Origin: Basidiobolus meristosporus CBS 931.73
Taxonomy: Eukaryota; Fungi; Basidiobolomycota
Length of the DNA: 64,000 nt
NCBI GenBank assembly: GCA_002104905.1
Contig: MCFE01000100.1
Coordinates: 1-64,000, forward strand
Direction of reading: 5' to 3'
The notes below the pieces were generated by a model. It had not been told where the DNA came from and did no database searches. It worked only from the letters and a program-made list of their open reading frames with translations. A program made the translations under genes and the position numbers. The first letter of the stretch is position 1. Every line of letters starts with the position of its first letter. Below are positions 1-64,000 of this stretch, in pieces.

Positions 1-3000
1 GAAGAAAATGCTTTAATAAGCAATGATAACCAACAAAGGAGGTACCCAAGACCCTACAAAGGCAACAGCAACCTATCTTGCAACTACTGCAAAAGGAAAG
101 GACACACATCAGACCGGTGTCTCAAAAAGAAAGATAATCGGCAAAAGAAGCCTGAATATGGAAATGCTGCAACAACTGAAGATAGACTATTCATATCTGC
201 ACTAAATATGACCACAAACAAGGATTCTCAGACGTGATATATTGACTCTGGAGCTTCTCAACTCTTTACACACCAAAAAGAACTTTTTACCCAATATCAA
301 GAAATTCCAATTAAGAAGGTTTTCATGGGTGACAATAGAACACTTGATGCAGTGGGAGAAGGAACTATCCAAGTAAACCTTAGAAGCAGTGAAGGAAGCC
401 ATACACTGACCTCTAAAGAAGTACTCTATGTACCAGAAATAGCCAAGAACCTACTCTCTGTAAGCAAGGCCACAGCAGAAGGACTCAGTTTCAGTTTTGA
501 CAATTCTGGATGCAGGATCACTGATCAAAATGGTGCCCATATTGCTTTGGGCATCAGAGATCAGAATCTATACAAGTTGACTTATATTCCATCATATTTG
601 GAAGCCAATATAAGTAACTTAAATGAAGAAACACCAATGCTTTGGCACAGGAGATTTGGACACATCAATTTTGATTATTTGCGCAAAATGATCAAAGATC
701 AGCTAATTTCTGGAGTGAAAATTGATCCCCCAGCTAATTTGGAGCACTGTGAAGCCTGCATATATGGGAAACAAGCCAGACAACTGTTCAAGAGCTCTGG
801 GTTAATCAAAACTAAGAAAAAATTAGATCTAATTCACTCAGATCTGTGTGGACCTATGCAAAATTTATCCTTAGGCGGGATGAAGTATTTAATCACTTTT
901 ATTGATGATTATACAAGATACACATGGGTCTACTTCATAGAGAGAAAGGAAGAAGCTCTGTCTAAGTTCAGGGAGTTTAAAGCCATGGTGGAGAGTGAAA
1001 CTGGTGAAAAAACCAAGAAAATATGCTCTGACAATGGTGGAGAATATACCTCAAAACTCTTCATCCACTTCTGCAAAATTCATGGGATAAAGCAAGAGAC
1101 TACTGTACCATACTCCCCACAGCAAAATGGAGTAGCAGAACGAGCTAACAGATCACTAATTGATATGGCAAGATCTATGATCCATGATCAAAAATTATCC
1201 TATGATTTTTGGGCGGAATCAGTTGCCACTGCTGTATACCTTAAAAATAGGAGTTATAACAGAATACTTCATGATTCTACTCCATTTGACGCATGGTATG
1301 GATACAGACCAAGTGCAGAACATCTAAGAATATTTGGGTGTACAGCATATGCAAAAAAACTGGCCGGAAATCAGTCAAAATTTGAGCCAAAAAGTGTAAA
1401 ATGCATATTTTTGGGCTACTGCAATGAAAGTAAGGCATACAGACTCTACAATACCAAAGCAAAGAAGCTGATCAAGTCCAGGGATGTGTTGTTTGATGAA
1501 AATTCAAAATTTTCACAAAAAATGACATCAGATGATGACAAAAATTTGATATCAAGTCCACCAATTGTCAGGATTGAATCAGAGCAAAACAATGAAAATT
1601 TTTTCACTCCAGAGGACTCTACAACCGTGGTTCAGCCAGAATCAGTGCCCAGGAATATCCCAGAAGTGATCATTCCAGTATTAAATGCCCGGAGATCCAA
1701 TTGGACAAGAAATAGCCCAAATTACTATATCAATGAGGGTACAAACTTAGCCTATGCCTATTCAGTCCATGTTGATGTACCCTAGACTGTAAAAGAGGCC
1801 CTAAATAGCCCTCAGACAAAGTTTTGAAGATCTGCAATGACTGAGGAATATCAGGCCCTGATGGAAAATCAAACATGGGACTTAGTCAAATTACCAATCA
1901 ACCAAAAATCAATTGGATGCAGATGGGTCTTCAAGACAAAATACAAGGCTGATGGTACAATTGAAAGATACAAAGCAAGACTTGTAGCCAAAGGATACTC
2001 TCAAACAAAAGGACTTGACTATACTGAGACCTTTGCACCGGTAGCCAAGTTTAATTCCATCAGATTAATATTGGCTATTGCAGCCAAATATAAGTTTTTT
2101 ATTCATCAAATGGATGTAAAAACGGCATTTTTGAATGGAGAACTTTATGAGGATGTGTATATGGACCAGCCTGATGGGCTTGCTGACCAAGATAACCCCC
2201 ATTTGGTCTGCAAGCTTAAAAAGTCACTATATGGTCTCAAACAATCACCAAGAGCCTGGAGTTGCAAGATAGATTCTTATTTGGAATCTCTGAGTTTCAA
2301 AAGAAGTAATGCTGACTATAGTATATAATATAAGCCAGATAGAGCAAATCCAGCTCTATTAGCTCTATATGTGGATGATCTTATTATAGCTGCCAATAGT
2401 CTAGAAACATTGGAAGAGACTAAATCCAGCCTATCTAAGGAGTTCAAGATGTCCGATCTAGGAGAACTTAGTTACTACTTAGGGATTAAGTTCTCCATAG
2501 ACAGAAGTACCCAAACTATCACCCTAAGTCAATCCAAGTATATTCAAGATGTACTAAAGAAGTACCAAATGGAAGACTGTAAATCAGCAGCTACCCTAAT
2601 GGAGACAAACCTTAACTTGGTCAAAACTCAACCAAATCAAGAGCTTGGTGCCATCTGAAAGCCCTGACTTTCCTTATCAATCTATGATTGGCAGTCTGAT
2701 GTATATCATGCTTGGAACATGTCCAGATATCTCATATTCAGTGGGAGTTGTCAGCCAACATAATCAGAACTATGGATCTGATCATATTGCAGCAGTTAAG
2801 CGGATTTTTAGATACCTAATAGGAACTGCTGATATTTGCTTAAGATACACTTATAGGGACTCATAACTAGATATTGTGGGATACTCTGATGCAGATTGGG
2901 GATGAAATTTGGAAGACAGAAGATCCACCACAGGATACACCTTTCTTTACTGTAAAGGAGCAATTTCATGGAATTCAAGAAAGCAACCAACCGTAGCACT

Positions 3001-3346
3001 TTCTACCACAGAGGCAGAGTATATGGCAGCCTGTGAAGCTACAAAAGAAGCAATGTGGCTAAGAAAACTTTTTACAGATTTAGGCCTATGTCAAAAAATG
3101 CCTATTACTTTATTTCAAGATAATCAAGGATGTATACAATTAGGTAGAAATCCAACTTTTTATGCTAGAACCAAGCACATAGATATTAGACATCATTTCA
3201 TATGTGAAGCTATAGAGAATAGCTTAGTTAGCTTAGCTTACTGTCCTACATATGAAATGATTGCAGACATATTTACCAAACCATTAGCTAGAGACAAGTT
3301 TGAATATCTTAGGTCAAAATTAGGACTAGTCAGAATGAAAATTTAG
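1..3346 (+). mobile_element. Ty1/copia LTR retrotransposon gag-pol, pseudogenised (5' end lies outside the window)
   Basis: One frame carries a CCHC knuckle (CNYCKRKGHTSDRC, 79-120), protease motif *YIDSGAS, integrase HHCC (WHRRFGH..CEAC) and DDE (HSDLCGP, SDNGGEY, NGVAER), RT YVDD (2368-2379) and RNase H ([22 protein letters not shown]) in copia order. In-frame stops at 235, 1783, 1825, 2326, 2864 and 2903, plus a frameshift near 2645-2655. Confidence 0.97.
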
Positions 3347-3653
3347 CTGAATGGGAGTGTTGTAAAATTTGTATTTCTGCCTAAATATTCCCCTAACTTA
3401 GTCACTTAGATCATTACCTTCATATCATAGAGGATACTGACCAAAATCCTTGTTGGGATTTACTTAGAATATTTTCACCAAAATAACAGGTACCCAGAAC
3501 ATGAAAATTCTCAAAGTTGTCCAAACAGCCCCAAACTTTGCACACATGTTCTTGGGACCTTCCTTAGCCTACTCTATGTGTTTGTAATGCCAAGTCCAGG
3601 TAAAAGTATAAATACTACTTTTATATTCAATAAATCATTAAGTGAAAACCACA
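3347..3653 (+). repeat. Probable polypurine tract and 3' LTR of the copia element
   Basis: Purine-rich GAATGGGAG directly after the pol stop, then TGTTG at 3358; TATAAA and AATAAA near 3608-3634; a possible end at ..AACCACA (3653). The right boundary is unconfirmed because no second LTR is in the window. Confidence 0.5.
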
Positions 3654-3659
3654 TAATCT

Positions 3660-4280
3660 ACTTGTCCTCCCAATCACTTCCAATATCTCCAAGACTCTTA
3701 CAACAGTTTCTTTGTTTGTAGTTACATCACTACTAGCTCTATTTGATTTCTTTTCAGGTGCTCTACCACTGGAGGCTGACTTCCATGTAATACTGTTCTT
3801 AAAGAGCAAACCTCCTCTATGTTTACAGAGATTTGCATAACAATCTGGTACTCTTTGGCTCACATCTTGATATGTATTATCTTGGCTGATTGTTTTCTAT
3901 CTTCAGAATGTCAATATGAACCTTATTTATACTACTTTATTAAACTTTTAATCACTGAATAACGCCAAAGTCTACTTTGCTTCATATGAAACTGGCTAAC
4001 CCTGCTTATTATAGATATTTCTTTATTTTCTAGTCTACTCTGACTGATACTCCAACAATTTCAAATATTTGCTTTAATCTGAGCTATTATCACCGCTACT
4101 TTAAGCCAACTTTATTCTTAATATATTACTCCTCATTCAATTGTAAATTTTTCAATGTCAATTGCTGATTCATCTATCTGCAAACTATCTGATGTATCTA
4201 CAGTATGATAATTATTATATTAGCTATCCCTCTGCTACCCAGAAGTATAATAAATACTTTATCAACCACTCTGTTATATA
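3660..4280 (-). pseudogene. Highly degenerate coding relic, probably transposon-derived
   Basis: AT-rich. The minus-strand frame reads DTSDSLQIDESAIDIEKFTIE*GVIY*E*SWLK, protein-like but broken by stops. Family not assigned. Confidence 0.3.
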
Positions 4281-4420
4281 TAAATCACTCCAATCATAAT
4301 TGTTGAACATGGTTATGATTTTCTGAAGCAGTTAAGCACTGCACACTTGTTTTTTTTTCAACTCTTGTAACACCCAATCATTTGATTTAGCTGTCAAAGA
4401 GGCATAATCACCAAACTAAT

Positions 4421-4453
4421 TTGTTGGTTGATTCTGGAGTTACATATACAATG
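4421..4453 (+). pseudogene. Degenerate retroelement aspartic-protease motif fragment
   Basis: Reads LLVDSGVTYTM, resembling the copia W(L/I)xDSGATxHM motif, inside AT-rich debris. Confidence 0.3.
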
Positions 4454-5381
4454 CAGATTAGATGTGCTCTCAATTTTCCATTTGTTCATGGTGCAAGATT
4501 TCTTGTACACTTGAATGCCACATGGTTGTTACTCTGCAACATGTGTTTTGTGTAGCTGGTATATCTATAAAAAATAATATGATATTCTCCAGGCTGTGTA
4601 TGAGGCGCAGGTTAAATGTGTTACAAGTATGTAATTCTACCAACTTATATTATCATGCTCTGGATATTAAAAATATTATAATTATTATATATTATGCGGT
4701 CATTTTTCACTATAAAATCATAGGAAATATTTTTAAATTGGGCTACTGGGATTTAGCTTGATTCATCAATCCATGAGTAACATTAGTCACGCTCAATATA
4801 TGTTGCCCAAAAGTAATAATGACCACTACTTAACAGAATAACTATTGTTTTATTTATTATAACTTTTTATGATATTTTCAATAAATAAACATTGTTCTTC
4901 TTAATATATTTATTTTCAAATTTTCAAATATGAAATACTTTTATTAGTAGATATATTAAGAGGTTTACAAATTGCTTGTATTCTAAATATTTAAAAAAAA
5001 TAATATTGAAGAGTGCAAAAAAGGTAATTAGGCTATGAACATCAGAGAGTTCCTTATTTTTGTAATAAATTTTATCATGACATATATAACTTTATTAAGA
5101 AATATTTAACTTGCTATATAATGATACATGTCTTAAGTAAGTTATAACATATATAAATATGCATTAGCAAAGAGCTAGACTTTAGCAATGATATATAGTA
5201 TGTCTATATATTTGGTCTAAAATTTATAGGATAATTGATTTTCAATTTTCTTATTTCAATATTGATAAAGGGCTAAAAGGATAACAATCAAGGGTGAGAT
5301 AGTAAGAATACTCAGTGAGCAAAGAATAAGTTTCAATATTTATGGTGATTTGAATGAAAAATGAAAAATGAAAAAAAAGTG

Positions 5382-5580
5382 TTTAGGGTTAGGAAGGGTT
5401 AGGATAAAATTAAACTAAGGAAAACAGAGGAAATTGAAAGGAATCTTAATACAGAAAGAGCAGTATGGGGGATTGCATCCCCCAAACCCCCTGCTTATTT
5501 TGTTATCTGGGAGACTGCGTCCCCCAGACCCCCTGCTTTCTTACCCTTTGTAGCCCTTACCACAACTCCTATACCCTAAA
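5382..5580. repeat. About 200-bp fold-back element with telomere-like ends and two internal GC hairpin units
   Basis: Left end TTTAGGGTTAGGA; right end TCCTATACCCTAAA (imperfect inverted repeat). Internal direct repeat at 42-bp spacing: GGGGGATTGCATCCCCCAAACCCCCTGCTT (5467) and GGGAGACTGCGTCCCCCAGACCCCCTGCTT (5509). Confidence 0.6.
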
Positions 5581-6487
5581 TCATAAAATATGGATAACCA
5601 GGATCAATACTCACTATTGGTCAAGTAATATCCTCCTATTTGAATGTTGAAGGCCTTGGTCTCAACGGACAATCTATGTTATGATTGATGTCGACGCTTG
5701 GTAACCATGGATTTTCCTAATCCTAACAATCATATTGAATCAGTGCGCAATTGCATTAACTCCCTACTCCGAGTTTTGATTAGTGTAACAGCTGTGTTGT
5801 TGAGCAAGGAAAATTTCTGAGGCTACACCTTCCCGTCACTAATTAATCTCTTATAATGTCATAAATATACATCGTTATGTATTGAAATCTGAAGCTCTTC
5901 AGGAAAAATTCCTTATAAGCGGCAAGTTCACCAGATGTAAGGACACAACAAGAAGGGCCTCAACGCCCATTTCCTCCTACGTATTCCCCAAATACCGTCA
6001 CGTAACAATAATGAATATGATGGTTTAGAGTAGGTGGGGATCTTGTGACTTTCGCCTTGATAAAAATCGTTAGTTGATTTACATTATTTTGCTGAGAATA
6101 ATAATGGAACGGTATCCACAACCCTAGTTATCACATGACTAATAGACTGCAAAAGCTTGTGCTGTGTTACCATCGCTCTTCACTTTTCAAGGGAAGATTT
6201 CTCGGAATAGCTTTAACAGGATACAACTGCTGGTGGACACAACTGAAAGAGTTGCCAAGTTGGGCCATAAGTATGTTTGCCACTGCAGCTCCAAGTTAAA
6301 CGCTATCATATCCGACAATGCGCTTACCAAGCAAGCTTAAACCTACGTTCATTGGATAATGTTATAGGTGAGTTCTGGAAGGTCCTAGGATGATGTGTGG
6401 AGTAAGATATCACCCAGTATCAACTTCAATATGATACAACCACTAATCATTCATGCTTGGTTTATTGTTGGTGTAAATGCGACAAGC

Positions 6488-7378
6488 TTATAGAAAATGG
6501 GACTTGTTCTGTTGCAACCACTCTTCAAATGACTCAGGCTTTCTCCCCAATAGAATCGATAGGCCTGGAGTAAACCCAGGCTCATCAGTAAAGGAAGCAA
6601 CACAGTATGCTATATTGTGAGGCATCCCTATGCTGATGAACATATTGTATGTGGTCTCAGGGTCCACCTGAGTGTGGGTAATGGGCTTGCCAAGAACCTT
6701 GGTGAAGATTTTTGCGCGCTCATCCTGGGTGAGAACCTCGCTGGCCAGCTCATAGACTGCATCAAAATGCTTCTCAATTGGATCTTGCAAAACAATCGAT
6801 GCTAGATCGGCGATATCTCTGATGGAAATCCAGGACCTCCTTGAGCTACCCGGCATCGGGCTAGAAAACATACTCTTACTTTGGATACTAGGCTTTTCTT
6901 GCCAAAGATGGTTGGTGAAAAATGAAGTTGGACGTAGCGCTACGTACGAGCGTCGATTTGGGATAGCGAGGATGGCTTCTTCGGCTCGGCGGTGCACATC
7001 GCCAATAAAATTTGAACGCCAGGGCGAGCGAATTGTCATCGACGAGAGGTGCACTATTTGTGACACACCCGCCTCATAGGCCAGCTTCGCAAAAGCCGTG
7101 GCAAGGCGTTGCATATTTTGAAGATCCGACAGAAGAAGGAATAATCTGGCATGCCCTTGAATGGTTTTTGAGTAGGGCTCCAAGTTATCATAATCCCCTT
7201 GAACTACAGTCAATGACTTTGAATCTCCAAACAGCTCCTTTACCTTCTCAGCATTACGAGCAAACACTGTTGTCTTGATATCCTTGGACAAAAGGGTCTT
7301 TACCACCTGTTGGCCAATGTTGCCGGTAGCTCCAATTACTAAGAAATCCAAGTTAAGAAATCTAGTATACATGGCCAA
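6488..7378 (-). CDS. NmrA-like atypical SDR NAD(P)-binding protein, intronless
   Basis: 296-aa ORF with Rossmann motif VIGATGNIG, TVFARN, VHLSS, H..AEEAI, LRPTSF, WISIRDIA, typical of the NmrA/SDR_a5 class. Confidence 0.9.
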   Translation of the reverse strand: MAMYTRFLNLDFLVIGATGNIGQQVVKTLLSKDIKTTVFARNAEKVKELFGDSKSLTVVQGDYDNLEPYSKTIQGHARLFLLLSDLQNMQRLATAFAKLAYEAGVSQIVHLSSMTIRSPWRSNFIGDVHRRAEEAILAIPNRRSYVALRPTSFFTNHLWQEKPSIQSKSMFSSPMPGSSRRSWISIRDIADLASIVLQDPIEKHFDAVYELASEVLTQDERAKIFTKVLGKPITHTQVDPETTYNMFISIGMPHNIAYCVASFTDEPGFTPGLSILLGRKPESFEEWLQQNKSHFL

Positions 7379-8500
7379 ACCCTTTTAACTTACCATATAT
7401 TCTTTCCATTATTGTCTGAGATACTTGACAGTCTGGTGCCTCTTTTATAACTAGCGGTACATGTCCGGGTAATCGGGCTACGTAATTGTCCATTTACTCG
7501 CTAAATTTACTAATATGGAGGAAATTCCTCACTAAGTTCTTAGGCCATCCAGTCCATATGATTAGTGATCAGAGGCGTTCAATGAAGTCAGGCAATGCTG
7601 AGAACTACGCATCACAATGCTTGAGGAAATCAGATTAGACGAAACGTTCATGATCTGGCGCATTATAGGATCGAGATACCAGTATAGCTCCTTCAGCCAA
7701 CCAGGTTTTGATGCGCAGGTTGTGATGCGAATCAACCATTACAACCGCAGTATTTAGCTTTGGAATGACCCCTCACGTGCATGCGGGCCAGTCATATCGT
7801 TCCATCATGAATAGTAATCTAATGCGTAGATAGAATCTCATAAACACTATTCCCTTAGAATGACTGTGTAGATCAGACTAATGCCACATCATGCTAGGAA
7901 TATAGATCAGCCAGTATATTTTATGTGCATGAATCGACTGGACTATACTTAGCTCATGTAACTTAAAAGCACCACAGATATACATATATATTAGCATATC
8001 CTACACGCAAGGTTGACATGTGTTTTTCGCGGTATATATACAATCTAACGTTACAATACAGCTTTCTAAAGTAAATTTCAGACATCAACATCACACGTAC
8101 ACGTGTAAGTTACGTTATCATCAGGTTTAGCTATGAAAGGGTGCTAAAAAGGGTGCTGTATCCTAAGGATGGTTTGGCTCCAGGAACCACATGGGCAAAT
8201 CAATCGGCAATTGAAAATGGAACTTGACTAATATGGTTAGCAACGAGAATCACGATCGCGCTCACTTTACCGGGAAAAGAGGATTTCGACTTCATTAGCA
8301 TCAACAATTTTGTGATTTACAGCAACCTTTCCTAATCTTCACTCTCACGACGACCATTGATAATTATGGTAATGAGATAAGAATTCAGCCCCGACCATTT
8401 TGGAAGTAGATAACTAGTAGTGTTTGTTGGCTAAAAACAAAGGTTCTGTATAAATACGCGATTTGCTTTGGCTTTGTTAACTCCATCTGCCTTGAAGACG

Positions 8501-9268
8501 ATGTCCACATTCAAAGTATTCACCTCCATCCTCGCTCTTCTTGCCGCTGCCAATGCTGCTCCGGTTGAAGAAAGCTTGACACACACCCTCGTCTTCAAAA
8601 ACCAATGTTCACAGAACGTTTGGTTAGCTTCGTCCACTACTTGGGACAATTCGCCCCTTCCTCCCAATGGAGGCCTCTTAACTCCTGGTGAGACATTCAC
8701 CATGGTAGTTGTAGATCATTGGCAAGGTCGCTTCTGGGGCCGAACTGAGTGCGATTTTGAACATAAAAACATGACCACGAATACTGCCTGCGTTACCGGT
8801 GACTGTGGCTCGGGTGAACAATATTGTGGATATATTTCTGGAAGACCACCGGCTTCGTTGGCTGAATTCACCTTTAACGGCTGGGCTGACCTTGACTTCT
8901 ATGACGTTTCCCTCGTGGACGGATACAATCTGCCGATATCCATTCAGCCCCACTCGAAGGTTAATAACTGGGGCAACCCATACTCCTGCGGCAGTCCCAC
9001 CGTTGAAAAAAACATCAACCTTATCTGCCCTGGCCCACTTCAGATTCGTGATCATGATGGCAATGTGGTTGGTTGCAAATCGGCTTGCAGCGCCTTTGGA
9101 CTGCCTCAATACTGCTGCACTGGCGCTTATGACACCGCCAAAACCTGCCATCCCTCGTACTATTCCAAACTGTTCAAGGCTGCCTGCCCCTTCTGCTACA
9201 GCTACGCTTACGACGATGCTACTTCGATCTTCACTTGCCGTGGAGATTACACTATCCAATTTTGCTAA
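8501..9268 (+). CDS. Secreted thaumatin-like protein (PR-5 family), intronless
   Basis: ATG at 8501, signal peptide MSTFKVFTSILALLAAANA, motifs GRFWGRT.C, C.TGDC, AEFT, DFYDVSLVDGYN, CKSAC, YCC, YSYAYDD, FTC; 16 Cys. Confidence 0.96.
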   Translation: MSTFKVFTSILALLAAANAAPVEESLTHTLVFKNQCSQNVWLASSTTWDNSPLPPNGGLLTPGETFTMVVVDHWQGRFWGRTECDFEHKNMTTNTACVTGDCGSGEQYCGYISGRPPASLAEFTFNGWADLDFYDVSLVDGYNLPISIQPHSKVNNWGNPYSCGSPTVEKNINLICPGPLQIRDHDGNVVGCKSACSAFGLPQYCCTGAYDTAKTCHPSYYSKLFKAACPFCYSYAYDDATSIFTCRGDYTIQFC

Positions 9269-9433
9269 TATTTACCTTAATTCGCTAATCTAATCCAAGT
9301 AACTTGTGTGTATTATAATAAACCTAATAATAACATTTTATACCCATTTATGCGCTGATAATGATTTGAACGTTTATTATATAACATATGAGGGGGTAAG
9401 ACTAATTTGTGCAAGAGGCCAAGTAGTGTTGGT

Positions 9434-11077
9434 CTATTCTTCCTTTTTTACAGAATCTTCGTACACAACCTCGGTAGGATTAGCTTTCATCGATTCAACC
9501 TCCATACCACCTGACAAGACACCAACTCTCATACGAGAGAGCTGGTTTCTTGCAGCGTTGGAGTGATTGTACACACCGCCGTTGAAGGCGGCAGTCATAT
9601 CTCTGCCAATACCATACTTGATGTAAGACTCACCGCCTGGATGTTCACTCATGAATTCGGCCACATCGTAGAGGATGCCTTCAACGAGGATCCATTTCTG
9701 GCCCTTGTTGGTAATTGCATCTTGGTCTATATCAATGGTAATCAGCCAGGGCTAAGCTACAGGAAGGAGTCGTTGCTACTTACATTCATCCCAGGACACA
9801 ACGGCCAACTCCTTTAAAGGTTTGCCCCATTTGACATCTCTCTTCATCTGATCGAGCTTCTTTTGGGTCATGTGGATCTTGCCCTTCTTGATTTCATTTT
9901 CTGGGCACTCCTTCAGGTCGTAGGCCAATCCAACGGCGGCCAAACCGCGGATGAGCCACTTGGTAGGATCATATTGGTAGAACTTGAGAGCGTTGCGGTA
10001 ATCTGATTAGCAGTTGCGGTTAGAGTCAGCAACACTGGTTCTCCTGTCAAACCCATGCTTACCTTGAGGGAACTCGTGGTGGAAATTGTGATAGCCTTCT
10101 CCCATGGTGACCAAGGCAGTGATGACGTTGTCTCTTGGAGTATGGGCGTCGTCAAAGGAAGCACTTCCTATATGGGGAATCACAAGTTAGCGATAAAGCT
10201 CAGAGATTAACGGGGCTCCCAGTACGTACCGAGCCAATGAGCAAGTGAGTTGATGCAGAAGGTGGCATGATGGCAGAGAACCATACGAACAACACCAGCG
10301 TAGAAGTATCCACCCTACATGATGTCAATGTTGAGTTTCACGCGACACGGACATAAAACTCTCGCTCTACATACCCTCCAATCTCCCCATCCGAGGCCAG
10401 CTACGACCCAAGGGAAAACAATTCCCATGCCAACAGCAAACCAGGGGTAGTGAACATGCTGGAACTGAACAATCTTGTTGGCCTTCAAGTCGGCGATGTC
10501 GGCACGGCCGATGCGGCTGTTGGATCTCTTGAAGATCATCCAACCCAAATGGGCGTACCAGAAGCCACGGTGGGAGTTGTAAGGGTCCTTGTCAGTGTCA
10601 GTGTAGCGGTGATGGGCACGATGACCACGAGCCCACCAGTTGATGGATCCTTGGACAGCGCCACCACCGGTGAAGGCAATGATCCATTGCAACAATGGGG
10701 AAGCACTAAAGGCTCTGTGAGAGAAGTAACGGTGATAACCTAGATCAACAAGTTAGCACCGCGCGGGCCGTACTCATCTCAGAATAGAACTTACCAGCAG
10801 TGATGCTAATTCCGGTGATGAAGTAATAAATAATCGTCCAAATCAAGGTTTTTCTGACCAGTTCGGTGGTTAGAATTCCATAGATGGCCACCAAAGGACT
10901 GATGACAAGAATGGGGGCATTCACCCAGTCAACATGCTTGTACCAGTTCTGTAGGGTAGGCTGCTCATCAAAGAGGGGGGGTAGCTGCAACTCTTCCTTT
11001 GTGGGAGGATTCTTGGGTTTCTCAGAGTTGGTGAGATACTGAGGCTCAGTGAGAGTCACAGTGGAGTTTAGCGACAT
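9434..11077 (-). CDS. OLE1: Delta-9 fatty acid (stearoyl-CoA) desaturase with C-terminal cytochrome b5 domain
   Basis: Six exons (11077-10795, 10739-10375, 10314-10230, 10167-10063, 10002-9784, 9726-9434) joined by GT-AG introns. His boxes HRYFSH, HRAHH and HNFHH; b5 motif HPGG. Confidence 0.97.
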
Positions 11078-12070
11078 GGTTGTGACAAAAAGAAGGGCTG
11101 TCTGCTCAGATTGTTCGCAAAAGAGAGAATAACGATTCTTTCGTTAACAACAATGCAAAAGAAGAGTAAGGCAACGCAATGAGTTGAAAGCCACAACCTT
11201 GCTTATATAGGTCAAACTCGGAACGCTTCCGAAGAAGAGGGTTCAGATAGTATCCGTGAACCCAATTGGATAGATATTGCCGTTCCTGCGGCTAATTACA
11301 TTTTCACTGAAGAGATTAGCTTTACTGCTTCCCCCAACATTTACAATCTTGTGTCCTTCCACCATCATCAATTTGACACGTTGATGTTACACAGAATGAT
11401 GAACAGATGGAAAGAATGGTGGAACCTACCCGTGACTAAACGTGAGCGTTTTATTCGACGCAGATTGGCCAGATAGCTCAACTTAGCCTATTCAAGTACA
11501 TGGACCTTCCAATTATGGATGGAGACCACCCACTATTTATCAGCTCCAAGCAATCCAATTCTGCTATGTAGATGATTCTCCTTAGCTCCAGCAACCTGCA
11601 CAAAATTATCGGAGTGGGGGTAGATTGGGTGTTTTCGGATGAGGCGATAGCGGCTGTTTGGCAGGAGAGCTGGGGTATGACACTATGTGGGAAGTTTGAC
11701 AATTCCCCGGAATCTAGACCCAACTCTAACAAATATTTAGCTCTGCCATCTCTAGGGTTAGGGTTGGCGCTTCGTCGCTAACATGATAATCTCGATGGCT
11801 TAGTGCATGCGACCATTTCCTATAGTTTATGAATCAGGCAGATTGGGACAAAGCTCTTCTTTTTCCGCAATTTACCCTTCTCTCTAGTAGTGGGTGAGAA
11901 TAGTACGTAGGAGTTACACGGATGGGGCAATCCTTATTGTTATTTATCGCTCAGCCACCTCTTTATTTTAGCACCACAATAACTGCTATCCATTATTTAC
12001 ATCAAGATGGGTTGCGAGTGTGATTAGCTAGGATAGCATAACCCGATATGAATATGTAACATGACAACCC

Positions 12071-13200
12071 CTAGATCAATGATACTTTTGTTCTTGCGAG
12101 TCCACCACGGAAGTTCTTGATAGGCTGGGGTGTTCTCTGCAACCTTCTGAATGCCTCGTGGATGTGTTGAGGCTGCAGCGGTGTTTGTTCCGATGGAGGC
12201 GGCGAAAACAAAAAGCCCTCTGGTTCTCGTGGGTGATTTTCCTTTTTCCCGTCCATCTTATCTTTCAAATCATTGTCATGTTTGATGTACAGGGCCGTTT
12301 CCGTCAATGTGTTGACCATTTCAAATGTTAAAAACCCAAGGATATCGATGATGTCATCGTTGGGCTTGATGTCAATATATGCCGCCATATTGGCCCATTC
12401 ACGGAATCTTTTAGCCTTACGATATGTGAATGATGCCTGTCGACATTCAGAGTAGTGCACGTATTCATCTCTAGTCATGGCGCGCGTGATTTCATCCGCA
12501 TCCTATTGTTTATATATGTAATATTATAAATTAGTTTGATATTGCTTCCTAGGCTTTCATGCAAAAGACACTTGCCTTGAGGCGTTGCAATGTGTCAGCA
12601 TAGGCCTCTCGTTCATCTTCGTCATTTTCGTCGTCGTCGTCGTTCAAGGCGTCGAGGAAGGAGCTAGCAAGCTCCCAGCTCAACTTCACGTTCATTCGTT
12701 TCGCCTTTGGTTTATCTGCTGAATCTCCAGCGTTTGGATCCTCCAGCATTTCTTCGGCGGCATCGTTACCTCCGGAATCCTTGACATTCTTACGGATGTC
12801 TTTCCAGCTCAAATAGGTTCGCAATCTATTTACTTTGGCTCTGTCTCGTCTAATGAGAAAGATCAAATCCTCTGCATTCATATTTTTTGATCCTCGTTTC
12901 TGCGCTTGGGCAGCAGCTAAAATGATCTTGACTGGTGTGAGGATAGATAGAAGAAAGCGATAAGATAGGATATTTACAATTTCAATCACTTGCGAGCGGA
13001 CAATATCCTCCACTAACATCGTGGTTTCTGGTAAAGGGTCCGCCACCTCACCAAAAACGAACATCATTTGTTGGATTTCGGAAGTGTATTTATACCTCGA
13101 TTGCTGCAAAAAAACAAATGTTTAGAAGGGGCTGCAAAGTTTTCGAGTTTTCCAACATTCTTACTTGCTTTTCCCTTTCTTTACTCTTAGGATCGACCAT
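12071..13200 (-). CDS. SPT3: SAGA histone-fold subunit Spt3 (TAF13/Spt3 family)
   Basis: Exon 1 MVDPKSKEREKQ (13200-13165), then KYTSEIQQMMFVFGE, EDLIFLIR, MTRDEYVHYSECRQASFT, DILGFLTFEMV, LQPQHIHEAFRRLQ. Confidence 0.94.
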
Positions 13201-13596
13201 TTTGTAGAGCGGATTGTGTTTGGCAGCACCTTGGGCAAATAAGGGGTTTGGCTTGATCGGTTTTCAGAGAATTTACTGCGCCAAATTGATTATATCCCTT
13301 CTCAGTATTTAGGGTTAAGTTGTGCAATCAGAAAGTCCAAGTTTGAGTTATTGTTAAACGGCAGATTTTGTTTTCAATCCAGGAATTAAATCAAGATTGG
13401 AGTGAAATACAAGCGGGGGGCTGATTGGCTTCGAAACCCCAAAAATCCATCAGTATTCAGGGCGAGGATCAATATAAATCATATTCTGAATTCGGGACCA
13501 AAACCACAAGGTGAAGAGAGCATTTATATGATGAGGCTGAAGGAGGCACTGCAGTAAAAGTAAGCGGGTTGCTACACATTGTGTAATGGAGTATTC

Positions 13597-13982
13597 ATGG
13601 ACGAAGCATTACTACGATGGCCGCTCATAATGCATAAGCTAGTATTAACCAGTATTGGGAATACCCGAGGATACGTCAGCTCGAGGTACTTCATTTGTAA
13701 ACGTAAGCAACCATGCTTGATGAAGGCTTAGTATGTATATGCATAGAGCGGATCATGCTACATAATTATTAGCGATATGTGTTGCGACTAACAAACCTCA
13801 TGCTGGTTCTAGCTTACACAACCCATGCCTCTTTTCGTCGACAATTGGAGTATCATGCTCATGCTGATTGGAAGAGAATCGAAGAGATTCATTGGGCAGA
13901 ATGGGATAGTTTCCACATCCACCAGAATAGGACAATTTCCACTGGCAATTTCACCTTATTCATATTGGCAATGCTTTCGTAA
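13597..13982 (+). CDS. Possible small two-exon ORF of about 92 aa, unknown function
   Basis: ATG 13597, donor GTAAGC 13703, branch GACTAAC, acceptor TTCTAG at 13812. Splicing keeps the frame open to TAA at 13980-13982. No recognisable domain. Confidence 0.25.
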
Positions 13983-14734
13983 TGTGCTTCTCCACAAATG
14001 ATACTCGTTCGACTAGCAGTTTGGGGACCATCCAGCGGCCCATACGTGATTGGCCCTTCGATCGAGTTAGTCAGTTAGGGAGTTGAGTGAGATTATTTAC
14101 AGCTCAGGGCCAATGGTGTGTTTCATCTAGGAGTGATCCAACAGGGGTGCTGGGCAATTTGTCCCACAGTGTGAATTATATGGGTTGATTTTTCTTTCAC
14201 ATGAACCTCAGCGTGTCTCCTATCTAAAAGTTTGTCGAGTCTCCAAACGCTTGTACTTCACCAAACCTACTCTTTTTCATACAACCCACACTTAAATCCA
14301 TTAAACTCGTTATACTTTATCTCGAGCGTTTTATAATCAACCATCCATCATATTTCCCTGTCTCTATTTGACTTTTACTGCTGTTCTTGTTTTTATATTG
14401 ACTTACCTTCTCCCTTTGTTAAGCTTGTGAGCAATCCGTTCTGATGTGAGTTCATTCATCTGATTAGATTTCCACTGAGAATTGTTCGTGCGGTCGGCTT
14501 TTTTGCTTCACAATATTCACAACAAGGGTTTCTCAACACTGTATCTGATCGGTTTCTATTTTTCTCATCAACAGCTGCCTTGTACAAAGAATCATCCACA
14601 AGCAGTCTTCGTCAACGAAAGCGTATTCAACCGAAAGCAACTCTCCTTCCATAAGCCTGTCTAGATTATACTACAACTGCGAAAAGCTCGATTTTTCCGC
14701 GTTTTATTATCAACCACCCCACTTATAAAACACG

Positions 14735-16270
14735 ATGGCCTCTCAAAACAACTTCAACGGTCAATACCCATCGTAAGTAAGCTCCTTTTAGTCCTTCCGC
14801 TAGCATCGTATTCAATGTCATTCTTTTAGCCACGATAATGACAACTGGAAGAAGACCTTGGCGCTTCCGCCAAAAGATAGCCGTCCTCAGACCGAGGTAC
14901 ATAGTAACGTAATCCCCCATTGTAGCCTCCTTTGCTCAACCTGGATAACTAGGATGTAACCGCCACCAAAGGCAACGAATTCGAAGATTATTTTTTGAAA
15001 CGCGAGCTATTAATGGGAATCTTCGAAGCCGGATTTGAACGTCCTTCCCCGATTCAAGAAGAAGCCATCCCGATCGCATTAACCGGAAGAGATGTCCTCG
15101 CTAGAGCAAAAAATGGAACCGGTAAAACCGCCGCCTTCGTCATTCCATCCTTAGAAAAAGTCAACACCAAGCTGTCCAAAATCCAGGCTCTTCTGCTCGT
15201 CCCCACTAGAGAATTGGCTCTTCAAACCTCGCAAGTGTGTAAAACTCTCGGTAAACATATGGGGGTTCAAGTTATGGTCACCACTGGTGGTACCACATTG
15301 AAAGACGATATCATGAGACTTCAAGAAAATGTACACGTGTTGGTCGGTACCCCTGGCCGTATTTTAGATTTGGCCGGCAAGGGAGTTGCTGATTTCAGCG
15401 AATGCCCCACCTTCGTCATGGATGAGGCCGACAAGCTTCTAAGTCCCGAGTTCTCGCCCGTTGTTGAGCAACTTTTAACTTTCTTCCCCAAAGACCGTCA
15501 AATCATGTTGTTCAGTGCTACTTTCCCCATTATCGTCAAGCATTTTAAGGTAACTTTGAACGACCATTGGTTGGTGTCAGAAGAACGGCTGCTCATTTCC
15601 CATTGTTGACTAGGATCGTCACATGACCAAGCCTTACGAGATCAATCTTATGGACGAACTAACCCTTCGTGGTGTTACCCAGTATTATGCTTTTGTGGAG
15701 GAGCGTCAGAAAGTCCATTGTTTAAATACTCTCTTTTCCAAACTCCAGATCAACCAATCCATCATTTTCTGTAATTCTACCAACCGTGTCGAGTTGCTTG
15801 CCAAAAAGATCACGCAGCTTGGCTACTCCTGTTTCTACAGCCATGCTAAAATGCTGCAAAGCCATCGTAATAGAGTGTTCCACGATTTCCGTAACGGCGT
15901 GTGTCGTAATCTAGTCTGCTCCGATCTGCTGACCCGTGGTATTGATATCCAGGCAGTGAATGTTGTCATCAACTTCGACTTCCCCAAGAACGCCGAGACC
16001 TATCTTCATCGTATTGGACGTAGTGGCAGATTTGGTCATCTTGGTTTGGCTATCAATCTAATCACCTATGAAGATCGTTTCAATCTGTATAAGATTGAAC
16101 AGGAGCTCGGCACCGAAATCCAACCCATCCCTCCTGTCATCGACAAACGTTTGTATGTTGCACCCAGTGCTTTAGAGGATGCTTCTGAAGCTCAGCAACA
16201 GCAGCAGCAGCAGCAGCAGAGCGCTAACAAGCAACCTCAGCAAGCCCCTCCCGTTCAGCCTCAATTTTAT

Positions 16271-16303
<33 letters not shown>

Positions 16304-16543
16304 TTCCAGCGTCAACAACTCCCTCCTCATGCGTATCAGCAACATCCCCCGCAATATCCTCAATTCCAGCAGCAACCTCCACCAATGTCGCAACAGCCCT
16401 ATGCACCTCAACCCCCAGCCCAGTTCCAGGGACAGCAGGGCAGAATGAACAACATGGGGTATTCTCAGCAAAACCAACAGCCCCCACACGATGGCAGATC
16501 AGGACAAGGAATGAACGGTGGTGGTCTGAGAGCCTTCTCTTAA
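14735..16543 (+). CDS. DHH1: DEAD-box RNA helicase Dhh1/DDX6 with Q/P-rich C-terminal tail
   Basis: Q motif [40 protein letters not shown]; multi-exon; ATG 14735 followed by a GTAAGT donor. Confidence 0.97.
16192..16303 (+). repeat. CAG/CAA trinucleotide runs encoding polyglutamine in DHH1
   Basis: Two poly-Q runs (Q9 and Q11) are visible in the translated tail. Confidence 0.9.
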
Positions 16544-17094
16544 GTCATGTGATTTTGAGCGGTTGCTGAATTCCTCATCAATTTCTTCCTTGTTCGATAT
16601 ATATTCTTTCAGTTTCTTCCCCTTTTCCCTTTCATTTGTACCTGTTCTCCGATCGTGTAAAACTCGTTTTAATTTTTCGGGGAACCTTTTGATTTTCCTT
16701 GGCCAGTTTCTTCAATCTATCAACAGCGTAACCATAACAGTTGGCTCTTGATTTGGGATTCATCGCTCGTTCGTCCACCTTTCGCTACCCCTAACCTTGA
16801 TTCACCTTCATCCTTACTGTCGCCCTGCCACCTTTCCTCTTGTTAGCGCTCCACTCTTTTGAAGCCACCAGCTCCGTAGTCGCTTCAATCCAAACACTAA
16901 TATTGGATACTAAATCGATATTGGTCTCCGATTCAACTCTAAATGATCCTTCCCTGAGAATAAACCATTTGGATTAGAGTCAAATTATGGGAACTTCACA
17001 TCCGTTACCGTTTATTGGTCGGAATGATCCAAGGTTTATTTGTTCAAAAATGGGTGGTTTAATCTAGACTATCAAATAGTGACATGATCGTGCT

Positions 17095-19194
17095 CTAATC
17101 GTCGTTACCAAGACCGAGGACCTGAGCAAAGTTGAAGAAGATCTCGGTGTTGTCCATCACGCGACCGAAAAGATGAGCTCCTGGTCCACTCGCAAACACT
17201 GGTACGTCTTGTAGCGAGTGAACTCCTTGTGATTCACTAACGGGCAAGTTGCCAGTACGGTGAAGTGCGCCTTCCGCCTCATCGGGGTTGGCAATGTAGC
17301 TATCGTAGGCTGGCTTGTGTGAGTGAGTGCCCTTGTCAAGGATGGCTGGGTTCTTGACCCTGGTGGTGTTCAGCTGGAACGTCTCGTGATAGTTGGGGAA
17401 GTTGACAGTGCCAGCAGCCAGGGTGACTCGAGGGGTCCAGTTGTCAGGGAAGCCATCGCCATCCTCATCCTTGTACCCGGGCCAACCAGCAGTCTCGTAG
17501 ATTCCAATCGCCCCACGCTTCTCGATCTGAGTGCCAGACTCGTCATTGTCAGGGGCGGCATTGAAGAACTCGGTGTCAACTGTGCCATACACATCGAATC
17601 CATGTCCGTGATCAGCAGTGACCACGACAAGGGTGTCAGGGTCGTTCTTCTTGACCCACTCGAGGGCTGCCTTCACTGCATTGTCGAGTTCCAGGAGATC
17701 GGCAAGACCACGATGGAAGTCCAATGGGTGCATCATCTTGTCGATGCTGGCTGCCTCGATCATGGCGAAGAACCCGCCATTGCCACCTCGCTTCTTCAAG
17801 GTGTTCAGTGCGGTGATGGTCATATCGACCAAGTTGGGCTGGTCAAGAGCGTCACTTCCATCGCCAAGAGGCGAGCTCTTCTTGCCCTTGAGGTTGTCCT
17901 TGTAGACATTACGATCAAGCCACACATCCATGTTGCCCTTGTGGAAGATGCCCAACAACGGATCTTTGTTGTTGTGCTTCAGGAGATCGGTCTTGCTGTG
18001 GACCACGTTGTAGCCGCCTTCCTTGCGGAAGATGTCGTAGTAGTTGGCCTTGTTGAGTGACTTTCCTGGAAGGAAGTACGAGCCACCACCACCAAGCAGG
18101 ACATCAGGACGCACAGGGACCGAGAAGTTCTTCACTCCGTGGATGAAGAAGTCGGTGATCTCAGCCTTGGTTCCTCTGCGACGAGTGTGGCTGACCACGG
18201 CTGCCGGGGTGGCATCCTGCACCTCAGCAGTGGTCACGACACCGATGGCTGCCGGTCCTCCTTGCTTCTTCTCTCTGCGACGCAACAACTCGGCCAAGAG
18301 CTCTTGCTTGGGATCATCGAATGGATCATCCGAGGTATCGGCATACACCCCGAGGCCATTCACCGACGACTTGTGACCAGTGTTGTATGCTGAGGCACTG
18401 TTGGCAGAGTCGGTGATCAAGGCATCCAATCCACATGGAATGACGTGGCCCATCTCCTCCATTCTGTCCATCTGCATCCACTTCTGGTACTTTCCGTTGA
18501 CATTCTTGCGTGAGATCACTCTGGCCGCACTGATCATGGGGGTGGTCATACCATCACCAATGAAGAATATCGCATTCTTGGCAATGCGCTTCTTGAACTG
18601 GCTCTTGCGGACCTTCCACAGTGCTTCCGTCTTCTCCCCGTTGTTATACTTGACGGTGACCTTGAAGTCGCCAGAGTGACGGAAGGAAGCTCTACGCCAT
18701 ACTTTAGATACTACATTAACCGGAATGGATGCCTGCTTGTCACCAGTTTGTCCTTTCCAAAAGTGATTGGCATCAGGGAAGTATGTGAAGTTCCATGACT
18801 CCAATGGGGCAGGCTCCAAGCGGAGGTACTGAACCAGAGGGACAGGCTTGGATTCGCTTACAATCTTCCCATCATCATTCAGACGAACTTTGGCAATGGA
18901 GACCTCGAACTCGGGGTTTGGTTTACCCGCAGTTTTACCTGGGCCGGAGGCCTCATCGTGAATCTCAACTCTGACGTCAAACTTGGCGCCTAGGAGCATC
19001 TCTGCGCTAGAGTGACAATAGCGTTTAGTTAATTATGAATGCATGACTAGTCATGTAGAAAGAGTATACCTTGTAGGGGGGAAAATACAAGCCTTATCAG
19101 GACATCCAGGGTGTCTGGTAAACTGATCCGATTGGACCTGATTCAAAAGAGCGCTGAGAGTGGCCAAGAGGAGAAGGGATTTCGAGTTGAGCAT
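17095..19194 (-). CDS. Secreted alkaline phosphatase, array copy AP1
   Basis: Signal-peptide exon 19194-19070, intron 19069-19007, large exon to 17095. AP motifs FIGDGM, TDSANSASA (Ser nucleophile), DATPAA, HTRRR, EAASIDKMMH, TADHGH, GVHS. Confidence 0.96.
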
Positions 19195-19617
19195 TGTTTC
19201 CAAGAAGTACAAGTGTGAAGATCTGGAGGACTCGCGGAACTTACTTATATCTAACTTCGAAATCTCACTATACCAATCATATGAACCATTTGCGACACGC
19301 CGTCAAGATATCAAAAGTCTGTAGCCACAAATACCTTATTTTCCAAGGGAACAGGAGCAAAGTGGCCAGCAGCCGTAGAGTCAGTTGCCACCCGGTGCAA
19401 CACGAATTCTTTATATTGATGCAAGAAGCAAATGAGATGGCTGCTTTGGCACATGCTCCAAATGAGAGTATCGGATCAATTGTAGCATAAACATGAGATC
19501 TTCGACCATCTGAGTGGTTTCGAATTCAATTCGATTGGAATCTCCAGATCAATCATCTTGTATTCACCCTAAAATTGTCCGCGGCAAATCTACTCGCGTT
19601 AGATAGCATGTGCCCAC

Positions 19618-19623
19618 CACGTT
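19618..19623. promoter_or_regulatory. CACGTT, Pho4/NUC-1-type box upstream of AP1
   Basis: Motif about 425 bp upstream of the AP1 ATG. Confidence 0.5.
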
Positions 19624-19764
19624 GATGGATTATTGGTACTAGTCAATTGCTTCACTAGGTGATGGGATTTCTCAGGGGATGGATGAAATTTATTTAACAA
19701 AAAAGTAACAGCTTGACTTATTCAGCCTGTTCGGCCTCAAGGACTCGGGTGCTTCAAATGCGAT

Positions 19765-21877
19765 CTAACTGTCTTGCCCAAGTCCGAGAACTTCGGCAAA
19801 GTTGAAGAAGATCTCGGTGTTGTCCATCACGCGACCGAAAAGATGAGCTCCTGGCCCACTGGCAAATACTGGCACATCTTGTAGCGAGTGAACTCCTTGT
19901 GACTGAGTAACTGGTAAGTTACCAGTACGGTGAAGTGCGCCTTCCGCCTCATCGGGGTTGGCAATGTAGCTATCGTAGGCTGGCTTGTGTGAGTGAGTGC
20001 CCTTGTCAAGAATGGCTGGGTTCTTGACCCTGGTGGTGTTCAGCTGGAACGTCTCGTGATAGTTGGGGAAGTTGACAGTGCCAGCAGCCAGGGTGACTCG
20101 AGGGGTCCAGTTGTCAGGGAAGCCATCGCCATCCTCATCCTTGTACCCGGGCCAACCAGCAGTCTCGTAGATTCCAATGGCCCCACGCTTCTCGATCTGA
20201 GTGCCAGACTCGTCATTGTCAGGGGCGGCATTGAAGAACTCGGTGTCAACTGTGCCATACACATCGAATCCATGCCCATGATCGGCAGTGACCACGACAA
20301 GGGTGTCAGGGTCGTTCTTCTTGACCCACTCGAGGGCTGCCTTCACTGCATTGTCGAGTTCCAGGAGATCGGCAAGACCACGATGGAAGTCCAGTGGGTG
20401 CATCATCTTGTCGATGCTGGCTGCCTCGATCATGGCGAAGAACCCACCATTGCCACCTCGCTTCTTCAAGGTGTTCAGTGCGGTGATGGTCATATCGACC
20501 AAGTTGGGCTGGTCAAGAGCGTCACTTCCATCGCCAAGAGGCGAGCTCTTTTTGCCCTTGAGGTTGTCCTTGTAGACATTACGATCAAGCCACACATCCA
20601 TGTTGCCCTTGTGGAAGATGCCCAACAACGGATCTTTGTTGTTGTGCTTCAGGAGGTCGGTCTTGCTGTGGACCACGTTGTAGCCGCCTTCCTTGCGGAA
20701 GATGTCATAGTAGTTGGCCTTGTTGAGTGACTTTCCTGGAAGGAAGTACGAGCCGCCACCACCAAGCAGGACATCAGGACGCACAGGGACCGAGAAGTTC
20801 TTCACTCCGTGGATGAAGAAGTCGGTGATCTCAGCCTTAGTATCTCGAATACGAGTATGACTGACTACTGCAGCTGGTGTAGCATCCTGTACCTCAGCAG
20901 TGGTCACGACACCGATGGCTGCCGGTCCCCCTTGCTTCTTCTCTCTGCGACGCAACAACTCGGCCAAAAGCTCTTGCTTGGGATCATCAAAGAAATCAGG
21001 AGATGAATCGCCATATACACCAAGTCCACTGACAGATGACTTGTGACCAGTGTTGTATGCTGAGGCACTGTTGGCAGAGTCGGTGATCAAGGCATCCAAT
21101 CCACATGGAATGACGTGGCCCATCTCCTCCATTCTGTCCATCTGCATCCACTTCTGGTACTTTCCGTTGACATTCTTGCGAGAGATCACTCTGGCCGCAC
21201 TGATCATGGGGGTGGTCATACCATCACCAATGAAGAAGATTACGTTCTTTGCGATGCGCTTCTTGAACCGATTCTTGCGGACCTTCCACAGTGCCTCGGT
21301 TTTTTCCCCATTGTTGTAGTTGACGGTGACCTTGAAGTCACCGGAGTGACGGAAGGAAGCTCTACGCCATACTTTGGATACCACATTCACTGGGGTGGCA
21401 GCTGCAGGGTCACCACTCTTACCCTGCCCCTTCCAAAAGTGAGCAGCATCCTGGAAATAGGTAAAATTCCACGACTCAAGGGGTACAGGATCCAATCGGA
21501 GGTAAGTCTCAAGTGGGACTGGCTTGGACTCCCGGACTATTTCGCCATCGTCATTCAGACGAACCTTCGAAATGGTGACTTCAAAATTGGGGTTTGGTGT
21601 GCCAGCGACTCCTCCAGGGGCTGGTGCTTCTTCGTGGACTTCTACCCTGACATCGAACTTAGCTCCTAGGAGCATATCCGCGCTGTAAAACCGACCAGCT
21701 GTGAGAAGATCCCAGTGGCAAAGGAGAAAAAATAGTAAAGGAAAAGTACCTAGTAGGAGGAAAGATACATGCTTTATCTGGGCAACCCGGCAATCTGGTG
21801 AACTGGTCCGATACGGCGGGAGTGCTCAGAAGACTGAGAGCACTAATCAAAGCCAAAGCTTTATAGGCAGCAGACAT
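19765..21877 (-). CDS. Secreted alkaline phosphatase, array copy AP2 (most divergent)
   Basis: ATG 21877 (MSAAYKALALISALSLLSTPAVSDQF), one intron, same catalytic motifs; variant segments GDSSPDFF and HTRIRDT. Confidence 0.96.
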
Positions 21878-22507
21878 TACAATATTCACTTCTGTGATGA
21901 GATGTTTGAACATTCACAACCGTCAGGTCCTATTTATATGGAGGATGCATCTCTCCACGGAGCTGTGCATGGCCCTACTTGGTATGGTGTGAGGCTTCAA
22001 CGAATCTTTTTTGGTTAGATCACCAAAATATACTTTCGATATGGCCATTTTTTGAACTTGGTGCGTTATATTGAAACCTTAATCAACCGCCAATCGCAGA
22101 AGCTGGTGGGACGAGAATGAAGGATACTGTTTTGAACCACCGATAGCCGTAGCAGCATGTAAATCGTACAGACAAATGATAGGCTCAAATCTCACCACAA
22201 AATTTTGGGAGTTACATCTACCAACTTGGAAGTAAGGTAGAGTATTTCTATTGTAGGGTTTGGAAGTATCACCCGTGAGGTCGAATGTTATCGCAAAGAA
22301 CGTTCGGTGGACGTTGAAGAGTAATGGGCCATCACAATGATCATACGGGACCCTGAATCAACGCCATTGTTGTTTGGGTAGACATCCGTCATGGTCAGAT
22401 TTTGCCTGTGTGACCGAGAGAACATTTCGAAGTTCTTTGAAAATCGGGTGGGAAATTGATCCCAGCACAATAGTTGGATTTCATGTGCTATCGTGAAGAT
22501 CAACCGG

Positions 22508-22513
22508 CACGTT
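22508..22513. promoter_or_regulatory. GCACGTTG, Pho4/NUC-1-type box upstream of AP2
   Basis: Motif about 630 bp upstream of the AP2 ATG. Confidence 0.5.
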
Positions 22514-22716
22514 GGGTACCTAAAATTTTTCTCAAGTTACCGATCACAAAGCCAATCATCTACAAATGGTCCAATGTCTCAGTAACATGGCATCCTCGCC
22601 AATGGATTATTTATTAGCTCTGTATAATTCATGAAATCAAGTATATAGATTCCTCTAGACTGTTTTCCTGCTCTGACTTCCCTCAATTACTCAATATTAT
22701 AAACCGGTTCACTTAG

Positions 22717-24885
22717 TTACTGATCTTGTCCAAGGCCAAGGGCTTCTGCAAAGTTGAAGAAGATCTCGGTGTTGTCCATCACGCGACCGAAAAGATGGGC
22801 TCCTGGTCCACTCGCAAACACTGGTACGTCTTGTAGCGAGTGAACTCCTTGTGATTCACTAACGGGCAAGTTGCCAGTACGGTGAAGTGCGCCTTCCGCC
22901 TCATCGGGGTTGGCAATGTAGCTATCATAGGCTGGCTTGTGTGAGTGAGTACCCTTGTCAAGGATGGCTGGGTTCTTGACCCTGGTGGTGTTCAGCTGGA
23001 ACGTCTCGTGATAGTTGGGGAAGTTGACAGTGCCAGCAGCCAGGGTGACTCGAGGGGTCCAGTTGTCAGGGAAGCCGTCACCATCCTCATCCTTGTACCC
23101 AGGCCAACCAGCAGTCTCGTAGATCCCAATGGCCCCACGCTTCTCGATCTGAGTGCCAGACTCGTCATTGTCAGGGGCGGCATTGAAGAACTCGGTGTCA
23201 ACTGTGCCATACACATCGAATCCATGTCCGTGATCAGCAGTGACCACGACAAGGGTGTCAGGGTCGTTCTTCTTGACCCACTCGAGGGCTGCCTTCACTG
23301 CATTGTCGAGTTCCAGGAGATCAGCAAGACCACGATGGAAGTCCAATGGGTGCATCATCTTGTCGATGCTGGCTGCCTCGATCATGGCGAAGAACCCACC
23401 ATTGCCACCTCGTTTCTTCAAGGTGTTCAGTGCGGTGATGGTCATATCGACCAAGTTGGGCTGGTCAAGAGCGTCACTTCCATCGCCAAGAGGCGAGCTC
23501 TTCTTGCCCTTGAGGTTGTCCTTGTAGACATTACGATCAAGCCACACATCCATGTTGCCCTTGTGGAAGATGCCCAACAACGGATCTTTGTTGTTGTGCT
23601 TCAGGAGGTCGGTCTTGCTGTGGACCACGTTGTAGCCGCCTTCCTTGCGGAAGATGTCATAGTAGTTGGTCTTGTTGAGTGACTTTCCTGGAAGGAAGTA
23701 CGAGCCACCACCACCAAGCAGGACATCAGGACGCACAGGGACCGAGAAGTTCTTCACTCCGTGGATGAAGAAGTCGGTGATCTCAGCCTTGGTTCCTCTG
23801 CGACGAGTGTGGCTGACCACGGCTGCCGGGGTGGCATCCTGCACCTCAGCAGTGGTCACGACACCGATGGCTGCCGGTCCTCCTTGCTTCTTCTCTCTGC
23901 GACGCAACAACTCGGCCAAGAGCTCTTGCTTGGGATCATCGAATGGATCATCCGAGGTATCGGCATACACCCCGAGGCCATTCACCGACGACTTGTGACC
24001 AGTGTTGTATGCTGAGGCACTGTTGGCAGAGTCGGTGATCAAGGCATCCAATCCACATGGAATGACGTGGCCCATCTCCTCCATTCTGTCCATCTGCATC
24101 CACTTCTGGTACTTTCCGTTGACATTCTTGCGGGAGATCACTCTGGCCGCACTGATCATGGGGGTGGTCATACCATCACCAATGAAGAATATCGCATTCT
24201 TGGCAATGCGCTTCTTGAACTGGCTCTTGCGGACCTTCCACAGTGCCTCCGTCTTCTCCCCGTTGTTATACTTGACGGTGACCTTGAAGTCGCCAGAGTG
24301 ACGGAAGGAAGCTCTGCGCCACACCTTGGACACCACATTCACCGGGGTAGAGGCCGAGCTGACCCCTCCGTTGTGAGTGTGGTCCGCGTTCTCCACTGCC
24401 CCTCCTTGGCCCTTCCAGAAGTGTGCGGCATCCTGGAAGTATGTGAAGTTCCACGACTCCAGAGGGGCTGGCTCCAGTCGGAGATACTGCTCTAACGGGA
24501 CTGGCTTGGACTCCTGAATGACCTTGCCATCATCATTCAGATGAACCTTGGCAATGCTGATCTCGAAGTTGGGGTTAGGCTTGCCAGCAACTCCTCCGGG
24601 GGCTTTGGCCTCCTCGTGGATCTCCACTCTGACGTCGAACTTGGCACCCAAGAGCATTTCAGCACTGTATCAGAGTGAGTGGCGGTTAGTGTATCTACTC
24701 CACATACCGGTAGAAACTGGTGTCTTGGCAACCAGTAATGGATTGAATGGTACATACCTTGTAGGGGGAAGGATACAAGCCTTATCGGGACAACCTGGGA
24801 ATCGGGTGAACTGATCGGCAACGACACTAGTGCTCAAGGCACTCAGAGTAGCCAACAAGGCAACCGCTTTCAATCCTGTGAGCAT
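22717..24885 (-). CDS. Secreted alkaline phosphatase, array copy AP3
   Basis: ATG 24885 (MLTGLKAVALLATLSALSTSVVADQF), one intron, 646-aa second-exon ORF with all AP motifs. Confidence 0.96.
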
Positions 24886-25144
24886 GTCGTTGAGGAGCTA
24901 GTGTTTATTCGCGAGGAATATTGCTTCTGCCCACTTCGAGTGCGGGTTCTTATACCGACATCAAGTTCAAGCCAACGAACGACAGTGCGACTTACCAGCA
25001 TGTGGTTCTACAAGAAATATATCTGTTGAACATTCGCAACAGCCCTGATCCAGTGAAGAGTCACTTCAACTCGAGATATCGGATGCCTAATAAGGTTATG
25101 GGTGATATACACCACCTGTATCACCATGCTTGACTCATGGTTCA

Positions 25145-25203
25145 CACGTTGACCAACCCAATTTCGATGCGAATCAATCTTTTATCACTGCATCCTTCAC
25201 GTT
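25145..25203. promoter_or_regulatory. Two CACGTT boxes upstream of AP3
   Basis: 25145-25150 and 25198-25203. Confidence 0.55.
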
Positions 25204-25395
25204 CCCACTTCTGGGATTGAGATCACTTAGATCTCATGATAGTGACTTACGTGTCCAACACACAGTACCTGGAAATGCGGTTGATTCGCCGCGGATACTG
25301 ACATAGCAGTGAATTGTAACCATGGAGATTGTGAAGTTCAACAAGTATTGGTTCAAGTGTGATTCCACAATCAAGTTCTCATCTTAACAGTGTGA

Positions 25396-27741
25396 TTACG
25401 ATTGTTCAAATATAGGCTTTTGATTGATCATTAATAACTCATTGTATAATTCGTGACTATACTTGACTTCAGTCCCAAAATTGGTATGATTAACTTGGAT
25501 ATATCGTTTCAGACAACAAACAATAGGGTCGATTCTCCTAGTCGAGGGCAGCAGGTAAACTAATCTATAGCGCTTATTGTCTTGTCCGAGGCCGAGAGCT
25601 TCGGCAAAGTTGAAGAAGATCTCGGTGTTGTCCATCACGCGACCGAAAAGATGAGCTCCTGGCCCACTCGCAAACACTGGCACATCTTGTAGCGAGTGAA
25701 CTCCCTGTGATTCACTAACGGGCAAGTTGCCAGTACGGTGAAGTGCGCCTTCCGCCTCATCGGGGTTGGCAATGTAGCTATCGTAGGCTGGCTTGTGTGA
25801 GTGAGTGCCCTTGTCAAGGATGGCTGGGTTCTTGACCCTGGTGGTGTTCAGCTGGAACGTCTCGTGATAGTTGGGGAAGTTGACAGTGCCAGCAGCCAGG
25901 GTGACTCGAGGGGTCCAGTTGTCAGGGAAGCCGTCACCATCCTCATCCTTGTACCCGGGCCAACCAGCAGTCTCGTAGATCCCAATGGCCCCACGCTTCT
26001 CGATCTGAGTGCCAGACTCGTCATTGTCAGGGGCGGCATTGAAGAACTCGGTGTCAACTGTGCCATACACATCGAATCCATGTCCGTGATCAGCAGTGAC
26101 CACGACAAGGGTGTCAGGGTCGTTCTTCTTGACCCACTCGAGGGCTGCCTTCACTGCATTGTCGAGTTCCAGGAGATCAGCAAGACCACGATGGAAGTCC
26201 AATGGGTGCATCATCTTGTCGATGCTAGCTGCCTCGATCATGGCGAAGAACCCGCCATTGCCACCTCGCTTCTTCAAGGTGTTCAGTGCGGTGATGGTCA
26301 TATCGACCAAGTTGGGCTGGTCAAGAGCGTCACTTCCATCGCCAAGAGGCGAGCTCTTCTTGCCCTTGAGGTTGTCCTTGTAGACATTACGATCAAGCCA
26401 CACATCCATGTTGCCCTTGTGGAAGATGCCCAACAATGGATCTTTGTTGTTGTGCTTCAGGAGATCGGTCTTGCTGTGGACCACGTTGTAGCCGCCTTCC
26501 TTGCGGAAGATATCATAGTAGTTGGTCTTGTTGAGTGACTTTCCTGGAAGGAAGTACGAGCCACCACCACCAAGCAGGACATCAGGACGCACAGGGACCG
26601 AGAAGTTCTTCACTCCGTGGATGAAGAAGTCGGTGATCTCAGCCTTGGTTCCTCTGCGACGAGTGTGGCTGACCACGGCTGCCGGGGTGGCATCCTGCAC
26701 CTCAGCAGTGGTCACGACACCGATCGCTGCCGGTCCTCCTTGCTTCTTCTCTCTGCGACGCAACAACTCGGCCAAGAGCTCTTGCTTGGGATCATCGAAT
26801 GGATCATCCGAGGTATCGGCATACACCCCGAGGCCATTCACCGACGACTTGTGACCAGTGTTGTAAGCTGAGGCACTGTTGGCAGAGTCGGTGATCAAGG
26901 CATCCAATCCGCATGGAATGACGTGGCCCATCTCCTCCATTCTGTCCATCTGCATCCACTTCTGGTACTTTCCGTTGACATTCTTGCGTGAGATCACTCT
27001 GGCCGCACTGATCATGGGGGTGGTCATACCATCACCAATGAAGAATATCGCATTCTTGGCAATGCGCTTCTTGAACTGGCTCTTGCGGACCTTCCACAGT
27101 GCCTCCGTCTTCTCCCCGTTGTTATACTTGACGGTGACCTTGAAGTCGCCAGAGTGACGGAAAGAAGCTCTGCGCCACACCTTGGACACCACATTCACCG
27201 GGGTAGAGGCCGAGCTGACCCCTCCGTTGTGAGTGTGGTCCGCGTTCTCCACTGCCCCTCCTTGGCCCTTCCAGAAGTGTGCGGCATCCTGGAAGTATGT
27301 GAAGTTCCACGACTCCAGAGGGGCTGGCTCCAGTCGGAGATACTGCTCTAACGGGACTGGCTTGGACTCCTGAATGACCTTGCCATCATCATTCAGATGA
27401 ACCTTGGCAATGCTGATCTCGAAGTTGGGGTTAGGCTTGCCAGCAACTCCTCCGGGGGCTTTGGCCTCCTCGTGGATCTCCACTCTGACATCGAACTTGG
27501 CACCCAAGAGCATTTCAGCACTGTATCAGAGTGAGTGGCGGTTAGTGTATCTACTCCACATACCGGTAGAAACTGGTGTCTTGGCAACCAGTAATGGATT
27601 GAATGGTACATACCTTGTAGGGGGAAGGATACAAGCCTTATCGGGACAACCTGGGAATCGGGTGAACTGATCGGCAACGACACTAGTGCTCAAGGCACTC
27701 AGAGTAGCCAACAAGGCAACCGCTTTCAATCCTGTGAGCAT
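25396..27741 (-). CDS. Secreted alkaline phosphatase, array copy AP4, with 59-aa C-terminal read-through extension
   Basis: ATG 27741; nearly identical to AP3. The normal stop position is out of frame (TAA at 25576-25574), so the ORF runs to 25396. Confidence 0.94.
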
Positions 27742-28045
27742 GTCGTTGAGGAGCTAGTTGTTTATTCGCGAGGAATATTGCTACTGCCCACTTCGAGTGC
27801 GGGTTCTTATACCGACATCAAGTTCAAGCCAACGAACGACAGTGCGACTTACCAGCATGTGGTTCTACAAGAAATATATCTGTTGAACATTCGCAACAGC
27901 CCTGATCCAGTGAAGAGTCACTTCAACTCGAGATATCGGATGCCTAATAAGGTTATGGGTGATATACACCACCTGTATCACCAAGTTCCTTTCGTGGTCA
28001 CACTTGATCAACCCAGCGATGCCGAATCACATCACGGCATCCCTT

Positions 28046-28051
28046 CACGTT
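28046..28051. promoter_or_regulatory. CACGTT box upstream of AP4
   Basis: Sits in the block CCTTCACGTTCCC..TTCTGGGATTG, conserved with the AP3 promoter although the surrounding sequence has diverged. Confidence 0.55.
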
Positions 28052-28347
28052 CCCGTTTCTGGGATTGTGGCTCCCACTTGATTGATGATAGGTGTTACGT
28101 GGTCCAGCTCACATCCTGAATGAATGTAGCCGACTGACATCAGAATTGTTGACTGTCATGTGTGGGAATTGACATTTTGGTCGCCACTTGGAATTTCTCC
28201 ATGGATGTGACCTGTGGCCAAAAGTATTGGTGCTTTTGATGTGTTTGAAATGTTTATTCGTGGATTAATTAGTGATCACCGACTTTTGGGGTATGATGGT
28301 TGCTATTATGCTTAATGAAAATTGGGTTCGATTCTATCAAATGCTAT

Positions 28348-30516
28348 CTATTCGTCCTGCCCGAGACCGAGAGCTTCGGCAAAGTTGAAGAAGATCTCGG
28401 TGTTGTCCATCACGCGACCGAAAAGATGAGCTCCTGGTCCACTCGCAAACACTGGCACATCTTGTAGCGAGTGAACTCCCTGTGATTCACTAACGGGCAA
28501 GTTGCCAGTACGGTGAAGTGCGCCTTCCGCCTCATCGGGGTTGGCAATGTAGCTATCGTAGGCTGGCTTGTGTGAGTGAGTGCCCTTGTCAAGGATGGCT
28601 GGGTTCTTGACCCTGGTGGTGTTCAGCTGGAACGTCTCGTGATAGTTGGGGAAGTTGACAGTGCCAGCAGCCAGGGTGACTCGAGGGGTCCAGTTGTCAG
28701 GGAAGCCGTCACCATCCTCATCCTTGTACCCGGGCCAACCAGCAGTCTCGTAGATTCCAATGGCCCCACGCTTCTCGATCTGAGTGCCAGACTCGTCATT
28801 GTCAGGGGCGGCATTGAAGAACTCGGTGTCAACTGTGCCATACACATCGAATCCATGCCCATGATCAGCAGTGACCACGACAAGGGTGTCAGGGTCGTTC
28901 TTCTTGACCCACTCGAGGGCTGCCTTCACTGCATTGTCGAGTTCCAGGAGATCGGCAAGACCACGATGGAAGTCCAATGGGTGCATCATCTTGTCGATGC
29001 TGGCTGCCTCGATCATGGCGAAGAACCCACCATTGCCACCTCGCTTCTTCAAGGTGTTCAGTGCAGTGATGGTCATATCGACCAAGTTGGGCTGGTCAAG
29101 AGCGTCACTTCCATCGCCAAGAGGCGAGCTCTTCTTGCCCTTGAGGTTGTCCTTGTAGACATTACGATCAAGCCACACATCCATGTTGCCCTTGTGGAAG
29201 ATGCCCAACAACGGATCTTTGTTGTTGTGCTTCAGGAGATCGGTCTTGCTGTGGACCACGTTGTAGCCGCCTTCCTTGCGGAAGATGTCATAGTAGTTGG
29301 CCTTGTTGAGTGACTTTCCTGGAAGGAAGTACGAGCCACCACCACCAAGCAGGACATCAGGACGCACAGGGACCGAGAAGTTCTTCACTCCGTGGATGAA
29401 GAAGTCGGTGATCTCAGCCTTGGTTCCTCTGCGACGAGTGTGGCTGACCACGGCTGCCGGGGTGGCATCCTGCACCTCAGCAGTGGTCACGACACCGATC
29501 GCTGCCGGTCCTCCTTGCTTCTTCTCTCTGCGACGCAACAACTCGGCCAAGAGCTCTTGCTTGGGATCATCAAATGGATCATCCGAGGTATCGGCATACA
29601 CCCCGAGGCCATTCACCGACGACTTGTGACCAGTGTTGTAAGCTGAGGCACTGTTGGCAGAGTCGGTGATCAAGGCATCCAATCCACATGGAATGACGTG
29701 GCCCATCTCCTCCATTCTGTCCATCTGCATCCACTTCTGGTACTTTCCGTTGACATTCTTGCGTGAGATCACTCTGGCCGCACTGATCATGGGGGTGGTC
29801 ATACCATCACCAATGAAGAATATCGCATTCTTTGCGATGCGCTTCTTGAACTGGCTCTTGCGGACCTTCCACAGTGCCTCCGTCTTCTCCCCGTTGTTAT
29901 ACTTGACGGTGACCTTGAAGTCGCCAGAGTGACGGAAGGAAGCTCTGCGCCACACCTTGGACACCACATTCACCGGGGTAGAGGCCGAGCTGACCCCTCC
30001 GTTGTGAGTGTGGTCCGCGTTCTCCACTGCCCCTCCTTGGCCCTTCCAGAAGTGTGCGGCATCCTGGAAGTATGTGAAGTTCCACGACTCCAGAGGGGCT
30101 GGCTCCAGTCGGAGATACTGCTCTAACGGGACTGGCTTGGACTCCTGAATGACCTTGCCATCATCATTCAGATGAACCTTGGCAATGCTGATCTCGAAGT
30201 TGGGGTTAGGCTTGCCAGCAACTCCTCCGGGGGCTTTGGCCTCCTCGTGGATCTCCACTCTGACATCGAACTTGGCGCCCAAGAGCATTTCAGCACTGTA
30301 TCAGAGTGAGTGGCGGTTAGTGTATCTACTCCACACACCGGTAGAAACTGGTGTCTTGGGAACCAGTAATGGATTGAATGGTACATACCTTGTGGGTGGA
30401 AGGATACAAGCCTTATCGGGACAACCTGGGAATCGGGTGAACTGATCGGCGACCGCATTCATGCTGAGAGCGCTCAAAGCGGCCACCAAGCTCAATGCCC
30501 TAGATTTGAAGTACAT
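28348..30516 (-). CDS. Secreted alkaline phosphatase, array copy AP5
   Basis: ATG 30516 with a distinct signal peptide (MYFKSRALSLVAALSALSMNAVADQF); mature region and intron nearly identical to AP3 and AP4. Confidence 0.96.
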
Positions 30517-30782
30517 CTTGAAAAGATTGGGGAATTGAATACTCTGTATGCTGATAAATAATCAGCGATAGCCCCTTTAAATATACCTGCAGATCTGCAT
30601 TGGCCTCTGATTCAGCAAGCCACAAAACCCGTGCACCACTGTCTCATGGTGTCTCTACGGCATGATGTTTTCCTCGTACAGAATGAAACAATAGTGCGCT
30701 AGATTATGATAGGATCGTACACATTGAGTGACCATTATTTTTGTAGAACCATCCAAGAGACAAATCAGCATGTACCAGGCGG

Positions 30783-30850
30783 CACGTTCATCAAGTTGCA
30801 GTACGAAATCATTTGGTATCCGAACCAATTCCCGTATCCTGGCCCACGTG
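30783..30850. promoter_or_regulatory. CACGTT and CACGTG boxes upstream of AP5
   Basis: 30783-30788 and 30845-30850. Confidence 0.55.
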
Positions 30851-31129
30851 TGGTTTTGCTGGATTTTGGGAGATGTGTACAACGGTTGAGTTATTCTCTG
30901 GCTTGGTCGGGCTGACCCAATGAGATCCGCCTGGTATATCACGGGATGTGTTACGTCGAAATGAATGTACTCTTTAAGTTAAATGGTAAACCTTGGATAG
31001 GATCTTCAGTAAAGTATTTTATAGAGGATGCTTGTGGAGCTTGTGATTTCGGGGAAGGCTGGGTGAAGATGGAATGGAGATTGTGCGCTAAATAAATATC
31101 TGTATAATCTAGGGACGTATGATTCTTCT

Positions 31130-31142
31130 GGGGGGGGGGGGG
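31130..31142 (+). repeat. G13 homopolymer
   Basis: Directly visible between the AP5 promoter and the MATE 3' end. Confidence 0.95.
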
Positions 31143-31298
31143 ACTGCTTATGTATATTACTGATCAGATTTGCCGTTCTTTAGAATAGAGGCATACGTGG
31201 GTGGAGTGTCGTGGTCCCTTTGCTTTCCATGCTTTTTTGTTTCCTGTGAATTCGCGTATTCCGCGGAGCTGGTTTCTGGAGAGGTTTCGCTCTCACTC

Positions 31299-33640
31299 TC
31301 ACTCTCGCTTTCGCTCTCGACGAATTGCTTCTTGACTGGCCTCGGCTATTTTATCCCAGTCGGCCATGAATACGCCAACTATGGATTGTCCGAGTGTCAA
31401 TATAACGAGCGCCGCGCATAAGGCTAACCAGAGTCCCTTTAGTCCCATATGGAAGGTAAATGCCAGAACTCCACCAAGCGGCACGGCAATGACGTAATAT
31501 CCCATCAGGTTGAAAAATGCTCCGATAGACGGGCGGCCTTGGCCACGAAGAATACCACCGGCGATGCTACCAACAACATCGCACATCTAAATTCAAGGGG
31601 GTGGAGTTAGAGAGGCGTCGTGATCCGGAATCACATGGTTGGCTATCTTACCTGGCAAGCGGCAAGGATTGGTGTGATCACAGCGACCAGCTTGATAACA
31701 TCGCTGTCGTTAATAAATATGTAGGCCCATTGATTTCTGAAGACGATAAGCAAGACGGCGTTGTATAATCCCATCACTAGACTTATATATGTGGCAGCGT
31801 ATGCAGCACGTTTGGCATGCAGCGGTAAATTTCCCCCAAGATAGTGGCCAACGCGAATACTAGCCGCAACTCCCCAACCTAGAAACGAAATGGATGATCG
31901 ACGGTGGGTAAGTGACTCGCATTATATACAGTAGTGCGATTACAAGCAACTTACCGAGGGTAATTTGGTATAAGCATGCATCAGTGGTAACAAGTACTGA
32001 CTGTGCAGCGAGGGCAGTAATTCCGAAGAATGTAGTCGCTAAGGTAACCAACTCCCAAGCACAAAACTCGGCGGAAATAACTATCACACTGGGGACGGCT
32101 AGATAATTGATGGATCCAAATGAGCATGGGATCTAAGGCAATTTAAAGTGCCGCCGAAAACACCACTTTACCTAATCGAATAAACGTATCCCACTCCTCT
32201 AGACATTTATGAGACCATCCGCCCCAAGCCTCTCTGCCATTAATGTACCGGACATACCCGACGGTTAACAAAAATACAAGGGTGTAGGAGATGGAGTAGG
32301 CAATGGGGGCACCAGCAAACCCGATGGCAGTAGGCGGCCAAAGTACTAAAAGATAGGTGAGCACAAATGTGAATGGAGTTACAATGCCAAGAATAATCGT
32401 GCTAGCATTCATAATGCCTAGAGAGAGGAAAACCCATGTAAGTAAATGAACCTCCTAGAGATTCACTGAGCAAGTCGGAATTACCTTGTGCTTGCAAGAA
32501 ACGTTTGATGCTCTCGAATAGCAGGACTGGCAACATACCAGGCCAGAGCCATTTCAGATAAACCGCGGCGAGCTTGGCCAAATAGGGTTCCTGGAGCATG
32601 ACGTTGATGAAGATCCATTCAGAGTTGAACCAAACGAACCCGAGGACTCCCCACAGAGCCACCATAAACAGAATGGCGCGTTGTAAATGTACACCAACAA
32701 CAGTCACGTCGTGAGCACCAGTAAATGCCTGACTGCAAAGTGTGTCCAATGCAGTAGCCAGGCCAATTCCCGGACTTAGTGCAGTTAGCGTGGAGAACAT
32801 ACTGGCCAACGTGGCAGCGCCGAGCTCTAAAGAAATATTTGTTAACAAGTTGAACTTGGCGAATGACTCGGCAAAATATCTGGAAATTTACCCTCAGCGC
32901 CCATTCTTCCAAGGACCATTACCCCGGCCAAATTAATAACGTACTGTAGCAAATATGAGCCTACCAGAGGCATTGACATTTTAACCAATTCCACTGCCTC
33001 TTCTTTGATGGTAAGCAATGGTTGCTCTACCGAGCCATGTGACGATTCGAGGCTGGAATCCGTGGAGTGTATGCTAGCTACCCGCGTTGTACGAGAAGGT
33101 ATTGTGGGTGATTTCAGGTCCAGGGCTTTTGTGGGAACCGGTTTGGCGGGTAGAGTCAATAGTGTGTCATTTTCTTTCTGGCCAGCATTTGGCAAACGTT
33201 CGGGTTCTTCTTCAACTTTGTCTAAGGTAGCACCACCCGTGCTACCGTATCCTTTTACTTTATTAGGTTTTGTGACTGTTTCTTCGGAACTCTCGCCGAG
33301 CTGTTGATTTGTCAAGACTGGTGTCTTTTTCTTCGCTTTATTCGTATCCTCCGAGGCCAGGTGCTTGTCATGTTTGGATCGCTTTGGGATGGAATTGTCA
33401 ACTACGACTGAATCTCGACGAACTATCGGTGGAACCGCTTTTGGGTTGCTTCTTAGAGGTCGGGCAGCGGCTCTAGAAGTGGTGGTTCCCAAAGGAGGAG
33501 CCGGTGGAGGAGCTGGAGAGGATTCTCTTCTCTTCAGTGATGATTAGCTGGCCGTTTTCACCGCGTCTAGATAGTCTCCTGTTGAAATCAGGTCTTATCG
33601 GAGGAGGATTGCTGGGTTTTGAGCTGTCAGGTGTTGTCAT
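31299..33640 (-). CDS. MATE-family multidrug/toxic compound exporter; both termini uncertain
   Basis: ELVKMSMPLVGSYLLQY, GLATALDTLCSQAFTG, HLQRAILF, ESIKRFLQAQG, SAEFCAWE, VGHYLGG, GGILRGQGRP, NLMGYYVIAVP, GLKGLW; many introns. Apparent frame breaks near 33545 and 31315. Confidence 0.9.
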
Positions 33641-34102
33641 GTTTCACCTATGCAAAGCTAATGTTGAATAACCGATACTACGACTAGAAGGCTAGAGGGA
33701 ACAGAAATAGTAGAGACACTTTTGAACCTGAATCAACAGGATATTACAACAGATATATGAACGAGCAAAACGTGAAGACCAAGACGGGAAATCGATCCGT
33801 CATTCTTTCCACCAATGAGCAACCTCGAGCGGATGAGAAATCATGAACCATTGAAAATTTTCTATTATGTTCGATATCAAACATGAATAAAATGCGCGGA
33901 TTCTAGATGGGCGGAGAAAGCAATTTCTTTCGATAGGAAATATTAATCTCATCCATGGAAATAAACAATTCGTGTTTGTGACCAAAGGTGTAACATTGTC
34001 GGTAATGGTGACGACATCCGATACTGGTTGTCCGACTCAGCTGTGATGGTTCTTGCCCCTAGGCTTTTGCCAGCCTTGCCACCACGCCCCTAGTACCTTA
34101 TA

Positions 34103-34158
34103 TATACACATCTGTATACACACCTATATACACACCTAATATACACACCTATATACAC
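34103..34158 (+). repeat. 12-bp tandem repeat (TATACACACCTA) x about 4.5
   Basis: Directly visible in the divergent MATE / 34578 intergenic region. Confidence 0.85.
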
Positions 34159-34577
34159 TCAGCACTTCCGGTTTTTGGCACGGAGGGAGATAGAGTGGCC
34201 TGAAACCAGGATTGGGGAAAAGGCAGAGGACCTTACTAAATCCAGCGCCATGCATGGAGGCAACCCAGTTCGTATGCTCTCAATCGACTACCTCTTACTG
34301 ATCAGTTAGATCATGCGCTACATTAACTGCAGCCATCGGCTACGAGATCTTCAGGTCTTGCAATTACAATCCCTCGTTTATTTATCGGCAATATATCGAA
34401 TGCACCAACGTACCATCTCAGCATATATTTGCCTGGCAAGCCATCCTTAGCCCCCTAATCCCGGTGTCTTCCACTATTTAAGATTCCTTCCCCTGTCCTT
34501 CTCGATGAAATATACCCTAACGTGCTTCCTGGACTTGCCCATTCTTACTCCCCCTCTATTGATAAACTGCTGTAACG

Positions 34578-35324
34578 ATGGCCGCGGAAAAACTCCAACT
34601 AAAACTTAATGATCTAGCCCCACCTAGCTATCACAGCCTTTTCCCCGAAGATTATGCAGAAACCCGTTCCTCGGATGATAAATTTCCCGTCGGCAGTGTG
34701 ATTGCTACCATAGATCGGATGGACGCACACTTCCCCAGGTACCAGGATCAGTGCGCAACTTTGAGCAAGAATCAGAAGATAAGGTTGAGCGCAGCGGCCC
34801 TTGCCAAAGACATCAACCGGCTGTCACGTGGACAGTACACCAACCAGCGAGCTGTACCCAGCAGCCAGATACTGATCCAAAGGATCTCCCAGTGTAATCA
34901 ACGAGATTTTGCCAAGCAACGCTTCACAATGACTGAATATCAGCAAAAAAACCTTGACCTCGCCAGGGTAAACAAGCTGATCCACAGGATGGAGGGGTCT
35001 CGCTTAAAGAACCAAGTAAGTTGTACCCGATGCATCATCGGTGACGTTGAAACAGGGCTAATGATTACTTCCGAGCAGGAATGGAAGTGTCGGTCACAGG
35101 TGCGTGAGGAGGAGCTGCAACAATTGTGTGAGCATTTAAACGTAGCCGAGGACGCACCCCTGCGCCTACAACGGCATCCTCTTTCAGCGCATCAGCAACG
35201 CAGCATGTTTATTCGCGAGATGTTGGGGAAAATCGACAAGCTTGAGGGATACCGGATGCAAGATCAGGACGCAGAGTTGCTAACCATCCGCAAGGAAGAG
35301 GATCTGATGGATCTCCGCTGCTGA
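34578..35324 (+). CDS. Uncharacterised helical repeat protein (about 227 aa after splicing) with PPSY motif and six I-x-R-[LM]..R-[LM]-x-[DN]-Q-like repeats
   Basis: Open frame with a probable in-frame 63-nt intron (GTAAGT 35016 .. CTAAT .. CAG 35078); repeated motif visible in translation. Confidence 0.8.
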   Translation: MAAEKLQLKLNDLAPPSYHSLFPEDYAETRSSDDKFPVGSVIATIDRMDAHFPRYQDQCATLSKNQKIRLSAAALAKDINRLSRGQYTNQRAVPSSQILIQRISQCNQRDFAKQRFTMTEYQQKNLDLARVNKLIHRMEGSRLKNQVSCTRCIIGDVETGLMITSEQEWKCRSQVREEELQQLCEHLNVAEDAPLRLQRHPLSAHQQRSMFIREMLGKIDKLEGYRMQDQDAELLTIRKEEDLMDLRC

Positions 35325-35498
35325 TTTTAGCTGAGCTAAAACAAGACATGTATAATTGGCTATTTAAGATACATTCAATTCAATGCACATCTCGTAGTAA
35401 ATCAATGAAAAATGTACATGTTGGTGCTGAACCTATACTTAACCATAAAGCACATGATTCCTCAAAATTGGGTGGCCTTTATTGAACTTTGCTAAGGA

Positions 35499-36512
35499 TT
35501 ATTGGAAGCCATACTTCTTCTTGGTGAGCTTGATAATTAGCCCAGGAGCCAGGAGCTTCAGCCATTGAACCGCAAGGTACTTGAAGGGCAAGATGACCTC
35601 CCTTTCCCGGGCATCGGACGCCTCGATAACCCTTTGCGCGACTGCCTCTGGGCTCAATTTGCCCTTTTTCGATCCATGGACCGCTTCGGTACTTGAGGCC
35701 TGCTTCAAATCCACAGCGGACGAGCGTAGATCGGTGTCAATTGTACCAGGGCACACCAAGCATACGTGAACCCCATATTTCTCGACCTCCATGCTAAGTG
35801 AATCAAAGAAGCCGTTGAGCGCATGCTTGCTGGCCGAATACAAACTCCTGCTCGGAGCACCGGCCTTGCCGCCCATCGACGAGATCACCACAATATTACC
35901 CGACGATTTGATTCAAGGTGGGAAGAAGTATGGTGGTGGCCAAGACGGGTCCAGTGAAATTGATGTCCATGATCTTGCTTAATGACGAGGTGACATTCGC
36001 ACAAGCATCTTCTCCAGCCTTGGTAACCTCCTGGGTGACGTCATCGTAACCGATAAGCTCGACAAAGGGAAGAACAGATATAACACCGGAGCAAAGGACC
36101 AGCGTATCAATTCCGCCCAGCTTCTCAAGAGAGATGGCCTTCACCTTCTCGAGGTCATCTTTCAGTGTAACGTCTGCGACAACATACTCCACAGCGGAAG
36201 TGGTTCCGAGCGAGAGACACTCCTCCTTCACCTCCATCAGCTGCGCCTCCCGTCTGGCGCAGATAATCAGCCTAGCACCGCGCTTTGCATATTTCAGGGC
36301 TATTCAAAAACAGATAAATACGACATACCAGAAGCACTGCTCTGTAGTTTGAACCATGTACCTAACGACTTTCCAAGGCCAGAGGAAGCGCCAATGATAA
36401 CCACACGCTCCTCGTTGGGAGGAAGGCGTGGGCTGGGTGTGGCCCACAATCCTTTGGCCCAGGAGAACAGCACCACACTGCTTGCAAAACCAATTAGTGC
36501 TAGCAACGACAT
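35499..36512 (-). CDS. Classical short-chain dehydrogenase/reductase (DHRS7/11beta-HSD-like) with N-terminal membrane anchor
   Basis: IIGASSGLG, ARREAQL, GGIDTL, MDINFTG, ISSMGG, YSASKHAL (YxxxK), CPGTIDT; two introns. Confidence 0.92.
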
Positions 36513-37322
36513 CAGTCAAACACCCCACATCTGTTGCAGCATTGTATCCTTATATTCAAGAGTAATATCCGAGCTAACCAGCAGTAGTGGGATATCATTG
36601 GTTCACCTGTGATCACCAAATCCATGGAAAGAAATCATCGGTGAAATCATGTGAAATCAAGGTGAAATCGAACCAAATCAGCATAGATGCGCCTTCACAA
36701 TCGCTCGACTTGTTGGCTGTGGTGAACGATTTATATGCTCTCCAAAACGACCAGCGTCATTCGGAAGAGACCCAACGCCCCTGAATTGGCTACGAAAAGT
36801 GGCTTGCTATGAACCATGATGTATGTGTATGAACCAATCAGCTCCCAAGCCGGGTCACAAAACAAACATTCCATTGTTTCACATGATGATTGGAATTGGG
36901 TTGGAGAATAATGGCTAATCTACGGAATGATTTCCCCAAATCCGATGAGAATCCATGCGAAAAATTTTTTCCTTGCTTCTTTAAGGTTTCTATTATCAGG
37001 ATCGGGAATTGGCCGAGGATTTGTTTTGAGTGCTCCTGGACCGAAAACTTACTTGGATCAGAAATGCGATATTTTTATGGACGCTCCATGATTTGTACCC
37101 TGCGTTTTGCTTGACAGGTTTATTGTTTGCTCATTCTTTGAAATAGGCTACAGTAAAGTTGTGGTACTATAGTTTCCTGCACCTTAGGAGAACCCAATCC
37201 CCTTCCCAAAACTCTTTCTTTTGCCTTTGTCCAACCACAGGGCAGTAACACAACCTCTTCTAGCTACGAAAGTCTTCCTAGCGGCGTAATAATAGTTTGT
37301 TGACCGATAGATCTTCTACAAC

Positions 37323-39229
37323 ATGGCTACTCAGCAGTCCCTCTCTGAGGCATTACCATTTCAACAAGAAAAAGTCCCCGATTCCAAGCAGTCCACTGGT
37401 AAGGGAACACACACCACTTCTGCACACCTTGGAGGCTGATTCTTCAGGGGTTTTTCAGCAAGCCCCCTGCCGCCCTCCCTTTGGAATCCTACTAATCTAT
37501 TCTCCAACCAACAGACGCTTGGACTGAAGATCTCGCTCAGTATGAGAAAAAATTGGAGGAAATGAGGTCGGCCAATTTGGATCAAAGCTTTAAAGATGAG
37601 TTGAATGCCATTCAACAATGGTACAAGACGCTATCTGATGCGGAAAAAACTGCGGCCATGTACAGCTTGCTCCAGTTCTCGACTCCTGCTCAGATAAAGT
37701 TCTTCATCGTTGCTCTCCTACAGCTAGCCAACAAGGAGCCCCTGAAGCCGGCCTTGTCTCCGGAGCACATGGGAAAGAGTCAGTATTGCTTCTCGTTACA
37801 CGTTTTCCAACCACCTTGACTTACCATAGACTCACACCCTGTTGGATTCTAGTCGAAGAGACTTTGAAGAAGTTGACCTTATCCAACGATCAAGAAAAGT
37901 CCTCGATCAATAGAGCGTCAATGAACGCACCGAATATTCCTGTTGGCTCTGGAGCCACTGGTCGTTCTTCTAGACGTTTGTACGATCGTTATTCGATGCC
38001 AGCCGGCATCCCCGAAGAGGCAGCCGCATTCTTCAAATCCCTGGGGCAGCAAGAGGATCAGCCTGTAGGAAGCAGTGCCCTGCTCGATAACCCAGAGATC
38101 CAACCCCGCACCCAGCGCAACTCCGGTTACTATTCCGGCAGACCTCTTTCCTACCATGAAGCAGACTCAAGCTCTATTTTTGCTGCCAACTCCTCTTACG
38201 GAAATCTTGCACCAGCCAACAACACTTCTCGTGCGGTTGGTGGTAGATCCGGCCAAAGGCCCAGATCATTCTGTGGTATTGATGCTCTCGGAAGCTCTTG
38301 GTCAATCAACGAGACCCCCACCGATCGACCCGGATCTGCGATGAGTGAGTATGGCCCATTGAATGTTCCCAACTGGGGAACATCTATTTCTTCCTCTGTT
38401 TCGAGCTTCGGGGAACGTGGCAGAACGATCGAAAGGCCGAAATCCGCCGCCGATATTGATGCCAACGGCCTAGGCCTATTTCAGTGGCGACTGGCCAACT
38501 CCGAAAGGGATAGCTATGACAATGACTTCAAGAGAGGGATGCGTAGCAATGCCAACAACAGCGGGCTTACAATTAATGTTCCTGACGGCTATTCAATGTC
38601 CGGAGTCAACCGTGCCCCCGGCTCGGCTATAGGAAGATCCAACTACGAGAATGACTTGAGAACTCCCTTGTACTCTGATGGCGGCTTACAATCTCCTCTG
38701 CAGTCGCCCATGTTCCCCCCTAGCCATACATCTCGGCCAGCCTCCAGACCCGCTTCACCTGCGCCACCCGGACTATTCCCTACCTCCTGGGGACCAGAGG
38801 GAATGAAGCGATACATCCCTCAAGGACTCCACAACAAGCAATTTGCCAGTATGACGAGTGGATTTACCGACACAGATTACCGTAACGAAGCCCACGGCCA
38901 TAGTCGCCTTGTGAATAACCAACGCAGCGTCCTAAAAAAGGATAGCAAATCTCAAGAGGTGGTTGATTTGGAGCTGCTCAATGGTACGTTGTCCATCTAG
39001 TTGCGCATTGTTGTATGGCATACTGACCCGCAGTCCGACTCTAGATATCCCAGCATGGCTTCGAAGCCTTCGCTTACACAAATACACGCCGCTTTTCGAG
39101 GGAATGAAATGGCAGGATATCATCCAGCTAAATGACGAACAACTTACCCAGAAAGGAGTTGCAGCCTTGGGAGCGCGCAGGAAGATGCTCAAGGTATTCG
39201 ATGCAATCAAAGAAGAGACTGGTCTCTAG
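37323..39229 (+). CDS. VTS1: SAM-domain RNA-binding protein Vts1/Smaug
   Basis: N-terminal [26 protein letters not shown]-type domain; C-terminal [37 protein letters not shown] 37323, introns near 37399-37516, 37780-37852 and 38983-39043. Confidence 0.93.
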
Positions 39230-39610
39230 CTAGATTTTGATGCACCCTGAACAACACAACACGACTCAGATGCAGATTGAGCACCCTTTCCAAACCTTCC
39301 TAATCCACACTGTGAACCCTTTTTTGACTATCTCTATTACCATCCAGCCACCACCGCTGCTATAGCAAAGATAAATGCTGAGCATTCATATGATCTCTTC
39401 AACCTTCTGTGATCACTCTCACTCTTTCTGGATATTATTTTTTTTGTACCGTAGACTTCCACAAAGTCCGAGGGAAACCAAAAGGAATCCAATAAATTTC
39501 ATTCGCAACGTTCACCTGGAGCCTGCCAACTCTAACTACACCGTGCACACCCTTCCCTCCCTCCCCCCCTCTTCTCCCCCCGAACGTTCACGGGTCCTCG
39601 CGATACGAGG

Positions 39611-39629
39611 GGAAAAAAAATTTTTTTCC
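39611..39629. promoter_or_regulatory. RRPE-like near-palindrome upstream of RPB12
   Basis: GGAAAAAAAATTTTTTTCC, about 160 bp upstream of the ATG. Confidence 0.45.
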
Positions 39630-39789
39630 ACTTTTTCTTTTTTACCGGAATAGGGTGGAGACCGGACGTCACTCGATCTACCGTACATCATAGGAAGGAA
39701 TTTTCACCAAACAATCGGCCATCTCTATTTATCTAAACGTGAAGTTCGCTCCCTCCTTCCCCATCTCTTCCCCTCAGTCTGACCACACG

Positions 39790-39981
39790 ATGAACAACCA
39801 ACAGTACACCGGCGCCACCGGCATCACCGTCCAACCACCCAAGCCCATGCTCTACGTGTGCGCGGAGTGCGGTCACGACAACGAGATCAAACGTAAGGAG
39901 CCCATCCGTTGCCGCGATTGCGGACATCGTGTTCTCTACAAAAAGAGAACCACCAGAATGGTGCAGTTCGAAGCCCGTTAA
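39790..39981 (+). CDS. RPB12: RNA polymerases I/II/III shared subunit RPABC4
   Basis: 63 aa; [30 protein letters not shown]; intronless. Confidence 0.97.
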
Positions 39982-40495
39982 GTCAACCCCGTGACGAAGG
40001 CTCACCCCCTCGCCACGACGCTACCAACGTCCCCTCTCCGTCTAACCGTATTACATATTCATCGCCCCTACACTCAAACTAGCCACCACCACCACCACCA
40101 CCGCCACTCCACTCCAATTAATCGTAGCCCGTGTCTTTACCATCGCACAGCTACCCACCGCCCCTTTCGCCGAACTCCATAACAATCAACCACCTTAGAA
40201 AAGACTTTGGAATATGGCCCTTTTTTTTCTAGATGTATACTGAATGAAATTTGTTTTACCATGTTGGATGTCGTCTCTCAGGCTTTCTTACGTTGAAAAT
40301 AAATTCACTTGTATCTACCACATCAAAGTCACCAAAGGTCCAGGTCACCCCCTTCTCATAAATATCATCACCGGCCCAACCAACCCACCAGGGCGTCCAG
40401 GGACAAATACGAACGTCGTAGGTCAAGTTTCACAAATTTATTTCGAATTTTGGGGTAAACACATGAGGTACACCAGGGAATGGTCACGAAATGGT

Positions 40496-41118
40496 TTAGA
40501 TGAAACCGATCTTGTTGGCAACGTCCAAAGCGTCAACATCAGCAGTAAGACGAACGTAGGCCTTCTTTTGGCCATCGGGACGAATGAGGGTGTTGATCTT
40601 GGCGGCATCGACGTCATACAAACGCTTGACGGCGTCACGGATTTGTCTCTTGTTAGCACGGACATCGCACAAGAAGACCAAGGTGTTGTTATCTTCGATC
40701 TTCTTGATGGCGGTCTCGGTGTTCAAAGGAGAACGGACGACCTCATATTGGTCCATACGAGGAGCGCTGGGGACAGATTTGCGAGGATAACGGGGGGCAC
40801 GAGCAAGACGGAGAGTCTTGGGGAGACGGAAAGTGGTGGAGGTACGGACCTTACGGGTGGTCTTGCCATTGACACCCTTCAAAGCAGCCTTCTTGGCGGC
40901 AAGAGCCTTGTTCTTCTCGGAAGCAACTAGAAGAAATCCTTCGTTAGTCCTGCGTTCCACTCGGGTTTTAGGGAGGAATGGATGGATGTAACGGTGGGAA
41001 TGAGGGATATACCGCGACCCACAACGACGCGGTGGGTATTCCCATGACCAGCACGCAACATCTGGAGAGATTGATCAACACCACTGCAAACAGGAACCAG
41101 CCTACCTTTAGGAGCCAT
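40496..41118 (-). CDS. RPL25: 60S ribosomal protein uL23 (L25/L23a)
   Basis: Exon 1 MAPK (41118-41106), intron 41105-40927, then [60 protein letters not shown]. Confidence 0.98.
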
Positions 41119-41394
41119 TTGAATTCAGATCGAACAAGAAGTACGTTTCGACCACAAAAAAGAAGAGGAAGAAAAATGGTATAGTACATCGAATTTCTTT
41201 TGTACCAGGACCTCATCAAACCGCTAGATGGAAAAAATTAATTTAGGGCATAGCCCTTTTTTTTACCCAATCCTGCATCCGGATCAGGTGGCCAGGTGGG
41301 ATTTTCGAGGGATTTTCTACGGATTCTCTGATTCCAACACATTGTTTACGTGCAATGAGATTTTTTTCCATCCGATTTTATTTATCTGCCGTTC

Positions 41395-43100
41395 ATGCAT
41401 TGGTTTCGTGGGATTCTCGCTCCAAAGCTGTGTTGAATTAACGTTAGTCAGTGACTTGCATGGTTCGGCCAGACTTAAGTGTTGTTACTGGTTGGCTGAC
41501 GTCTCATATGATTCCCTTTGCACTCGGCCTCTGGACAATACTGCTAAGCACCCATACAATGCGTTGAACGCAGGTGAAGCTTACCCAAAGCACTCAGCTT
41601 CTCAGATAGACCTTTATATTCGTCCTTTACGAAGCCAATTTCTAAACGTAGCCTCGTATTTTCTACCTCCAATGTTTGGATTCTTTGCTTGACCACCAGC
41701 TGTTAAGGTGGAGGCCAAGATATCCAGTAACACTATGAGCATCCACTTGAAATACACTTTATCAGATACCTACCAGCTCGATATCTATTTTTAAAAGAGC
41801 GCGTTATATCACTGCTACGTCATTCATGATTATGCTGAAGTGTACCATTGATATTTTGCCCATTTCTCCTGAGATTTACTTGGTTCCTGGGGTTGTCGGA
41901 GAGACCCATCGCGCTAAGGGTATCCAATCCCTTCAGACTGCTAGCAATTGTTGCGTTTGCGGCTGAAATCGATGTTGGCGCACGGATCTCCTGCCTGGTT
42001 TGTGGCGCAAGATCCTCGACATCTGGTGTTCGCGCCTCATCATTTGTTTCTGATATCACAAAATTTCGCCATTTCAACTCTTGAATATCGTTATATTGGT
42101 GGGTCTCACTCTTTCTGTTTGCAAATGTGCTGTCAACAATCGGAGAGGAGTATGGCCTGTCGCTTAGATTTAGAGCTTCGCGAGAGCAAGTCAATATCGG
42201 GCTGCTGTAAGGCGGGCTTTCTCTCTTCGCAATGCTGTGGTGATTTTCTGTCAAGAGGTTAGCATTTGATGGAGAGGAACATTGAAGTGACTGAGACCAG
42301 ATTTACCATGGTCCCTGGAAACTTGGCTTTCTTTAAGGAGATATGGGTGTCAAATTAATGGCATTGTGTTGTATTACCTTTTTCACTTTGATCATTAGTT
42401 AGGTTTAGCGAGGTTGCCAAATTTTAGGAATAAGAGAAGCTGAATCCTTACTTGGCCCTGTCCTCAAGGTTCCTACGATTCAATCTGGGTCTTGATACTT
42501 CAGTATACCATGTTAAGTCTAATGGCACATTCAATCATCACCAACTAAAGCGGACCAATTGACCAACCTGCTTCAACATTTATTGGCTGCTTTACCTAAC
42601 AAACATTACTCGTACGGGTTGACAAAATCCAAAATGATGTAAGGTATACATCGCCATGGCCGTGGTAGTGAGATTTTCGTTTCACTCGATTTGGCGGCGC
42701 TAGAATAAAATTGATTGCTCTTTTCCACCAAATCATAATCCAGGCTAACCTACCCTCCGAGTCCTGCAAACCAATCAAATCTATACTCTTAAGGTGTTTG
42801 TGCGCAGATTCTAGGGTGGATTCTGCCGGGAGTATCGTGGAGGCGCCTCTCTTGCTACCAGCCCTATCCAACATCCCACCCAAAGCACCGGCACTTGGTT
42901 GCGACATCAATTTGATACTTGCATCGGAGGAGTTGCTTAGCACCGCTCTCTTTTTCATGCGCAGCTTATGAAAGAAGTCTCTTTGCTTCTGCTTTTCGAA
43001 TTTGTTACGTAGCGAATGTCTAGTGAAGAAAGGAAGTTGATTGAAGTGGATGATGCACTGATTCTTTTCTTAATCACCTCTGACCACCGGTCCAGTTCAT
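41395..43100 (-). CDS. Multi-exon protein beginning MNWTGG, REDIC1/C12orf40-like N-terminus with C-terminal coiled coil; 3' end approximate
   Basis: ATG 43100, intron 43077-43020, spliced start MNWTGGQRHSLRNKFEKQKQRDFFHKLRMKKR; low-complexity middle; coiled-coil exon near 41697-41584 (QRIQTLEVENTRLRLE). Confidence 0.7.
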
Positions 43101-43481
43101 TTTGGGTTGGAGTTGGTCTTTTTTGGAACATTTCATCGATATTTATATGAGTTGGTGATTGATTGAATGCTATACGCATTCACTCAACATGCTATTTACT
43201 ATGGTGCTAGAATGGATGACAAGTGGCATCATCTCCGAGCTGATCAGAATTGCCGAGATAGTCTTGAAATGATCAGTGGGCTGCCAAAGGTAAATGATTG
43301 TGTACATTTTCATATCAAGCGGTAGCAGTAACCCGTTTCAATGTTGGGTAGGAGCAAGGTATGAGGCGAGTGAAAATATATGAGGCAAAATTGTGTTGAT
43401 AATTCAAAGATAAACCATACGTCGTTCGCAAAATCCACATAGCGAAAGTATAAAATCGATGCTTGAGATGAGCTAACTTCA

Positions 43482-45327
43482 ATGTGGAATTCGGATTTTA
43501 TTCAGCGGGTGAACCACTCTATACACTCTGGTTCTCAGCCCGGTAGTGAGGACCCTCCGCCGGGGACAACATCTCGCAAGGTGTATAGTGGTGATAGGTA
43601 ATAAAGACATACTATACCTTTGCCTGGAAGGTTGCTGAATCACTTCGATTAGGTTCATTCCTCGACGAGATTTCAATCTGACCAGTAGATATGAGTTGCT
43701 CCAAGACCCACCAGGACGGACAGCCGGATCCCATGGTTGTTCTCACCATACTTGGAATTGTTGAGGCGTGAGGAAACTAATGTGCTCCGGATACCACAGA
43801 TTACAGGTTTATCGAGGCCATTAGGTCCGAGCTTTTGGAAGGAACGAATGCTCAGCCCGCATCACGCGCCAACCCCATTGATAACCAAAAACTGTTCCAC
43901 TACGGAAAAAGAGATATAAGGAGGAAAAATGATCTTTTGGTTGACGCGTGCTACCCATGGACGCCAGTGGGACCTCGCACACTAGATCTGCTATCCAACA
44001 AACAAAAAAAAACTAGGCGCATTCATCCCAAGCCATATAGGGTGTTGGACACACCCGATCTAAAGGTAATCCTCAGACCAAGCAGTTCAATATGAACACG
44101 ATGACTCATGTCGTCCCGTTAGAACGATTTCTATTTGAGCTTAATAGATTGGTCGAGCCAGAATGTACTGTGTATTGGGCTCGGTGCATCTCTGTTCCTA
44201 TGGAATGGATATAATGGCAAGGTATTGCCCAAGAAATCATGGGCTGTTAGGATGATATCTCACTCACACCATATGCCCACTTAGACCACGAAGCTATGCG
44301 AGTTATCACAAGATTCGATATCCTCAGTCGCATGGGACCAGAAAGTAGTAGTTTCCATGATGACTGGGTTCTGAGGCTGAACACATCATTAACTTTCATC
44401 GAAGGGGACGCACTTGGCATTGGGGACTGATAATGGCTTAGTTCAGATATGGGATGTCGAACGGAGGAATATAGTACGCTGCATGACTGGCCACAGAGCT
44501 AGAACAGGTACTGTCTTTACATATGCATCGTGCACAAACGTCCATATAATGATCAAGAGTAGGGGCCATGTCCTGGTGCAATCATAGCCTAGCCACAGGG
44601 AGCAAAGACAGGTCCATTCTCCTAAGAGATCCCCGAAGTCAAAAGTCATACTACAGTATTCTCTCTGGGCACACCCAAGAGGTAAACGCGAAACGCGAAA
44701 CGCTCGAACCACACCCCCAATCCTTAATATTCTATTTAGGTATGCGGGCTGAAGTGGAATGCTGACGAAGAGCTATTGGCTAGTGGTGGCAATGACAATA
44801 GTGTCAGGATATGGGATGCTTCAGAGAATTACGCACTGCATGTATTTGAGCAGCATGTCGGCGCTGTGAAAGCATTGGATTGGAGCCCTCACAAATCCAA
44901 CTTGCTGGTCAGCGGTGGCGGAACATACGATAAAAAACTGAGGTTTTGGGATGTGGAGGCTGGGACACTGATTTCAGAGATAGATACAGGATCACAGGTG
45001 AGCGATTTCCAATGGCCGAATCAACATTGCTGGTTCTCATACGCGGGCTAGGTTTGCCAACTAAGATGGTCAAAGATCTCCGATGAAATCATCTCTACTC
45101 ACGGATATTCTGAATACGAGGTTGTGGTTTGGGACTATCAGTCCCGAAGCAGGTTGGCCACTCTGGCCGGTCACACCTCCAGAGTTCTCTACCTAGCCAT
45201 GTCCCCGGATGGGAGGTCGTTTGTTACTGGGGCAGGTGAAGGAGATGAGACCTTGCGCTTTTGGCACCTTGTTGCTCCTGCCAAGAAAACGAACAGTTCG
45301 CTCTCTCAGCTAAGCCTTATTCGATAG
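43482..45327 (+). CDS. APC/C co-activator WD40 protein, Cdh1/Fzr-like and divergent
   Basis: C-box DR|FIPRR split by an intron, RRIHPKPYRVLDTPDLK|NDFYLSLIDWS, GHTQEVCGLKW, LASGGNDN, AVKALDWSP, DTGSQV, GHTSRVLYLAMSPDG, DETLRFW, C-terminal IR tail. Confidence 0.93.
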
Positions 45328-45461
45328 TTTGGCAATAAACAATGGCACAATCAATGATGCTTGAAAGAACCAAGGCGTTTGTTTGGTAGAATCGAGGTGG
45401 TTGTATTTGAAAGGAATGATCGATCAAATCTCTTTGCTATGGAAAATGGATTTCCACCAAT

Positions 45462-46296
45462 TCACCATAAATACCTTCGGTTCAGGGCCAGATGCATCAA
45501 AGCATCCTCTTCTACAACCATGAGTCCAGTATCGTTTATCCTTATCAATTTCCTTCGTTTTTTGGCATTCACCGCGTGTCTATACACCATCCTGTGCTGT
45601 GTGTTCCTTAATAGTGAGATGTTTAGCATGATCGGAGTGGTAAGCCATCCATGTTGGTTTCTAGTTGTCACCTGATCCATAACCGGTTGCTCCATAGAAT
45701 AATGGGTTCTTTCAATTCGTCAACCGAGTGGTTCTCATACTACAAGCATTACTCGTACTGATGGCCGAATGTGGTTACCCTCAGAAGATCTTCGTTTACT
45801 TCCCTTACTTCGATGGAAACCACGGATTGGGATATATCGGTGGAATGCTGTACTGGTCTGTTGCGAGATGATTTCTCCTTGGTTTCCTTCTTGTTAACTC
45901 CAAGCTTCAGGATAGGAAACTCAATGCTGAGTCTATGCAAGGATCAAGCAACCCAGGATGTCAAAGAGGGCTGGACTCTCTTTGTCGAACTACCTGGTTG
46001 GTTCGTTCTCTCGGTGGGAATTGTATACGTGCTACTGGTAAGAGACATGGGGAGCTGTACGACGAGTTGCTACTAAAATTGCCATTTTGAAGGGATTTCG
46101 AGGTTCGAGCCTGAAAACATTGCGCAAACTAAGCTTCCGTCGGTCGAAAAAAGAAGCCAGTCCCTCCAACATAGTATGATCCCCTCTTCCTCTTCCTCTT
46201 CCCTTTCCCCCTCCCCCTCACCCACATCATCCTTCGTAAAATAAGACAATGAACTTCATTCATTGATGGTGATACACAATAAATCCTGATTGCCAT
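45462..46296 (-). CDS. Possible uncharacterised spliced gene with an acidic stretch; structure unresolved
   Basis: Protein-like segments in successive frames (DDVGEGEGEREEEEEEG; DHTMLEGLASFFDRRKL; HRLSIEFPILKL; HAVNAKKRRKL) with splice-like signals. No family recognised. Confidence 0.35.
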
Positions 46297-46378
46297 ATTT
46301 GTCCACGGATCATTTCTGATTAATGGGTACACCGGCGTATTCTTCTTTGTAGGGATTCCTTTGCTACTACTCGAAGCT

Positions 46379-48464
46379 ATGGACACTAAACAAACGTAGG
46401 TGGATACTACACGTTACTGACCACTACTTGAATTGACCCTTTATGGCATAGCGTTGTTTCAGCCCCCGGAAAAGTGCTGGTTGCCGGCGGCTATCTGGTT
46501 TTGGATTCCGACAATGAGGGAGTGGTGGTGAGCACAGACGCTCGCTTCTATACCGTTATCAAAAACAAAGGTGCCGCAACGGAGTTCTTGGACGCCGGCA
46601 GGGACATCGTCATCAGATCCCCACAATTCCTCGATGGCCGTTGGGAATACTCCTTCAAGGAGCAGCAAGGAGCCAACTGGCAATTGGAGGCTTGGTAAGA
46701 ACCTGAACGTGAATCGACATTTTCCCTCACCCTACTTACCTGCCGTTCATCATCTTGTTCACCTGTGGATACTAATCAGCTCCCAGGAGAATCGTAATCC
46801 TTACGTTGAGTCGACCCTAAGATACACATTGGGTTTGATTTCCAGGATGACTTCCAGAGAAGACTTCGATAAATCGCTGCAAGGTGGTCTGGAGATCACC
46901 ATCGTAGGCTCCAACGATTTTTACTCCCAGAGAGAAGAGGTACCTTTCCACCAAAGTGCCGCATTTTTGGATTTGTCAGTCGGTTGAATACTCAGTCTAT
47001 TCGTTGCTAGCTTCGACTTCGTTCGCTCCCGTTGACCTCCGAGGCGCTTCGCTCCCTCCCACCATTCTGCTCCACTCATACCTTGATTCGAAACGTGCAC
47101 AAGACCGGTTTGGGCAGCTCGGCCGCCCTCATCACCTCCTTGGTCGCCGCGCTATTGGTTCACTTTCGGGTTGTGGACCTGAAGAATGACGACTCTCAAC
47201 AATCGAACCGTCAACTCGTCCACAACATCGCACAGTTCTGCCATTGCTACGCGCAGGGCAAAGTAGGCTCCGGTTTCGACGTATCCTCCGCTGTATGGGG
47301 AACCCATGTGTATCGCCGCTTCTCCTCGGCCATTCTTGAGGAGGCAATGTCAGATGAGGTGAATCTATGTGCAGAGCCATCCTTTTCCGTGACCAATTGT
47401 AACCATCTCGTTTCTTCAGAACCCTCTAGATCTCAGTCGATTGCTCGAGGTGGTCGACCCTAAACAGCACCGGTAATTCCAAGTGAACCCCCCCCCCACC
47501 AGATATATCTACTCACACTGCTCGACGTACATCCCGTTAGGTGGGACAACGAAGTCCATCGTCTGGAGCTGCCCACAAACTTCATTCTCATGCTGGCTGA
47601 CATCGACGCAGGAAGTAACACGCCCAGTATGGTCGGGAAAGTGTTGAAATGGAGAAAGGCAAATCCCGAAGAAGGTACCGTTCCGTCGTAGTAGGCTCCA
47701 CTCCACCAATCCCCTTTCTAATCACCTGACAGCCTCCCGGAAGTGGGCCCAACTTGGATCCCTGAACTCCGCCGTCCACCAGCTCATCCGACAGCTGGCG
47801 CAACAGCAGCTAGCACACCCCGACGCTTATCACAAGATCACCGCGACCTGCTCCACCCGGAAGGCCTCCGAGGTAAGCTCTATCCATTCCTATTCGTCGA
47901 GAGCTTGACTGACTTGGCCAATTCATGTGTAGTGGAACACCGTTGGCGCAGAAGACGAGGTGTCCAATGGCATTCTGAGCCAGCTGTGCACTTTAACCTC
48001 CACATTCAATGTATGTACCAACCCTCCTAACCCAACTCTGCCTCAGCTTGTGCCCTAACATGATACCCCCCAGTCCATTCGACAGCATTTGAGGGAGTTG
48101 AGTGATCTCTGCGGGGTCCCTATCGAACCCGAGAGTCAGACCAGGCTATTGGACGCGTGTATGGAAGTCCCAGGAGTGGTGATGGCGGGAGTGCCAGGAG
48201 GTGAGTGCCACCTAGTTCTTGCGGGAATCCCATCGAGATGTCCCTGACTAACCCTAATTCAACTCAGCCGGCGGGTTTGACGCCATCTTCTGCATAGCCC
48301 TCTCGGATTCGGTTCAGTCCGAGGTGTTCAGGGTGTGGCAGGACTGGAAAGAGATGAGCGTGAGCCCGTTGCTCACCGAGAAGAGCACCCTTGGCGTGAA
48401 CGTGGAGGAGCATGTCGAGGGGCTGGAAGACGCCATCAAGGCCGCCTCCCTGGCTCGTCTGTAG
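46379..48464 (+). CDS. ERG8: Phosphomevalonate kinase, Erg8 type (GHMP kinase)
   Basis: MDTKQT|VVSAPGKVLVAGGYLVLD, KTGLGSSAAL, HCYAQGKVGSGFDVSSA, LADIDAGSNTPSMV, PIEPESQTRLLD, GVPGA|GGFDAI; ends ..ASLARL*. Confidence 0.96.
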
Positions 48465-48630
48465 CGAGAGGCTGGTTACCCATCAGAACCGAATAAATGG
48501 ACCCATCGTTTCAGAGAAACGTTTTATTTAGGAATGTTTTGTACAAAATACAGTTAACAGAGTCTAAAGCCATGGATGAAACTAGTTGGGGGAGATGGAG
48601 CAGTAATGGTGGACAGGGGAATTAGAGGGA

Positions 48631-51527
48631 TTAAGCGAAGGGCATTTCGACCTCCATCTGGCTCTCCTGTTGGGCAGATTTGTTGCAAAGAGTGAGGAAG
48701 TATTCGAGGGTGTACCGGTTCTCGTCACAGGTCTTGTTCAGATCCTCCTGCAGCTTGGTGATTCCTTTCTGGAGCCCGCGAAGGTTGGGTAGCATCTGGC
48801 CGGAGTGGTTGCGGATGAACCGACCATGGTTGGTCAGTAAGCTGGTACACCACAAGAGATGGAACTCCAGATGGGGTGATTGCTCCATATGGCTACCAAT
48901 GAATTTGAGGACCTTCTCAAGGTAGTGCTCGGGAAGTCCCTTGACCACCAACGAGACATCCTCCGGTGGGATTGCTTCGTAAACTTTCTGAATAAGCGGA
49001 CGCTCGTTCAACTTGAAGGCCATGACGAATGCCTTGAGGTACTCCTTCTCCTCAAGCGTTTCAAGCGTGGTCTCGTAGGTGATGTCGATGTCCAGATCGA
49101 ACGGATCGAAGATCAAGGTTTCATCCAGCGAGTATATCAGGAGACCTTCAGTGGAGGCGGCGGCCCAGGATCTTCCGGTGGGGGAGAACTTCACCCCCTT
49201 GGTACGAGCCTCGGGACGAGTCTTACGAACCGAAAGATCCCCCTTTCTGACACCTGGTAAGCTACGGTCAATACGGTCTTCCGGATCACTCGGGTTGTCA
49301 TCGTCGTCGATCATATCGAGAGCACCTGCTTCGGTCATGTTCTTGCTGTTCAAAAATTCCTGGGTGCCATCGAGTGAGATGTTATGTGAGATTTGGAACT
49401 TCTTGACCAGGATCTTGCTCTTGATGTCGTAGATGCAGACATATTTGCTGCTGCCACCACCGATGACGCACGAGCCGTCGGCGGTATAGCAAACACTGTT
49501 GAATGCTTTGCCTGCTGACGAGTTCTCCGCAGTGATCTTATCGGCAGCCTTACGCCCACCAGAGATGTCCCTTCTGCCCTCGATGATAGCGGTCTGGGTT
49601 CCGTGCTCGACATTCCATAAGGAAATGTTTCCGTCCAAAGTGGAGGCGCACAACTCCTTTCCGTTGGGATTGAAGACAACGGCAAGAACCTCGGAGTTGT
49701 GGTTGAAGGACTCGACGTTCTTCCCGCGTCCGAAGATGTCCCAGAGACGAACGGTTTGATCCCAAGATCCGGAGGCCATCAGGGTGCCAGTGGGATTGAA
49801 GGACAACGAGCTGACGGGGCCTTCGTGTCCGCTAACGACATCTAGCAATTTCCCGGTTTGGATGGACCAAACATAGATCTCGAAAGTATCCATCGAGCCC
49901 GCACAAACAATCTCCCCACTAGGGTCCACGCTGAGTGCCGAGAATTGAACAGGCGATGGGGAGGTAAAGGTACGGAAGTTTCTGTAACGGAGCAAGTCAT
50001 AAGCTCTCACCGTGCCATCACGTGAGGCGGACAACACCACCTGGCTGTTCTTGGTAAACTCCACGGCAACAACTCCGGACGAGTGGTCCGAGAAGGTGAC
50101 GAAACAGAAGCCAGAGGTGGTGTTCCAAATCTTAACCTTGCCGTCATCTCCACCGGTGGCAATGTATTGACCATCGGAAGAATAAGCAAGGCAGTTCATG
50201 TCGTAGAAGTGACCTTGTTGCTTGAGCACGTAGGACTCCGACTGCCACTCCCACACAAGAAGCTGACCGAGCTTGGAGGAGCCAAGGGCAAGCCATTCGC
50301 CGGATGCATTGATACTTGCGGTGTCGATTCTGTTTTGCGAGATACTAATGTGTGCACAACGAGCGTGAGTAGGTGTAAGAAACAGCAAGAAGCAAACTAA
50401 GCTACCTCAAGGTGTGGATATTGGTGAAATCGGGTAGCTCCCAGATTCCGAAGATACCGGTGGTAAAGCCGACCAACAAAAGGTTGGATGTCTGGTGGAA
50501 CGCTGAGCAGACCACTCTAGCGTTGTTCTGCTTGAAATAATGCTTCGCACTGATGGTCCACTTCCCGCGGACCCCAAATTCCTCATCCTCGCTCTCCTCC
50601 TCCGAGACGACGTAGTCCCACACAAATAGGGCCCCGTCTTTACTGACTGTGTAAATGTTTCTCTGGTTGGCGGAGAAATACACCCCCACGATAGCATCCC
50701 GGTGCCCAGCGAGGGTCACTGGAGAAAACCCTTCGATGGGATCAAGGGAATACAATCTGCTAGTCATATCCTTGGAACTGGCGACGAAAAAGCTGCAGAC
50801 CGGTGGGCATTAGAATGGATAGGGAAATGCCATAAAATGAACTATTCCTTACCGAGAGTCAGGGGACCAGCAGATCGAGGTGACATCATCGTAATGACCG
50901 GTGTAGGTACGATGAAGGACAAAAGGCGAAAAGTCGCGGTTGAAACCAGGGGATTTCCACACCTGGATGTGCTTTCCATGAGTGTTGGCGAAGTATTTCC
51001 CGTTGGGACTGAATTTGATATCTCTAACTCTCTCCTTGAAGTTGAAGTGATGAAGGACAACACGACGTTGGAAATTAACCAGAAGGGCTCTACCGTCTAT
51101 TCCGAAACAATGGTAAACATCAGATAAAAGCAGCGACTCAACTTGCCGAAATACCTTCATCAATCGAGATCAGTAAGGAGGCATTTGGAGAAATGGCGAT
51201 TCTGTCGATGTTCTTGCGATTCTCGAAAGGGAAAGTGATCGACTTGTTGCTTTAGGTAAGGGGAAGGGTACTATTAGTCCACTGTTGTCTTCAAATATTT
51301 CCTGAGGTCCAGTAGTTCCAACATACTTCACAAGATCAAAAACGGAGATGCGATTGCCAACGGGGCTGATAATAGAGTTACCATCAGGGGTAAACACTAA
51401 GTTTCCCTGCTTATAGACAGTTCCGCAAAGATTCGAGAACTACATAGTGAGGGCAATGTGGTTGGTTCTACGGTGGGCATTGTCATTCATTCACACAAAT
51501 TGGCCTTACCTTGAAGTCGGATTTCAT
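48631..51527 (-). CDS. PWP2: Periodic tryptophan protein 2, U3 snoRNP/SSU processome WD40 protein
   Basis: MKSDFK|FSNLCGTVYKQGNLVFTPDGN, GQLLVWEWQSESYVLKQQGH, LRYRNFRTFT, FSPTGRSWAAASTEGL, C-terminal Utp12 domain. Confidence 0.97.
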
Positions 51528-51602
51528 CGATAAAGTTCACTTGTGAACGATTGTCCCCAGGTATAATTGATAACCACCAACACTATATCCCGATGCCTGC
51601 TT

Positions 51603-51645
51603 GAAAAAAAAGAAAAATTCCTGGAATTTATTTTTTTTTCGAAAA
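51603..51645. promoter_or_regulatory. RRPE-like A/T tracts upstream of PWP2
   Basis: GAAAAAAAAGAAAAATTCC..TTTTTTTTTCGAAAA, about 80-120 bp upstream of the ATG. Confidence 0.45.
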
Positions 51646-51790
51646 TGGGTTGGGTGGGTTCAGTTGCCTGATGGAACCGAAATGCTAAGCGGATCATAGT
51701 CACAAACCGAACTTCTGCTACTAATTGATTTAATGTTCTATTTTTTCGATCGATTTACAAAATGCGGGTACATTGAGCTGTTGGGAGGGG

Positions 51791-54700
51791 CTAAAGGCTT
51801 GAGGTAGTTAGCTGGTATACTTTGGGGCCCTTTTTGAGCAAATAGCTTTGATTATTAAGGGTGTCAATGAAATCATTGAAATTATTTAGTCGTAAATTCA
51901 TTTCTAGAGAAACGTTATTAGTCCAAGTAGTTTGGAATCCACTGTGATGAATGTTATTTACCTGAAGCAATCTGATAAAGCTGCTGGTATGTGAATCTAT
52001 TGTTGTAAGTGGATTCGCTAATGTTCTGTAGCCGCGAGATAAACCTGAAGAGCAGTGTTAATGATGATATGTTGATTGAATGAAGGGTCAACAAACCTTT
52101 TAGATTCCGATCTCTTACTCATTCCAGTTCCTAGGCACAGGGCAAAGGGTAATGGGTAAGGATAAGGGTTAATTGAATAGAGTTGAAGAAATTATATGCG
52201 TTACCTAGCTGAGACCGTTCGAAATCTAAATTTCCGAATTCATCTTTGTATGTTTCAAACAAGCTATATCTCCTAGTAATTGAAGAGAAATAAGTCATTT
52301 GATGCGATGCCACAATGGCCAGTGATACCCACATTATTTCAACCACCTCCGTGGCATCCTTTTTTGTCACTGTCTCCCGTAGTTCTGCTCTAGCTCGTGC
52401 TTCGGCTAAGCGGATCATGGATTCTAATTGACGTGTTGTGATAGGAGTCGAGTCAGGAGAGCGATGCTTTGCACGTAAAGTAAGATAGAAGTCTTGTAGT
52501 ATATCACAGGCTTCTTTAGAAAGTCTAGGTAGAGTAACTTAGCATCAAGAACACCAATTCCCAAATTAAACGCTCAAACCTTGGATGAACATATTTTCGT
52601 GCATAAGCAATATATTTTCGTAGTAGCGAGGGAGGGATCAGATCCAGGGATTCATAACGATTCATCTTCAGCTTGTTGATCAACGGCGTCTCGTCTTCGA
52701 CTTCCTGGGGTTTAGGATCGCCACCTTACGGGCAGATCAATAAAGGTTTACTACTAACTCTCAATTACCCAAGCTGGAATATTTGGGTGTATTACCAGAA
52801 AAATGCGATGTTTTTTTATCGTTGATTCCTGAATGTAGCTAGGAGGAAAATTAAAAAATGCTTCCTCAGAAACAACGTTACCTAATGGTACCAACCGCCA
52901 TAACATGTTCAGAAAGAAACATATCCATTTCCTCGTTCGGCTTGTCGATTAAAATAAAAATCAAATCGAAACGAGAAAGAAGGGCACTACTCATTTTCAG
53001 ATTTTCGGACACTGTCTTGGCTTTGCTATCAGCAAAGTGATGTGGGTTAGTTGCGTTTTGACGATGATATCCCTAATTCCTTAAGAAATTACTTGTAATG
53101 ACCACCAATAGGATTGGCGGCGGCTTCGGAAAAGTATGTTAGGGAATACTAATCAGGATGAGGTGGATGCTCAGGCTCCAAGGTACCTATAACACAAGTT
53201 CTTGCGGGGAGACTGCACACAATTCCGGCCTTGGCAATGCTATATTGAATTTTCAGAGATTTAATCTCAAAGTAATACATGTGCTTGAATCTGGATATGA
53301 GTCAATACCTGATACACTGCTGTTCCATTGCCTCTAACAAGGCATTGTGATCTGCCGAGATTTTGTCAAATTCGTCGATACAGCAACACCCTTGATCACC
53401 TAACACGAGGGCTCCTATAATCGATATTGAATAGCTGATCACGAAAAACGGGGTTATACTTATCCACAAACCAGCTTCCAACGCAAAATCGTTCGACCCG
53501 CTCTCTTTACACAGCGTCACCGTTAGGCCACTAGATGAGATACCGCTACTACCGCATACATATACACCCCTTGGCGCTACTTGAACGACAGCAGAAAGCA
53601 TTTGGGACTTTCCAAGGCCAGGGTCGCCTGATGTCCGTTAATACCAAACAAGCAAAACTTATAGAATTTTCTAAAACACCTTACCGACTACCAAAACGTG
53701 AGGATCCCCTCTGATCGACACTTGATTTTTTGCATCAGATCGTCTTCTTCCACCAAACAGTCCAAGGAGCAATCCAGCTACCAAAAACCATGTCACCAAT
53801 AAGTTTTGCAACTGCACACTTTGTAGAACAATACCTTTGACTAGCTCATGCCCGAAAATAGCTGGACACAATGAATTAACTAATAGCTTGAACAAATCAT
53901 TTTCTTGGAATAAATCGTGTATGAATTGAAGGTCTTTTCGGGTGAATTGAATTCCATCCTTGCTATTGTTGCCATCGTTTTCCTCGCTGCTTTCGGCCAA
54001 TGTCTCTGCTCCCCCAGCCTTGTAAATACCAATACAATCAAGATACAATATGTGCATCGTATTGGATGCCCTCGATTTTCCTTTGAATGCTACAAGGTAT
54101 ATTAGGTAATATATCATGGTAAGACAATTCATCCGTCTCACCATCTTCTGCTTGAATCACTTTGACGATTCCCGCACAGCTAACAACATCTCCAGGAAGA
54201 ACAGAATCCACCAATTCATTGGTTACCTCGCACTCTATGGTTCGAGGAACGCGGCCAGAATCTTTCTGATCATCAGCAAGTTTCTCCTGAATTCTAGGAA
54301 ACGTTATTCTTCCTAAGTTGCGTGGTCTATTTGCTATTCTATCATTTACCTGATTCGTTGCCAGTCGACAGTACGAGTATCTCCTTCAACACCTCTCTGA
54401 GGTTCGAAAACCCTTCCTTTACATCCATAGGTAAGGCATCCGGTTGGATGCACATACTTCCCGTCAGGGAAATGCATTGTTTGAATTTGAGAACAAGTCA
54501 CACATGTAAAGGACATCTGTGTGACAATGGGTTTAATCGAGGAAGTTCGAACGACTGAAAAAGTCGAGAATGAACTCGTTATTAGATATTCAATGTTCTA
54601 TAGAATGCAGAAAGAAAGTTTTAAAAACCTGTTCCACGAATACATATCAACCGCCCTATGGAAAGAAAATGGGGTTAACAACGGAAGAATATATAATAGA

Positions 54701-55561
54701 GGAAATGCTTACCTATAAGATTCGCCTTTAAGTCCTTCAAGTGGGTGAGTGGTTCAAATTGAGATATTCGAACAATAATTTTTGTTCGAGAAGCGTAGTC
54801 TTCAAGATCCTTTATCAGACCATCGTGAATGGTCTGCCTCGACTTTTCGATGATAGCCTTGGAGCATTTTAGTCAAAATTATTGTCTAGATATTTTGAAG
54901 GTACATACTTCGCTTATTGCAATTCCTAAACATCCCAGGACTATATTGGGCTCGACTTTAAAAGCCTCCTGAAGGCCTCCAAACGGGCAATGCTGGATGA
55001 TATCAGGGTAGTGTATTGTTACGCAGCTTTTTGTTCGCTAGTTCCGTCTTGGGACATGGAATTATATGGTTAGTTTGCAGTGAGTAGAGAGACATGATAA
55101 TGAGGAAGGCAACCTGGTAAGCGTCTATATTACGATTTACGTAACCAATAAAAGCTTTTATCATTGGCATGTACGGGTGGTTCGAGTTATAGTCTATTAA
55201 TCAAGGTTGGATAAACGATTGTCAATTAACACCTTGACTGCTACGTCCTAAGCAACTTACCTTCACTAGGAAAATACAAGTACCAATCTCGTATTGGGCA
55301 TTCAATGTCACTTGTTGAAGTGCGAGCTCGCTTTCTCGTACGAGGAATTTTTGGCGGCTGGGCTGGATTTATTGTTGTACTCACTGCGTTCATTACATTG
55401 CCTCTACTTTCTTTCTCAATAGTTACACCCATGGACGTCCGACTAGACCGCCCAAAATCCCGACCTTTCCCTTTACTTGAGGTAGCCATAGCAGAGTTAC
55501 CGTCTAGGGAAGGATGTTTTCTAGAAAATCTGGAGAAATCGATGTCGTTTGCTGGCGGCAT
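51791..55561 (-). CDS. MCM8: MCM8 recombination helicase
   Basis: [14 protein letters not shown], Walker A G|[48 protein letters not shown]-terminal [17 protein letters not shown] characteristic of MCM8; many introns. Confidence 0.92.
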
Positions 55562-55800
55562 CGCTTCGTTTGTCGACGGACTGACTATGTTGTGGACTAG
55601 ATTGGCGTGTTTGTTTAGTTGAAATTCACAGTCCAAATGAACTAGCCTCGATGTTTGATAACAATTAATGCATATAATGACTAGTGTAGATGCCGCAATC
55701 ATCAGCTAAACCACAATTGATCGCCTAAGTCAATCTCGCGAATTCTTGTGCATTGTAAACACCATCTTAGACATTGAGAATTTTAGCTCCACATTTAACC

Positions 55801-55820
55801 AAATTTTTTTTCGAAAAAAA
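55801..55820. promoter_or_regulatory. A/T-tract palindrome (T7-CG-A7), RRPE-like, in the MCM8/NIP7 divergent promoter
   Basis: AAATTTTTTTTCGAAAAAAA; the same TTTTTTTCGAAAA core occurs upstream of PWP2. Confidence 0.45.
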
Positions 55821-55942
55821 GTGGACAAAGAGATCAAAGATAGAAAAAAAAATTAACAAGTGATGGCGAACTCAGAAATATGTGCAACTGGCGAAATAAT
55901 CACAAGTTGGTTCATTCACCTTTGTAGAGCTATCACATAGAA

Positions 55943-56724
55943 ATGCGTCCCCTTACTGAAGAAGAAACCAAGACATTTTTTGAGAAGCTTGCCAAATAGT
56001 GAGTGCTTTCTATATTTCAAGCAACCGAGTGGTCGCTAACAGCAATTCCCTGTAGTATTGGCCGCAACATCACACATCTCATTGATCGTTCCGACGAAGC
56101 CTACTGCTTCCGTCTCCACAACGACCGTGTGTACTATGTTAGGTATGAGAACGATATCTGAATACCCGGTTTGACTGTTCACCAACCGTTGTCATTTTCT
56201 TAGTGAAGCCATTATGAGAAAGGGCATGAGTGTAGGTAGAGATCAACTCATCTCTACTGGCGTCTGCTTCGGCAAATTCACAAAGGGTAGACAATTCCGT
56301 CTTCACGTCACCTGCTTAGATGTTCTAGCGCAATACGCCAAAGTAATATTCAGAGATAACTAATATCTTGTTGGACACGGACTAACGATTCATCCACAGT
56401 TCAAAATCTGGATCAAGCCTAACGGTGAGATGCCATACTTGTATGGAAACCACGTCGTAAAAGCACATCTTGGAAGAATCACTGAGGACACACCTGAGAA
56501 CCAGGGTGTGATTATTTACTCCATGAACGATGTTCCCTTGGTATGTGCCAATGCTGTTAATTTCTCGCTAGCCCCTTGACTAATCCCACCTACCATCACT
56601 ACAGGGCTTCGGAGTTACCGCACGTTCAACTGTTGCCACTAGAAAGCTTGAGCCCACCGCTATTGTCGCATTCCATCAAGCTGATATTGGCGAGTATCTT
56701 CGTGATGAAGATACTTTATTGTAA
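55943..56724 (+). CDS. NIP7: 60S ribosome biogenesis factor Nip7
   Basis: [65 protein letters not shown]. Confidence 0.97.
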
Positions 56725-56954
56725 TCCATCTGTTATAATCCTACACTGGCACAAATTGTGGATAGTTTCGTATTCTCATTAGATTTTACATATCGAGTTA
56801 ATTAATAAAAAGAGCAAAAATGTGGAACTGAGCAGAGTGGGCTTTAATATTCGTAATCATGGGGATAGAAACGATGAAACCAAATAGAATAAAGACGAGT
56901 TGAAGATTGTCCGTTGTATGTAAAATGTAAGTGTCCATCATGTAATAAACCAAG

Positions 56955-58963
56955 TTAAACAGTGATTTGATCCAACGCTTCCTTGAAGACCTTGAGCAAA
57001 TGTTCAGGACACTCTAATCCGACACTTACTCTAACGAGGAAGCGGGATATCCCGTATTGAGAGGCCCAGTCAAGCTCCGTGTAGTGGGCTAAGATTGTGT
57101 AAGGACAAACAAGAGTGAAGTTAGTACCAAGTGACGGCCCTTTGGCACACTCAAGATGGTCAAAGAATTGGATGGCTGCCTCCTCTGATTCCAATATAAT
57201 CGAGAAAAGTCCGCCATATCCACCTTCGGGGCTCTTGAAGCTGTCATACGACTCGCGCATGTTATATTTGGGGTAGAAGATTTTCACAACTGCATCGGAA
57301 GTGAAGGATTAGAAATGAACATGGTAGTCGACACATATGAGGGAAAATCACCCTTTGGATGGGAAGCAAGAAAGTCGCACAATGTTTCGGTGTGGTGGTT
57401 CACCTTGTGGATTCTTTGTTTGAAGGTTCTAGAGTTCCGTTCCAAAAAGATCGCATCTTCACTCCACATAAGATCTTCGTAATCCTGCTTTAAGGTGGCC
57501 TGAAGCTGCTCGTAGTAGCGGCCATGAGGATTCAGCACCAAACTAGATGCACAAGTCCACATTAGAATACTCCATATTGATATTGGCAAGTCACTTACCT
57601 TCCACCCATGACATTACTATCCCCGCTGAAGATCTTCGTTAGGCTCGACACGACAATATCAGCCCACTCGAGAACTCGGACATTCACAAAGTTTCCTACA
57701 GTTTCGTCGACAACGACTGCAAACTCATATTTGTCGGCCAATTGCCTTATACGCTTTAGGTTGGGAGTCTTCAAAAGAGGGTTTCCTGGGAATTCACAGT
57801 ATAAGGCAAGTATCTTCTCCCCAGATTCCAGGAGTTGCTCAAGTTCGTCGAGATCTTTTTCCTCGCCATTGCCATAGAAATGGCATCCAGGGCCGAACTT
57901 CTGCAAAATCTTGAGGGTATCAACATATGGAAACCTAGTAAGACTGTTAATTGTCGGGCGACAAAGATCACGTGGTTTCAACTCCATTACCCAAAGCAAA
58001 CACTCTTCTGTGGGGGTAGCGTTTGAAGCAAGGTGTCGTGGCTGTGAAAGATTGCACTCATTCCTGTAGGGTAGAGAAACACATCATTCTCGGAAATCCC
58101 TTGGATACCGCGCTCCCCATCTGCAGTTGCATCGGAGCCATCATTTTCAGTATTCAGAACACCGGCAATTCTGCGTCGAAGGAAGATCTTGGCTTGATTA
58201 GCGTATTGAACGTCCAAATTACGCCCGTAACGCTCCTCAAAATAGGTTTCGACCTCTTTTTCCTCTTGCTCCACCTCGGCCCTATTCTCGCCTTTTGAGG
58301 CTCTGCCACTAAATCCACCACGGTTGTAGTGACGATTACCTTGAGTAGCCTTAGGAATTAATTCCCGGGAATTCTGCTCTTCGCGCTCCTTCTCCTTCAG
58401 CAAAAACAAACAATGCTCGGCCAGACGCGAGGAAATACCGTCACCGGCATGCTGCCAGAAGCTTTTGGCGAAGGGGAAAGCGTTCTTCGGGAATAAGACA
58501 ACTTGAAGAGTAACCGGTTTGTACGAAGACTTGGCAGGAGGGAGTATAGTGAATTCTGCAATTCGAGGTGTTGCCTCTCCCTCGGAGAATTCGTAAAATT
58601 TATTGATGAACCCGCGACAACGCTTAGCTACGCGGCGTGTAGAGAAGATCATCGAGCTTTCCTGCTCTACGGCAAACTTGCTTTCGCAGTAGCTCATCAA
58701 CTAGAAGGAAAGTGAATAAACACAGGAACCCTCCGAGAAATACCTTACTCAAACAGTACCTTTTTGATGTTGTAGTGTATACAGAAGCGGGGGTAACCAC
58801 TTTTCATGGCAGAATGAATTCTAGGCTCTCCTTCCTCATATGCGATATTGTCCGCCCAGGTAGGCAGACACACTGACACTGCGTGCGGAGTGTGTGCTGG
58901 AATGGGGGTTACAACCTCTTGTTTTTGATATTGAGGATAGGACGGAGTTGAGCTGATAGTCAT
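56955..58963 (-). CDS. STR2: Cystathionine gamma-synthase (Str2-like PLP enzyme); start could be 59050
   Basis: [57 protein letters not shown]-lysine motif [42 protein letters not shown]. Confidence 0.93.
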
Positions 58964-59419
58964 TGTTGAAGAGAGTGGATATCCAAGGGCGCCCGAAAAG
59001 GGAATATATCGAAATGCTGGTGTTGTGGTATGGTACAAAATTTGAAGCATGAGTCATTTAGTATCTATATGCACAAGATCACCACTCATACACCTATATT
59101 GGAAACATTGGCGCTGAAATTAGTATTTCTGAGATTCGCAGGTTGGAGAGTGGAGATGGAGCAGCTTGTTATGGTAACAGAACGATTATCTTACAGATAA
59201 GCATAGATAGCATGCTGATACTAGCTGGTCCTAGCCTGGTGCCCTAACCCTGCATCAGACACTAAACAATTTTGCTTCCAAGTACGAATAAATGATTGCA
59301 ACGTGTGTTAGATGGCGAGCTTATATCTCAAAATGATAAATCGCCTATTCCACCCACATTTAACGAAGTCACATCCTTCCTATAAGCTATCTTACCTCAT
59401 ATAGCCTTTACTACACACT

Positions 59420-60738
59420 ATGGATTACGCGACCATCTCCGCAATCATAGGCTGGGTATTCCAAAGTCTCTACCTTTAGCCAAAAGCCTTCAAACTAATC
59501 CGCCGTGATCCCTCTATTCTGTAGACTTATTTCCTAGCATGGTCGGCTAGCTTCTACCCTCAGGTATTGTTAAGAAAAGCGAGTCCGTGGTTCGTAAGCT
59601 AAAACTTCATTGTCAGGTTATTCTCAACTTTAAAAGAAAAAGGTGTTTCCTTGCTATACTCCGGAATACAATCAGCTGTGCAGTTTCTTATATTGTTTGA
59701 AAAAGTGTCCAGGGGCTTTCTACGGATTTTGTGGTGTATAATATCTACGGATTCACCTGCTATTCAGTAAGAATCCGTGCACTTAGTAATACAGACAGGT
59801 CTATAATGCTCCTTTTTCAAGCTCTATAACAGCGCATTCTACTGGAGTTCAGAGATCCGCAAAGAATACAGAGATAGAAACGATGGGCATGACAATTTGG
59901 TGCAAGTGAACGACGTATTTTTTGGACTCCATGCACTTCTAGTATCCTTGGTAACACTCGGTCAAATACTGTACTATAAGGTACATTCAACCCCATTTAT
60001 TCAGCTTCTATGCATGCTAAACTGAATCATGATTAGGTCGGCTTTGAGCAACAGCCATCTAAATTGCTGAAGCTATTCACCGCTGTGACACTGGTGATTG
60101 CCAGTGGAATTCTATTATGTATTACAAGTGGATGGGGAATGTGGATTGATCTCCTTTATTTCTTGTCTTATGTCAAGCTCACCATAAGCATCATTAAGTA
60201 CTGCCCTCAGGTATTTCTCTTTGCCACATACTATCTTTCAAGGTATACTCATGGCTCCACTCCTGTAGGTATATTTGAACTGGAAATCAAAGTCCACTGT
60301 AGGATGGAGTATCCACAACATAATTCTGGTTAGTTAATCCATGCTGCATGTGCTTGACCAATGCCTGACATTGTTCGGAAAGGATTTTACTGGAGGAATT
60401 CTTTCCATTGCACAACTACTGCTTGATGCTGCAGTTGCGAATGATTGGAGTGGAATTACTGGGGTATGTTATGTTAATCCTCGCTGAAGTCTGCATCCTT
60501 GCTTACTAATCGCTCATGCCAACAGAACCCAATCAAGCTGTAAGTACGGTCGCTAGTATATCACTTGTTCTCTCTCTAAATATTTGGATTTCGCAGCGGT
60601 TTGGGCTGGGTCAGTATTCTCTTCGACTTGGTGTTCTTCACCCAGCATTACATTCTCTATCCCGACCGAACTGATCCCATCCGCGAGACAGTTGCTGATG
60701 AAGAAAGGCCAATTCTCACCAATAGTGAGCATAGCTAG
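59420..60738 (+). CDS. ERS1: Cystinosin/Ers1 PQ-loop lysosomal/vacuolar cystine transporter
   Basis: GW|TYFLAWSASFYPQ, ENFKRK|SV, VQVNDVFFGLH, YVKL.ISIIKYCPQ, NWKSKSTVGWSIHNI, GGILSIAQL, DLVFFTQHY; C-terminal dileucine-type EERPIL. Confidence 0.93.
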
Positions 60739-61032
60739 GTACAATAAATAGCGCCAACCACGCACACATGATCTCCATAAATAACGTATTGTACAAGAAA
60801 CTAACTTACGTAGATTAAAAAGTGCCACATTAGGAATATACCGCACACAAGTAGCACAGACTTAACTATTCCTTTAGAGTATAGATCCATCACATTGACT
60901 ATTCTGCATTAGGCTAATATATTTACCTTTTGAACGACTATTCTGCATCGGGGGAATTTTATTAATTTGATATATATGGATTACTATATTTGTACATACG
61001 ACTTTATGAACATCTGGGGGATTGGCCAAAGG

Positions 61033-62642
61033 TTACATTCGTTTGAGGAACTTGCCATTGGATCTACGGTGTTTGAACCAGATCAAAAACCCTGTAGCCA
61101 GGAGAGTTGACACACCACAGTAGCTGCATAGAAAATCTGGTTAGAACAGCGCGGAGGGTGAAGATGGGGAACGAGCTACGTACATTATCGCGGTGGTATA
61201 GTCCCTTCCAGAAGACATATCTAAAAGTGCACCCGCAACTGGATTCCCTATCATGTAGCCGACTCCAAGAACACTGTACAGGATTCCAAGATAGCTTGCA
61301 AGCTTAGAAGTGCCATAGATGTCGGCAACTACCACCGGAAGCATCGAAAAATATCCACCAAAGGATATACTACGAAGATGTTAATAATGAACATGCACTG
61401 GCAAGAGACAGCATAAGGTCGTACCCAAATACCAAACAGAATCCGACAAGGACACCGTACGCAGTGGCCTTGAACCACATGGTTAGGATACTAGCACCCA
61501 TGCAAAAAGCGCATATCAGGAGTTGGTTCACTCTGCCAACCCTCTCGGTTACAAAGATGAAAACCAGTCGGCCGGCACACGACGCTCCATTCAAGAGGCC
61601 AATCAAGAGTGCACCCTTGGCAGGAGTGAAGCCTTGGGACACAGCATAGGCTGTTATGATTTGCCAAAGTTAGGGGCGGACATCATGGGAGAAGGGCCGG
61701 CTGTACTTACATGAAATGAAGAAGAATGGAACAAGATGGCCCAGTGAAGAGAGGAAGTTCATTCCTAACAATGAGATGAAATCGAGATCTTTCCAGAGGC
61801 CTCGGGTAATCTTGGCCTTGGGATTTTCATCGGCTTTCTCCAGACTGACGCTTGACCTCCTTTGGGGGACAAGAACGAATGCGGTAACCCCTACCGCAAA
61901 TAAACAGAGGACCCCCAGTATGCGTAAAGTCCAATTGAACCCCACTAGCCTAAACAAAGCATCGATTCCTGGCGCAAACACAAGCCCCCCAACTCCGGCT
62001 CCGCTCACTATTTTTCACAAGAATGTTAGTTTATACTTGGCAGAGTTCGTTGCAAGGGCGTAGCTACCTGCAAGACTGACAGCGGTGGACCTCTTCCTGA
62101 CAAACCAATGAGATGGCGCACTGATGGCTGGGAAATACACCATTGAAGCACCAACACCCAGAAGAAAGCCCTGGGTCAGGTAGAGTTGCCATAGCTATAG
62201 GGAAAGCGCTGTGAGACTCAAAGATGGATCAATGGTGGGCTTTGGAAAGTACCTGTGATGCAAACGACGCTCCTATTAAACTACTCGCAAGGATTACCGA
62301 CCCAATCAATATGGATTGGCGAAAGCCTAGACGCTCCGCCAACGGGCCGGAGAACACACCGAAGACGTAGCATGTGGTGGACTCGATGGTTCCCACCAAT
62401 GCAATCTCCTTGGATGAATGCTGGGTAAATTTGGTTTGCTCGTAGTACTGTTGAAACACCCCGAAGGTGAACTCAAGCCCAAATACAACGAAGTGGACGA
62501 CGAAGCTTCCGAGAACCACCAGCCAGACCCAGCCCTTCTCGGAGTCATTGAAGATCTTGCTCTCCTCGATGGCAGCGACGGTCTCTTCGGTGATCTCTGG
62601 AGAGATGACTTGGAGTTCAAAGGAGGTTTTTTCCCGTTCCAT
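61033..62642 (-). CDS. MFS transporter, monocarboxylate porter (MCH/MCT) family
   Basis: DSEKGWVWLVVLGSF, FGVFQQYY, GPLAERLG.R, LWQLYLTQG..LGVG, PSHWFVKKRS.AV, GAGVGG, GRLVF..ERVGR.N; several introns; stop at 61033. Confidence 0.92.
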
Positions 62643-63689
62643 ACTTTGGACTGACGGGAAGGACAGCCGAATGGCTTTTATAGGAGCTATTCTGTCTTTG
62701 CTGTTGTTTTTCTCACTCCTGTACTCTAATTAGCTCCATTGGCTCATAAGAATAGCACGGAGAATGTACTAGTTTGTGTGACTTTATAATTCACTTTAGT
62801 GTGGTCACACCAGGGTGGCTCAGGATAGGAATCACAGTTCCGGGTAACAATGTCTCAGTTGGGTGGCCACGTTACTAACCCATTGAAGTATATGATCGGA
62901 TTCCTCCTCTCCCTAACGCATCTAAATTGGCCCGGATGCGCATCAAATCCTTTTCATGCAAATCGGTAAACTCAGAGATTATTCCACTCGCAAATCCCTT
63001 TCTAAAGAGGTTCGACAAACAGATTTGCCAAAAAGCTTTGCAAGATTACTCGCTTATTGAGCTGTGATAGCATGACTTGCTATCAGATGCACCATCATTT
63101 CCTCCCTTCTGACCTGTCCCGTTGACAACTCGATGCCATATCGGCCAGCATAATGATAGAGTTACTGCTTGACAGTGCGAAGTTCCAGTTTCGTTTAGCG
63201 ATCATCATTAGCTGAGCCTGCCTTGACCTAGCATCATCGGTCAACTTCATTATGTAGTTTATGCACCATGTCCACCGTAACTTTGTAGCTAATTTGACTG
63301 CGTTGTGAAGGTGTTGAAAATGTCGAGAGTTTGATTGGATGTGAAGAATTGATTGGAGGATCTGGGTTTGGATAGACGGACAAGATCGAGTTGGCCTATA
63401 GTATTGGTGGCAAGGGTGAGATGGTTTGAGGAGAGGAAGATTTTGCGAGGAATGATTTTACGGACAAGCATGGGGTTGTGGAAATAAAGGAATTCTATGA
63501 AGAGGATGTAACTAATGAAGGAATAAGGCTTGCATTCAAGATCTAAGAGCTCTATATTGGAGAGCAGGGTTTTGTTGGGGGAAGATGTTGAGCTTGGGCT
63601 TAGGAGGAGGTTTACTGTTGCGTGCTTGCACTTGTTAACATAAAAGCTGAAGTGAGATGTTGTACTTCAAGAATGTGGTGCAAAATTTA

Positions 63690-64000
63690 TTTGCAGAACA
63701 AGGAAGCTTTTGGATGGCCTTAAGAGGGTACCATCATCTGCTCTAAGTAACCTTTCTTGCAGCTACTGTGAAAGGAAAGGGCACACATCAGACTGGTGCT
63801 TCAAAAATATAATAATCAGAAGAAAATGCCTGAGTATGAAGATGCTGCAACCACTGAAGATGGACTATTCATATCAGCACTCAGTATGACAACAAACAAG
63901 GATTCTCAGATATGGTATATTGACTCTGGAGTATCTCAACACTTAACACACCAAAAAGAACTTTTTACTAAATGTCAAGAAGTTCCAACTAAGAAGGTCT
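63690..64000 (+). mobile_element. Second degenerate copy of the same Ty1/copia family (gag CCHC and protease), running off the window
   Basis: Aligns by eye with 1-325 (e.g. AAAGG.CACACATCAGAC, ACAAACAAGGATTCTCAGA, CACACCAAAAAGAACTTTTTAC). Encodes CSYCERKGHTSDWC and WYIDSGVSQHL, with a 1-nt frameshift between them. Confidence 0.9.

What the first reader, a model, noticed from the sequence alone, without database searches (positions are those of the whole stretch)
17095..30516. Five-gene tandem array of secreted alkaline phosphatases with homogenised catalytic cores
Seen: five head-to-tail genes on the minus strand over 13.4 kb, each with a signal-peptide exon, one intron at the same position and a large exon. 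The catalytic ~1.5 kb is almost identical at the DNA level, including synonymous sites, while the signal peptides, an N-terminal loop, the last residues and most spacers differ. Known: AP-superfamily motifs (GDGM, D-S-A nucleophile, IDKxxH, ADHGH) are intact in all copies, with the E. coli-type D153/K328 configuration. Inference: a dosage-amplified phosphate-scavenging locus kept uniform by gene conversion or unequal crossing-over, while targeting and regulation diversify.
Basis: partly seen in the sequence, partly recalled or inferred. Interest (0 to 1): 0.75.

Follow-up and report, generated by a model that had tools for sequence, protein, structure and literature searches.

The report
Five tandem phosphatase genes homogenised by conversion
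The fungus Basidiobolus meristosporus carries five neighbouring genes for a secreted alkaline phosphatase, and the copies keep overwriting one another's enzyme-coding core while their starts, ends and spacers stay old and different. This is a clean but textbook case of gene conversion.

Summary
Five head-to-tail minus-strand genes (17095-30516) each have a signal-peptide exon, one phase-2 intron at the same codon and a ~1.9 kb second exon. Each encodes a PhoA-like_N domain plus an E. coli-type alkaline phosphatase with all catalytic residues intact.

The window is Basidiobolus meristosporus CBS 931.73. Four of the five genes are already annotated publicly. Copy 4 has lost its stop codon and seems unannotated.

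Synonymous divergence is 0.84-1.57 in the first 450 nt of exon 2. It is 0.044-0.064 in the 1.45 kb core for copies 1, 3, 4 and 5. Copy 2 keeps three unconverted islands that are 32-37% diverged.

The core holds eight conflicting site patterns and needs at least eight exchanges. The homogenised tract ends 27 nt before the stop in every copy, and its 5' edge differs by copy. All spacers are unique apart from ~380 bp shared upstream of copies 3 and 4. This favours non-crossover gene conversion among old paralogues over recent duplication, unequal crossing-over or an assembly artefact.

Dosage and phosphate scavenging remain inference. "Diversified targeting" is not supported.

Earlier notes of this scan report similar conversion cases elsewhere in this genome. 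The kind is known; this is a new member.

The parts
17095..19194 (-). Copy 1 (public ORX99240, 678 aa). Exon 1 is 19194-19070, the intron 19069-19007 and exon 2 19006-17095.
19765..21913 (-). Copy 2. Exon 1 runs from ATG 21877 (more likely than 21913, given a TATA box 61 nt upstream of 21877) to 21750. The intron is 21749-21683 and exon 2 is 21682-19765. The public model (P0121, 636 aa) lacks exon 1.
22717..24885 (-). Copy 3 (public ORX99242, 691 aa). Exon 1 is 24885-24758, the intron 24757-24665 and exon 2 24664-22717.
25396..27741 (-). Copy 4. Exon 1 is 27741-27614, the intron 27613-27521 and exon 2 27520-25396. The expected stop position (25573-25575) reads AAG, so the frame runs 59 codons further to 25396. 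The protein is otherwise 645/645 identical to copy 3. It appears to be absent from the public annotation.
28348..30516 (-). Copy 5 (public ORX99243, 691 aa). Exon 1 is 30516-30389, the intron 30388-30296 and exon 2 30295-28348.
17126..18567 (-). Homogenised core as it lies in copy 1; against copies 3-5 the tract extends to about 18693. The same core lies at 19796-21237 (copy 2), 22748-24189 (copy 3), 25604-27045 (copy 4) and 28379-29820 (copy 5).
20839..21037 (-). Two unconverted islands inside the core of copy 2: 20989-21037 (18/49 nt differ) and 20839-20890 (16/52 nt differ). A third lies at 19903-19921 (6/19 nt differ).
24886..25264 (-). Upstream region of copy 3, which matches the upstream region of copy 4 (27742-28113) at 89% overall and 97% over the proximal 240 nt. 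This is the only spacer similarity in the array.
14995..16543 (+). Flanking DEAD-box helicase (DEAD plus Helicase_C domains), convergent with copy 1. The DHH1 identity itself was not tested.
31299..33492 (-). Flanking MatE-family transporter exons, upstream of copy 5.

Best explanation
Five old tandem paralogues in Basidiobolus meristosporus encode a secreted, PhoA-type (E. coli-like, D153/K328) alkaline phosphatase with an N-terminal PhoA-like_N beta-sandwich domain. Repeated short-tract, non-crossover gene conversion between the copies keeps about 1.45 kb of the catalytic exon nearly identical.

Conversion stops where homology has already been lost. At the 3' end that point is common to all copies, 27 nt before the stop. 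At the 5' end it differs by copy: inside the N-terminal domain for copy 1, at the start of the AP domain for copy 2, at the signal-peptide cleavage site for copy 5, and about 380 bp into the promoter for the pair of copies 3 and 4.

Shown here: the gene structures, the intact catalytic residues, the contrast in dS, the mosaic sites and the unique spacers. Inferred: that the enzymes are secreted phosphomonoesterases used to release phosphate, that five copies raise dosage, and that four unrelated promoters give different regulation.
For: Identity and function.
- Pfam PF00245 matches at E~1e-65 in all five copies.
- Sequence alignment to E. coli AP structures shows D51, S102, D153, T155, R166, E322, D327, K328, H331, D369, H370 and H412 conserved, and these are invariant across the copies.
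- The AlphaFold model has pLDDT 88.7, and its top Foldseek hits are all alkaline phosphatases at E~1e-28.
- The N-terminal part is PF26732 PhoA-like_N.
- Signal peptides with small residues at -3/-1 precede a nearly invariant Cys pair.

Conversion.
- dS is 0.84-1.57 in the first 450 nt of exon 2. It is 0.044-0.064 in the core for copies 1, 3, 4 and 5.
- Fisher tests of N-terminal versus core difference rates give p from 1e-22 to 1e-40.
- Introns and flanks of copies 1 and 2 cannot be aligned with the others.
- The 21 informative core sites fall into 8 different splits. 109 of 210 site pairs fail the four-gamete test, and Rm = 8.
- Copy 2 keeps three islands that are 32-37% diverged, embedded in sequence that is 98% identical.
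- The last 9 codons and all 3' flanks differ even among copies 3, 4 and 5.

Assembly. The genome was sequenced with PacBio (PMC7466969), and four of the copies exist as distinct public proteins.
Against: - No sister-strain or sister-species sequence could be reached, so 'paralogues closer than orthologues' is untested.
- The PHI-like test restricted to the core is not significant (p = 0.25). The signal there comes from the number of incompatible splits, not from their spacing.
- GC3 shows no clear GC-biased conversion signature.
- There is no expression, secretion or activity evidence.
- Promoter CACGTK sites are only about 4-fold enriched.
Confidence: 0.85

Rival explanations
1. The five copies arose by very recent tandem duplication (unequal crossing-over). 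Their similarity is simply youth, and no conversion is involved.
For: Copies 3 and 4 share about 2.4 kb, including 380 bp of promoter. The five copies are monophyletic in the family tree.
Against: - Within the same genes, the first 343-468 nt of exon 2, the introns, the last 27 nt and all 3' flanks are saturated or cannot be aligned (dS 0.84-1.57), while the core has dS ~0.05.
- Duplicated units would carry their spacers with them, and the spacers are unique.
- The core sites conflict with any single tree.
Confidence: 0.05
2. Strong purifying selection, including selection on codon usage or mRNA structure, keeps the catalytic core identical without any sequence exchange.
For: The core is the conserved catalytic domain. 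Across the family the N-terminal domain evolves about 1.6 times faster at the protein level.
Against: - Synonymous sites are homogenised 15- to 30-fold.
- Copy 2's islands inside the core carry many synonymous differences, so those sites are free to vary.
- Between Basidiobolus paralogues the N-terminal/core divergence ratio is about 95-fold, against about 1.6-fold between lineages.
Confidence: 0.03
3. The array is an assembly or polishing artefact: copies were inflated, or the core was artificially homogenised by mis-assigned reads.
For: Near-identical 1.5 kb repeats are hard to assemble. Copy 4's single-base stop loss could be a consensus error.
Against: - Each copy has unique flanks, 3' ends and private or shared variants in the core.
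- The spacing is irregular: 2670, 2952, 2856 and 2775 nt.
- The assembly is from PacBio long reads.
- Shared variants form structured patterns, not noise.
Confidence: 0.05

Closest known systems
E. coli alkaline phosphatase PhoA (PDB 1ALK, 1KH4, 3TG0) and Alkaline phosphatase H (PDB chain 36py_C)
   Same: Same fold and the full catalytic set: the Ser nucleophile in D-S-A, both Zn sites, the Mg site with D153/T155/E322, K328 and R166.
   Different: - About 25% identity.
- An extra N-terminal PhoA-like_N beta-sandwich of about 150 aa.
- An insertion of about 115 aa between DHGH and the last His ligand.
- A eukaryotic signal peptide and an intron.
Fungal PhoA-like_N + Alk_phosphatase family (for example Calcarisporiella thermophila VTP21DRAFT_11092, and the Conidiobolus coronatus NRRL 28638 paralogues P0010, P0025, P0048 and P0068)
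   Same: Same two-domain architecture and length, at 53-56% identity. C. coronatus also has four paralogues, each listed with a longest contig of 73571 nt. Two of them are 100% identical over their last ~360 aa but only 47-93% identical before that, which looks like the same kind of mosaic.
   Different: The Basidiobolus array has five copies and homogenisation across all of them. The DNA of the Conidiobolus locus could not be fetched, so that mosaic is seen at the protein level only.
Concerted evolution of tandem secreted phosphatase genes in yeast (S. cerevisiae PHO5/PHO3 and PHO11/PHO12). This is recalled from my own knowledge and was not tested here.
   Same: Multi-copy secreted phosphatase genes with similar coding regions and different promoters or regulation.
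   Different: A different enzyme family (histidine acid phosphatases), fewer copies per array, and no domain-bounded tract has been described.
Other gene-conversion cases noted by this scan in the same genome (s1-206117, s1-239744, s1-218894)
   Same: Tandem paralogues of B. meristosporus with homogenised segments next to old, diverged segments.
   Different: Different gene families (a chitin-binding secreted protein, and sensor kinases). These are unchecked AI notes and I did not re-test them.

Membership tests
Alkaline phosphatase (Pfam PF00245, PhoA type) | Profile match above the gathering threshold | tested here: met
   219.6-221.6 bits against a cut-off of 24.4, in all five copies.
Alkaline phosphatase (Pfam PF00245, PhoA type) | Ser nucleophile plus Zn1/Zn2/Mg ligands and the phosphate-binding Arg (E. 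coli D51, S102, D153, T155, R166, E322, D327, H331, D369, H370, H412) | tested here: met
   HMMER alignment to 1kh4 and 36py. The residues are invariant among the five copies and mostly invariant across 57 family members.
Alkaline phosphatase (Pfam PF00245, PhoA type) | E. coli-type D153/K328 rather than the mammalian H153/H328 | tested here: met
   QDATPA and SIDKMMH align to E. coli QDATPA and SIDKQNH.
Alkaline phosphatase (Pfam PF00245, PhoA type) | AP fold | tested here: met
   AF2 model with pLDDT 88.7 and pTM 0.90. The Foldseek hits listed (ranks 1-49) are all alkaline phosphatases, E 1e-28 to 1e-23.
Alkaline phosphatase (Pfam PF00245, PhoA type) | Phosphomonoesterase activity at alkaline pH | not testable with these tools
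   This needs an enzyme assay.
PhoA-like_N domain (PF26732) | Profile match in the N-terminal ~150 aa | tested here: met
   Precomputed Pfam domains of P0001. The Atlas gives PhoA-like_N clusters at TM 0.73-0.74. The local Pfam copy lacks this model.
Concerted evolution by interlocus gene conversion | Segment-specific loss of synonymous divergence between paralogues, with sharp breakpoints | tested here: met
   dS 0.84-1.57 against 0.044-0.064. Breakpoints lie at alignment columns 343, 469 and 1910.
Concerted evolution by interlocus gene conversion | Mosaic, phylogenetically incompatible sites | tested here: met
   8 splits among 21 informative sites, 109/210 incompatible pairs, Rm = 8. The PHI-like test gives p = 0.0014 for the whole exon and 0.25 for the core alone.
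Concerted evolution by interlocus gene conversion | Paralogues within a genome more alike than positional orthologues between species | not testable with these tools
Concerted evolution by interlocus gene conversion | GC-biased signature in the converted segment | tested here: inconclusive
   Core GC3 is 0.63-0.67. N-terminal GC3 is 0.55-0.59 in copies 1 and 2 and 0.74-0.75 in copies 3-5.
Secreted protein | N-terminal signal peptide, with no membrane anchor | tested here: met
   The n/h/c regions and small -3/-1 residues were read by eye, there is a conserved Cys pair, and the C-terminus is not hydrophobic. No signal-peptide predictor was available.
Phosphate-starvation (Pho4/NUC-1) regulon | CACGTG/CACGTT sites in the promoters and induction on Pi starvation | tested here: inconclusive
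   7 CACGTK sites in 3.3 kb of the five upstream regions, against about 1 per 1.8 kb window-wide. Induction was not testable. The NUC-1 motif and AP induction in Neurospora are from PMC12506109.

The most novel reading that the evidence does not exclude
The array could be a modular isoform system. Conversion would keep one optimised catalytic chassis, while selection holds the PhoA-like_N domains, copy 2's two islands (one spanning the R166 segment) and four unrelated promoters apart. That would give isoforms with different substrate docking, wall association or induction. The same core-only homogenisation seems to recur independently in the Conidiobolus coronatus cluster, which would make it a property of this gene family rather than of one genome.
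Probability: 0.15. Interest if true: 0.5.

Novelty: new member of a known kind. Interest (0 to 1): 0.3.

Why it matters
It gives a well-resolved natural example of conversion tracts bounded by loss of homology. The example has nested 5' edges, a common 3' edge 27 nt before the stop, and unconverted islands of about 50 nt.

It concerns a nutrient-scavenging enzyme family in an early-diverging fungus that lives in animal guts and can infect people.

It also corrects the public annotation. One copy is apparently missing and one lacks its signal-peptide exon, which matters for secretome counts. Beyond that it is ordinary biology.

Tried and rejected
- **GC-biased conversion.** The GC3 comparison gave no consistent signal.
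- **GENECONV-like longest-run test.** It is significant for every pair not involving copy 2. It is not significant for copy-2 pairs, because copy-2 private sites dominate the polymorphic sites. Fisher tests and island mapping were used instead.
- **PHI-like test on the core alone.** Not significant, p = 0.25.
- **A '400 bp piece downstream of copies 4 and 5'.** This appeared in the unit alignment but was an artefact of overlapping flanks. It is the shared promoter of copies 3 and 4.
- **Shared promoter k-mers.** No 8-mer is common to all upstream regions.
- **Metagenome scan.** An exact 26-mer from the core found nothing in metagenome contigs.
- **Literature.** Searches found no paper on Basidiobolus alkaline phosphatase genes or on a fungal AP array under conversion.
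- **Spliced models.** Searches used exon 2 by reference and the spliced proteins that the database returned.
Full report
**Observation**

The region 17095-30516 holds five large minus-strand ORFs of 634, 636, 646, 705 and 646 codons. All match Pfam Alk_phosphatase at E~1e-65 over residues ~140-640.

Upstream of each ORF lies a short exon. It encodes a signal peptide and the conserved mature start DQFTRxPGCPDKACIxPPT. It ends in AG|GTA and is followed by an intron of 63, 67, 93, 93 or 93 nt, and then by an acceptor 7 nt before the ORF's first ATG. The junction reads ..PPT-S-AE-MLLGAKF.. in every copy, so the intron is in phase 2 at one and the same position.

The public spliced proteins of copies 1, 3 and 5 use this same junction. 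Searches used exon 2 by reference or the database's own proteins.

**Identity**

Exon 2 of copy 3 is 100% identical to a protein of Basidiobolus meristosporus CBS 931.73, found on a 172,446-nt contig. The next relatives are only 56% identical: Calcarisporiella, Mortierellomycota, Conidiobolus and other fungi.

The 90% cluster holds four proteins:
- ORX99240 is copy 1.
- A 636-aa model without exon 1 is copy 2.
- ORX99242 is copy 3.
- ORX99243 is copy 5.

Copy 4 lies between ORX99242 and ORX99243 and has no member in the cluster. It is therefore most likely unannotated, which is an inference from the consecutive accession numbers.

Copy 4 reads AAG where the others have TAG or TAA (25573-25575). 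Its frame continues for 59 codons to 25396. Otherwise its protein equals copy 3 at 645 of 645 residues.

**Protein**

Alignment to E. coli AP structures shows these motifs:
- GDGM (D51)
- DSA (S102)
- QDATPA (D153, T155)
- the third Arg of RRR (R166; copy 2 has RIR and keeps it)
- EAASIDKMMH (E322, D327, K328, H331)
- TADHGH (D369, H370)
- GVHS (H412)

All are identical in the five copies.

An AlphaFold model built on 57 family members has pLDDT 88.7. Its Foldseek hits are alkaline phosphatases at E~1e-28.

Residues ~36-190 form a beta-sandwich, catalogued as PF26732 PhoA-like_N.

The signal peptides have a basic n-region, a hydrophobic core and small residues at -3/-1 (VQS|D, AVS|D, VVA|D, AVA|D). 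A nearly invariant Cys pair follows them. No C-terminal hydrophobic tail is present. The proteins are therefore most likely secreted soluble enzymes. This is an inference, since no signal-peptide predictor was available.

**Pattern of similarity**

A sliding-window alignment of the five units shows 97-100% identity over ~1.5 kb in all pairs, apart from copy 2's three divergent islands. Identity is 70-80% in the first 350-470 nt of exon 2 between copy 1, copy 2 and copies 3-5. The flanks cannot be aligned.

Nei-Gojobori dS values are as follows:
- First 450 nt: 0.84-1.57, with dN 0.10-0.14, so that part is under purifying selection.
- Core, among copies 1, 3, 4 and 5: 0.044-0.064.
- Core, pairs involving copy 2: 0.16-0.20.

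The difference rates of the two segments differ with Fisher p from 1e-22 to 1e-40.

Copy 2's excess sits in three islands: 49 nt with 18 differences, 52 nt with 16, and 19 nt with 6. These lie in sequence that is otherwise 98% identical. Many of the island differences are synonymous. This shows that the core's synonymous sites are free to vary, and that copy 2's core was once as diverged as its N-terminus.

The 21 parsimony-informative sites of the core fall into eight different bipartitions. A tree of five sequences can hold only two. 109 of 210 site pairs fail the four-gamete test, and at least eight exchanges are needed.

**Edges of the homogenised tract**

The 3' edge is common to all copies. 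Identity ends 27 nt before the stop. The last nine codons differ at synonymous sites even among copies 3, 4 and 5, and no 3' flank resembles another.

The 5' edge is nested:
- About window 18693 for copy 1.
- About 21237 for copy 2.
- At the signal-peptide cleavage site in exon 1 for copy 5 against copies 3 and 4.
- About 380 bp into the promoter for the pair of copies 3 and 4 (89% overall, 97% over the proximal 240 nt).

All five are therefore old paralogues at their ends. Conversion runs until homology fails.

Apart from the shared promoter of copies 3 and 4, all spacers are unique. Homogenisation by unequal crossing-over would spread spacers with the genes, so it is not the main process. 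Non-crossover conversion is the better reading.

**Rivals**

- Recent duplication fails on the breakpoints inside exons and on the conflicting sites.
- Purifying selection fails on synonymous sites and on copy 2's islands. Across lineages the N-terminal domain is only ~1.6 times more divergent than the core at the protein level, against ~95 times between copies 1 and 3.
- An assembly artefact is unlikely. Each copy has its own flanks, ends and variants, the spacing is irregular, and the genome is a PacBio assembly (PMC7466969).

**Context**

The five copies are monophyletic in a family tree, so the expansion is specific to the lineage.

Conidiobolus coronatus has four paralogues, each listed with a longest contig of 73,571 nt. 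Two of them are 100% identical over their last ~360 residues but only 47-93% identical before that. A similar core-only homogenisation may thus recur there.

The DHH1 identity itself was not tested.

**Function and regulation (inferred)**

Fungi secrete alkaline phosphatases on phosphate starvation. In Neurospora the AP gene pho-2 rises 368-fold, and NUC-1 binds GCACGTG (PMC12506109). Whether pho-2 belongs to this family was not tested.

The five upstream regions hold seven CACGTK sites in 3.3 kb. The window-wide density is about one per 1.8 kb, and the window as a whole shows no excess over shuffles. This is a weak hint only.

Dosage and divergent regulation remain hypotheses. 'Diversified targeting' is not supported, because all copies have ordinary signal peptides and the same mature N-terminus.

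**Novelty**

The genes are public and annotated as alkaline phosphatase-like. No paper on this array was found.

Earlier notes of this scan report several other conversion cases between tandem paralogues in the same genome. I did not re-test them.

Concerted evolution of tandem arrays is a well-known process. This is a clean new member of that kind, with unusually legible tract edges. I score interest at 0.3.

Noticed in passing
window 25573-25575 (copy 4): The stop codon is replaced by AAG, so the ORF continues 59 codons to 25396. The copy seems to be missing from the public annotation, since the accession numbers jump from copy 3 (ORX99242) to copy 5 (ORX99243).
   Followed up: partly
window 21750-21913 (copy 2, exon 1): The public model of copy 2 (P0121, 636 aa) starts at the first Met of exon 2 and lacks the signal-peptide exon. 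Two in-frame ATGs exist (21913 and 21877). A TATA box 61 nt upstream of 21877 favours the second.
   Followed up: partly
proteins P0010 and P0025 of Conidiobolus coronatus NRRL 28638 (longest contig 73571 nt): The two paralogues are 100% identical over their last ~360 aa but only 47-93% identical in the first ~300 aa. This is an abrupt mosaic that suggests conversion, or a chimeric duplication, in an independent lineage.
   Followed up: partly
window 19618, 22508, 25145, 25198, 28046, 30783, 30845: Seven CACGTT/CACGTG sites (Pho4/NUC-1-type E-box) lie in the five upstream regions. The six CACGTT sites all have the same orientation (30845 is the palindromic CACGTG). The density is about 4 times that of the window.
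   Followed up: partly
window 20839-20890 (copy 2): One unconverted island of copy 2 covers the segment aligned to E. coli R166 (HTRIRD against HTRRRG in the other copies). Whether selection keeps it apart is unknown.
   Followed up: no
window 34101-34158: A short tandem repeat with unit TATATACACACC, 4.8 copies.
   Followed up: no
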